A DNA stretch of 63,918 nucleotides, filler included, from Lama guanicoe (taxonomy: Eukaryota): assembly GCA_013239625.1 (NCBI GenBank). It is 76 parts of 73 records of this genome, joined end to end, with 100 filler letters (N's around TTAATTAATTAA, not from the genome) between each part and the next. Parts side by side here need not be neighbours in the genome. Positions count along the whole stretch, not along the records: positions 33,965 to 35,076 come from MU056602.1; 75 more parts are not named here. One strand, given 5' to 3'. The number at the start of each line of letters is the position of its first letter. Positions within the stretch are counted from its first letter, which is position 1. The notes beneath the pieces were generated by a model. It was not told the origin of the DNA, did no database searches, and saw only the letters and a program-made list of their open reading frames with translations. This document shows, one piece after another, positions 1-63,918 of the stretch. The position numbers and the translations under genes are program-made.

Positions 1-454
1 CAACGCTTTTGCCAGACACTTAAAATTGAACATAAAACTGGAATTACCTATAGTCCTCAAGGGCAAGGAATTGTGGAACGTTGTCATCAAACTTTTAAAC
101 ATCAAATTCTTAAATTAAAGAGGGGGGAATTATATCCCCTTACTCCACAAAACTATTTGCATCATGCCCTTTTTATTTTAAATTTTTTGACTTATGATAT
201 CAATGGCAATTCAGCTGCTCTACGTTTTTGGAACCCAAAACCCTCTCATCTTCCTTTGGTGAAACCCGCTCACTAATCAATGGGCCGGTCCTGATCCAGT
301 TTTAATGTGGGGGAGAGGCCATGTTTGTGTTTTTCCACAGGATGCCGATACACCGCGCTGGCTCCCGGAAAGGCTGGTACGCCAGGTGGAAAAGAACACT
401 AGTGCACAAGCTGTAACGACTTCGACTTCAAGAGAAGAGATCTCTGCCGACTGA
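1..454 (+). pseudogene. pol: Betaretroviral ERV pol, integrase C-terminal half, frameshifted
   Basis: Frame 1 reads QRFCQTLKIEHKTGITYSPQGQGIVERCHQTFK (HxTGIPYxPQGQGIVER motif with the catalytic Glu). After a frameshift near 265, frame 2 reads PLTNQWAGPDPVLMWGRGHVCVFPQDADTPRWLPERLVR to TGA at 452-454. Confidence 0.93.
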
Positions 455-501
455 AGCCCAAGTGCAACAATTTATTCATCAAGCGAATCAGATAGCGAAA
501 A
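342..501 (+). pseudogene. env: Betaretroviral env 5' end (JSRV-like signal peptide) with premature stop
   Basis: Splice acceptor tgtgtttttccacag ends at 340 and ATG is at 342, overlapping pol. Translation MPIHRAGSRKGWYARWKRTLVHKL*RLRLQEKRSLPTEAQVQQF (TAA at 414-416) resembles the recalled JSRV Env start MPKRRAGFRKGWYARQR. Confidence 0.85.
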
Positions 502-601
502 NNNNNNNNNNNNNNNNNNNNNNNNNNNNNNNNNNNNNNNNNNNNTTAATTAATTAANNNNNNNNNNNNNNNNNNNNNNNNNNNNNNNNNNNNNNNNNNN
601 N
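502..601. other. Artificial scaffold-concatenation linker N44-TTAATTAATTAA-N44 (first of about 75 copies)
   Basis: The identical palindromic 12-mer, with stops in all six frames, is flanked by fixed N runs and recurs between unrelated sequences (e.g. 546, 1167, 2232 ... 63322). Confidence 0.98.
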
Positions 602-1221
602 AGGAAGTCTGACCGGCACATTTTCACTGCGTCTCCACAAATCAAATGGCGTGGCTCCTACTTAAAGCACTGAAATGTCATTAGGCTCAGGATGAAAATC
701 AAACTCTAGAATGACTCCCAAGGCTCTTTGGAAATGAGCGCTTGTATTTTCCTTCATCAAGTTTCTCATCATTTCTCTCCCATACCTTATTCCTCACTTT
801 ATCAAACTTCATGCTGTCTGTCATGTCCATGGCTCCTACAGCCTCGAGGCTTCTACACACACCATTCTTCCCAAATGAAATAATCTTCATTTTTACTGAC
901 CAATTAAAAAGGATCCATACATCTTAACTCACCTTACTCTCTGGAATCTCATTCATGAAAAGTGAATTAGTTTTATGTCACTTTTCATCTCCTAGACCTT
1001 GTAATGTGCTCTAGCACATTACCTGCCATAGCATACATCATCTGCCCATTTGCATATCCTTCTCTATTAGACGAAGAACCCCATACAAAAGGCATCCTAT
1101 GTCATTCAGTGATGATTCCTAANNNNNNNNNNNNNNNNNNNNNNNNNNNNNNNNNNNNNNNNNNNNTTAATTAATTAANNNNNNNNNNNNNNNNNNNNNN
1201 NNNNNNNNNNNNNNNNNNNNN

Positions 1222-2005
1222 NTGAGATAATTTGATTCTTCAGCATGTAGATATCCAGTTTTCCCAGCACCATTTATTGAAGAGAGTATCTTTTCCCTGT
1301 TGAATGTTCTTGGCACCCTTGTCAAAGATCAATTGCCCATAAATGTATGGATTTATTTCTGGATTTCCTATTTTGTTCCTCTGGTCTATATGTCTGTTTT
1401 TATACCAATATCATACTATTTTGAGTACTGTACCCTTGCAGTGTATTTTGAAATCAGGAATTGTGATTCTTATTTCTCAGGATTCTTTTGGCTATTTGGG
1501 GTCTTAAATTTGTTAAGACTTGTTGTATGACCTCGTAGGTGAGCTATCCTGGAGGCTGTATGTGCACTTGAGAAGAACATGTGTTCTACTCTTGGATAAT
1601 AATTACTGTGTGTGTCTGTTCTATGGTCTATAGTGTTCTCGACTCAGCTGTTCCCTTCTTGATTTTCTGTCTGGATGTTCTATCCAGTATCATGAGTGGG
1701 ATTTTGATGTCTCCTACTATTATTGTACTGCTGTCAATATCTGTCTTTAGATCTGTCGATATTTTTCCATCTTTATGTATGATTGACAAATAAAAATTTT
1801 ATATATTGAAGGCATACACCATGAAGATCTGTCAATATATGCTTCATGTGCATAGGTGCTCTGAAGTTGGTTGTGTATATATTTATAAATGTTATATCAT
1901 CGTGGTGAATTGACCCTTTTATAATTATGCAATGTCCTTCTTTGTCTCCAGAGACAGTTTTAGGCTTAAAGTCTGTTTTATCTGATATAAGTATAGTTAC
2001 CCTTG
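1222..2005 (-). mobile_element. Old LINE-1 fragments (antisense)
   Basis: Typical antisense L1 ORF2 motifs such as atatccagttttcccagcaccatttattgaagag and tctgatataagtatagttaccc. Confidence 0.8.
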
Positions 2006-2287
2006 CCAGGCTGGAGAGGATGAGTCAAGCTGGACCAGGCTAACTTGATAGCATCCCTGTAGGGGCCCACCCTGTGGCCCCACCTTTTAAAACTGTGATG
2101 CTGCTCTTCCAGGACGAAGGACAGGAACTAGGTGCTCTGCTTGCTCCTGCTACACTCCACCTAGCACCAGCACGACATGAAAAAAAANNNNNNNNNNNNN
2201 NNNNNNNNNNNNNNNNNNNNNNNNNNNNNNNTTAATTAATTAANNNNNNNNNNNNNNNNNNNNNNNNNNNNNNNNNNNNNNNNNNNN

Positions 2288-3174
2288 TTGTTGTTTATCT
2301 ATTTTATTTATAGTAGTTAGGATCTGCAAATCTCAAACTCCCAATTTGTCTTTTTGATTTACAGCTTCGTCTGGATATATGCCCAGGGGTGGGATTGCTG
2401 GATCAGATGGTAAGTCTATTTTGTTTTTTTAAGGAATCTCCACACTGTTTTCCATATTGCTGCACCAAACTACATTTTCACCAAGAGTGTAGAAGGGTTC
2501 CTTTTTCTCCACACCCTCTCCAGCATTTATTGTTTGTGGACATTTTAAAGATGGGCATTCTGACTGGTGTGAGGTGCTATGCCATTATAGTTTTGATTTG
2601 CATTTCTTTGATAATTAGTGACATTGAGCAACTTTTTGAGAGCTATTGGCCATTTGTATGTCATTGGAGAATTGCTTGTTCAGGTCTCTGTCCATTTTCG
2701 AATTGGGCTTTCTTCTGTTATTAAGAGTAGTATGAGCTGCCTATTCTGGAGGCTAAGCCCTTGCCTGTCGCATTCTTTGCAAATATTTTCTCCCATTCTG
2801 CAGGTTGTCTTTTTGTTTGTTCATAGTTTTCTTTGATGTGCAAAAGCTTGTAAGTTTAACTAGGTCCCATTTGTTTATTCTTGCTCTTATTTCTATTGCC
2901 TGGGTAGACTGCCCCAGGAGAACATTGGTAAGATTTATGTCAGAGAATGTTTTGCTTATGATTTCTTCTATGAGGTATATAGTGTCTTGTCTTATGTTTA
3001 AGTCTTCGAGCCATTTTGAGTTTATTTTTGTGTGTGGTGTCATGGTGTGCTCTAACTTCACTTATTTACATGCAGCTGTCCAGCTTTCCCAACTCTACTC
3101 GCTGAAGAGACTGTCTTTTCTCCAGTGTATATTCTTGCCTCTTTTATCAAAGGTTAATTGACCTTAGGTCTGTG
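2288..3174 (-). mobile_element. LINE-1 ORF2 3' region (antisense, degenerate)
   Basis: Minus-strand translation KLEHTMTPHTKINSKWLEDLNIRQDTI...INKWDLVKLTSFCTSK matches the L1 ORF2p C-terminal region. Confidence 0.95.
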
Positions 3175-3274
3175 NNNNNNNNNNNNNNNNNNNNNNNNNN
3201 NNNNNNNNNNNNNNNNNNTTAATTAATTAANNNNNNNNNNNNNNNNNNNNNNNNNNNNNNNNNNNNNNNNNNNN

Positions 3275-3560
3275 GGACGCGCGGCGTGGAACGGGGTGAG
3301 AGGTCCGGACCCGTAGAGGACTCTGGGTCAAGTGCAGGATGGCAGAGGTGGGGTTGGCAAGTGCCGTCGCAGGCTACAACGGGCCTGCTGTGGGCTTTGT
3401 CTCTCAATGTGGTTGTGTGGTCCCCAAAAGTCTCGTTCCGCAGTCCCGCCTCGTCATGGATGCTCCTTCCTTACCTCCTGGCCAATAATGCCTGTTAAAT
3501 ACCCTTCTCCCTCTGATGGTTTCCGCCATCTTCCCAGTCCCTACCTTGTCCACCAGCTGG
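3275..3560 (-). promoter_or_regulatory. CpG-rich fragment with candidate first exon
   Basis: Minus strand has the YY1-type motif AAGATGGCGG with ATG at 3529 and a GAG|GTAAGG donor at 3475/3474, followed by CpG-rich sequence. Confidence 0.4.
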
Positions 3561-3720
3561 TTAAATGCAGTCTCTGGTCCACCTCTCTACTGATGTCCCA
3601 AGCCGTATGGGAGGGAAAAAATGCTTTTCAGAAACGTTTGAAAGCAACAATTATAAAGACTGGTCATATCCATTTGCCCACCCTGCTCTTTTGCCACCCC
3701 CAAATAACGCTCTGATAATT

Positions 3721-3801
3721 GATGAAATAAAACTCATATTTTATGGCAAGATAATAAAAATTTAAACAAAATTTTTCTCTGCCAGTTTGGGCCTCTTCCC
3801 T
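3721..3801 (+). mobile_element. Probable LTR 5' end
   Basis: Abrupt TG-initiated segment tgaaataaaactcat...ttttctctgccagtttgggcctcttccc, recognised only by general resemblance to ERV1 LTRs. Confidence 0.3.
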
Positions 3802-3901
3802 NNNNNNNNNNNNNNNNNNNNNNNNNNNNNNNNNNNNNNNNNNNNTTAATTAATTAANNNNNNNNNNNNNNNNNNNNNNNNNNNNNNNNNNNNNNNNNNN
3901 N

Positions 3902-4516
3902 TGAACTTCATACAAGCACTAGGAAAATATCTGAGAATGTTGAGTAAATGGTTCAAATGCAAACCAATCCCATTGTGCTAGATGAACGAACGTCTTTCCA
4001 CATGCTCAATTCTGAGAGTTAAGTGTGCTTGAAAGCCGTCAATAAGCTAGCTAGTTGGGAACACACAGTTTCTTTTCAGTGGGATACTACACTACATAAA
4101 TACATATGGGGAGGTAGTAGCTACAACTTGGTTTTACAGTTAAAATTGCATGAACTTCAAACCTGCACAAGGAAAAATACCGAGATATCAGAGTAAGTGT
4201 TTCTACTGCAAACCATTCCTTTCATGCTAGATAATTGAACATCTTTCCACATGCTCAATTCTGTGTGTTAAGTGTGTGTGAAAGCCATCAATCACCTTGT
4301 TTGTTGGGAACACAGTTTCTTTTCTGTGGAAAATGACACTACATACATATATATTGGGAGGAACTTGCTCCAACTTATGTTTAAAGTGAAAACTGTATGA
4401 AATTCAAACCGGTACTCAGAAATATACCGAGAAAGCAGACTAAGTGTTCCTAGTGCAACTGATTCCGCTTGGTAGATGAACGAACCACTCTCCACATGCT
4501 CAATTCTGAGAGTTGA
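3902..4516 (+). repeat. ~248-bp satellite, diverged monomers
   Basis: Tandem motifs tagatgaacgaacg-tccacatgctcaattctgagag-gggaacaca recur at ~250-bp spacing. Confidence 0.9.
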
Positions 4517-4616
4517 NNNNNNNNNNNNNNNNNNNNNNNNNNNNNNNNNNNNNNNNNNNNTTAATTAATTAANNNNNNNNNNNNNNNNNNNNNNNNNNNN
4601 NNNNNNNNNNNNNNNN

Positions 4617-5562
4617 TGTGAAAGCCATACTTCACAAAGATTTTTGGGAACATAAAGTTTCTCTTCGTTGAAAACCCCACTCTAAAAGTACATACGTGGA
4701 TGTACAAGCCTCAACACAGTTTACACTGAAAATTGCAGGAACTTCAAGCCGGCACTTGGAAACATACTTAGAAACCAGAGTAAGTGTTTCTCCTGCCACC
4801 TGTTCCATTTGCACTAGATGAATGAACGTCTCTCCACATGATCAATTCTGAGAGTTAAGCGTTTGTGAAAGCCGTCCTTCACCTAGCTTGTTGGGAACAC
4901 AAAGTTTCTCTTCAGTTGCAACCTCCAGTTCATACATATATATTGGTTGGTAGAAGGTCCAACATGCTTTTAGTGTGAATATTGCAGGAACTTCAAACCG
5001 AGACTAGGAAACACAGTGAGAAAGCAGAGTAATTGACCCTCCGGCAACCCGTTCCCCTTGTGCTAGATGAACGAACATCTGACACATGCTCAGTTCTGAG
5101 TGTTAAGCATATGTGAAAGCCGTCCTTCACCTAGCTTGTTGGGAACACAAAGTGTCTCTTCAGTTGCAAACTCCAGTTCATACATATATATGGGGAGGTA
5201 TAAGCTCCAACTTCATTTAACAGTGAAAACTGCAGGAAATTCAAACAGGCACTAATAAAAAGACTGAGATACCAGAGTGAGTGTTCCTCCTGCCACCCTT
5301 TCCCTTTGTCCTAGATGAACCAACGTGTCTGCACATGCTAAATTCTGAGAGGTAAGAGTGTGTGAAAGACGTGCTTCAGCCTGATTTTTGGGAAAACAAA
5401 GTTTCTCTACAGGAGTAAACTACACTCCATACATATTTACCGGGAGGTACAAACTCCAACACGTCTTTTTCAGTGAAAACTGCAGAAACTTTAAAATGGT
5501 ACTAGGAAACACACTGGTAAACCACAGTAAGTGTTTCTCCTGCAACCCCTTCCCTTTGTGCT
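4617..5562 (+). repeat. ~248-bp satellite, subfamily A
   Basis: The gggaacac landmark is at 4893, 5141 and ~5390 (spacing 248-249 bp). Confidence 0.95.
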
Positions 5563-5662
5563 NNNNNNNNNNNNNNNNNNNNNNNNNNNNNNNNNNNNNN
5601 NNNNNNTTAATTAATTAANNNNNNNNNNNNNNNNNNNNNNNNNNNNNNNNNNNNNNNNNNNN

Positions 5663-5970
5663 AGTCTGGGGTCTGCACACTGGTGGGCAGCATGCAGTTA
5701 ACTTCTTCCGCTTGGTAGGGGTTTAGTGTCTGTAAAACAGCTCAAAGGACCTGGCTCAGAATATGATCTGTAGACTTTGAGGAGGAACTAAGGGCCCTTG
5801 ACTTCGTTTAATGGCTAAATGATTATTATTTAACTTGCTTGAATATTTTCCTTTTTTTTTTTTTTTTTTTTTTCTTGTAAAATTGGATAAAGTTTTTTTT
5901 AACAGACAAGCCAGGCAGAGGACTTGAGGGGCTCTGTCCTGTGAAGGCCCCATGGGGTACTGCTCAGTTA
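5663..5970. mobile_element. ERV1-type LTR fragment
   Basis: agtctggggtct...ggtgggcagcatgcagttaacttcttcc...aaaacagctcaaagga resembles mammalian ERV1 LTRs; family not assigned. Confidence 0.5.
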
Positions 5971-6219
5971 TAGGGAAGGAGAGAGGAGAGGCTGAAACTA
6001 ATTTTCAGCACACGTAGAACTCAGACTGCTCCCTTCTGTGGCCATTAATGACCCAGTCTCTTCCCTGCTAAATAATTTTAGCCTTGATTTTTAAAAAGGG
6101 TCATAAAATCTTTGGAGTAGAGTTCTAAATAACTTGAAACTGTAGTTTTTGTACTCCGTCCGTCCATTTACCTTTTTAGAGTACATTTTAACCTCTTCCA
6201 TCAGAAGTGACCATTTAGA

Positions 6220-6380
6220 GGGGGAGGGTAGAGACCTCAGTGGCAGAGAGCATGTTTAGCATGTGTGAGGTCCTGGGTTCAGTCCCAGTAACTCCATCAA
6301 AAAAAAAAAAAAAGAAAGGAAGGAAGGGAGGAAGGAAGGAAGAAGAAAGAAAGAAAAAGGAAAAGAAGGACTAAAGAAAA
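6220..6380 (+). mobile_element. tRNA-derived SINE (camelid Vic-1 type) with A/GAA-rich tail
   Basis: GGGGAGGGTA...CTCAGTGGCAGAG (A box) ...GTCCTGGGTTCAGTCCCAGT (B box), then poly(A). Confidence 0.85.
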
Positions 6381-6558
6381 ATAGTGATTTAGTAACCAGG
6401 AGAAGGTGGTTGGAGCGCAGGGTTGGCGCTCACCCCTTGTGCCCAGAGCACAGAGGATNNNNNNNNNNNNNNNNNNNNNNNNNNNNNNNNNNNNNNNNNN
6501 NNTTAATTAATTAANNNNNNNNNNNNNNNNNNNNNNNNNNNNNNNNNNNNNNNNNNNN

Positions 6559-6670
6559 TTTGGAGATGGGTAGTTAGGTTTGTTTATTTTTTAACGGAGG
6601 TACTGGGGATTGAACTCAGGATCTTGTGCATCTAAGCACATGCTCTGCCACTGAGCTATATACCCTCCCC
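6559..6670 (-). mobile_element. Vic-1-type SINE (antisense)
   Basis: ggaggtactggggattgaactcagga...ccactgagctatataccctcccc is the reverse complement of the same SINE. Confidence 0.88.
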
Positions 6671-6694
6671 ACCCCCACCATAGTCTTAATCTGA

Positions 6695-6825
6695 CCCACA
6701 GAGAAAAAAATGTGACAATGAGTGTGTATATGTCCATGAATGACTGAAAAATTGTGCTGAACATTGGAATTTGACACAACATTGTAAAATGATTATAAAT
6801 CAATAAAAAATGTTAAAAAAAAAGA
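6695..6825 (+). mobile_element. 5'-truncated LINE-1 3' end with poly(A)
   Basis: gactgaaaaattgtgctgaac...caacattgtaaaatgattataaatcaataaaaaatgtt followed by an A tail. Confidence 0.8.
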
Positions 6826-7364
6826 AAACTCAGCATTTATGGAAAGAGAAGACATTTTGTGTTAAGAGATTAAATAGCTCCTTAATTTGCTGTAGATTAC
6901 TGTGCCCCCCTCCCTATTCTCAGGTCATTAATGAAAGTGGGTGGGGTAGATAGAGGTGAGGGTGTTGGGGTTATAATACAGTATGTCTGTTCTGGCAGGT
7001 TAGATTTGAAGCTGATGGAGAACACATAGGTAGATCTGTCCAGGCAGCAGTTAAAACACTGGCTTGTATTCAGGAAGAATTTGCTCTCGTAAATGATAAA
7101 TTTTGGGAACTGTGTATTTGTTCCTAAGGCTTTATTCAATGTTAAACTGCCATTCTATAATCNNNNNNNNNNNNNNNNNNNNNNNNNNNNNNNNNNNNNN
7201 NNNNNNTTAATTAATTAANNNNNNNNNNNNNNNNNNNNNNNNNNNNNNNNNNNNNNNNNNNNATATATATATATTATATATATATATTTGTTATCTGTTC
7301 CCAAAGGATTGATGTTTTATAATTATAAAATATCCCTCTTGTTCTTTAATAATAAGTTTTGTCT

Positions 7365-7724
7365 CTTATATAAGCACTCATACGACTCAATAAGAAAAAA
7401 GTAAACCCAATCCAAAAATGGACAGAAGACCTAAACAAGCAATTCTCCAAGGAAGACATGCAAATGATCAAAAAGCGCATGAAAAAAATGCTCAGTATCA
7501 CTAATTATCAGAGAAATGCAAATCAAAACTACAATGAGGTATCACCTCACACCAGTCAGAATGGCCATCATTCAAAAGTCCACAAATGACAAATGCTGGC
7601 GAGGCTGTGGAGAAAGGGGAACCCTCCTATGTGGAGAAAACCCTCCTTCACTGCTGGTGAGAATGCAGTTTCGTGCAGCCACTTTCAAAAACAGTGTGGA
7701 GATTCCTCAAAAGACTAGGAATAG
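7365..7724 (+). mobile_element. LINE-1 ORF2 C-terminal fragment
   Basis: Translation [33 protein letters not shown]. Confidence 0.95.
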
Positions 7725-7824
7725 NNNNNNNNNNNNNNNNNNNNNNNNNNNNNNNNNNNNNNNNNNNNTTAATTAATTAANNNNNNNNNNNNNNNNNNNN
7801 NNNNNNNNNNNNNNNNNNNNNNNN

Positions 7825-8409
7825 AGAGAGAGAAATAAAAGGGATCCAGATTGGAAAAGAAGAGGTAAAAGTGCCCCTATATGCCAACGACATGTTACTA
7901 TATATAGAAAACCCTAAAAGGTCCATGCAGAAACTACTAGGGCTGATTGAAAAATTCAGCAAGGTAGCAGGTTATAAAATTAACATTCAAAAATCAGTTG
8001 CATTTCTTTATACTAATGATGAATCAACAGAAAAAGAAAGTAAACAATCCCCTTTAAAATAGCACCCAAAGTAATAAAATATCTGGGAATAAATCTAACC
8101 AAGGAGGTGAAAGAATTATACACAGAAAACTATAAACCATTGATGAANNNNNNNNNNNNNNNNNNNNNNNNNNNNNNNNNNNNNNNNNNNNNNNNNNNNN
8201 NNNNNNNNNNNNNNNNNNNNNNNNNCTGCCCAAGGCAATCTACAGATTTAATGCAATCCCTATCAAATTACCCAGGACATATTTCACAGAACTAGAACAA
8301 ATCATAATAAAATTTATATGGAACCATCAAAGACCTAGAATTGGCAAAGCTTTACTGAAGAGAGAGAGGCTGGAGGAATAACTCTCCCAGACTTCAGACA
8401 ATACTATAG
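7825..8409 (+). mobile_element. LINE-1 ORF2 reverse-transcriptase fragment
   Basis: [13 protein letters not shown] (degenerate FADD motif) followed by [20 protein letters not shown]. Confidence 0.95.
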
Positions 8410-8799
8410 NNNNNNNNNNNNNNNNNNNNNNNNNNNNNNNNNNNNNNNNNNNNTTAATTAATTAANNNNNNNNNNNNNNNNNNNNNNNNNNNNNNNNNNN
8501 NNNNNNNNNATGTAAAACCTTTCCTTCCTTTAGTAGCATATGTCCTACCAAAAAAAAACAAAAACAAAAACAAAAAAAAACTGGGCCCCAACATGTCATA
8601 AAAAGTGCTGTTAAGACTCATAATACCTACTTTAAGAACTTTTCCTATGCCTACTCAGACTACAATCTGTATCGCAGTCTCCCTTATTGTTAATCATATG
8701 GATGTCTAGTTCATAAGATGCCTGAAACTACATTCTTAAAACAATTCCCTTCTGTTAGTAACCTCCTGGGTTTTGATGTTTAAAACTGCCACCTTGCAT

Positions 8800-9163
8800 G
8801 GTGTATTCATTTAGAATGGAATACTACTCGGCCATAAAAACAATGAAATCATGCCATTTGCAACAACATGCATGGGCCCAGAGATTATCATCCTGGATGA
8901 GGTAAGTTGGAAAGAGAAAGACAAACCCCAGGTGATACCACTTAATATGTGGACTCCAAACTATGACACCAATAAACTTACTGAAGAAACAGAAACAGAC
9001 TCACAGATGTAGAAAACAAACTGATGGCTACCAAAGGGGAAAGGTGGTGGAGGCGGGGTAAGTTAGCAGTTTGGGATTAGCAAATGCAAACTACTGCATA
9101 TAAAATAGATAAATGACACCGTCCCACTATACAGTACAAGGCCCTGTATGCGACATCCTGTAG
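8800..9163 (+). mobile_element. LINE-1 ORF2 end and 3' UTR
   Basis: aatggaatactactcggccataaaaacaatgaaatcatgccatttgcaacaacatg and the following 3' UTR. Confidence 0.9.
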
Positions 9164-9263
9164 NNNNNNNNNNNNNNNNNNNNNNNNNNNNNNNNNNNNN
9201 NNNNNNNTTAATTAATTAANNNNNNNNNNNNNNNNNNNNNNNNNNNNNNNNNNNNNNNNNNNN

Positions 9264-9774
9264 TCATTCAGTTTACTGTATTCTGTTTTCAATATTCTAT
9301 ATTTTGTGTTCTAGATTGTATATACTGTATTCTATATTCTGCATTCCGTATTCTATATTCTATATTCTGTGTTCTACATTCTATATTCTAATTTCTTATT
9401 TCACTGTTCTGTAATCTATATTCTTAATTCTGTGTTCGCCATTCCATGTTGTAAATTCTGGGTTCTGTATTCTGTTTTCCATATTCTATATTCTGTATGT
9501 GTTCTGTATTCTTTATTCTGTATTCTATTTTCGGCCTTCCAAAATCTATATTCTATATACTGTGTTCTAAATTCTATATTCTAAATTCTATATTCATTAT
9601 TCTGTATTGTATATAATAATCTCTGTGTTCTGCATTCTGTATTTTAAATTCTATATTCAGTATTCTTTATTCTATATTCTACATTCTGTGTTCTGCATTC
9701 CATTTTCTACATTCTGGATTGTATATCTCTATTCTATATTCTATACTTTGTGTTCTTCATTCTATATTCTACAT
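9264..9774. repeat. Degenerate 7-bp satellite (ATTCTAT/ATTCTGT)n
   Basis: TTC-centred units in 7-bp register. Confidence 0.95.
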
Positions 9775-9874
9775 NNNNNNNNNNNNNNNNNNNNNNNNNN
9801 NNNNNNNNNNNNNNNNNNTTAATTAATTAANNNNNNNNNNNNNNNNNNNNNNNNNNNNNNNNNNNNNNNNNNNN

Positions 9875-10310
9875 CGACGCAAGCGCTAGGGGAGGGCCCC
9901 GCGGCGTTGCCTTGGCTACAGGCCAAGCGTGCACTTCTGGGGCGGGGAGCGGGCTCCGGAAATGTGTAGCTGCTAGGGACAATGGCTGTGCTTGCTGCTG
10001 GGGATGGCGGCTTTCTCGGTCTGGCGACTAGTTCTGGCTTGGTCAGTCGGCAGCCGACATCCTGTCTGGGGCGTCTTCCCACAGACGGTAAAAGTACGGC
10101 CGCGCTGTTGGCGGGGCCAGTGGACATGGTCCGGGGTGGGATCCGGGTTGGTGTGGCGGCCGATTGGGTTGGGGGGGAAAGTGCTGGGTCATAGCCTCGG
10201 GCTTTCCTCCCCCTCGGGCGCTGGGGCTGGGGCCGCGAGTCCGGGTAGCCCTGGGTGGCCGCGGCCTCCCAGAATCCCCGGGAAGGGCAGGCGGAGGACC
10301 CATCATTTAT
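9875..10310 (+). promoter_or_regulatory. CpG-island promoter with candidate first exon
   Basis: RFX X-box-like GTTGCCTTGGCTAC at 9906-9919, GC box at 9939-9947, ETS site CCGGAAAT at 9956-9963, and ATGGCG at 10004. CpG density falls downstream. Confidence 0.6.
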
Positions 10311-10845
10311 GAAGCGGGGCCTTATCCGGGTTTTGAAGAGTCCCAGAATCAGATGTTGGAATGGGGTGGTTTATCAGCCTTGTTTATCTGCAGGGAAATT
10401 TCAGTTCCATCCAGATGTTGGCTCCTTCGGTAAACCTCAGGAATAAGACAAGGGTCAGTGCCGATTAGTAGTTATCTAGGGCTTGACTCAAAATAGACTG
10501 TGCGGGCTGTAGGGATGGTAGATGGGCCCTCCCTCTCAAGGTTGGCAGACTTCTGGGATTAAAGGCCCCACTTGAGGATTACATCCTCATCTGCAGTAAT
10601 GGAGGTTGTGGAAAACATTAACACAGAGAAGGGAGGGGTGTTGCTGCGGTAACTCATTAAAGAAGTCAGGACCCTTGCCTGGCTCTTCTGTAGGAAAGTC
10701 TCGCCTAGGGTAGGGCAGCAGCTATCAAAGTGTGTCCGAGGCCCCNNNNNNNNNNNNNNNNNNNNNNNNNNNNNNNNNNNNNNNNNNNNTTAATTAATTA
10801 ANNNNNNNNNNNNNNNNNNNNNNNNNNNNNNNNNNNNNNNNNNNN

Positions 10846-11597
10846 TGCAGAACACAGAATTTAGAATATAGAATACTTAATACTGAATATAGAAACAAGA
10901 ACATAGAATGTAGAACAAAGAATATAGAACATAGAATACAGAATACTGAATATAGAATTTAGAATATAGAATGCCGAACACAGAATAAAGTGTATACAAT
11001 ACGGAATGTAAAATATAGAATAAAGAATCTTGAATGTAGAAAACAGAATATAGAATATGGAAAAGAGAATACAGAAGCCAGAATTTAGAGCAAAGAATGC
11101 ANNNNNNNNNNNNNNNNNNNNNNNNNNNNNNNNNNNNNNNNNNNNNNNNNNNNNNNNNNNNNNNNNNNNNNNNNNNNNNNNNNNNNNNNNNNNNNNNNNN
11201 NNNNNNNNNNNNNNNNNNNNNNNNNNNNNNNNNNNNNNNNNNNNNNNNNNNNNNNNNNNNNNNNNNNNNNNNNNNNNNNNNNNNNNNNNNNNNNNNNNNN
11301 NNNNNNNNNNNNNNNNNNNNNNNNNNNNNNNNNNNNNNNNNNNNNNNNNNNNNNNNNNNNNNNNNNNNNNNNNNNNNNNNNNNNNNNNNNNNNNNNNNNN
11401 NNNNNNNNNNNNNNNNNNNNNNNNNNNNNNNNNNNNNNNNNNNNNNNNNNNNNNNNNNNNNNNNNNNNNNNNNNNNNNNNNNNNNNNCAAAATACAGAGA
11501 ATTTAGAACATGGAATGCAAAATACAGAATTTAGAATACATAATACAAAATTCTGAATACAGAATTTAGAATACACAATGTACAACACAGAATATAG
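10846..11597. repeat. 7-bp satellite (AGAATAT)n
   Basis: Heptamer periodicity on both sides of an internal gap. Confidence 0.95.
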
Positions 11598-11697
11598 NNN
11601 NNNNNNNNNNNNNNNNNNNNNNNNNNNNNNNNNNNNNNNNNTTAATTAATTAANNNNNNNNNNNNNNNNNNNNNNNNNNNNNNNNNNNNNNNNNNNN

Positions 11698-12357
11698 CCC
11701 CCGCCTGGGTGCTAAGCGCTGGAGAATATGGCGGCTGTGCCTGGGCTGCGCCTCTCTTACCCTGAAAAGTTTCCGCGGGTTTTCAGAGATGGGGGTATGC
11801 ACCCTTCCCCCGAGAGCACTTCAACCTTGCTGTTTTATGGAGGGCCCAGGTTGTTCTGTCCTGTACACCCACAGCCACGGCGCCCAGCCCCTTGCAGTCC
11901 CCTGGTGCTGCCTCCGTGCAGCCGCCCCCGTCNNNNNNNNNNNNNNNNNNNNNNNNNNNNNNNNNNNNNNNNNNNNNNNNNNNNNNNNNNNNNNNNNNNN
12001 NNNNNNNNNNNNNNNNNNNNNNNNNNNNNNNNNNNNNNNNNNNNNNNNNNNNNNNNNNNNNNNNNNNNNNNNNNNNNNNNNNNNNNNNNNNNNNNNNNNN
12101 NNNNNNNNNNNNNNNNNNNNNNNNNNNNNNNNNNNNNNNNNNNCGTCCCGCGCTGCTTTGCCTTTTGTTCTTTCTTTTTTCCTTTTCTCCCACCAGATTT
12201 TTGGCGTCTTTATCTTTTGAAGAGGGCGATGTTCTGTCGGAGTTCCACAGGTGCTCTGGTTGGCTGAGTGAGTCTGTAGATGTGGATCTTGGTGTATTTG
12301 TGGGAGAGGGTGACTTACAGGCGTCCTTCTACTCCGCCATCTTGCCTCTCCTGCCCC
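11698..12357 (-). mobile_element. LINE-1 5' UTR and 5' terminus (antisense)
   Basis: Reverse complement GAGAGGCAAGATGGCGGAGT (L1 YY1 start motif) at ~12331-12350, CpG-rich UTR, then an abrupt switch to AT-rich flank. Confidence 0.8.
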
Positions 12358-12864
12358 CAAACGTTTGTTAAATAAAATTATCCTGTGTTAGGGATGGGGG
12401 TAAGGGAACTGTAACTAAAGCAGAACTTTAATATCTATTTGCCTATCAATTTAGTAAGCACTTATTAAGTATCCATTAGTTACCAGATAAAGGAAAGATC
12501 TTTTCGCCACCATGATGACTTATGTCTAATCATACATAGTACATTCTTAGGGAGGGTGTTAGTTCTAGCTCCTAACTCNNNNNNNNNNNNNNNNNNNNNN
12601 NNNNNNNNNNNNNNNNNNNNNNTTAATTAATTAANNNNNNNNNNNNNNNNNNNNNNNNNNNNNNNNNNNNNNNNNNNNAAAATAATGCAAATTTACATAA
12701 TGACATTTTGGCATTCTTTAATTAAAAGAAAAGAAAACATTAAAAGTGCAAGTTCCTTGACGCAGTGCACCCACTTCTAATGATGTAAACAAAAGAGGTG
12801 AAAAAAATAATAGAACATGTGTTCAAAGATATTTGTACAAAGATATTGGGAGAGCCAGGATTTG

Positions 12865-13020
12865 ATAGACAATGGGTTCGAATTCGATTTCCTGGCTGCA
12901 TGAGATCTTAAGTCGGTGACTTTACCTCTCACAGCCTCTGCTCTTTTGAAAAACGAGGATGTTAATGATGAAATCTACATGACTAGGTTGTTAGGAATAT
13001 TAAGTGAATCCATGTAAAGA
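12865..13020 (+). mobile_element. MIR-like SINE remnant
   Basis: gggttcgaattc...tttacctctcacagcctctg...ggttgttaggaatattaagtg resembles the MIR core. Confidence 0.55.
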
Positions 13021-15280
13021 GAGAGCTATTGGAGGGTTAGGTTTATCCCAGTTAACTTCAGATTGAAACACAACCTGAGAGATCCATGAAGTTGTTGGTG
13101 GGGTGGAGGTGGGGAGTTAATGGTAGAAAGGGGGAACGGGGCAACGTATCCATCACTGCCCCTTTTGTCCCTATTTCATCTTCTAAATATGTCTTGTTCT
13201 TATTCTTGATAGAAAATGCATTGGCGTGATTCAAAAATCAAAAGAACATGAAGACTGTGCACTGAGAAACCTCTCTTCACCCCTCTTCCCATCCATTCCT
13301 TGCACACCGCATGTAACCCTTGTTACTGGTTTCTCACTTGGCAAATATGAATATATAGTCTTACTCCCCCATTTCTTCTTTTTTTTCAATTTTCAGTCTT
13401 TTTAATGTTAATCATTCTTCCATCTGCACTGGTTTCCCATTTTGGCTTCCAGAAGTTAATTGGTCATTTGAGTATCTTCTGCTATGAGGTGCCTCTTCAA
13501 ATCTGCTCATTAAAAAAACATAATTTTGTGTCATTTTNNNNNNNNNNNNNNNNNNNNNNNNNNNNNNNNNNNNNNNNNNNNNNNNNNNNNNNNNNNNNNN
13601 NNNNNNNNNNNNNNNNNNNNNNNNNNNNNNNNNNNNNNNNNNNNNNNNNNNNNNNNNNNNNNNNNNNNNNNNNNNNNNNNNNNNNNNNNNNNNNNNNNNN
13701 NNNNNNNNNNNNNNNNNNNNNNNNNNNNNNNNNNNNNNNNNNNNNNNNNNNNNNNNNNNNNNNNNNNNNNNNNNNNNNNNNNNNNNNNNNNNNNNNNNNN
13801 NNNNNNNNNNNNNNNNNNNNNNNNNNNNNNNNNNNNNNNNNNNNNNNNNNNNNNNNNNNNNNNNNNNNNNNNNNNNNNNNNNNNNNNNNNNNNNNNNNNN
13901 NNNNNNNNNNNNNNNNNNNNNNNNNNNNNNNNNNNNNNNNNNNNNNNNNNNNNNNNNNNNNNNNNNNNNNNNNNNNNNNNNNNNNNNNNNNNNNNNNNNN
14001 NNNNNNNNNNNNNNNNNNNNNNNNNNNNNNNNNNNNNNNNNNNNNNNNNNNNNNNNTGTCACAGACAAGGCACTGTAGCCAATGTACCAAAGTGCCTATT
14101 GGTTTCCCATCCTTTCTCTCCCCGACAGTCTAGGAAACAGCGCCCTGCAGCTCTGTCCTTTATTGATCTTTTTTGCTTTGCCCTANNNNNNNNNNNNNNN
14201 NNNNNNNNNNNNNNNNNNNNNNNNNNNNNTTAATTAATTAANNNNNNNNNNNNNNNNNNNNNNNNNNNNNNNNNNNNNNNNNNNNTTACCCTGAGATTCC
14301 TCATCTGTCCATGAAAATAACTGTCCATGGCACAAAGAGCTACAAGTGTTAAAGGAAATCACCAAATTCACAACCTAGCCAAGGGGCTACCAGTGCATCC
14401 CCAACAGACAAATACTGCCTTTCCGGCTCTGACACATGCCAAGCGTGGCGGCCGCACAAAGTGTACACTGCTAAGTGCCAGTGTGTTAAGTGCTTCATGT
14501 ATACTATAATACTCTTTAGAACATACAAAAATCCCTGGAAGAAATGAATATTATCATGCCCATTTCACAGATTCTCCAACAGGTTGAGANNNNNNNNNNN
14601 NNNNNNNNNNNNNNNNNNNNNNNNNNNNNNNNNNNNNNNNNNNNNNNNNNNNNNNNNNNNNNNNNNNNNNNNNNNNNNNNNNNNNNNNNNNNNNNNNNNN
14701 NNNNNNNNNNNNNNNNNNNNNNNNNNNNNNNNNNNNNNNNNNNNNNNNNNNNNNNNNNNNNNNNNNNNNNNNNNNNNNNNNNNNNNNNNNNNNNNNNNNN
14801 NNNNNNNNNNNNNNNNNNNNNNNNNNNNNNNNNNNNNNNNNNNNNNNNNNNNNNNNNNNNNNNNNNNNNNNNNNNNNNNNNNNNNNNNNNNNNNNNNNNN
14901 NNNNNNNNNNNNNNNNNNNNNNNNNNNNNNNNNNNNNNNNNNNNNNNNNNNNNNNNNNNNNNNNNNNNNNNNNNNNNNNNNNNNNNNNNNNNNNNNNNNN
15001 NNNNNNNNNNNNNNNNNNNNNNNNNNNNNNNNNNNNNNNNNNNNNNNNNNNNNNNNNNNNNNNNNNNNNNNNNNNNNNNNNNNNNNNNNNNNNNNNNNNN
15101 NNNNNNNNNNNNNNNNNNNNNNNNNNNNNNNNNNNNNNNNNNNNNNNNNNNNNNNNNNNNNNNNNNNNNNNNNNNNNNNNNNNNNNNNNNNNNNNNNNNN
15201 NNNNNNNNNNNNNNNNNNNNNNNNNNNNNNNNNNNNNNNNNNNNNNNNNNNNNNNNNNNNNNNNNNNNNNNNNNNNNNNN

Positions 15281-16029
15281 TTGAAAAGCACTAAATTCTT
15301 GAACTAGAGGTAACTGGCTTTCTTTAGATAACAAGCAATGTTTTATTGTTCCAACCACCTGGTCTTTGTTGTAAAGCTCCTATATATCCTAGCTGTTCTC
15401 AACCTCTTCTGAGCTGTCCGTCAGAGCGATCTGAGTGGTTGTCATCCCGGCTAGAGTCCTCCCGCCAAATTAAACTTAACTCTAAACTTTAAGGCTGAAC
15501 ATGTATTTCAGTCAACAGTTTTGGCCACCATGAAGGGAACCAGAGCAGATTTCTCTCCACCTGGACTCTCTGATTAACTGGAGCCTTGGTACCATCAGTG
15601 GCCCTTTATGCCCATCTGCCATACCATGAAAGGACCCAGAGTAGACTTCTCTCCACCTGGACTCTCTGATTAACTGGAGCCTTGGTACCATCAGTGGCCC
15701 TTTATGCCCATCTGCCTCCTCAGGGAGTCCAGATGAATTTGGGTGAGTCTGTCCTGGTTCTTGGATCTCCAATATTGATTGATGATCCTGAGTTTTATTT
15801 GGNNNNNNNNNNNNNNNNNNNNNNNNNNNNNNNNNNNNNNNNNNNNNNNNNNNNNNNNNNNNNNNNNNNNNNNNNNNNNNNNNNNNNNNNNNNNNNNNNN
15901 NNNNNNNNNNNNNNNNNNNNNNNNNNNNNNNNNNNNNNNNNNNNTGCCAATACTCACCCAGTGGAGACGTCCCAATTGGTTCCAAGTTGAAAGACACTGG
16001 GATCAGGACTGAGTGGCTAGGTAAGAGGC
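15281..16029 (+). mobile_element. Class I ERV 5' LTR end, Arg-type PBS and leader
   Basis: TATA-like tatata and aattaaa poly(A) signal. The LTR ends ...gtcaaca at 15517, followed by TGGCCACCATGAAGGGAA at 15522-15539, a decayed form of the Arg PBS TGGCGACCACGAAGGGAC. Confidence 0.75.
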
Positions 16030-16129
16030 NNNNNNNNNNNNNNNNNNNNNNNNNNNNNNNNNNNNNNNNNNNNTTAATTAATTAANNNNNNNNNNNNNNN
16101 NNNNNNNNNNNNNNNNNNNNNNNNNNNNN

Positions 16130-17011
16130 ATCACCTGTGACTGAAGAGAGCTGCGTGGAATTGTCTTTCGAGCTCCCCTCGCTTTGACAATGGTTCCGGA
16201 ATCCCGAGCGTGGGGAGGTTCCACCAACGGTCGTCAGCGCGTGGGTTCTAACGGAATGCCTAAGCTCGTCTCCCATGAGGGTTTTCTTAATGTCTCTGTG
16301 CCAGGGAATGCTAGGAGGGTGTGCAGGAAATCCCCGTGACAGAGGCTGCCTCCCCAAGTTCAGGGAAGTTATTTCTCAGAGTTCCCCCTAAGAGGGAACA
16401 CCTGAGACTGAAGAGAGCTGCGTGGAATTGTCTTTCGAGCTCCCCTCGCTTTGACAATGGTTCCGGAATCCTGAGCGTGCTGAGGTTCCACCAACTGTCG
16501 GCAGCGCTTGGGTTATAACGGAATGCTTCAGCTCGACTCCCCTGGGATTTTTCCTAATGTCACTGTGCCAGAGAATATTAGGGGGGTTTGCAGGAAATCC
16601 CAGTGATAGAGGTTGCCTCCCCAAGTTCAGGGAAGTTATTTCTCAGAGTTCCCCCTAAGAGGGAACACCTGAGACTGAAGAGAGCTGCGTGGAATTGTCT
16701 CTCGAGCGCCCCACGCACTGACAATGGTTCCGGAATCCTGAGCGTGTGGAGTTTCCACCAAAGAGAGCTGCGTGGAATTGTCTCTCGAGCGCCCCACGCA
16801 CTGACAATGGTTCCGGAATCCTGAGCGTGTGGAGTTTCCACCCAAGGTCGGCAGCGCGTTGGTTCTAACGGAATGCCTATGCTAGACTCCCCTGGGTTTT
16901 TTCCTAATGTCTCTGTGCCTGGGAATGCTAGGGGGGCTTGCAGGAAATCCCAGTGGCTGAGCCTGCCGCCCCAAGGTCAGGGAAGGTATTTCTCGGACTT
17001 CCCCGTTCATG
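16130..17011 (+). repeat. 267-bp GC-rich satellite
   Basis: The ctgaagagag landmark is at 16141, 16408 and 16675 (exact 267-bp period). Confidence 0.96.
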
Positions 17012-17111
17012 NNNNNNNNNNNNNNNNNNNNNNNNNNNNNNNNNNNNNNNNNNNNTTAATTAATTAANNNNNNNNNNNNNNNNNNNNNNNNNNNNNNNNN
17101 NNNNNNNNNNN

Positions 17112-17592
17112 CTCCAGGGTCAAGAGAGCGACTGCACCTCAGACAGAGGGTCCCCGGAAAGTTGAGAGTGTCCCGGGAGACCCGCTCAAGATCAAGATCA
17201 AGAGGGACAAAAAAGGATCGACGAGCCCTGCTCTAGCCACACCTGGAAGCTGGCTAGTCAACACAGGGCCGAATCTTGACAAAAGCTCAACGCAGCTGTC
17301 AAAAGTAAATTCAGCCGTGATCTCCAACAAATAGCAGAAACCCTGGGAACTCTGCAAAATCAGATTGACTCTAAGGTGGTCTTACAAAACAAAAGGGGTC
17401 TAGACTTACTCATGGCCAAAGAGGGGGGACTATGCCTCTTCCTAAATGAAGAGTGTTGTTTTTATGCCAATCAATCAAGAATTGTCAGAGAAATGATTCA
17501 AGGGTTACAAGACCGAGTGAAAAAGAGAAAACATATTTTAGAAAAGAGCCCATGGACAGGCCCCTGGGGCTGGACCTCCTGGCTGGCACCGT
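17112..17592 (+). pseudogene. env: Class I (gamma-type) ERV pol end joined to env TM
   Basis: Integrase tail SRVKRATAP...GDPLKIKI. A frame open from 17280 to 17592 carries the immunosuppressive domain LQNKRGLDLLMAKEGGLC and the CX6CC motif (CLFLNEECC). Confidence 0.9.
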
Positions 17593-18670
17593 NNNNNNNN
17601 NNNNNNNNNNNNNNNNNNNNNNNNNNNNNNNNNNNNTTAATTAATTAANNNNNNNNNNNNNNNNNNNNNNNNNNNNNNNNNNNNNNNNNNNNTACTGTCT
17701 GGATAAAAGATTGCTTACATTGTCACTTCTTAGACAACTCTTGTAGTTAATGTCACTATTGTCATTGGGCTGGTAAACCCTTCCTTTTATCTGATATCCC
17801 TGAAGACTCAGTGCATACATTGAGGAAAGTTGTAAAGACAGGCGTGTAGTTGGAATCAGGGAACTGCCTTTCCCATGTCCAATGTTGCAAGGTACCTTTT
17901 CTTCACCACTGTAAATGGGGAATAGGGAGAATGTCGTGAATATCAGAGTGTCTAAAATATAGAAATTCTGTCTGCATTGTGACTCCCTCCTAGTTACTTG
18001 TGACCATGAGTACTGGTGCAGTTGGTGGCTGAAGCTGGTGAACCACTGGGACTCTATTTCTACTGGGTACTCTGAACCTGTGGGCTCTGATACCCTATTC
18101 AGTGGGCCTTGGTGACAGTCACCAACCAGGCTCTTCCCTCAGTTCCGCCACCGTTATGTGATTTAGCCCACCAAACTTCAGCTGTACACATGTGTTCTGG
18201 AGTATTGTTTTGTGTTGTAGTTATTTTTGTAGAGATGTGATTGTTTCACTGACTGTAGATTTAAGTGGAGAGACAGAAATAAAGAGACAGAAATAATGTA
18301 AACTTATGTCACTTTTTTTAAAGTCTATACTTTTTCATTTAAAATCTTAAATTCTAATAAGGACATTACAAGAACAGTAAAGAAAGTGTACAAATCACCT
18401 CCCTTAATATCAGAGTTCTACAAAATATTTTGATTTTCCTGGGTTGTTTTCTTCAATGTTTTTCCCACATACATGCACATTTTACTATAATAAATGCCTA
18501 TAAATTCTTTATAATCATTTTAATTATAAAAATATTTCCCTGTGCTGTAAATATAGCCCTGCTGCTTCTCNNNNNNNNNNNNNNNNNNNNNNNNNNNNNN
18601 NNNNNNNNNNNNNNTTAATTAATTAANNNNNNNNNNNNNNNNNNNNNNNNNNNNNNNNNNNNNNNNNNNN

Positions 18671-19143
18671 ATTCTGTATTCTGTACTCTATATTCTAAAT
18701 TCTGTGTTCTGAGTTCAATATTCCTATTTCTATGTTCGGTATTCTGAATTCTATATTCTAAATTCTGTATTCTACATTCTAAATAATTTGTTCTGTATTC
18801 CATGGTCTAAATACTCGGTTCTGTATTCGATAATCTAAAATCTATACTCTGTGTTCTACATTCTATATTCTACATTGTATATTTTGTATTCTGTATTCTA
18901 TGTTCTGTGTTCTACATTCTGTATTCTACATTCTCTATTCTGTATTCTGTATGCTATATTCCCAATTCCGTGTTCTACATTCTATATTTTACATTCTATA
19001 TTTTGTATTCTGAACTCTATATTCTACAATCTTTGTTCGGAATTCCATGCTCTAAATTCTGGCTTCTGTAATCTGTATTTCTATATTCTGTGTACTATAT
19101 TCTCTATTCTACATTCTGTATTCTGTATTCTGTAATTTATATT
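18671..19143. repeat. 7-bp satellite
   Basis: Heptamer periodicity. Confidence 0.95.
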
Positions 19144-19243
19144 NNNNNNNNNNNNNNNNNNNNNNNNNNNNNNNNNNNNNNNNNNNNTTAATTAATTAAN
19201 NNNNNNNNNNNNNNNNNNNNNNNNNNNNNNNNNNNNNNNNNNN

Positions 19244-19277
<34 letters not shown>

Positions 19278-19960
19278 CCTTCTCCTCCTTCTTCTTCTCC
19301 TCCTATTCCTTCTCCTTCTCCTCCTTCTCCTTCTCCTCCTTCTCTTTCTCTTCTCCTTCTCTTCCTTCTCCTTCTCCCTGTTTCTTCCTTTTTCCCCTTC
19401 TTCTCCTTCTTCTTCTCCTTCTTCTTCTTCTCCTTCTCCTCCTTCTTCTTCTCCTCCTTCTTCTTCTCCTTCTCCTCCTTCTCCTTCTCCTCCTTCTCTT
19501 TCTTCTTCTTCTTCTTCTTCTTCTTCTTCTTCTTCTTCCTTCTTCTTCTTCTTCNNNNNNNNNNNNNNNNNNNNNNNNNNNNNNNNNNNNNNNNNNNNNN
19601 NNNNNNNNNNNNNNNNNNNNNNNNNNNNNNNNNNNNNNNNNNNNNNNNNNNNNNNNNNNNNNNNNNNNNNNNNNNNNNNNNNNNNNNNNNNNNNNNNNNN
19701 NNNNNNNNNNNNNNNNNNNNTTCTTCTTCTTCTTCTTCTTCTTCTTCTTCTTCTTCTTCTTCTTCTTCTTCTTCTTCTTCTTCTTCTTCTTCCTTCTGTC
19801 TTCTTCTTCTTCTTCTTCTTCTTCTTCTTCTTCTTCTTCCTTCTGTCTTCTTCTTCCTTCTGTCTTCTTCTTCTTCTTCTTCCTTCTGTCTTCTTCCTTC
19901 TGTCTTCTGTCTTCTTCCTTCTTCTTCTTCTTCCTTCTGTCTTCTTTCTTCATTCTTTTT
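19244..19960. repeat. Compound polypyrimidine microsatellite (TTTC)n/(TCC,TTC)n/(TTC)n
   Basis: Directly visible in the sequence. Confidence 0.98.
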
Positions 19961-20456
19961 AGACATCTTTACTTTCAGTTAATAAAGTGATGTCTTCTAG
20001 TTAATCAAGCAACTTTGACCTCTCTATTCCATTCCCAGTAACTGGGTTCAAGTTTTCCATGTGTCTCATTCTGTTTCACTCCTCATCATTTTGCTCAGGC
20101 TGCCCTTTCTTGAATCTACCTTCATATCCTGCACTGCGTCTGTATTTTAAGACACATCCTGGTCTTCTGAGCATTCCCTAAACTATGCAGTCGCAACAGT
20201 ATTGTCTCCTTAGTGCCCATATTCTGTATCCATTTACTTGAGATGTAGAGCCATTGAATGACACATTCTATGCTGATTTGTTTTTGTGTGTCTCTGCTTC
20301 TGACTCTAGAGCACAATCCGTCTTTTATTTATAAGGCCAGTTTCTCCCAGGATGNNNNNNNNNNNNNNNNNNNNNNNNNNNNNNNNNNNNNNNNNNNNTT
20401 AATTAATTAANNNNNNNNNNNNNNNNNNNNNNNNNNNNNNNNNNNNNNNNNNNNAC

Positions 20457-20522
20457 CTCTGCACTTGACCACATGGGATAGATAACAGCTGATTCTGCTG
20501 CAGCGTTTCCATTATAACAGAG
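20457..20522 (-). other. Candidate 66-nt internal exon
   Basis: Minus strand tttttatttctactgtag|CTCTGTTAT...GCAGAG|gt. Open in two frames (LCYNGNAAAESAVIYPMWSSAE or SVIMETLQQNQLLSIPCGQVQ). Gene not recognised. Confidence 0.35.
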
Positions 20523-22251
20523 CTACAGTAGAAATAAAAAAGATTCCTTAACTATATGTAAAGGTAAATGTTCTGCCAAATATGATCAAGAAGCTAGTAG
20601 AAAATGGGAAACAATATTCAAATTGTCTTTTAACTCACATGAATTTAAATTAATGCAAGGCATATTATCTTGTATCTTGGATTTATTTTATCTGTATTTT
20701 AAGCTGCTTAAATTATAAAAAGACACATGTATTTCTAAAAAAGACACATGTATTTCTATATACATGTGTTCACAAGAAATTACATATTTCTAAAAGTAAA
20801 TGACCTTAATGAATAAGCTCTGATTCATCTAAATAAGTGTATTATGAAATGCATGTTCATAACAACAACATAATAATAAGACTTTGCCATATAAATGGAA
20901 TCAAATGTGATACAAGTAAATGTGATTTTATTCCCATACTTATTTGATTCATATTATTATTTTAAAGTATGCAGAAATGAGTCAGAAGGAAAGCATTTTA
21001 AAAACCATTCACAATAATAAGAAAGATATGACATTCTTTAAATCAATTCTATAAAATTTGGACTCATAAATGATGAACAAAACAGAGGACAGTCACAGGA
21101 ACGTGCTTTTTGGTGCATCTGCCTTTAAAAAAATACACAAGCCTACCTTGANNNNNNNNNNNNNNNNNNNNNNNNNNNNNNNNNNNNNNNNNNNNTTAAT
21201 TAATTAANNNNNNNNNNNNNNNNNNNNNNNNNNNNNNNNNNNNNNNNNNNNTATGTTGATATAGTAAAGTGCTTATTGCCTGAGCAAATGCATTTTCCAA
21301 ATTCTAAGAACTAGTCACTCAAGGAAATTTTGCTTACTGTGCTAAAAATTAGGGATATTCATGGGGGGAAATGAACAAGAAAAAATTAAAAAGAGAAACT
21401 GTTAATAGATAAGTTTACTTAAAATATTTAATTATTGAAAGAAAGTAGTATTTGACTTATAATGATACAAATGATTTTTTATTCTCCCATTTCCACCAAA
21501 ACAGAAAAAAAAGATGCTATTAGAATTGTAAGGATCATTAAAACCTTACAGAACACAAAATAAAGAATATAACTAACATTCTTGCCATTATGAACTTTCT
21601 TTGGGGAAGAAATTTGTACCATCTGGAAATATATGAATAAGACAGAAAAGGCCAGGTGACAAAAACACATAAAATTGCTTAATAAATGGATAAAACTTAA
21701 AATGCTAAATGCCAAAATGTCAAAATTCCACTTGAAGTTTAGAAATGCTATTTTAAAAGACTTTCCAAATCATTTTACCACTTTTTCTATGAAATCAAAA
21801 ATTCCCTTTTAATCACCTANNNNNNNNNNNNNNNNNNNNNNNNNNNNNNNNNNNNNNNNNNNNTTAATTAATTAANNNNNNNNNNNNNNNNNNNNNNNNN
21901 NNNNNNNNNNNNNNNNNNNATGTTCACTGACTGACGTAAATGTGAATAGAGAGGTCCAGTACATGACCGCATGGAATCTCTAGAAGGGGGTTAGCCCTCT
22001 CATTCAGCGTTTGTGTCCTGTTTCTTGAACATAACTACCCTGATCTCTGAACACATGTAGTAGCAGCCAAATAGCTTACAGTATCTGAGTAAATAATGAA
22101 AGCCTAACTAATGTCAAAATATTTAAGAACTTTTTACAAAGGTAACCCCCAGGGCTAAAATTCTCCCTCAATGTAGTGTAATCACTCAGTTTAAGCCCCT
22201 GTCCATTTCTGGAGGATATCCTTGTGCAAGGTTAGGGTTTGATGAGTGTCG

Positions 22252-22252
22252 A

Positions 22253-22289
<37 letters not shown>

Positions 22290-22302
22290 GGTTTCTGTGT
22301 GT
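22252..22302. repeat. (TG)n microsatellite
   Basis: Directly visible in the sequence. Confidence 0.95.
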
Positions 22303-22802
22303 ATGGCCTCCAGTGTTTATAAGCCTGCTCCATGTATTTTTTCCTTTGTTGTTTGTGTCTATCTGAATACCGACAAATTTAATTGAAAATCCAAATTTCT
22401 TAAATAAGATTGAATTTTTTTTCAATTTATATGGATATTTTATTTTTCAGATGCTCATGGAAAAACTTTTGGTAAATTTTGTCACATTCTTTGCCTTATA
22501 ATACTTGAAATTTTTTCTAACATTCCTTGGCCTTCTCTCTATATGCCATCAATTTGTTTATCCTTCCTCTATTCCCTGTCCAAGTTTTTGGATGTCAACT
22601 TCTCCCATATTAATTTCTTCCATCTGTTTATCTCTTATTTCATCACCTTCTCTTTCTTTCTTTCTTCTTCTTCTTCTTCTTCTTCTTTTTTTTTTTTTTT
22701 TTNNNNNNNNNNNNNNNNNNNNNNNNNNNNNNNNNNNNNNNNNNNNTTAATTAATTAANNNNNNNNNNNNNNNNNNNNNNNNNNNNNNNNNNNNNNNNNN
22801 NN

Positions 22803-23704
22803 ACCGACCATCGGTGGAACCTCCCCACGCTCAGGATTCCGAAACCATTGTTAGTGCCTGGGGCAGCTCGAGAGACAACTCCACGCAGCTCTCTTCAGTC
22901 ACAGGTGTTCCCTGTTCGGGGAAGTCCGAGAAATACCATCCCTGAACTTGGGGAGGCAGCCTCTGTCCCTGGGACTTCCTGCAAAACCCCCTAGCATTCT
23001 CTGGCAGAGAGAATTTAGAAAACCCTCAGGGGAGACGAGCTTTGGCATTCCGTTAGTACCCACAAGATCCCGACCGTTGGTGGAACCTCCACACGCTCAG
23101 GATTCCGGAACCATTGTCAGTGCGTGGGGGAGCTCGAGAGACAACTCCACGCAGCTCTCTNNNNNNNNNNNNNNNNNNNNNNNNNNNNNNNNNNNNNNNN
23201 NNNNNNNNNNNNNNNNNNNNNNNNNNNNNNNNNNNNNNNNNNNNNNNNNNNNNNNNNNNNNNNNNNNNNNNNNNNNNNNNNNNNNNNNNNNNNNNNNNNN
23301 NNNNNNNNNNNNNNNNNNNNNNNNNNNNNNNNNNNNNNNNNNNNNNNNNNNNNNNNNNNNNNNNNNNNNNNNNNNNNNNNNNNNNNNNNNNNNNNNNNNN
23401 NNNNNNNNNNNNNNNNNNNNNNNNNNNNNNNNNNNNNNNNNNNNNNNNNNNNNNNNNNNNNNNNNNNNNNNNNNNNNNNNNNNNNGACCTTGGGGAGGCA
23501 GCCTCTGTCACTGGGACTTCCTGCAAACCCCCCTAGCATTCCCGGGCACAGAGACATTAGGAAAACCCTCAGGGGAGACGAGCTTAGGCATTCCGTTAGA
23601 ACCCACGCCCTGCCGACCGTTGGTGGAACCTCCCGCGCTCAAAATTCCGGAAACCTTTTCAGTGCGTGGGGGAGCTCGAGAGACAACTCCACACAGCTCT
23701 CTTC
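22803..23704 (-). repeat. 267-bp satellite, opposite orientation
   Basis: Reverse complement of the 16130-17011 monomer (cacgctcaggattccggaaccattgtcagtgcgtgggg). Confidence 0.95.
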
Positions 23705-23804
23705 NNNNNNNNNNNNNNNNNNNNNNNNNNNNNNNNNNNNNNNNNNNNTTAATTAATTAANNNNNNNNNNNNNNNNNNNNNNNNNNNNNNNNNNNNNNNN
23801 NNNN

Positions 23805-24194
23805 TAAAGAACCAGACAGTAGAATCCTATATGCCTCAGGCTATAGACAAGTCCCTGGCCCATAAGGTTCCTAATTCCTTAGGTGTAGATGCAGGTTTTG
23901 CCCCCGCTGCCACCTGGGTGTAAAGCACCAGTGGGTATGGTGGCTGCGTCTGAGCCCCTGCTCTATTCACCTAGAAACATTTATGGAATTTCAGAGATGG
24001 GAAATGCACCCTTCCACCCACAGGGCATGTCTGCCCTGTTGTTTTATGGAGGGCCCAGGTTGTTCTGATCACAGGGATCTGCCTGCTTAACTTAGTTCTG
24101 TCAGTCAACTTATACTATGTACATGTCCAAGTCTTGGAGGCTCTCCCTCCGTCCTGCTGATCTCTCAGTTGGAGATGGGAGACACAGTACAGTA
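23805..24194 (-). mobile_element. Older LINE-1 5' UTR fragment
   Basis: Shares cagagatggg..tgcacccttcc..gttttatggagggcccaggttgttctg with 11785-11860. Confidence 0.65.
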
Positions 24195-24294
24195 NNNNNN
24201 NNNNNNNNNNNNNNNNNNNNNNNNNNNNNNNNNNNNNNTTAATTAATTAANNNNNNNNNNNNNNNNNNNNNNNNNNNNNNNNNNNNNNNNNNNN

Positions 24295-24598
24295 AGTAGA
24301 AATAAAACTTGATATTACAGAAATACAAAAAGAAGATTATGAAAGCAGTCTGAGCTGTTACGTGGCAGTCATCTGAACGACCTAAAAGAAATGGACAAAT
24401 TTCTAGGAACGTACAGCCTGCCAACATTCAATAAAGAGAAAACTGAGAACATGATAAGAGCAATCAGTTTAAGTTGAATAAAATGTATAATTTTAGAAAT
24501 ACCCCTTGATCAAAATGCCTGGATTACTTCACTAATACCTCTTTCTCCTAACTATTTTTAAAAATGAAGGAGGAAGGAAAATTCCCAAAGTTATTCTA
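24295..24598 (+). mobile_element. LINE-1 ORF2 fragment (degenerate)
   Basis: gacctaaaagaaatggacaaatttctaggaacgtacagcctgccaa encodes an L1-like LKEMDKFL segment. Confidence 0.8.
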
Positions 24599-24698
24599 NN
24601 NNNNNNNNNNNNNNNNNNNNNNNNNNNNNNNNNNNNNNNNNNTTAATTAATTAANNNNNNNNNNNNNNNNNNNNNNNNNNNNNNNNNNNNNNNNNNNN

Positions 24699-25444
24699 AG
24701 GAGAAACACTTACTCTGGTTTCTCAGTCTGTATCCTAGTGCCGGTTTCAAATTCATACGGTTTGCTCTGTAATGCCGAGTTGGAGCTTGTTCCTCCCCAT
24801 ATATATGTATCGAGTGGAGTTGGCAAACGACAAGAAACTTTGTATTCCCTTCAAGCGAGGTGAAGGACGGCTTTCACACACACTTATCTCTCAGAAGTGA
24901 GCATATGGATAGACGTTCCTTCATCCAGCAAAAAGGGAACGGGTTGCATGAGAAACCCTTACTCTGGTTTCTCAGTCTGTTTCCTAGTGCCGGTTTGAAG
25001 TGCCTGCTCTTTTCACTGCAAAAACGACTTTGAGCTTATACCTCCTCATATATATGTATGGAGTGGAGTTGGCAACTGAAAAGAAACTTTGTGTTCCCTT
25101 CAAGCTAAGTGAAGGACGGCTTTCACACACACTTATCTCTCAGAACTGAGCATGTGGAGAGACGTTCGTTCATCCAGCACAAAGGGAACGGTTTGCAGGA
25201 GAAACCCTTACTCTGGTTTCTCAGTCTGTTTCCTAGTGCCGGTTTGAAGTGCCTGCCATTTTCACTGTAAAGCCGTGTTGGAGCTTGTACCTGCCCATAT
25301 ATATGTATGGAGTGGAGTTTGCAACTGAAAAGAAACTTTGTGTTCCCTTCAAGCTAGGTGAAGGACGGCTTTAACACACACTTAGTGAGCATATTGAGAG
25401 ACTTTCGTTCATCCAGCACAAATGGAACGGGTTGCAGGAGAAAC
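24699..25444 (-). repeat. ~248-bp satellite, subfamily B
   Basis: Three tandem reverse-strand monomers with diagnostic gttcccttcaagct, catccagca and ttatctctcag. Confidence 0.93.
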
Positions 25445-25544
25445 NNNNNNNNNNNNNNNNNNNNNNNNNNNNNNNNNNNNNNNNNNNNTTAATTAATTAA
25501 NNNNNNNNNNNNNNNNNNNNNNNNNNNNNNNNNNNNNNNNNNNN

Positions 25545-27341
25545 TAGAATTTAGAATGTAGAACATAGAATATAGAATATAGGATACAGAATGTAAAATA
25601 TACTATGTAGAATATAGAATGAAGAACACAAATATAGAATATATAATAGAGAGTATAGGAAACAGAACTTAGAACATGGAATGAAGAACAGAGAATTAAG
25701 AATATAGAATACAGAATACTGAATATAGAATTTAGAATATAGAATGTAGAACACAGAATTTAGAATATAGAATTCAGAATACTGAATATAGAATTTAGAA
25801 TATAGAGCGTTGAAAACATAATATAGAATATAAAACACGGAATGCAGAATATAGAACGTACAATAAAGATTGTAAACAAAAAATATAGAAATCAAAAGAG
25901 AATATAGAACCCAGAATTAAGAAATGGAGTGCAGAACAAAGAATTTAGAATATACAATACAGAAGAATGAAAACATAATATAGAATATAAAACACGGAAT
26001 GCAGAATATAGAACCTACAATACAGAATGTAAACAAAAAATATAGAAATGAATAGAGAATATAGAACCCAGAATTAAGAAATGGAGTGCAGAACAAAGAA
26101 TTTAGAATATACAATACAGAAGACCGAATATAGCTTTCAGAATATAGAATGTAGAACACAGAATATAGAATATAGAATACGGAATGCAGAATATGGTATG
26201 TAGAATATGGAATGAAGAACACAATGTATAGAATATAGAATAGAGAAAATAGAACCCAGCATTTAGAACACGGATATAGAACACAAAATTTAGAATAGAG
26301 AATTCAGAATACTGAATATAGAATTTAGAATATAGAATNNNNNNNNNNNNNNNNNNNNNNNNNNNNNNNNNNNNNNNNNNNNTTAATTAATTAANNNNNN
26401 NNNNNNNNNNNNNNNNNNNNNNNNNNNNNNNNNNNNNNTATAGAATGAAGACACAGTATAAAGAATATATAATACTGAATGCAGTATGTAGAATGTAGAA
26501 TATAATGAAAACACAAATTATACAATATAGAATACAGAATATAGAAGCCAGAATTTAGAAAATGGAATTCAAAACACAGAATTAAGAATATAGAATACAG
26601 AATATGAATATAGAATTAAGAATATAGAATGCAGAACACAGAATATCGAATAGAAAATACAGAACACAGAATTTAGAACATGGAATTCAGAACAAAGAAT
26701 TCCGTATATAGAACACAGAATACTGAATATAGAATTTTGAATATAGCATGCGGAACACAGAATTTAGAATATAGAATACAGAGAGCTGAATATAGAGTTT
26801 AGAATACAGAATGTAGAACACAGAATATAAAATATTGAATAAAGAAAATTGAAGCCAGAATTTTCAACATGGAATGAAGAACACAGAATTTAGAATATAG
26901 AATACAGAATACTGAATATAGAAATTAGAATATAGAATGAAGACACAGTATAAAGAATATATAATACCGAATGCAGTATATAGAATGTAGAATACATAAT
27001 GAAAACACAAAATATACAATNNNNNNNNNNNNNNNNNNNNNNNNNNNNNNNNNNNNNNNNNNNNNNNNNNNNNNNNNNNNNTATAGAAGCCAGAATTTAG
27101 AACATGGAATGCAGAACACAGAATTTAGAATATAGAATACAGAATACTGAATATCGAATTTAGAATATAGAATGTAGATCACAGAATATAGAATATAGAA
27201 TAGTGTATATAGAACCCAGAATTTAGAACATGGAATGCAGAACACATAATTTAGAATATAGAATACAGAATACTTAATAAACAATTAAAAAATTACTGAA
27301 TGTAGAATTTAGAATATAGAATGTAGAAATCAGAATATAGA
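25545..27341. repeat. 7-bp satellite (two scaffolds)
   Basis: Heptamer periodicity; a linker at ~26383 separates the two pieces. Confidence 0.95.
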
Positions 27342-27441
27342 NNNNNNNNNNNNNNNNNNNNNNNNNNNNNNNNNNNNNNNNNNNNTTAATTAATTAANNN
27401 NNNNNNNNNNNNNNNNNNNNNNNNNNNNNNNNNNNNNNNNN

Positions 27442-28133
27442 ATTTATCTTTTTAATCAGGCACTTTGTCTATTAAGAATTGTGATAATTAATGATAGACT
27501 GGTGTTTATATCCATTTTGAACTTCATTTTCCTTTTGATTTTGTATTTCCTTTTTGTTCATTTCTTTTTCTTTTGTGGCTTGATAATTTTTTTATTATCC
27601 TGGTTTCTTTTTGGATTTGTGACTTCACTGTAAGCTTTTGACTTATGGTTGACATGTTTTGTATGTATATTGACCCATTACTATATCTATTTATTTTAAC
27701 TGACAGGAATACAAATTCTAACCCATCCTAAAGAGAAGAGAAACAAGAAGGAAATACTCTGTATTATACTGTTTCACTCTCTTACACTTAAAAATTTTGA
27801 TGTCCTGTTTTACAACATCATGTTTATGCTATTGTAAGTCATTGTAGTTATTGCCTTTCTAATTATGCCTTTCTCTTTTCTATAACATCCTGCTTCTTTT
27901 TGTTTTAGAGTAGATCTTTCATTATTTCTTTTTCTGTTGCTAAATTCTTCTATATTTGTTTTTTCAGAAGTTATTTTTCTCTCCTTCTATTCTAAAGGAT
28001 AAAACTATAATATATTTTATGTATATGTAAAGAATAGTTAGAAATGAAGTTATCAATTGAGATGAAAACCTATACATTAAATTATAGAAAACATTGATGA
28101 AGGAAATTAAAACTGATCCAAAGAAAAGAAATG
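27442..28133. mobile_element. LINE-1 fragments in opposite orientations
   Basis: T-rich antisense L1-like sequence to ~28000, then sense ORF2-like aaaacattgatgaaggaaattaaa (KTLMKEIK). Confidence 0.6.
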
Positions 28134-28235
28134 NNNNNNNNNNNNNNNNNNNNNNNNNNNNNNNNNNNNNNNNNNNNTTAATTAATTAANNNNNNNNNNN
28201 NNNNNNNNNNNNNNNNNNNNNNNNNNNNNNNNNAC

Positions 28236-28404
28236 CATCAAGACAATGATGCGGTAAATCACGGCGACCTGCGAACACTGAGGGAGCCGGCGTTTCACCG
28301 TGGTCCAGGGCCTTATCCACAGCATTCTCTCACCAAAGGTGTCCGTGGACAAGAGACCACACCCGCACATCAGGAAACCCCTCCACTCTTTCTGAAAGGA
28401 CAGG
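28236..28404 (+). other. Candidate coding exon 3' part
   Basis: CpG-retaining open frame HQDNDAVNHGDLRTLREPAFHRGPGPYPQHSLTKG...LFLKGQ ends at a CAGG|GTGAGT donor, followed by AT-rich sequence. Confidence 0.4.
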
Positions 28405-29059
28405 GTGAGTCTGGAGTGGTGGGACGTCTATGATATACCCCTCAGTGAATAAAGCGAGCAGCAGAAAAACATATAGTATGGTCTCATTTTTAAATAAAGC
28501 ATATATACACACAAGTATACATGAAATTCTCATATGTGTGTATATATGTATGTCATAGGCATAAAGGTCATGAAATATATATACCAAATTTTCAACAGCT
28601 TTTACTCTCAGAAAGTAAGGGGAAGGGAGTTAGGGGCCTTCCTGTACCACCACAGTTCTCTTTTTAGTATTTCAGTTAAGTATACTTGGAATTTAAAACT
28701 TTATTTAAGTCCGAAGTAAAATGGACGATGCCTCCACAAGACAGAATGCTAAACTGGTCATCAAAAATCATGCCAGAGGAGAAAAAAATCATGCCAGAGG
28801 AGATAGAATATTGTAGAAAAACATACAAAAAGCCGAATGGAAAATGGAGGTCTCCACACAGTAAACAGGCACAGAGCGCTCGCTGGTTTTTTATGACAGA
28901 GGTGATACATGCTGACGAAAAGAACAGAAAATAGATGTTAACGTGTTAATTATTATCTTNNNNNNNNNNNNNNNNNNNNNNNNNNNNNNNNNNNNNNNNN
29001 NNNTTAATTAATTAANNNNNNNNNNNNNNNNNNNNNNNNNNNNNNNNNNNNNNNNNNNN

Positions 29060-29935
29060 TTAGAGCCCATTCCCCACCATCGCTCACTGCTAGGTCTAGG
29101 AAAAACTTCGGGAATTCAAGCTGATTTATTCTATTAGAACGCAGGCGCTGCTGTCAGTTGGAGGATATTCCACACACTCAGGATTCCGGATCCCAGCCTT
29201 GTGTGTGGGGGAGGTGTGTATACCCAGCCCACACAGATTAATGGGGGCACAGGTGTTCCACATTAGCGTGAAATCCTCTAAGTACTTCCTCAGTAAATCG
29301 GGGGGCACTCATTGCTACTTGGACTTCAAACCCAACCCNNNNNNNNNNNNNNNNNNNNNNNNNNNNNNNNNNNNNNNNNNNNNNNNNNNNNNNNNNNNNN
29401 NNNNNNNNNNNNNNNNNNNNNNNNNNNNNNNNNNNNNNNNNNNNNNNNNNNNNNNNNNNNNNNNNNNNNNNNNNNNNNNNNNNNNNNNNNNNNNNNNNNN
29501 NNNNNNNNNNNNNNNNNNNNNNNNNNNNNNNNNNNNNNNNNNNNNNNNNNNNNNNNNNNNNNNNNNNNNNNNNNNNNNNNNNNNNNNNNNNNNNNNNNNN
29601 NNNNNNNNNNNNNNNNNNNNNNNNNNNNNNNNNNNNNNNNNNNNNNNNNNNNNNNNNNNNNNNNNNNNNNNNNNNNNNNNNNNNNNNNNNNNNNNNNNNN
29701 NNNNNNNNNNNNNNNNNNNNNNNNNNNNNNNNNNNNNNNNNNNNNNNNNNNNNNNNNNNNNNNNNNNCAGGTTGTGGGATTTTGGTGAATAATTTCCTCT
29801 TCCCATGGAGAAGCACTCGCTAATACTTGGATTTACAGCCCAACCCCCAATTTATCCCGCACTCCGCCCTTGGCAAGGCATCATTGAAGAGAAATAAACG
29901 TATTGTATTAGAACCCAGGCGCTGCTGTTAGTTGG
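29060..29935 (-). repeat. Diverged relative of the 267-bp satellite
   Basis: The reverse complement contains ggaacacctgtg and tccggaatcctgagtgtgtgga, and is homologous to 60551-61650. Confidence 0.75.
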
Positions 29936-30606
29936 NNNNNNNNNNNNNNNNNNNNNNNNNNNNNNNNNNNNNNNNNNNNTTAATTAATTAANNNNNNNNN
30001 NNNNNNNNNNNNNNNNNNNNNNNNNNNNNNNNNNNGTTCACAGAGAGTGAAGCTGGAGGATCTCTGATTCTAGGAGGGGCTTGCCCTACTAGTAATGGCT
30101 TCATTGCAGCTCAGGTACTGATCCTTCAAAATGGATGCCTGAGTGGAGAGGAGGCAAGGGCAAGTGCTCACTAGCTAGGCCCAAACCTGGGAAAAGGCTT
30201 ACCTGGGCTTGTTGAATTTTGGTCTGAATGGCTTGGGAATGCCCCTTGGGACGTGTGGATTCTCACGACCTCTTCCAAGAACAGGAGCGTTTTGATCATC
30301 TCTGCCATTTCTTCTCCTTCAGACGTCAGGGACCTTGGACCCGTTATTGGAGAAGAGAATTGAGGAACTTCCTCAAGTCCACGTTGGCACTCCGTATGTT
30401 TCTGCCTGTATCAGTGAGTTTCAATATGTCTCATGAAAGAATGATTTTGAGCCTGGAATCGTCTACAGCTGTCTCCACGCCAGTATTCTCCATTGTAGCA
30501 GAACATNNNNNNNNNNNNNNNNNNNNNNNNNNNNNNNNNNNNNNNNNNNNTTAATTAATTAANNNNNNNNNNNNNNNNNNNNNNNNNNNNNNNNNNNNNN
30601 NNNNNN

Positions 30607-31075
30607 TGAGATGTTGGAGTAAGGAATAGTGACTTTATTTGAAAAGACGGCAGACTTTTCAATGGCATATTGATATCCAGTAGAACTCTCTTCCCCATGC
30701 AGAATTCAGTCTCATTTTATACTAAAAAGCGGCGGGGATGTGGCTGCTTGTTGCAAACTTCTTGCTATATGAATTGTTTCTCCTTGGAATCCTTTGTTCC
30801 TGCAGCTGTCCATGTGGGTCAAATTATGGTGCCCCCGTATAACCTCCAAAGAAAAGAAAGGTTATTCTCTATTTTGCAACTTGCCATCTGTACATAAGTG
30901 TAGATAATATCCTTAAATATCCGGAGAATAGGCCCTCCTGGGTATTTCAGGCTAAAGGCAACATTCTTTTACAAAAGGTGCAGAAACAGCAAGTCTGAGC
31001 CTAGAAAACAAGGTACAGGTTTAAAGTCAGACGAACATATCTAACATGGAGTGAAATTTGTTCTTTTCTATTAGA
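30607..31075. mobile_element. ERV LTR fragment
   Basis: gactttatt...ggaatcctttgttcctgcagctgtccatgtgggtca...aacctccaa resembles cetartiodactyl ERV1 LTRs. Confidence 0.55.
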
Positions 31076-32689
31076 ATTACTTTTTCTACCTCATAAATAA
31101 TTTTAGTATGAAACGAGCAATTTTTTTATTTTTGCTTCTTAATAAAGGACTAAAACTACACTTTAGTGAGCTGTGCGTGCTTTGGGGTCACAGCAAACTC
31201 TTGTTGGGGGTGGTCGACCCTGCAACATGTCTGATGCCCCATGAGTGTTGGTGAGGGTCCCCCTAACCAGGGGCTCTCTTCAGGAACCACCATATGGGCA
31301 TTGACCTCTGGAGACCTGTTTTTCAGCTGCAGGAAAATTTTTCAGAATCNNNNNNNNNNNNNNNNNNNNNNNNNNNNNNNNNNNNNNNNNNNNTTAATTA
31401 ATTAANNNNNNNNNNNNNNNNNNNNNNNNNNNNNNNNNNNNNNNNNNNNGAGGCGGTTCCATTTGTGACCCTGTCCTGGTTGTTCATGTAATAAAACATA
31501 AAATCTGTAAAAGTACAGTCCCTTTTACTCCGAAGACATTCCACAAATACTCCTTTAATCTGTGTGTGGTTTTAACAAGACACAATCATTAGAACATATA
31601 CTTGCAGGTTGCCAGTGCAAAATCCCCAAATCAATTGTCTAGCTCTACATCTAAAATTTTTCTAATCTACATTGGATTTGTATAGATAAGTGAAGTTGTT
31701 TGCTAAGAACTCAAGACCAGGTTTATAATATAGGCTGATGTAGCTCAGCAGGTCCTCCCAAGCTGAAGCTCTGCCAGAGGGCGGGGCCAGGGGAGAGGGC
31801 GGTTCCTGCCCTCCCTGAGCTGACAGTTACATGGCAAAGACCTTCACCAGGTGAAGAAATTGAAGTTTCTTCTAAGAAAATTGGGTCTGAAGAGTCCAAA
31901 AAGTGCGGGAGTGACACAATCCCATTTGTCTAATGTAGGGAAGAGTGGCTGTGGGGCCACTTGGGAGACTCGTGAGTCCAGGTGGGCAGTGTTGGTGGCT
32001 TCCACTTGAGCGGTAGGACAGTCAGTGGGTAAAAGCGAACAGATTGAAGGCATGTTTTGATGGTTAAAATGAAAGGATCAATGCTGTCTGTGAAGGTAGG
32101 ATGGAGTAAGGCCCAGGTTTCTGGGTGGATTAATGAGTTAAATAATGGTCCTGCTGTGTTCTGAGGAGGGAAATCTGCAGAGGGAGTTCTGGGGGAAAAC
32201 TGTTGAGTTCAGCTGTGGGTAAAGTGAAAAGGTATTAGATGTGTGATCTGGGAGCTCTGGTGAGAGCCAGTAGTGAGTAGGGGGCGGGGAGAAAGTCTTT
32301 CAAATCATTTTGTATTCTGAACATGCATATAAGAATGAGTAATGACATAACCCCTCTATATTCTGGATTTAAAANNNNNNNNNNNNNNNNNNNNNNNNNN
32401 NNNNNNNNNNNNNNNNNNTTAATTAATTAANNNNNNNNNNNNNNNNNNNNNNNNNNNNNNNNNNNNNNNNNNNNTGGATCAGGGAGGTAAAACTTGAGCT
32501 GCGGGCCTTGAAGGGTTACAGAATGGTACAGAGGCAGGTCTGCCACCTCCTTCAGGGTGCCACAGAGGTAAAGCTTTTTCTCTCCATCTCCCCTACGACC
32601 CTCCCCTCTCCAGATCCCTCCCTTCTGTCTGCTCCTCCTGTCCATCTGTCTCCCTCCACTTTTCCCCTCCTGTCCACCCGATCCCATCT

Positions 32690-33324
32690 TCTCCCTCCCT
32701 CGCTGTCCCACCTCTCGCAGAACTCGAGAGGCTCGCTGGCCCTCCTGCGCATGCGCAGTGGGTGCCACCTGGTCCGCTGGTTGGAAGCTCCAGCTCCGAG
32801 CAGGGGATCGGCCCAAAATCTACCGGTAGGCCTTTGGCTCCTGCCTGGGGCCGGGGCGTCTGTCTGTGGAAGTGCAAGGTGGGGGCTCCCGGGAAAGGGG
32901 TCAGGCGGCTGCGGGAGGGCGGTCCGCCTGTCACAGCCTCCCAGGGCGCCAGTCAGCCCGTGTTCAGCTGAATTGCTCAGGCCAGAACCCTCTGCCAGAG
33001 CCACCTGCCCCGGCGCCCCGGCCACAGCTGTCCAGGGCCAGGTGTGCACCTGCCGCCTCTCACCCAGCCGGGCTCCCCTCAGTCCGTGGCTGGCGTCCCC
33101 TTCCCTTCTACCGCCCGCGAGTCCTCTCCTCCCGTGCTGCCTCTCCTCGGCCGCCGGCCCGTCCCCACCACTGGGCGGGCTGTGTCCCGGGCGGGCGGGG
33201 TCTGCGGATCCAGACGGGGCGGGTGGCTGAGGCTGAGGCTGGCCTCTGAGCGGGGCTGCAGCCCGCGTACCCCCCCCCCGCTTTCCCTGCCCCGCGACCC
33301 CGGGGCTGCCTTCCTCTCCCTTTC
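32690..33324. promoter_or_regulatory. CpG island with a perfect NRF1 site
   Basis: Palindrome TGCGCATGCGCA at 32746-32757, GC boxes, and high GC and CpG content. Confidence 0.75.
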
Positions 33325-33424
33325 NNNNNNNNNNNNNNNNNNNNNNNNNNNNNNNNNNNNNNNNNNNNTTAATTAATTAANNNNNNNNNNNNNNNNNNNN
33401 NNNNNNNNNNNNNNNNNNNNNNNN

Positions 33425-33864
33425 TTAGAACATGGAATGCACAACACAGAATTTGGAATATAGAATACAGAATTCTGAAAATTGAATTAAGAATATAGAA
33501 TGTAGAACACAGAATATAAAATATAGAATAGGGAATATAGAACATGGAATGCAGAACACAGAATTTAGGACATAGATTACAAAATACTAGATATAAAATT
33601 TAGAATATAGAATATAGAACACAGAGTATAGAATGTAGAATACGGAATACTGAATATACAATTTAGAATATAGAATGTAGAACACAAAATATAGAATATA
33701 GAATACGAAATGCAGAATATAGAATACAGAATATAGAATATACAACACAGAATATAGAATATGGAAAACAAAACCCAGAAAAAATGGAATGCACAACACA
33801 GAATTAAGAACATACAAGAGAATACTGAATATAGTATTTAGAATATTGAATGTAGAACAGAGAA
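33425..33864. repeat. 7-bp satellite
   Basis: Heptamer periodicity. Confidence 0.95.
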
Positions 33865-34063
33865 NNNNNNNNNNNNNNNNNNNNNNNNNNNNNNNNNNNN
33901 NNNNNNNNTTAATTAATTAANNNNNNNNNNNNNNNNNNNNNNNNNNNNNNNNNNNNNNNNNNNNAAAATGAAAAGCCATTTCCATAAGACCTCTGTGTAA
34001 ATCTACTAGGGAATTTCATCCTGGACGGTGGAAGAGGACTGGGGAGGAGGGGGCGATCTCAGG

Positions 34064-34644
34064 TGCGGGGAGCCACTCATGACCTGAGGACTGCCGAGCA
34101 CAGAACGGGACAATAAATCCCAAAGTGCTGGCGTCAGGCTCTGAGATTGATCTAACAAAGGCAATCTCTGTCCTGCCACCCCTTTTCAGGGAAGAATACA
34201 CCAGGTGATCTAAAAGCCCTAGGAACATCCTGAGCCATTAAGCTACTGATGATCTTTGAACAGAGAGATACAATCAGCATACAAGTTAGTGATCTTAGTT
34301 TATAGAAACATTAACCTTAGTTAGTGATCTTNNNNNNNNNNNNNNNNNNNNNNNNNNNNNNNNNNNNNNNNNNNNNNNNNNNNNNNNNNNNNNNNNNNNN
34401 NNNNNNNNNNNNNNNNNNNNNNNNNNNNNNNNNNNNNNNNNNNNNNNNNNNNNNNNNNNNNNNNNNNNNNNNNNNNNNNNNNNNNNNNNNNNNNNNNNNN
34501 NNNNNNNNNNNNNNNNNNNNNNNNNNNNNNNNNNNNNNNNNNNNNNNNNNNNNNNNNNNNNNNNNNNNNNNNNNNNNNNNNNNNNNNNNNNNNNNNNNNN
34601 NNNNNNNNNNNNNNNNNNNNNNNNNNNNNNNNNNGGCTCCGACA
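34064..34644 (+). mobile_element. Betaretroviral 5' LTR (gapped)
   Basis: Ends ...ccgaca immediately before the PBS. The 5' boundary TGCGGGGAG at 34064 is inferred from the TG terminus and resemblance to the JSRV LTR start. Confidence 0.7.
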
Positions 34645-34662
34645 TGGCGCCCGAACAGGGAC
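34645..34662 (+). promoter_or_regulatory. Primer binding site for tRNA-Lys3
   Basis: TGGCGCCCGAACAGGGAC is the canonical 18-nt Lys3 PBS. A probable major splice donor GTAAGT follows at 34723. Confidence 0.95.
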
Positions 34663-34753
34663 CTGAAATCTGGAGGAGTTCGCTGCGTGAAGAAACGGAG
34701 AGCTCTCGACTTTAGAATAAGAGTAAGTCTCCGCGCGGAGTGTGTATGAGAGT

Positions 34754-35076
34754 ATGGGGCAAAATAATAGTAGGGGCTTATTTGTACAGATGCTTAGAGT
34801 TATGCTAAAAGAAAGAGGAATTCAGGTTACAAAGCAACTTTTAGAACAATTCCTTGTCTTTGTGGAGGAAATTTGTCCTTGGTTTCCAGAAAAAGGTACT
34901 GTTAATTTAGAAACCTTGAGGATTGTTGGAGTTCGTTTAAGAGACTATTATACAGCCAATGGCCCAAAGAAATTGCTGGCTACTATCCTTCCTTTATGGC
35001 AGTTAATTCGAGATTGCCTCGACCCGGCAACCAAAGGGGAAAAATTAGAAACAGTCAAAATAGTAAATACTGAACC
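34754..35076 (+). CDS. gag: Betaretroviral Gag matrix domain, open to the scaffold end
   Basis: MGQNNSRGLFVQMLRVMLKERGIQV...FVEEICPWFPEKGTVNLET...LWQLIRDCLD has the myristoylation MG start and CPWFP motif, and is colinear with recalled JSRV Gag. Confidence 0.93.
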
Positions 35077-35176
35077 NNNNNNNNNNNNNNNNNNNNNNNN
35101 NNNNNNNNNNNNNNNNNNNNTTAATTAATTAANNNNNNNNNNNNNNNNNNNNNNNNNNNNNNNNNNNNNNNNNNNN

Positions 35177-36090
35177 TAGAATATAGAATACGGAATGCAG
35201 AATATAGAATGAAGAACACAAAATAAAGAATGTAAAATAGAGTATATAGACCACAAAAATTAGAACATGGAATGCAGAACACAGAGTTTAGAATATAGAA
35301 TACGGAATGCAGAATATAGAATGAAGAACACAAAATAAAGATTATAAAATAGAGTATATAGACCACAAAAATTAGAACATGGGATGCAGAACACAGAATG
35401 TAGAATATAGAATACGGAATGCAGAATATAGAATGAAGAACACAAAATAAAGATTATAAAATAGAGTATATAGACCACAAAAATTAGAACATGGGATGCA
35501 GAACACAGAATGTAGAATATAGAATACGGAATGCAGAATATAGAATGAAGAACACAAAATAAAGATTATAAAATAGAGTATATAGACCACAAAAATTAGA
35601 ACATGGGATGCAGAACACAGAATGTAGAATATAGAATACAGAATGCAGAATATATAATTTAGAATATAGAATGCATAACACAAATTTTAGTATATATAAT
35701 ACAGAATATAGAACCCAGTATTTAGAAAATGGAATTCAAAACACAGAATTAAGAATATACAATATAGAATACTGAATAAAGAATTTAGAATATAGAATTA
35801 AGAACACAGAATATAGATTATAGAATACGGAATATAGGATAAAATATACAGAATATAGAATGTAGAAAACATATTATAGAATAAAACACATAATATAGAA
35901 TAAACAAGAGAGAATATAGAACCAAGAATTTAGAACATGGCATGCAGAACACACAATTTAGAACATTGAATGCAGAACACAGTATATAGAATAGAATATA
36001 AAGAATACGTAATATAGAAATTAGAACATAGAATGCGGGATAAAGAATTTAGAATATAGAATACAGAATACTGAATATAGAATTTAGAAT
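35177..36090. repeat. 7-bp satellite with a 112-bp higher-order repeat
   Basis: gaccacaaaa occurs at 35249, 35361, 35473 and 35585. Confidence 0.95.
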
Positions 36091-36819
36091 NNNNNNNNNN
36101 NNNNNNNNNNNNNNNNNNNNNNNNNNNNNNNNNNTTAATTAATTAANNNNNNNNNNNNNNNNNNNNNNNNNNNNNNNNNNNNNNNNNNNNAAGGAAGTCG
36201 GGTTTTGGAGCAGGGAGCCTGGGCAGTGCATTGTTGTTCATAAGAAAATCCTGGGCTCTAGATCCACGAAGTCATTGGCTTGATTCCTGACCCCAACTCT
36301 CATCTTGGGCAAATGTTTGACGCTTTCTGTGGCTCTGTTTCTTGGTGTCCCGAATGGGGACATTAGTAGCAATTACCTCTGAGAGTCGGGAGGGCCCTTA
36401 TAGATGTCATTTCATTACGCTCACAGCAGCCCACGAGCACGGTGCTAGGTCCCCCATTTTACACGTGGCAGACGGGTAACCTTTTAATCAGTAATCACGC
36501 AGCTAAGAATGGTCAGAACCACCATTTGAATATGATCCCTATGTCCAGGTAATTTCTATTCTCAAAAACTAGTAAAGTCAGAACTAACGCTGCTGGGAAG
36601 TGGGAGCTTGAAAGATGCTTTTCATCTTCGCCATTGGGGAGTGTTGAGTTCACGTTCCTCACAGCCAGTCCGAGGCCCCCTGCGTCTCTGGCTGCCCCTG
36701 GTGGGATCTGCAGGTCTCTGGGCAGCTTCTCCTTGATCTCTACCCCAAGGCTCTCTGCTCTCTGCAGGTTGAATCTGAACCCTGACTGCTCAGTATAGCT
36801 TATGTCTAAAAGCAAAAAA

Positions 36820-36869
36820 GGGTGGGGAGGGTACGGCTCAGTGGTAGAGCACGTGCTTAGCATGCAAGA
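36820..36869 (+). mobile_element. Vic-1-type SINE 5' end
   Basis: ggggagggtacggctcagtggtagagcacgtgcttagcatgc. Confidence 0.85.
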
Positions 36870-36969
36870 NNNNNNNNNNNNNNNNNNNNNNNNNNNNNNN
36901 NNNNNNNNNNNNNTTAATTAATTAANNNNNNNNNNNNNNNNNNNNNNNNNNNNNNNNNNNNNNNNNNNN

Positions 36970-37482
36970 CTGTTCTGTTGCAGACTCCACTCCATACATA
37001 TATATGGGGAGGAAAAAGGTCCAACCCTAATTTACAGTGAAAACTCCAGGAACTTCAAACCGGCACTAGGAAACAGACTGAGAAACCAGAGTAAGTGTTT
37101 CTCCTGCAACCTGTTCCCTTTGTGCTNNNNNNNNNNNNNNNNNNNNNNNNNNNNNNNNNNNNNNNNNNNNNNNNNNNNNNNNNNNNNNNNNNNNNNNNNN
37201 NNNNNNNNNNNNNNNNNNNNNNNNNNNNNNNNNNCACTCCTTACATATATATGGGGAGGTACAAGCTCCAATTTGTTTGACGGTGAAAACTGCAGGAACT
37301 TCAAACCGGCACTAGGAAACAGACTGGGAAACCAGAGTAAGTGTTTCTCCTGCAACCTGTTCCATTTGTGCTAGATGAACGAACGTTTCTTCACATGTTC
37401 AGTTTTGAGAGTTTAGCGAGTGTGAAAGCCGTTCTTCACCAAGATTGTAGGGAACACAAATTTTCTCTTCAGTTGCAAATTC
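36970..37482 (+). repeat. ~248-bp satellite, subfamily A
   Basis: Same monomer as 4617-5562. Confidence 0.93.
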
Positions 37483-37582
37483 NNNNNNNNNNNNNNNNNN
37501 NNNNNNNNNNNNNNNNNNNNNNNNNNTTAATTAATTAANNNNNNNNNNNNNNNNNNNNNNNNNNNNNNNNNNNNNNNNNNNN

Positions 37583-38415
37583 TCTCTTCAGTCACAGGTC
37601 TTCCCGGTGCCGGGGAAGTCCGAGAAACACCTTCCCTGAACCTCGGGAGGCTGCCTCTGTCTCTGGGATTTCCTGTAAACCCCCTACCTTTCAAAGTGTT
37701 CCCTGGCACAGAGACATTAGGAAAACCCCAGGGGTGACGAGCTTAGTCACTCCATTAAACCCACGCACTGCCGACCTTTGGAGGAACCTCCCGACGCTCA
37801 GGTTTCCGGAACAATTGTCAGTGCGTGGGGGAGCTCGAGAGTCAACTCCACGCAGCTCTCTTCCGTCACAGTTGTTCCCTGCTAGGGGGAAGTCCGAGAA
37901 ACATCTTCCCTGACCTTGGGGAGGCAGCCGCTGACACTGGGCATGGCAGCGCAGAACCCCAGCATTCCCTGGCAGCCAGACATAAGGAAAACCCTCAGGG
38001 GAGACGGGCTAAGGGATTCCGTTAGAATCCATGCGCTGCCGAATATTGGTGGAACCTCCCAACCCTCAGGATTCAAGAACCATTGTCTCAGCTTGGGGGA
38101 GCTCGAGAGTCAACTCCACGCAGCTCTCTTCCGTCACAGTTGTCCCTACTAGGGGGAAGTCCGAGAAATACCTTCCCTAACCTTTGGGAGGCAACCGCTG
38201 ACACTGGACATTCCAGCTCAGACCCCCAGCATTTCCTGGCAGACAGGCATTTGGAAAACACTCAGGGGAGACTAGCTTAGGCATTCCGTTAAAACCAACG
38301 CGCTGCCGACCGTTGGTGTAACCTCCCCCGCTCAGGATTCCGGAACCATAATCAGTGCGTGGGGGCGCTCGAGAGACAATTCCACGCAACTCTCTTCAGT
38401 CACAGGTGTTCCCTG
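37583..38415 (-). repeat. 267-bp satellite
   Basis: About three monomers, in the same orientation as 22803-23704. Confidence 0.93.
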
Positions 38416-38515
38416 NNNNNNNNNNNNNNNNNNNNNNNNNNNNNNNNNNNNNNNNNNNNTTAATTAATTAANNNNNNNNNNNNNNNNNNNNNNNNNNNNN
38501 NNNNNNNNNNNNNNN

Positions 38516-39667
38516 TTTTCTGCATTCCATGTTCTAAGTCCTGTGTTCTATATTCTGTATTCTACGTTCTATATTCTGTGTCCTACATTCAATATTCTAA
38601 ATTGTACATTAATTATTCTGTATACTATATATTCTAAATTATGTGTTCTGCATTAAATGTTCTAAATTCTGGCTTCTATATTCTTTATTTTCTATTCTGT
38701 GTTCTTCGTTTTATATTTTAAATTTTATTTTATGCATTCAGTAATTTATATTCTAAACTCTGTGTTCTACATTCTATATTCTAAATTCTGTGTTCNNNNN
38801 NNNNNNNNNNNNNNNNNNNNNNNNNNNNNNNNNNNNNNNNNNNNNNNNNNNNNNNNNNNNNNNNNNNNNNNNNNNNNNNNNNNNNNNNNNNNNNNNNNNN
38901 NNNNNNNNNNNNNNNNNNNNNNNNNNNNNNNNNNNNNNNNNNNNNNNNNNNNNNNNNNNNNNNNNNNNNNNNNNNNNNNNNNNNNNNNNNNNNNNNNNNN
39001 NNNNNNNNNNNNNNNNNNNNNNNNNNNNNNNNNNNNNNNNNNNNNNNNNNNNNNNNNNNNNNNNNNNNNNNNNNNNNNNNNNNNNNNNNCTCTATTCTAT
39101 ATTCTGTGGTCTGCATTCTATATTCTAAATTCTATATTCTGTATTCTGTATTCTATATTTTAATTCTGTGTTATACATTCTATATTCTAATCATTATATT
39201 CAGAATTCTGTATTCTATATTCTAAATTCTATGTTCTGCATTCCATACTCTAAATTCTGGGTTCTATATTCTCTATTCTATATTCTATATTCTAAATTCT
39301 ATCTTCAGAATTCTGTATTCTATATTCTAAATTCTATCTTCAGAATTCTGTATTCTATATTCTAAATTCTATCTTCAGAATTCTGTATTCTATATTCTAA
39401 ATTCTATCTTCAGAATTCTGTATTCTATATTCTAAATTCTATCTTCAGAATTCTGTATTCTATATTCTAAATTCTATCTTCAGAATTCTGTATTCTATAT
39501 TCTAATTCCTGTGTTCTACATTCCATGTTCTAAACTCTGGGTTATATATTCTGTAATCTGTAATCAATATTCTGTGTTCTTCATTCTATATTGTAAATTT
39601 ATATTCTATATTCCGTAATATATTCTAAACTCTGTGTTCTACATTCTATATTCTAAATTCTGTGTTC
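38516..39667. repeat. 7-bp satellite with a 35-bp perfect sub-array
   Basis: atcttcag occurs at 39301, 39336, 39371, 39406, 39441 and 39476. Confidence 0.95.
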
Positions 39668-39767
39668 NNNNNNNNNNNNNNNNNNNNNNNNNNNNNNNNN
39701 NNNNNNNNNNNTTAATTAATTAANNNNNNNNNNNNNNNNNNNNNNNNNNNNNNNNNNNNNNNNNNNN

Positions 39768-40120
39768 CTTTGATATCATTCATATGTGGAATCTTAAAAA
39801 AAGAAAAAGAAAAAAAAGACATCTATGAAACAGAAATAGACTTGCAGACATAGTAAACAATCTTATGGTTACCAGGGAAAGGGGTGGGAAAGGATAAATT
39901 TGGGAGTTTGAGATTCACAAATGTTAGCCACTTTATATAAAAATAGATTAAAAAAAATTCTTCTGTATAGCACAGGGAAATTTGTTCAATATCTTGTAAT
40001 AACCTTTAGTGAAAAAAATACGAAAACAAATATATGTATGTATATGCATGACTAGGACATTGTGCTGTACACCAGAGATTGACACATTGTAACTGACTGT
40101 AGTTCAATTTTTAAAAAAAG
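39768..40120 (+). mobile_element. LINE-1 3' UTR and terminus
   Basis: atatgtggaatcttaaaa...cttctgtatagcacaggga...tgtgctgtacaccagag followed by an A-rich end. Confidence 0.88.
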
Positions 40121-40401
40121 AAGACCAAGTGGAGATCCAATGAACAAAATAACATGGTGCCCTGCTGTCATACCACACTTTAGGCTGGGTGTTAAAAAAC
40201 ACAACAAAATGAACAAACAAAAAAACTTCCTATCTTAAATCTTTAGGAAAACTTATGGGTCTTAACTAATCATATTCATAAAAGAAATACTTTATAGAGC
40301 CNNNNNNNNNNNNNNNNNNNNNNNNNNNNNNNNNNNNNNNNNNNNTTAATTAATTAANNNNNNNNNNNNNNNNNNNNNNNNNNNNNNNNNNNNNNNNNNN
40401 N

Positions 40402-41186
40402 ATACACACAGAAAAAGCATTAGACAAAATTCAACATACATTCATGATCAAAACTCTCCTAAAATAGAGTATAATGGGAACATCTCTCAACATACTAAAG
40501 GTCATTTATAACAATTTATAATAGTTAGGGGAAATGCTGAAAGCCTTCTGGGTAAATTTGGGAACAAGATAAGGATTCCCACTCTCAGCATTTCTGTTCC
40601 ATAATAAAAGAAGAAAGGAAAAAGGAAGAAAAAGAAGAAAAAGAAATGCAAAATTGAAAGAAAGAGGCAAAATTGGCACCAGTACTGATGTCATAACAAT
40701 CTACATAGAGTCCTATGTGCTCCACACAGACTAATATCAACAATAAATAATTTCATAAAGGGAGCAGAGTGCAAGATTAATGTAAAGTTTTCTCTTGCAT
40801 TTCCACACGTTAATCATGAGATACTCTAAAATGGAAGTTGAAAGCAATACTATTTAAAATCCCATTCCCCCATATATCTTGGAATATATGTAACCACATA
40901 TATGAAAGGTCTAAAAAATGAAAATAAAATAACATTGAAATTCAAAAAATTGAAAGATGTCTTGTGCTCTTGGTTTGAAGGAGTTAATATTGTTAACATG
41001 GCCGAACTACACAAAGAAACCTACAGATTTTGTGCAAATCCTGTTATGAAGCTGTACTATTTCCCACATAACTTGAAAATAAATAACTAAGTTCTATATG
41101 AAACCATTAAAAATTGTCAAAATGAAACAACAAATACGGGGTATAAACCTCCCGGATTCTTTACTATACTACGAAGCTACAGTAAT
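40402..41186 (+). mobile_element. Old LINE-1 ORF2 RT fragment
   Basis: cagaaaaagcattagacaaaattcaacat (EKAxDKIQH) followed by colinear degenerate ORF2. Confidence 0.85.
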
Positions 41187-41286
41187 NNNNNNNNNNNNNN
41201 NNNNNNNNNNNNNNNNNNNNNNNNNNNNNNTTAATTAATTAANNNNNNNNNNNNNNNNNNNNNNNNNNNNNNNNNNNNNNNNNNNN

Positions 41287-41350
41287 GAGGCCCTGGGGCT
41301 TAATCCCAGGACCCCGTGCACGCTAAGCACACGCTGTACCACCCGACCCA
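41287..41350 (-). mobile_element. Vic-1-type SINE remnant
   Basis: cccaggaccccgtgcacgctaagcacacgctgtaccac. Confidence 0.7.
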
Positions 41351-43262
41351 TCATCTTTTTCGTTTTGCTTTAGCTGCCAAGAATCTTATAGCTGAATTTC
41401 TAGTCGGCCTTTAACACTTGCCGTGACTTCATGAAATCCATTTTTATGAGTTTATCTCCCCGTGGTTTCATTTAAGTATTGAATCTCCATTTTCTCTTCA
41501 CTCTCAATTTTGCCTTTTTGTTGTTATGGTTGTTAAGCTGTGTTGAAAAAAATTGTTTAATTTCTCTTTTAGCAGGAGGCTCAAAGTGAATATGTAAACA
41601 AACAGCACACATAAATGGTTTTATACATTCTAAGCTGTTTAGTAGTTACTTAAAAGCCGAATTGAATATTAAAGTGATAACATTTTAAAATAATTTAATT
41701 TTTTATAAAGATACAGCTGATTTAAAATGATATAAGTTTCAGGTGTACAATAGATGCTCCATTTATAGTTACTGTNNNNNNNNNNNNNNNNNNNNNNNNN
41801 NNNNNNNNNNNNNNNNNNNTTAATTAATTAANNNNNNNNNNNNNNNNNNNNNNNNNNNNNNNNNNNNNNNNNNNNGGTCCCCACTTAGCTCTAAACTTTT
41901 CACTACTATATATATATATTTTTTTTTTTACATGAAGTTTACAAGGAGCAGTTGTGGGTGATAATCACAAAAACTGTATTTGAAATCTGAAAGCTTGGGT
42001 TCTTCTGATTCAGACCTTTTTAAAAAAATTTCTTACTTTTAGCAAATCATTTAACTACTTCTTAACTTCAATTTTCTGCTGTTTGAGGGCACCAAATTAG
42101 ATTCTTGAAATAGACAGTCTGTATTCTTCAGGTTTCTAGTGTGTTTTAGAAATATTTGTTAGGGGAGCTAGAACAGACAGGGCTTCCACTTCAGTGCAGT
42201 TATGTTTTTAACTTTTTATAATTAGAGATTGAGAAATCATTTCATTTGAAAACAAAATGATTCCATTTATTTTTTATGAAAAGTTTAAAAACCACAGGAT
42301 TANNNNNNNNNNNNNNNNNNNNNNNNNNNNNNNNNNNNNNNNNNNNNNNNNNNNNNNNNNNNNNNNNNNNNNNNNNNNNNNNNNNNNNNNNNNNNNNNNN
42401 NNNNNNNNNNNNNNNNNNNNNNNNNNNNNNNNNNNNNNNNNNNNNNNNNNNNNNNNNNNNNNNNNNCATTAATAACAACACAGTATATCTTTGATAGAGT
42501 TCAACTTTTCTTCTTCCTTTTTCCTTTTTCTTCTTAGTCTTTCCAAATTAGGATAATTGTGGTCTCTGACTTTTTTCCAGTTAAATTTTTAAAATACATT
42601 TTTATTTTTTACATTCTACAATCACTTTTGACTTTTGGAATTAATATAAGATAGAGACAGGTATGCAGACAAAACCAAACACTAAATGCTAGGAAGTTAA
42701 ATTTTAGTTACATTTATGCCCGGGGTGGGGGAACTTCCTAAGACAGTGGAAACTACTGATAACTTTTAAAAACTAAATCANNNNNNNNNNNNNNNNNNNN
42801 NNNNNNNNNNNNNNNNNNNNNNNNTTAATTAATTAANNNNNNNNNNNNNNNNNNNNNNNNNNNNNNNNNNNNNNNNNNNNTTGTCAAAATCTATCAGCCT
42901 CAGTGATACATGTTGTCAAAGACTAGAGAATGATTATGATGATAATGATGATTTTGATAATATCTAATATTATTGAGTGCTATATGCCTCCATTTGATTC
43001 CCTAATTGTTCTAATAGTGGAATATTGCTGCCTTCCATTTTATTACTGAGAAAATTAAGGAACAGATAATTTTTAACTAATATGCCCAATATCATAAAGC
43101 CCTATGCCAAAGCCAATTATTTCAAATATTAAGCTTTATGGAAAAAATATTATCATTGTTCANNNNNNNNNNNNNNNNNNNNNNNNNNNNNNNNNNNNNN
43201 NNNNNNTTAATTAATTAANNNNNNNNNNNNNNNNNNNNNNNNNNNNNNNNNNNNNNNNNNNN

Positions 43263-44032
43263 TAAAAGCAAGAATAAACAAATGGGACCTAAAGAAACTT
43301 ACAATCTTCTGCACAGCAAAGGACACCATAAGTAAAAAACAAGACAACCTACGAATGGGAGAATATTTTTGCAAATGAAACTGACAAAGGCTTGATCTCC
43401 AGAATATATAAGCAGCTCAAATGACTTAATAAGAAACAACCAAATAACCAAAACCAAAAATGGGCAGAANNNNNNNNNNNNNNNNNNNNNNNNNNNNNNN
43501 NNNNNNNNNNNNNNNNNNNNNNNNNNNNNNNNNNNNNNNNNNNNNNNNNNNNNNNNNNNNNNNNNNNNNNNNNNNNNNNNNNNNNNNNNNNNNNNNNNNN
43601 NNNNNNNNNNNNNNNNNNNNNNNNNNNNNNNNNNNNNNNNNNNNNNNNNNNNNNNNNNNNNNNNNNNNNNNNNNNNNNNNNNNNNNNNNNNNNNNNNNNN
43701 NNNNNNNNNNNNNNNNNNNNNNNNNNNNNNNNNNNNNNNNNNNNNNNNNNNNNNNNNNNNNNNNNNNNNNNNNNNNNNNNNNNNNNNNNNNNNNNNNNNN
43801 NNNNNNNNNNNNNNNNNNNNNNNNNNNNNNNNNNNNNNNNNNNNNNNNNNNNNNNNNNNNNNNNNNNNNNNNNNNNNNNNNNNNNNNNNNNNNNNNNNNN
43901 NNNNNNNNNNNNNNNNNNNNNNNNNNNNNNNNNNNNNNNNNNNNNNNNNNNNNNNNNNNAAAAACTGACAATATAGGGCCATTTGCAGCAACATGGATGC
44001 TCCTGGAGAATGTCATTCTAAGTTAAGTAAGC
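43263..44032 (+). mobile_element. LINE-1 ORF2 3' region (gapped)
   Basis: ataaacaaatgggaccta...ttctgcacagcaaagg; translation GPFAATWMLLENVILS. Confidence 0.92.
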
Positions 44033-44264
44033 ACGGTAACAAGGAATAAAGACAAGTTACCCACATGTACAGTTATTTTGATTAAAATATCCACACAGAA
44101 AGCAAGTCACCCCCACGACTGCTGCCAGGAGGAGCATCTGAGTGTAATAGCCCAGCCAAGCAAAGTAGATTCCGAACTTCTCTCCATAGAATTTCCTGCA
44201 GAAAGACAGAAGGAAGTTTCAGAAGACACAAATAATCACTCTGTAGCTTCATCCTCATGTTAAT

Positions 44265-44368
44265 TTATTTTTTCTTCTTGGGGGGGCATAATTAGGTTTA
44301 TTTATTTGTTTTTAAATGGAAGCATTGGGGATTGAACCCAGGACCTCATGCATGCTAGACATGCACTC
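44265..44368 (-). mobile_element. Vic-1-type SINE (antisense)
   Basis: ttggggattgaacccaggacctcatgcatgctag. Confidence 0.85.
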
Positions 44369-44468
44369 NNNNNNNNNNNNNNNNNNNNNNNNNNNNNNNN
44401 NNNNNNNNNNNNTTAATTAATTAANNNNNNNNNNNNNNNNNNNNNNNNNNNNNNNNNNNNNNNNNNNN

Positions 44469-46288
44469 CTGTTTTCTGAATTCCATGTTCTAAATACTGG
44501 GTTCTGCATTCTGTATTGTATATTCTATATTCTGTTTTCTATATTCTGTTTTCTATATTCTATATTCTGTATTCTGTATTCTTTATTCTAAACTCTGTGT
44601 TCTGAATTCCATGTTGTAAATTCTGTGTCTGTATTCTGTATTCTGAATTCTATATTCTCTGTTTTACATCCAGTATTCTACATTCTATATTCTGTATTCT
44701 GTATACAATATTCCATATTCTGTGTTGTACAATCTATATTCTATATTCTATATTCTATATTCTGTACTCTACATTCTAAATTCTGTATTGTGAATTCAAA
44801 GTTGTATAATCAAGTTTCTGCATTCTGTATTCTATATTCTATATTCTGTGTTCTACATTCTGTATTCTACATTGTATATTATGTATTCTGTATTCTATAT
44901 TCTATATTATGCGTTCTGANNNNNNNNNNNNNNNNNNNNNNNNNNNNNNNNNNNNNNNNNNNNTTAATTAATTAANNNNNNNNNNNNNNNNNNNNNNNNN
45001 NNNNNNNNNNNNNNNNNNNTATTCTAAATTCTGTGTTCTGAATTCCATCTTCTAAATACTGGGTTCTGTATTCTGTATTTTATATTCTATATTCTGTGTT
45101 ATACAATCTGTTTTCTACATTCTGTATTCTGTATTCAGAATTCTATTATTATATTCTGTGTTCTACATTCTATATTCTACATTTTATTTCTCAATCCTAT
45201 ATTCTATATACTGTGTTCTGAATTCCATATTCTAAATTCTGNNNNNNNNNNNNNNNNNNNNNNNNNNNNNNNNNNNNNNNNNNNNTTAATTAATTAANNN
45301 NNNNNNNNNNNNNNNNNNNNNNNNNNNNNNNNNNNNNNNNNCAAAATTCTGGGTTCAATATTCTTTTTTCTATATTCTGTATTCTGTGTCAAAATTCTAT
45401 ATTCTGTATTCAATATTTTGCATTCCATATACTACATTATATATTCTGTGTTCTACATTCTATATTCCAAATTCTATATTCAGTATTCTGTATTCTATAT
45501 TCTAAATTCTGTGTTCTGCATTCCATGTTCTAAATTATGTTTTCTGTATTCTTTGTTTCATATTCTATATTCTGTTTTCTATATTCTATATTCTGTATTC
45601 TCTATTCTGATTTCCGTATTCTACATTCTATATTCTGTGTTCTACATTCTATATTCCAAATTCTATATTCAGTATTCTGTATTCTATATTCTAAATTCTG
45701 TGTTCTGCATTCCATGTTCTAAATTATGTTTTCTGTATTCTTTGTTTCATATTCTATATTCTGTTTTCTACATTCTATATTCTGTATTCTCTATTCTGAT
45801 TTCCGTATTCTACATTCTATATTCTGTGTTCTACATTCCATATTCTAAATTCAATATGCACTATTCTGTATTCTATATTCTAATTACTGTGTTCTGCAAT
45901 CCATGTTCTTATTTCTGTTATCTGTAGGTTTTTTCCATATTCTATATTCTGTTTTCAACATTCTATATTCTGTATTCTATATTCTGCATTCCGTATTCTA
46001 TATTCAAATTTCTGTGTTCTACATTCTATATTCTAAATTCTATTTTCAGTATTCCGTATTCTATATTCTAAATTCTGTGTTCTGCATTTTATATTCTAAA
46101 TTCTGTGTTGTNNNNNNNNNNNNNNNNNNNNNNNNNNNNNNNNNNNNNNNNNNNNNNNNNNNNNNNNNNNNNNNNNNNNNNNNNNNNNNNNNNNNNNNNN
46201 NNNNNNNNNNNNNNNNNNNNNCCTAAATTCTCTATTCAGTATTCTATATTGTATATTCTAAATTCTGTGTTCTGCATTCCATGTTCTA
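44469..46288. repeat. 7-bp satellite (three scaffolds), including a 189-bp duplication
   Basis: Heptamer periodicity; ttccatgttctaaattatg occurs at 45521 and 45710. Confidence 0.95.
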
Positions 46289-46388
46289 NNNNNNNNNNNN
46301 NNNNNNNNNNNNNNNNNNNNNNNNNNNNNNNNTTAATTAATTAANNNNNNNNNNNNNNNNNNNNNNNNNNNNNNNNNNNNNNNNNNNN

Positions 46389-47279
46389 AGAGACGTTCGT
46401 TCATCCAGCACAAAGGGAACGGGTTGCAGAAGAAACAGTTACTCTGGTTTCTCAATCTTTTTCCTAGTGCCGGTTTGAAGTGCCTTCCGTTTTCACTGTA
46501 AAACCGAGTTGGAGCTTGTACCTCCCCATATATATGTATGGAGTGGAGTTGTCAACTGAAAAGAAACTTTGTGTTCCCTTCAAGCTAGGTGAAGGACGGA
46601 TTTCACACACACTTATCTCTCAGAACTGAGCATGTGGAGAGACGTTCGTTCATCCAGCACAAAGGGAACGGGTTGCAGGAGAAACACTTACTCGGGTTTC
46701 TCAGTCGGTTTCCTAGTGCCGGTTTGAAGTGCCTACCGTTTTCCCTGTAAAATCGAGATGGAGCTTGTACCTCCACATATATATGTATGGAGTGGAGTTG
46801 ACAACTGAAAAGAAACTTGTGTTCCCTTCAAGCTAGGTGAAGGACGGCTTTCACCCACCCTTATCTCTCAGAACTGCGCCTGTGGANNNNNNNNNNNNNN
46901 NNNNNNNNNNNNNNNNNNNNNNNNNNNNNNNNNNNNNNNNNNNNNNNNNNNNNNNNNNNNNNNNNNNNNNNNNNNNNNNNNNNNNNNNNNNNNNNNNNNN
47001 NNNNNNNNNNNNNNNNNNNNNNNNNNNNNNNNNNNNNNNNNNNNNNNNNNCTTTGTGTTCCCTTCAAGCTTGGTGAAGGACGGCTTTCACACACACTTAT
47101 CTCTCAGAACTGAGCATGTGGAGAGGCGTTCGCTCATCCAGCACAACGGGAACTGGATGCAGGAGAAACACTTACTCTTGGTTCTCGGTTTGTTTCCTAA
47201 TGCCGGTTTGAAGTGCCTGCCGTTTTCCCTGTTATCCCGAGTTGGAGCTTGTACCTCCCCATATATATGTATGGAGTGG
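46389..47279 (-). repeat. ~248-bp satellite, subfamily B
   Basis: Same diagnostic variants as 24699-25444. Confidence 0.93.
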
Positions 47280-47379
47280 NNNNNNNNNNNNNNNNNNNNN
47301 NNNNNNNNNNNNNNNNNNNNNNNTTAATTAATTAANNNNNNNNNNNNNNNNNNNNNNNNNNNNNNNNNNNNNNNNNNNN

Positions 47380-48874
47380 TGTGCTAGATGAACGAACATC
47401 TCTCCTCATGCTCAATTTTGAGAGTTAAGTGAGTGTGAAAGCCGTCTTTCACCTAGCTTGTTGGGAACACAAAGATTCTCTTCAGTTGCAGACTCCACTC
47501 CATACATATATATGGGGAGGTATAAGCTCCAACTCGNNNNNNNNNNNNNNNNNNNNNNNNNNNNNNNNNNNNNNNNNNNNNNNNNNNNNNNNNNNNNNNN
47601 NNNNNNNNNNNNNNNNNNNNNNNNNNNNNNNNNNNNNNNNNNNNNNNNNNNNNNNNNNNNNNNNNNNNNNNNNNNNNNNNNNNNNNNNNNNNNNNNNNNN
47701 NNNNNNNNNNNNNNNNNNNNNNNNNNNNNNNNNNNNNNNNNNNNNNNNNNNNNNNNNNNNNNNNNNNNNNNNNNNNNNNNNNNNNNNNNNNNNNNNNNNN
47801 NNNNNNNNNNNNNNNNNNNNNNNNNNNNNNNNNNNNNNNNNNNNNNNNNNNNNNNNNNNNNNNNNNNNNNNNNNNNNNNNNNNNNNNNNNNNNNNNNNNN
47901 NNNNNNNNNNNNNNNNNNNNNNNNNNNNNNNNNNNNNNNNNNNNNNNNNNNNNNNNNNNNNNNNNNNNNNNNNNNNNNNNNNNNNNNNNNNNNNNNNNNN
48001 NNNNNNNNNNNNNNNNNNNNNNNNNNNNNNNNNNNNNNNNNNNNNNNNNNNNNNNNNNNNNNNNNNNNNNNNNNNNNNNNNNNNNNNNNNNNNNNNNNNN
48101 NNNNNNNNNNNNNNNNNNNNNNNNNNNNNNNNNNNNNNNNNNNNNNNNNNNNNNNNNNNNNNNNNNNNNNNNNNNNNNNNNNNNNNNNNNNNNNNNNNNN
48201 NNNNNNNNNNNNNNNNNNNNNNNNNNNNNNGAACACAAAGTTTCTCTTCAGTTGCAGACTCCAATCCATACATATATATGGGGAGGTACAAGCTCCAACT
48301 CGGTTTTACGGTGAAAACTGCAGGAACTTCAAACCGGCACTAGGAATGAGACTGAGTATCCAGAGTAATTGTTTCCCCTAAACCTGTTCACTTTGTACTT
48401 GATGAACGAACTTCTCTCACATGATCAGTTGTGAGAGTTAAGAGTGTGTGAAAGCTGTCCTTCACCGAGCTTGTTGGGAACACAAAGTCTCTCTTCATTT
48501 GCTAACTCCACTCCATAAATATATATGGGGAGGTACAAGCTCCAACTCGGTTTTACAGTGAAAACTGCAGGAACTTCAAACCGGCACTAGGAAACAGACT
48601 GAGAAACCAGAGTAAGTGTTTCTCCTGCAACATTTCCCCTTTGTGCTAGATGAACGAACGTCTCCCCACACGCTCAGTTTTGAGAGTTAAGCGTGTGTGA
48701 AAGCCCTACTTCACCAAGCTTGTTGGGAACACAAAGTTTCTCTTCAGTTGCAGACTCCACTCCATACATATATAAGGGGTAGTACAAATGGGTACAAGCT
48801 CCAAGTCGGATTCACAGTGAAAACTGGCAGGAATTTCAAACCGGCACTTGGAAACAGACTGAGAAACCAGAGTA
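47380..48874 (+). repeat. ~248-bp satellite, subfamily A
   Basis: gaacacaaag occurs at 48231, 48478 and 48727. Confidence 0.95.
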
Positions 48875-48974
48875 NNNNNNNNNNNNNNNNNNNNNNNNNN
48901 NNNNNNNNNNNNNNNNNNTTAATTAATTAANNNNNNNNNNNNNNNNNNNNNNNNNNNNNNNNNNNNNNNNNNNN

Positions 48975-49543
48975 CCAGAATTTAGTATATGGAATCAGAT
49001 CCCAGAATTTAGAATATTGAATAGAGAATACTGAATATGGAATTGAGAATATGGAATGTAGAACACAGAATATACAATGTAGAACACAGAATATAGAACC
49101 CAGAATTTAGAACACGGAATGTAGAACACAGAATTTAGAATATAGAATATAGAATACTGAATATAGAATTTATAATACAGAAATTAGAACATTGAGTTTT
49201 GAATGCAGAATATAGCATTTAGAATATAGAATGAATAACACAAATTATACAATATAAAATACAGAAAAATACAGAATTAGAACACAGAATTTAGAACTCG
49301 GAATTCAAAAACAGAATGAAGAATATGGAAAAGAGAAAACTGAATATAGAATTAAGAATATAGAATGAAGAACACAAAATATAGATAATACAATACGGAA
49401 TATAGGACAAAGAATACAGAATATAGAATTTAGAACACAGAATATTAAATATGGAAAAGAGAATAAAGAACACTGAATTTAGAACATGGAAAGAAGAACA
49501 CAGAATTAAAAATATAGAATACAGAATACTGAATATGGAATTC
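48975..49543. repeat. 7-bp satellite
   Basis: Heptamer periodicity. Confidence 0.95.
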
Positions 49544-50543
49544 NNNNNNNNNNNNNNNNNNNNNNNNNNNNNNNNNNNNNNNNNNNNTTAATTAATTAAN
49601 NNNNNNNNNNNNNNNNNNNNNNNNNNNNNNNNNNNNNNNNNNNTAATTTTAGTAGAGATGGAATAGCATGGGCTTAGCTGAGAGTTTAGAAATGTCCCCC
49701 TCCGACATAAACTTAGGAATGAGTGGTAGAGTACTGACTAACTCAGCAGAGATCTTTCTTTGGTGAACTTTTTTTTTGGTGGGGCTGGGGGTTGCTCTTA
49801 GGAGGGTTGGGCAAATATTCCAGAGTGGTCAGAGAAGCAGATGCAGAAGGAGATGCCAGGTCCATCATGGGGTTTCATTTGGTACATGCTAATACTAGGC
49901 CAATTAGCTGGTAAACCACTGGCAAGTTTGATGACATGCTGCAAGGTAGGGCATTGCCAAATTAGGAAACTCAGGTATTGTACGCCATTGCTCATTGATT
50001 CTTGGAGTTTTCATCTCTGTTTCAAAAGAACTTGGCAATCTTGTGGTTTGGTTTAGAGAACTGTTTATAATATTCCTGGTGCTATACCATGGCATTGATC
50101 ACCTTCTCATGATTTAGGGGAGAGAGCAGAGTCAATGCCCAGGTAGCTGTGAATAATGTGTTCTCCTGAAGCTCTGCAGACCCATTCTTTTACCTGCTCT
50201 TGTATCCATTATAAACCTATTTAACTCCGAACTCTTCCAGAAGAAATAGAAAAATATGAAAATGACTGATGTAAGCTGTGAACAACTAGTTAAGAGTAAT
50301 AAATTTAAGTTCTGGAAATTAGTTCTTAAATGGTAAATAAAGGCTCCCACCCCAGTATTATTATGATATAATTAACATACAGCACTGTATAAGTTTTAAG
50401 GTGTGACACATAATTATTTGATTTACATATACTGTGAAATGATNNNNNNNNNNNNNNNNNNNNNNNNNNNNNNNNNNNNNNNNNNNNTTAATTAATTAAN
50501 NNNNNNNNNNNNNNNNNNNNNNNNNNNNNNNNNNNNNNNNNNN

Positions 50544-51136
50544 TTTAACCAGCAAGGCTATCCTTTTTGGTAGAAGGAGACATAAAGATTTTTTAAGACG
50601 TGAAAAAGATGCAAAAGTTCAGCAAAACTTGACCCAAGCTTAAAGAATTATTGAAAGGTCTTCTCTAAAAAGAAAAGTAGCAGGATGCTACAGAAATGTG
50701 AAACTCACAGCTGGAAAGGTGATAACCCATGAATTACAAATAAAATACACACAAAATTTTAAAACAACACATACAAATCACTGAGAGTGGGAGAGGGAGA
50801 CAGGAAAATAGAGNNNNNNNNNNNNNNNNNNNNNNNNNNNNNNNNNNNNNNNNNNNNNNNNNNNNNNNNNNNNNNNNNNNNNNNNNNNNNNNNNNATTAA
50901 TGGTCTAATGGACTTATATAAAAGGGTAACTAGAAGAAAAAAACTTATCAGGGTGTCACTGAAACTAAAAAAAAATTATGATAATACAAAACAAAATTAC
51001 CAAACCATAAAAGGAAGATGAAAGGAACAAAGAGGAAATACCAAATCAACTGCAAATATAAGGTCTAATTGTCAATAAACACAAACTTATCATCAATTAT
51101 TGTAAATGTTATTTGACTAAATGCTCCAGTCGAAAG
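50544..51136 (+). mobile_element. LINE-1 ORF1 end, spacer and ORF2 start
   Basis: aattattgtaaatgttatttgactaaatgctccagtcgaaag is a degenerate form of the endonuclease start IITLNVNGLNAPIKR. Confidence 0.75.
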
Positions 51137-51869
51137 NNNNNNNNNNNNNNNNNNNNNNNNNNNNNNNNNNNNNNNNNNNNTTAATTAATTAANNNNNNNN
51201 NNNNNNNNNNNNNNNNNNNNNNNNNNNNNNNNNNNNAAGGAGAGTGAATCAGTATACATTTACTTTAAAAAAATTAGATGCTTTGGGCATACACAAGTTG
51301 GCGAAGTTGAGGGTATGAACATTTATGTAAGGCATTCCTTTTGGGTAATATAAATAAGATAATGATAAAGCAAGAAATAAATTTTAGTTCAAATTATAAT
51401 ATACATCTTCTGTGTAGTAAGAGATACTAGTGCTGGTGATATATTAATTCTTAAGATGTTGAAAATGATCATAATGTTGTTCAAGTCCCTTATCACACTG
51501 TTCTGTGATGTGTGAAATAGCAGTGATACTACAGAATAGGGTGAAGTCCAGATGAGACGACACCTAAGGCAGTTGCTTTTGGTAATTCAAAAGCAATATT
51601 TAAAAAATTATGTGGGTATACATTTGTGTGGTGTGTATGTATAAACAGTTTCTTAACTGAGCCTCAAACGTACAAGTGAAAATAGTTCCATTAGTAATAT
51701 TTTACAAGAGTTAATTGAGAGCATTCTAATATATTGATTGACATCTTCCAAATCATTGTGTGTATGTACTGAAACTATAAAGAGGACTTTTTAAAACTTC
51801 CATTGGATTCTTATCTTTTCATCCTTCTGTTTGTGATGATAACAATTGCAGGCTGAAAAATTAGGTCAT

Positions 51870-52033
51870 GGGGGGCGGCGGCGGCGGCGGCGGCGGCCTG
51901 AGATCACAAGGGGCCCGGCGCGCCCCCGGCCCGCGCCGTGAGGCAGAGGCCTCGGCGGCCGTCAGCGCTGTCGCTCTGGGTCGTGGCGGGCGGGGCTCCG
52001 GCGGGGCCCAGGCTCGTCCCCACCCCAGCCCGG
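51870..52033 (+). other. GC-rich (GGC)n segment abutting AT-rich DNA; probable retrocopy 5' UTR
   Basis: Sharp compositional junction just after gaaaaattaggtcat. Confidence 0.5.
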
Positions 52034-52133
52034 NNNNNNNNNNNNNNNNNNNNNNNNNNNNNNNNNNNNNNNNNNNNTTAATTAATTAANNNNNNNNNNN
52101 NNNNNNNNNNNNNNNNNNNNNNNNNNNNNNNNN

Positions 52134-52617
52134 GATACAGAATACATAATATATAATGTATCATACAGAATGATGAACTCCGTATATTGAATATAGAATT
52201 CAGAATGAAGAACAAAGAATTTAAAACGTGGAATTCATAACACAGAGATTAGAATTTAGAATACAGTATTGAGAATATAGAATTTAGAATAGAGAAAGTA
52301 GAACACAGAATATAGAATGTAGAATTCAGAATACAGGATTTAGAACATGGAATGCAGAACACAGAGTATAGAATATAGACTACAAAATACAGTAATCAGA
52401 AATTAGAACAAATGCAGAACATACAGGATTTAGAATACAGAATACAGCATATAGAATGTAGAATATAGATTGTAGAACACAAAATATACAATATAGAATA
52501 AAGAATACAGAACACAAATTTTAGAAAAATGGAATGCAGGTCAGAAGACAGATTATAGAATACAGAATTAGAATTTAGAATATAGAATTTAGAACACAGA
52601 AAATAGAATATAGAATA
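52134..52617. repeat. 7-bp satellite (diverged)
   Basis: Heptamer periodicity. Confidence 0.93.
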
Positions 52618-53129
52618 NNNNNNNNNNNNNNNNNNNNNNNNNNNNNNNNNNNNNNNNNNNNTTAATTAATTAANNNNNNNNNNNNNNNNNNNNNNNNNNN
52701 NNNNNNNNNNNNNNNNNTCATTGGATTGACATGAACACAGAGTTCTTGGAACAGCAGGACAGAGCTGTGTAAAGGTTTGCTGTTGCCTTTGTTACTATTA
52801 TTATCACCAATTGAACCCTGAAATGAAGAACAAAGACAGTAAGAATTTTTATTTTAAAAGAATTTAAAAAACGATGACGACTGTTTGATTTAATCTATTC
52901 AAGTTTGCATTTGACCCTTATTAACAACTACACAATGGATGACTTTTGAGGAAATGTTACTTCATGTCTTTAATTATCACTAACGGCACAGGCTATTCAA
53001 CAGGAAGCAGTTTTATTTCCAGGAAGAGGGACAAAATGTTAACAATATCTCTGTACCTCTCGGTTCCCAGTGAGTTGGTTGTGACCTGTCAGCCCAACTT
53101 TGGGGAATTGCCCGCTCCTCCTGGGCTCT

Positions 53130-53161
53130 CTGAACTGTCCCGCGGCCTCCAGGGGGCGCTG
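53130..53161 (+). promoter_or_regulatory. CTCF motif
   Basis: CGGCCTCCAGGGGGCGCTG at 53143-53161 matches the CTCF core, with upstream ctgaactgtccc. Confidence 0.6.
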
Positions 53162-54035
53162 TACCCCCACACGAAACCAGTCNNNNNNNNNNNNNNNNNN
53201 NNNNNNNNNNNNNNNNNNNNNNNNNNTTAATTAATTAANNNNNNNNNNNNNNNNNNNNNNNNNNNNNNNNNNNNNNNNNNNNTGATCTCGCAAATCTGAA
53301 AGTGCACAGGACACTTCCATTAGTGGAAATGGAGCTTCTAAAGGTTCTCAGGTCTGCATTCTGATCTATGTCACTTTGGAGTGTTTCCAAATCAGCAAAC
53401 TCAGAGTACGCTTGTGCTTTCTAGTGCCATGGGGATGTCCCAATGAAACCAGTTCTTCCCAGAGCTTCTCTGTCTNNNNNNNNNNNNNNNNNNNNNNNNN
53501 NNNNNNNNNNNNNNNNNNNNNNNNNNNNNNNNNNNNNNNNNNNNNNNNNNNNNNNNNNNNNNNNNNNNNNNNNNNNNNNNNNNNNNNGGGAGATAATGCT
53601 GAAGGAAATGCTTCATCTTCTCACACCGTGGACTTTGACCACTTTTCCTTGTCCTCTCATCCTAGTAGCACGGGTGCACGAAGGCAATCACAGAGCTGTT
53701 GCACATCCTGTGCCTCAAACCAAACCGTAATCCCAGCCCAGGTTATGAATGTAGCAGATCCTCAAACTTTTCATTCTGAATTCAAACCCAAGGCCCCCTG
53801 GATCCCTCAGACCACATGCACGATTCCCCTAATTCAGCCCCACACGTGCTCTATTGGCTAAATGTAAAAATTGGTCCCTGTTCCTACAGATGCACTGGGT
53901 GTGGCCATGGGACATATCGATATTCTCAACCGCGCNNNNNNNNNNNNNNNNNNNNNNNNNNNNNNNNNNNNNNNNNNNNTTAATTAATTAANNNNNNNNN
54001 NNNNNNNNNNNNNNNNNNNNNNNNNNNNNNNNNNN

Positions 54036-55194
54036 AGAACCCAGAATTTTGAACATGGAATGCCGAACACAGAATTTAGAATACCGAATACGGAATATAT
54101 AATTTAGAACATAGAATGCAGAACACAGAATTTACAATATAGAATACAGAATACTTAATATAGAATTTAGAACGTAGAATGTAGAACACAGAAATTAGAA
54201 TATAGAATACAGAATACTGAATATATAATATAGNNNNNNNNNNNNNNNNNNNNNNNNNNNNNNNNNNNNNNNNNNNNNNNNNNNNNNNNNNNNNNNNNNN
54301 NNNNNNNNNNNNNNNNNNNNNNNNNNNNNNNNNNNNNNNNNNNNNNNNNNNNNNNNNNNNNNNNNNNNNNNNNNNNNNNNNNNNNNNNNNNNNNNNNNNN
54401 NNNNNNNNNNNNNNNNNNNNNNNNNNNNNNNNNNNNNNNNNNNNNNNNNNNNNNNNNNNNNNNNNNNNNNNNNNNNNNNNNNNNNNNNNNNNNNNNNNNN
54501 NNNNNNNNNNATTTAGAATATAGAATACAGAAAACTGAATATAGAATTTAGAATATACAATGTAGAACACAGAGTATAGAATATAGAATACGGAATGCAG
54601 AATATTGAGTACAGAATATAGAATGTAGAACACAGAAGTTAGAATATGGAAAACAGTATATAGAACCCAGGATTTAGAACATGGAATGCAGAACACAGAA
54701 TTTAGAATATAGAATACAGACTACTGAATATAGAATTTACAATTTAGTATGTAGAACACAGAATTTAGAATATAGAATACCGAATACTGAATATAGAATT
54801 TGAATATACAATGTAGAACACAGAATTTAGAATATATAATACAAAATACTGAAAATAGAATTTAGAATATACAATGTAGAAAACAGAATAAAGAATATAG
54901 AATACGGAAAGCAGAATATAGAATACAGAATATAGAATTTTGAGCACAGAATATAGAATATGGAAAACAGAATACAAAACCCATAATTGAGAACATGGAA
55001 TGCAGAACACAGAATTTAGAATATAGAGAACAGAATACTGAATATACAATTTCGAATATAGAATTCTGAACACAGAATTTAGAATATAGAAAACAGAAGA
55101 CTGAATATAGAATTTAGAATATGGAATTTAAAACACAGAATTGAGAATAGAGAATAGAGAATATAGAGCAGAGAATTTAGAACATGGAATTTAG
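54036..55194. repeat. 7-bp satellite
   Basis: Heptamer periodicity. Confidence 0.95.
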
Positions 55195-55294
55195 NNNNNN
55201 NNNNNNNNNNNNNNNNNNNNNNNNNNNNNNNNNNNNNNTTAATTAATTAANNNNNNNNNNNNNNNNNNNNNNNNNNNNNNNNNNNNNNNNNNNN

Positions 55295-55752
55295 TTGAAT
55301 AGACCCTTCCCCAGACAAGACATACAAACAGTCAACAAGCACATGACAATATCATTAGTCACGATGGAAATGCCAGTTAGTTCAATGCCACACCCCTTCA
55401 AACACACTTAGAATGCTTACAATCAAAAAACTGAATAAAAATAACAAATATTGGCAAACCTTAGAGAAACTGAAACCCTTAAACATTACTTGTGGAATTG
55501 AAAAATGGCACAGACTATATGGACAACAGTTTAACAGTTTGTCATTTCCTCAAAAAGATTAAAATACAGTTACCTTACGGTTCAACAACCTCACTCCTAG
55601 ATATAAACATCAAAGCATTAAAAAGAGGTGTTCAAAAAAACTGTACATGAATGTTAACAGCAGTAATATTCACAATGGCCAAAAAGACAGAACAGTTGAA
55701 ATATTCATCACAGGCTGAATAGATAAACAAATGAGGTGTTTCCATAAACTGC
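55295..55752 (+). mobile_element. Old LINE-1 ORF2 3' fragment
   Basis: caacaagcacatg...tcactcctagatata...tattcacaatggccaaaa is colinear with the L1 3' region. Confidence 0.8.
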
Positions 55753-56879
55753 NNNNNNNNNNNNNNNNNNNNNNNNNNNNNNNNNNNNNNNNNNNNTTAA
55801 TTAATTAANNNNNNNNNNNNNNNNNNNNNNNNNNNNNNNNNNNNNNNNNNNNTCTGCTCTCATAGGTTTAGCAGCAATATTTCACTAGAGGAGGCTGGCC
55901 AATGGGCCAAAAACGAAGAGAAAGTGGGAGTCACAGGTAGCAACCTTGCCCAGGTGCAACCACTATGCTCCAGTAGATACCCCTGTCTCATGATGTGTAT
56001 GAATATTAATTATATATGATATTCTTACTATTTCCTCATTTCTTTCCTTCTGTGTATTCTCCTCCTTTAAAATTAGGGTGCACACCAAAGAGATGTCATA
56101 TCTCTATATAATTACTTCAGTATCAAACTGTAAATCTGCAAGCAGCCTGCTGCAGTGCTGAAGGCTGGGGAGAAGTTGTTGAGAGAGCACTGCAGGGCTT
56201 CGCACTGAAAGACACCACTGTTTACACCTCTTAACTTAACCNNNNNNNNNNNNNNNNNNNNNNNNNNNNNNNNNNNNNNNNNNNNNNNNNNNNNNNNNNN
56301 NNNNNNNNNNNNNNNNNNNNNNNNNNNNNNNNNNNNNNNNNNNNNNNNNNNNNNNNNNNNNNNNNNNNNNNNNNNNNNNNNNNNNNNNNNNNNNNNNNNN
56401 NNNNNNNNNNNNNNNNNGTTCAGACCCCCCGTGGGTTCTGGAAGTAGGTTTATTACAATTGGCTGGATACCCATGTATAGGAGTGGATGTACCTACCACA
56501 GCTCTACTCCACATGTCCCACCCACTCCCACTTTCCATTCCAAACNNNNNNNNNNNNNNNNNNNNNNNNNNNNNNNNNNNNNNNNNNNNTTAATTAATTA
56601 ANNNNNNNNNNNNNNNNNNNNNNNNNNNNNNNNNNNNNNNNNNNNCAGGACAGTAGTTCTGTCCACTACTGAGTACTTTCAAATTTTCTTTAATAAGCAA
56701 ATATTAAAGTTATGATCAGAAAAGATGACAAGTAAGAAGAAACTTGAGGAAGGAGAATGGAAAGCTTTCCTGTTTCTTAAGAAATATTGAACCCATTAAG
56801 TGCTTGGAAGAAAAATGGAAATGTATCAAGTTTGTAAAAGTTCTGAAATGAATTAGAATTGATTCCACAGACCATGTAG

Positions 56880-57105
56880 GAGACAGTGCTATACAGTTAG
56901 TGTGTCTTTGGGCTCTTTGAGTATTTCAGTTCTTTCACTTAATAGTTGCTTCATTTGGGGCAAATTGCATCATCTCCACGTGGTTCTATTTCCTCATTTG
57001 TAAAAGAGATATAATACTACCTTCCCCACAAGGTGATTGTCAGGATTTAGAAAAACAGATGTGTTCTGAAGCAATAGTAAGCATTTAAAGAATCTTAACT
57101 ATTAT
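56880..57105 (+). mobile_element. MIR remnant
   Basis: tttcctcatttgtaaaa...ataatactacct...gattgtcaggatt. Confidence 0.65.
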
Positions 57106-57205
57106 NNNNNNNNNNNNNNNNNNNNNNNNNNNNNNNNNNNNNNNNNNNNTTAATTAATTAANNNNNNNNNNNNNNNNNNNNNNNNNNNNNNNNNNNNNNN
57201 NNNNN

Positions 57206-57681
57206 CTGTGTTCTAAATTCTGTATTCTAAATTCTATATTCAGCATTCTGTATTATATATTCTATATTGTGTGTTCTTCATTTTATTCTCTACATACTTT
57301 ATTTTGCATTCCGTATTCTATATTCTATATTCTGTGTTCTACATTTTACATTCTAAATCCTTTATTCAGTATTCTGTATTCTATAGTCTAAATTCTGTCT
57401 TCTGCATTCAATATTCTAAATTCCATATTCATTATTATGTATTCTATATTCTAAATTCTGTGTTCCTCATTCAATATTCTATATTNNNNNNNNNNNNNNN
57501 NNNNNNNNNNNNNNNNNNNNNNNNNNNNNNNNNNNNNNNNNNNNNNNNNNNNNNNNNNNNNNNNNNNNNNNNNNNNNNNNGTGTTCTGTATGCTATGTTC
57601 AATATATTCATTATACTGTATTTAATATTCTATGTTCTATGTTCTCAATTTCATGTTATAAATTTTGGGTTCTGTATTCTG
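57206..57681. repeat. 7-bp satellite
   Basis: Heptamer periodicity. Confidence 0.95.
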
Positions 57682-58123
57682 NNNNNNNNNNNNNNNNNNN
57701 NNNNNNNNNNNNNNNNNNNNNNNNNTTAATTAATTAANNNNNNNNNNNNNNNNNNNNNNNNNNNNNNNNNNNNNNNNNNNNGGATGTTTAAAAGTAGTTT
57801 TCTGTCAACTTACACCTGACAGAGGACAGCATTTGCCCATTTGATACTGTTGTGCTTATAAATTTTAAGGAATGGCTGACCTTTTGTTTTTTTTAGTGGG
57901 ATATTGCGTTCATAGTGGGAGAAACTCTTACAACAGTGTTTACACTTGGAATTAACATAGTAGTTATATTAAGGAATTCAAAACAGCTTAAATGAAAACA
58001 GTGTGAATTGTGTATATATATATATACATATTTAGCATGTTAACTAATGTGTCCGTGGCTTTGATTAGGGTCTCAAAGCCGTTCACAGTTTTGCAGACTT
58101 AACTTTCCTTTATTCTAGCTGGA

Positions 58124-58263
58124 GAGCTCCCAAGGACCAGACTGACTATGAGAACAACCCAGCCATGAAGGTGTTCTTGTTCCAGTTTGTCAACTACTAT
58201 GCCTCGTGTTTCTGCATCACATTCTTTAAGGGCAGATTTGTGACTTATCCGGGAGATCTGGTG
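58124..58263 (+). pseudogene. ANO6: Anoctamin-6 (TMEM16F)-like exon with frameshift, preceded by intron-like sequence
   Basis: ELPRT, a 1-nt deletion at ~58138, then [41 protein letters not shown]. Recalled ANO6 reads [47 protein letters not shown]. A polypyrimidine-AG tract lies upstream. Confidence 0.85.
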
Positions 58264-58363
58264 NNNNNNNNNNNNNNNNNNNNNNNNNNNNNNNNNNNNN
58301 NNNNNNNTTAATTAATTAANNNNNNNNNNNNNNNNNNNNNNNNNNNNNNNNNNNNNNNNNNNN

Positions 58364-59211
58364 AGAAGTATTCTTCTGTGAAAAATGAACGAATTCGAAA
58401 CTAGTGTTAAGGGAATCTTGTGAAAATGCGTACAGGAGTCTATATGAAATTATTCCTTTTATAGAGGATGAAAAATCAGTAATCCACATGCTCACAACTC
58501 AGGAATGCATGTTTGTCGAATCCGTCATGCATGTAACATGTACGGAACACGGAATATCATGTTGAAGGAATCTATTCAAATTACATATCTCTANNNNNNN
58601 NNNNNNNNNNNNNNNNNNNNNNNNNNNNNNNNNNNNNNNNNNNNNNNNNNNNNNNNNNNNNNNNNNNNNNNNNNNNNNNNNNNNNNNNNNNNNNNNNNNN
58701 NNNNNNNNNNNNNNNNNNNNNNNNNNNNNNNNNNNNNNNNNNNNNNNNNNNNNNNNNNNNNNNNNNNNNNNNNNNNNNNNNNNNNNNNNNNNNNNNNNNN
58801 NNNNNNNNNNNNNNNNNNNNNNNNNNNNNNNNNNNNNNNNNNNNNNNNNNNNNNNNNNNNNNNNNNNNNNNNNNNNNNNNNNNNNNNNNNNNNNNNNNNN
58901 NNNNNNNNNNNNNNNNNNNNNNNNNNNNNNNNNNNNNNNNNNNNNNNNNNNNNNNNNNNNNNNNNNNNNNNNNNNNNNNNNNNNNNNNNNNNNNNNNNNN
59001 NNNNNNNNNNNNNNNNNNNNNNNNNNNNNNNNNNNNNNNNNNNNNNNNNNNNNNNNNNNNNNNNNNNNNNNNNNNNNNNNNNNNNNNNNNNNNNNNNNNN
59101 NNNNNNNNNNNNNNNNNNNNNNNNNCGGAACCCGGCTTGTTGAAGGAATTCATGTAAATTAAATATCTACTAGGTTGAATAAACTCCAGAAGTATTCTTC
59201 TGTGAAAAATG
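58364..59211 (+). repeat. Highly diverged ~246-bp relative of the 248-bp satellite
   Basis: agaagtattcttctgtgaaaaatg occurs at 58364 and 59188, with colinear blocks gtgaaaa, gatgaa..tccacatgctca and ccgtc..ggaacac. Confidence 0.7.
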
Positions 59212-60550
59212 NNNNNNNNNNNNNNNNNNNNNNNNNNNNNNNNNNNNNNNNNNNNTTAATTAATTAANNNNNNNNNNNNNNNNNNNNNNNNNNNNNNNNN
59301 NNNNNNNNNNNGAGACGTGGGTGCCATGCTTCCACTCTCACCAAGAGCTCTACTTTTGAAATTTCTGGTCAGACAGCCATAAATACTCCCTAGCCCATAA
59401 ACAAAGAACAGTCCCTTTCACTCGGGGAAGGGCACACAGAAGGAGAACGGATCATCCCGAGAGCAGGAGAGGCCANNNNNNNNNNNNNNNNNNNNNNNNN
59501 NNNNNNNNNNNNNNNNNNNNNNNNNNNNNNNNNNNNNNNNNNNNNNNNNNNNNNNNNNNNNNNNNNNNNNNNNNNNNNNNNNNNNNNNNNNNNNNNNNNN
59601 NNNNNNNNNNNNNNNNNNNNNNNNNNNNNNNNNNNNNNNNNNNNNNNNNNNNNNNNNNNNNNNNNNNNNNNNNNNNNNNNNNNNNNNNNNNNNNNNNNNN
59701 NNNNNNNNNNNNNNNNNNNNNNNNNNNNNNNNNNNNNNNNNNNNNNNNNNNNNNNNNNNNNNNNNNNNNNNNNNNNNNNNNNNNNNNNNNNNNNNNNNNN
59801 NNNNNNNNNNNNNNNNNNNNNNNNNNNNNNNNNNNNNNNNNNNNNNNNNNNNNNNNNNNNNNNNNNNNNNNNNNNNNNNNNNNNNNNNNNNNNNNNNNNN
59901 NNNNNNNNNNNNNNNNNNNNNNNNNNNNNNNNNNNNNNNNNNNNNNNNNNNNNNNNNNNNNNNNNNNNNNNNNNNNNNNNNNNNNNNNNNNNNNNNNNNN
60001 NNNNNNNNNNNNNNNNNNNNNNNNNNNNNNNNNNNNNNNNNNNNNNNNNNNNNNNNNNNNNNNNNNNNNNNNNNNNNNNNNNNNNNNNNNNNNNNNNNNN
60101 NNNNNNNNNNNNNNNNNNNNNNNNNNNNNNNNNNNNNNNNNNNNNNNNNNNNNNNNNNNNNNNNNNNNNNNNNNNNNNNNNNNNNNNNNNNNNNNNNNNN
60201 NNNNNNNNNNNNNNNNNNNNNNNNNNNNNNNNNNNNNNNNNNNNNNNNNNNNNNNNNNNNNNNNNNNNNNNNNNNNNNNNNNNNNNNNNNNNNNNNNNGC
60301 CTTTATAGGTCATTTCATTACTCTCACAGCAGCCCACAAGCACGGTGCTAGGTCCCCTGTTTTACACGTGGCAGACGAGTAATTTTTAATCAGTAATCAC
60401 ACAGCTAAGAATGGTCATAATCAGCATTTGAATTTGATCCCTGTGTCCAGNNNNNNNNNNNNNNNNNNNNNNNNNNNNNNNNNNNNNNNNNNNNTTAATT
60501 AATTAANNNNNNNNNNNNNNNNNNNNNNNNNNNNNNNNNNNNNNNNNNNN

Positions 60551-61650
60551 CATCCAGCACACACGCGAAGAAGTTTTCTGGTATTCTGAGTGTGGGGAAT
60601 TTCCTAAAACTGACATGAGCTACTGGGTCCTATTAGTATCACTTAGCTTCTGTTCCCTGAGTGTTCCTTTAGGCCAGGCCATGAGGGAAAGCTGGGGGTT
60701 GGGCTTGGAGGCCAAGTATCAGTGAGTGCCCCCTGATCCACTGAGGAAGTACTTAGAGGACTTCTCCCTAAACGGAACACCTTTTCCTCCATTCATCTGG
60801 GTGCTGTGGGGCTGNNNNNNNNNNNNNNNNNNNNNNNNNNNNNNNNNNNNNNNNNNNNNNNNNNNNNNNNNNNNNNNNNNNNNNNNNNNNNNNNNNNNNN
60901 NNNNNNNNNNNNNNNNNNNNNNNNNNNNNNNNNNNNNNNNNNNNNNNNNNNNNNNNNNNNNNNNNNNNNNNNNNNNNNNNNNNNNNNNNNNNNNNNNNNN
61001 NNNNNNNNNNNNNNNNNNNNNNNNNNNNNNNNNNNNNNNNNNNNNNNNNNCCTGTGCCACCATAAAGATTCGTGGAGTCTGTTTCCACACCTCCAGCACA
61101 CACACGATCACTTGCACAGTTATCCTGAGGGTGGGCAGCCTCTTCCAACTGAGAGCAGGGTCTTGGTTCATATAAAATCGATTAACTTGTCTACCATTTT
61201 GGATGCCTGATACGGAATGCTGGGGAAAGGGTGGGTTGGGCTCTAAATCCAAGTATTAGCGAGTGCTTCTCCATGGGATTTGGAGGTTATTAACCAAAAG
61301 CCCACAACATGGGAATACCTGTGCTCCTTGAAAAAAGCGTGGACTCTGTATCCCCACCACCAGAACACACATGAAGAAGTTTTCTGCTATCCTGAGTGTG
61401 GGCTGGCAATTTCAGGTGACAGAAGCGGCTGGGTTCTAATAGAATCCCTTAGCTTGTAATCCCTGAGTGTTTCCCTAGGACTGACTCTGAGAGAAACCTG
61501 GGGGTTGGGCTTTGAGGCCAAATAGTAGCGAGTGTCCCCGATGGACTGAGGAAGTGTTTAGATGAATTCTCCAAAAAGGGAAACACCTGAGCACCCATTC
61601 GTCTGCGTTGAGTGGGGCTTCAAATCTCCCCACCACACAAGGTTGTGTTC
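60551..61650 (+). repeat. Diverged multimeric (~3 x 270 bp) relative of the 267-bp satellite
   Basis: gaagaagttttctg..at.ctgagtgtggg recurs ~807 bp apart across a gap, with ~270-bp subunits. Confidence 0.75.
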
Positions 61651-63377
61651 NNNNNNNNNNNNNNNNNNNNNNNNNNNNNNNNNNNNNNNNNNNNTTAATT
61701 AATTAANNNNNNNNNNNNNNNNNNNNNNNNNNNNNNNNNNNNNNNNNNNNTCTCACCCAAGGTGCCTCTGGCCTTTTGGCCAGAGAGACCCAAAGGTAAA
61801 TCAGGGAGGCCCAGGGCAGGCCCGCCCAGGCTGGGCCACCACTCAGATCCCACCCAGGTAGCCACACGGCCCCTTCCTGGCTGGTGGAGGTGGAGCAGTC
61901 ATGTTGGGGATGGGTATCTGCCTCAAGAAAGAGCAGGACAGAGGCCTGGGGGGCCCAGTCACATAGACAGCAGAAAAAGCTGGCTGGCTGGGATGTGGAG
62001 AGCCGGGGAAGGGTCCTGCTGCCCGAGGTGGAGCCCATGCTCTCTGGGTATGTATTTTCCCTCCCAGATGTCTGAGCTGAACAAGGTTCCGGTCTGATCT
62101 AGCAGCAGAGTGTAGAGTCTACAAAATCAGGAGTGTTCCTGGCCTGGAAGGACTCTGAGACTTCCATGCTGGGNNNNNNNNNNNNNNNNNNNNNNNNNNN
62201 NNNNNNNNNNNNNNNNNTTAATTAATTAANNNNNNNNNNNNNNNNNNNNNNNNNNNNNNNNNNNNNNNNNNNNAGTTAAATATAGCAAAACTGTGTATGA
62301 GCAAATCAGTAATCCAAACCTCACAAACCAGAAAATATTTACAAAAAGTCTTTACCGGTATATTCTGTCATATATTTGAAGACAATTTTTCACCAATTCT
62401 TCCCCAAATCTTCCAAGAATTTGATGGGGTGAAAGTTTCCAAACTAGATTTATGATGCCAGCTATATTTGCATANNNNNNNNNNNNNNNNNNNNNNNNNN
62501 NNNNNNNNNNNNNNNNNNNNNNNNNNNNNNNNNNNNNNNNNNNNNNNNNNNNNNNNNNNNNNNNNNNNNNNNNNNNNNNNNNNNNNNNNNNNNNNNNNNN
62601 NNNNNNNNNNNNNNNNNNNNNNNNNNNNNNNNNNNNNNNNNNNNNNNNNNNNNNNNNNNNNNNNNNNNNNNNNNNNNNNNNNNNNNNNNNNNNNNNNNNN
62701 NNNNNNNNNNNNNNNNNNNNNNNNNNNNNNNNNNNNNNNNNNNNNNNNNNNNNNNNNNNNNNNNNNNNNNNTCCCAACAAATTAAATTAAACCTGTCAAA
62801 GGCACGATATAATATACACACAAACACTGTGTGGAGATAAGCGAAGCAGTTCCCTGTTTATTGATTCTTAGGAAAAGGGTTTATATACAACATGCACAAT
62901 GCCTCACATATAATCTAAGTTATAACAATGTTAATAATCGTAAGCTATTTATGTCCTGTTGCTCCTGCAGTAAGCACAGGATGTTAAATGATCAAGGATT
63001 GTTTTAAAGTTCATCACGGAACTTCATTAAGTAGGCCATCTCTTATGCAGCCGGCTCTGCCTGTCTTACGTTGTCCTCCTATGAGTATCTTATCCAGCAT
63101 AGGCTATCCAGCCACCCATACAGGATATATTGAATAGGCCATTTCTTTTCCAGCCTGGATATGTAACACTCCTCACAGCTTGTTTATTAGTTCAGCCCAT
63201 GTTCTTATTCTCTAGAGCCTTCAGACAAGGGCCTACGAACCAAACATCCCTTGACAGAAAACTGGATGAAGAAAATTNNNNNNNNNNNNNNNNNNNNNNN
63301 NNNNNNNNNNNNNNNNNNNNNTTAATTAATTAANNNNNNNNNNNNNNNNNNNNNNNNNNNNNNNNNNNNNNNNNNNN

Positions 63378-63918
63378 TGTCTCTGTGCCAGGAAATGCAA
63401 GGGTGGTTTGCAGGAAGTCCCAGGGAGAAAAGGCTGCCTCCCCAAAGTAAGAGAAGGTATTTCTCAGACTTCCCCGAACAGGGAACCCCTGTGACTGAAG
63501 AGAGCTGCGTGGAGTTGTCTCTCGATCTCCCCCAAGCACTGACAATGGTTCCGGAATCCTGAGCGTGGGGAGGTTCCACCAACGGTCGGCAGCGCGTGGG
63601 TTCTAACAGAATGCCTAAGCTCGTCTCCCCTGAGGATTTTCCTAATTTCTCTGTTCCANNNNNNNNNNNNNNNNNNNNNNNNNNNNNNNNNNNNNNNNNN
63701 NNNNNNNNNNNNNNNNNNNNNNNNNNNNNNNNNNNNNNNNNNNNNNNNTGAAGAGAGCTGCGTGGAGTTGTCTCTCGAGCTCCCCCACGCACTGACAATG
63801 GTTCCGGAATCCTGAGCGTGGTGAGGTTCCTCCAACGGTCAGCAGCGCTTGGGTTCTAACGTAATGCCTAAGCTCGCCTGTACTGAGTGTTTTCCTAATG
63901 TCTCTGTGCCAGGGAATG
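63378..63918 (+). repeat. 267-bp satellite
   Basis: Same monomer and orientation as 16130-17011. Confidence 0.95.

Follow-up and report, generated by a model that had tools for sequence, protein, structure and literature searches.

Our analyses make it very probable that the scaffold at positions 33965-35076 represents the 5' end of a single, partly decayed member of an endogenous camelid betaretrovirus family with many copies; this member likely lies in a satellite-like repeat and likely is silent at present. The retrovirus was likely inherited through the germline of an alpaca-type camelid, and its family is a distant cousin of JSRV, which causes lung cancer in sheep. In its way of working it resembles a JSRV/M-PMV-type betaretrovirus, yet it stands outside the JSRV/ENTV group.

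The window, i.e., the whole stretch of 63,918 nt that was analysed, consists of 76 short scaffolds and 75 identical artificial 100-nt linkers and contains 14,655 Ns. Because the scaffolds are joined by linkers, sequences outside 33965-35076 are not genomic neighbours of the provirus. The retroviral scaffold is unplaced and has 1,112 nt, with 303 Ns separating 367 nt on the left from 442 nt on the right. Internal proviral sequence amounts to 442 nt, and 3' LTR, target-site duplication and unique flank are absent from it. The pro gene, where a betaretroviral dUTPase would be encoded, lies outside the window. Two contigs of run X1 are identical to the scaffold (0 differences) over 133 and 199 nt, and the scaffold is hence not an assembly error. 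X1 is possibly the source sample, so these exact contigs do not provide independent support.

Primer site, leader and LTR

An earlier note on this DNA had listed an LTR end CA, an 18-nt primer site, a donor-like GT and 107 open Gag codons, and all four are present on the scaffold (Table 1). With up to three mismatches allowed, the primer site is matched nowhere else in the window, nor in any of 100 shuffles. From established knowledge, and in line with PMC3621094, we take it to be of the Lys3 type. The terminal CA (34643-34644) abuts the site directly, with only 10 nt of U5 being visible. In JSRV/ENTV-type and MMTV-type viral records, 2 nt lie between CA and primer site, whereas the scaffold copy has none. 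Since two contigs of run X3 carry extra letters at this place, this copy probably lost the spacer through a small deletion. Viral names were assigned to the records by protein matches and lengths; in addition, the matrix of the MMTV-type record L007 matches MMTV matrix structures.

Table 1. Coordinates of features on the retroviral scaffold and on the scaffold at 1-501
Position	Strand	Feature	Basis
33965..34063	.	Very high-copy host repeat, probably left flank (integration target)	Contig depth and contig breakpoints
34064..34331	+	Probable U3 part of the 5' LTR (deduced)	TG at contig breakpoint, weak terminal inverted match
34332..34634	.	Assembly gap, 303 N, place of remaining U3, R and most of U5	Spanned by none of the contigs listed
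34635..34644	+	U5 tip with terminal CA, zero spacer to primer site	Sequence inspection
34645..34662	+	Primer binding site, tRNA-Lys3 type, 18/18	Exact match; same site in MMTV-type record L007
34720..34728	+	Probable (predicted) major splice donor, GT at 34723	Consensus match; position like JSRV/ENTV leaders
34754..35076	+	gag start: matrix domain, M-G-x-x-x-S myristoylation motif, 107 codons, ends at scaffold end	Pfam, homologues
1..454	+	3' end of JSRV-like pol (integrase), frame change near 257-276	68-70% DNA identity to four JSRV/ENTV-type records
342..501	+	JSRV-type env start, arginine-rich signal-peptide head, stop at 414-416	58% identity over 48 aligned codons, JSRV/ENTV Env-start frame

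The contrast that the earlier note had drawn between Lys1,2 priming in JSRV and a Lys3 site shared with MMTV was confirmed. All four JSRV/ENTV-type records carry a Lys1,2 primer site, unlike the scaffold, and the MMTV-type record L007 (8,805 nt) has a site identical to that of the scaffold. The MMTV matrix, however, is merely 40% identical over 47 aligned residues. Betaretroviruses prime with lysine tRNAs (Hayward 2013, PMC3621094); in this study the JSRV-like group VI uses Lys1,2, and group VII, a D-type-like lineage of bat betaretroviruses, split off by a switch from Lys1,2 to Lys3. As switches between the two primers have thus already been reported, the primer difference is a lineage marker and no surprise. 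By homology, host tRNA-Lys3 would have primed ancestral reverse transcription at this site. The same Lys3 site is also found in another viral record of 7,470 nt (L014:75-392), which has a betaretrovirus-like matrix only 40% identical to that of the window.

In the leader, counted from the first base of the primer site, the GT of the donor-like GTAAGT motif lies at +78 and the gag ATG at +109, compared with +59 to +66 for the donor-like site and +129 to +136 for the ATG in the four JSRV/ENTV-type records. Again by homology, splicing may have joined this donor to an acceptor for env close to the 3' end of pol. Two contig joints skip 34673-34746; since they occur in DNA runs (X4 and X7), they indicate deletions in other copies and not splicing. 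The leader did not fold better than shuffles (z 0.58).

Left of the gap, summed contig depth in run X3 is ~100,000 over 33965-34040 vs 2,000-3,400 over gag. We did not take summed depth as copy number, but these values mark 33965-34040 as a very high-copy repeat. The repeat at 33965-34063 has no second match within the window, and a tandem repeat search of the scaffold found none. Contigs of three of four runs (X1, X4 and X7) diverge from the window sequence behind 34063, and the alignment of one X1 contig begins at 34064. A TG is located exactly at this breakpoint, and the first 7 nt from here on are those with which the LTR of the JSRV-type record L001 begins. Among 22 TG sites, 34064 gives the best inverted match to the 10-nt U5 tip, which is weak when taken alone, with 90 of 500 shuffles equalling it within 367 nt. 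From the breakpoint and this weak terminal repeat, we are fairly confident that the 5' LTR extends from 34064 to 34644 and is inserted in a repeat. We give a smaller, yet appreciable chance to the left half (33965-34331) being unrelated repeat DNA, brought beside the primer site by scaffolding or insertion, with the LTR lying wholly inside the gap. The gap is unspanned by the contigs listed, the left half shows heterogeneous loose ends, and past the first 7 nt there is no significant likeness to a JSRV-type LTR, 30 of 200 shuffles reaching the score that the remainder of 34064-34331 attains against the L001 LTR. Furthermore, an LTR of ~580 nt would exceed the 444 nt of L001, although the gap length is an estimate only. 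Against an unrelated left half, TG, terminal inverted match and contig breakpoint all meet at 34064, and 34117-34331 and gag have contig depths of similar magnitude.

Gag matrix and phylogenetic position

The frame starting at the gag ATG runs for 107 codons without stop up to the scaffold end. It ends since the scaffold ends, and its length hence tells nothing about the remaining gag. The encoded matrix matches Pfam Gag_p10, a B/D-type matrix, with E 2e-28 and the M-PMV matrix with E 6e-18. Its nearest named proteins are four annotated Vicugna pacos Gags (82-88% identity), two of which were among six homology-search matches and two more were cluster members; the earlier assignment to the betaretrovirus 5' end of a camelid family is in agreement with this. 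The camelid host is deduced from such homologues and not from a host gene. The V. pacos models called 'endogenous retrovirus group K member 10/7/113 Gag polyprotein-like' (XP_072813410.1, XP_072813500.1, XP_072813380.1, XP_072814736.1 and XP_031540026.1) belong to the same family, with XP_031540026.1, which is without matrix, joining it through the full-Gag trees. These names are automatic and borrowed from HERV-K, with no family description. One annotated alpaca Gag has 615 aa with MA, CA and both zinc knuckles, and PSAP and PPxY late-domain motifs are present in the alpaca copies. By homology, unspliced RNA would have given a myristoylated Gag, and its matrix may have directed intracytoplasmic (B/D-type) assembly.

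The exact Gag protein of the window is absent from the protein collection searched, and it carries private substitutions. Among the 120 matches listed of 183, no row is named Camelus, with many rows being unnamed. A matrix search of viral contigs for DNA relatives gave 5 pattern matches and an alpaca Gag search of metagenome contigs gave 150, with none confirmed in either case, and an ESM Atlas look-up returned nothing beyond Gag.

The earlier note had described the matrix as colinear with the start of JSRV Gag, and we found the same, at 57-60% protein and 60-64% DNA identity to JSRV/ENTV, the nearest named exogenous viruses among the matches listed. Identity to JSRV/ENTV rises to 73-74% in the capsid region of the alpaca family. 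The leader layout is similar as well, but the JSRV/ENTV primer is Lys1,2 and not Lys3, and the two are not sister lineages. The JSRV, ENTV and Oryx matrices are 90-97% identical among themselves. Ruminant ERVK-like Gags from Bos, Cervus, Muntiacus, Odocoileus, Dama and Moschus, 54-60% identical to the matrix, fall in the same artiodactyl clade on separate long branches. JSRV, ENTV and enJSRV correspond to group VI of Hayward 2013 and to family II-5 of Verneret 2025 (PMC11831830), which reports II-5 as confined to Caprinae.

With JSRV/ENTV as nearest named exogenous viruses, the scaffold could be suspected to derive from enJSRV or ENTV, either through sheep or goat contamination or through a recent jump of JSRV/ENTV into camelids. 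Such a jump has been reported from dromedary lesions, in which JSRV/ENTV-like sequences have 85-97% DNA identity to JSRV/ENTV-2 (Hemida 2022, PMC9122393, Table 3) and hence represent a small-ruminant-type virus, not the alpaca-type family. The values for the scaffold matrix are far lower, which excludes the sheep or goat contamination that the earlier note had named as a possible refutation, and likewise an enJSRV. Moreover, the primer site differs, many diverged copies exist in three organism codes, and an exclusive clade of camelid and JSRV/ENTV sequences was rejected (see below). We therefore consider either origin extremely improbable.

In three IQ-TREE analyses, full-length Gags of the alpaca relatives stood in for the fragment. 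Tree rows were chosen subsets of proteins, long sequences being favoured; MMTV and HERV-K were absent, and a bird ERV or SRV served as root. The matrix tree (66 rows, 91 columns) united the window with four alpaca rows at 100/100, within a wider artiodactyl clade at 91/85. In the 27-row full-Gag tree, the alpaca family grouped with Bos, cervid, musk-deer, Oryx and JSRV/ENTV rows at 97/95. The clade of the alpaca family and the ruminant lineages obtained 95/92 in the 20-row full-Gag tree with a mixture model and, as the wider clade, 85/99 in the 35-row Gag tree, which had no named Bos row. In the latter tree the clade took in the unnamed Logan Gag P0016, which is sister of the artiodactyl clade in the 27- and 20-row trees. 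The Gag phylogeny proposed as a check by the earlier note thus keeps the family inside a clade with JSRV/ENTV (95-97% bootstrap).

Inside this clade, Cervus/Muntiacus and Moschus rows group with JSRV/ENTV/Oryx at 100/99-100, whereas the camelid rows do not. A forced camelid + JSRV/ENTV/Oryx clade cost 78 log units and was rejected (p-AU 6e-10), in a test for which the group had been defined after the earlier trees had been seen. The term JSRV-related hence holds for membership in the JSRV-containing clade but not for special closeness, as some deer and musk-deer ERVs are nearer to JSRV. Under the mixture model, the eight ruminant rows together form the sister group of the camelid rows (89/90, not starred), a node that the simpler 27-row model does not resolve. 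The ruminant part of the Gag tree departs from the host tree, with cervids in two places. This suggests that the virus lineage circulated among hoofed mammals; co-divergence does not follow from these trees. Judged by sequence comparison, the camelid family is distinct from enJSRV and forms one arm of the artiodactyl betaretrovirus clade that also gave JSRV/ENTV.

Sister of the alpaca rows are the unnamed Logan Gags P0102 and P0135-P0137, which are 86-87% identical over 131-132 capsid columns and possibly represent another camelid's copy. An 80-row FastTree had placed the window beside a Jaculus row. This placement probably arose because that row is without matrix and has few or no columns in common with the window; it was rejected in favour of the matrix-only tree.

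Copies, preservation and age

Contigs from three deep DNA runs, which carry three organism codes, align to the scaffold in numbers of 200-251, many being 90-99% alike. The family is multi-copy in genomic runs and in chromosome-scale gene models and is probably endogenous, with the start of the 5' LTR being deduced. Some scaffold words are contained in 20 of the 24 runs listed, and half or more of them in only one; 14 runs were flagged for small shares and, X7 apart, not counted as evidence. There are no RNA runs among the 24 listed, which says nothing on expression either way.

Of the annotated alpaca copies, three are separated by only 10-17 residues out of 468 and others by 11-13%. Groups of alpaca Gags are ~89% identical to each other, and one group is 96-98% identical. 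The near-identical copies next to much more distant ones suggest several waves, the latest within a few million years, with annotation favouring intact frames. We hence picture a family that would have spread in more than one wave. Integration is evident for the family from its many copies under several host labels, and this copy would have drifted thereafter.

The earlier note had called the lineage fairly well preserved. For this copy the description is not borne out: 9 of its 107 matrix residues deviate where all four alpaca Gags agree, residues 55 and 75 deviate from all 14 other matrix-bearing rows, and 442 nt are too little for such a judgement. If all nine private changes were neutral decay, they would amount to ~3.7% of non-synonymous sites and, by our own estimate with a rate of 2.2e-9 per site per year (PMC4335370), to at most ~17 million years as an upper bound.

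The differences might also be viral and not due to decay, if the copy had inserted recently, were insertionally polymorphic and belonged to a subfamily that is still active. Only one sample exceeds half of the sampled words, at 0.68, followed by 0.29 in the next, and at 34736, 34839, 34977 and 35033 all listed X3, X4 and X7 depth shows another letter. The frame is open, the primer site matches in full, and the alpaca ratio of young to old ERV loci is high, with 176 vs 96 loci for all classes together (Magiorkinis 2015, PMC4335370). Yet the changes hit residues that are invariant in 14 relatives, which points to neutral decay, and an X4 contig with 2 differences in 185 nt and low, single-copy-like depth indicates a close copy in another organism code. 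Contigs lose rare variants and so cannot prove absence, and presence or absence might stem from variation of the surrounding repeat array. We regard a recent polymorphic provirus as rather unlikely and continue to prefer a partly decayed copy.

Furthermore, the matrix frame is open and conserved residues in it are changed, which would fit a domesticated, assembly-defective Gag that restricts related viruses, like enJS56A1 in sheep. Residue 55 aligns inside the M-PMV matrix segment that serves as cytoplasmic targeting signal. There is precedent for such restriction (PMC4276937), but residue 21, the enJS56A1 determinant, is an ordinary arginine here, and the copy adjoins a satellite-like repeat and does not look fixed. 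With gag known here from its first 107 codons only, we consider a restriction factor highly unlikely compared with an ordinary decaying copy.

A second scaffold, known relatives and other elements

The scaffold at 1-501 probably belongs to the same family as the gag scaffold. Its integrase piece on 1..454 matches Pfam IN_DBD_C (E 3e-20), and the four JSRV/ENTV-type records are top-scoring among 154 rows for both integrase pieces. The pol/env overlap and the Env signal-peptide head are shared with JSRV/ENTV, and this head aligns colinearly to the beginning of JSRV Env. In JSRV, orf-x overlaps the pol end; the matching frame here is open for the 38 available codons (2-118), a length too small to be informative. 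A search with the integrase returned 268 representatives at E 0.001, the top one being 68% identical, and none of the top 10 bears a camelid name (2 marmoset, 1 uninformative name, 7 unnamed). The search for homologues of the env start gave 4 candidates, none at E 0.01. If this scaffold is of the same family, the family env would be JSRV-type and not gamma-type, and its arginine-rich signal peptide would probably have acted Rej-like in Gag expression. In JSRV, the Env signal peptide is Rej and is required for Gag synthesis (Hofacre and Fan 2010, PMC3185594). Among the proteins searched, a 60-aa entry labelled Klebsiella pneumoniae integrase (P0157) sits in a cattle ERV protein cluster and probably reflects host contamination of a bacterial record.

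Public gene annotation already contains the alpaca-type family, and repeat libraries probably do so too; Repbase has alpaca-derived entries such as LTR2_Vpa (PMC6726744). Ibrahim 2021 (PMC8605555) gives 679 ERV2 elements for alpaca and 410-561 for Camelus. The main text of that paper mentions neither betaretrovirus nor JSRV, and its element list may already cover the family. With respect to existing annotation, which the earlier note had also named as a possible refutation, there are hence automatic NCBI 'ERVK-like Gag' models and published alpaca ERV2 counts, and a family description is not among them. Our full-text literature search, which covered few subscription journals, found no JSRV-related endogenous family described in South American camelids, and the phylogenetic position of the alpaca-type family may be unpublished. 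Khalkhali-Evrigh 2019 (PMC6675863) states that ERVK is absent from camel genomes, meaning Old World camels; the alpaca-type family qualifies this statement at least for South American camelids. A mouse-lemur ERV, 64% identical, was presented as the first non-bovid member of the JSRV clade (PMC9825726).

The fragment itself is ordinary, with class II ERVs being widespread, primer switches known and copies of the family already annotated as gene models. To our knowledge, nearly all mammals carry class II ERVs. Its interest lies in its relatives, as JSRV and its endogenous copies are a model for oncogenic envelope, Gag-based restriction and the tracing of domestication. JSRV relatives outside ruminants are few and distant, and a camelid family in a supported artiodactyl clade provides a nearer outgroup. 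We may speculate, tentatively, that, among the known arms of a clade restricted to hoofed mammals that later yielded JSRV/ENTV, the camelid family branched off first. It would already have had a Rej-type Env signal peptide and Lys3 priming, and would have gone on inserting into South American camelid genomes during the past few million years, with polymorphic loci as the result. If this were true, the family could serve as an outgroup to date the origin of the JSRV primer choice, Rej and oncogenic Env, and its insertions as markers for alpaca and llama domestication.

Several other repeats were seen in the window. At 15281-15802, an LTR-like end is followed at ~15520 by a primer-site-like sequence of another ERV, presumably of class I, and then by a ~80-nt tandem duplication; 15614-15742 shows a weak protein match to a whale ERV Gag model. 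An AGAATAT-type 7/14-nt satellite is abundant (33425-33864, 35177-36090 and many other scaffolds), and further satellites have periods of ~249 nt (e.g., 3902-5562 and 24699-25444) and of 267 nt (e.g., 16130-17011). A tRNA-derived SINE head at 36824-36869 is, we assume, that of a camelid SINE, and a tRNA-like element without clear anticodon at 6595-6665 is probably a SINE as well.
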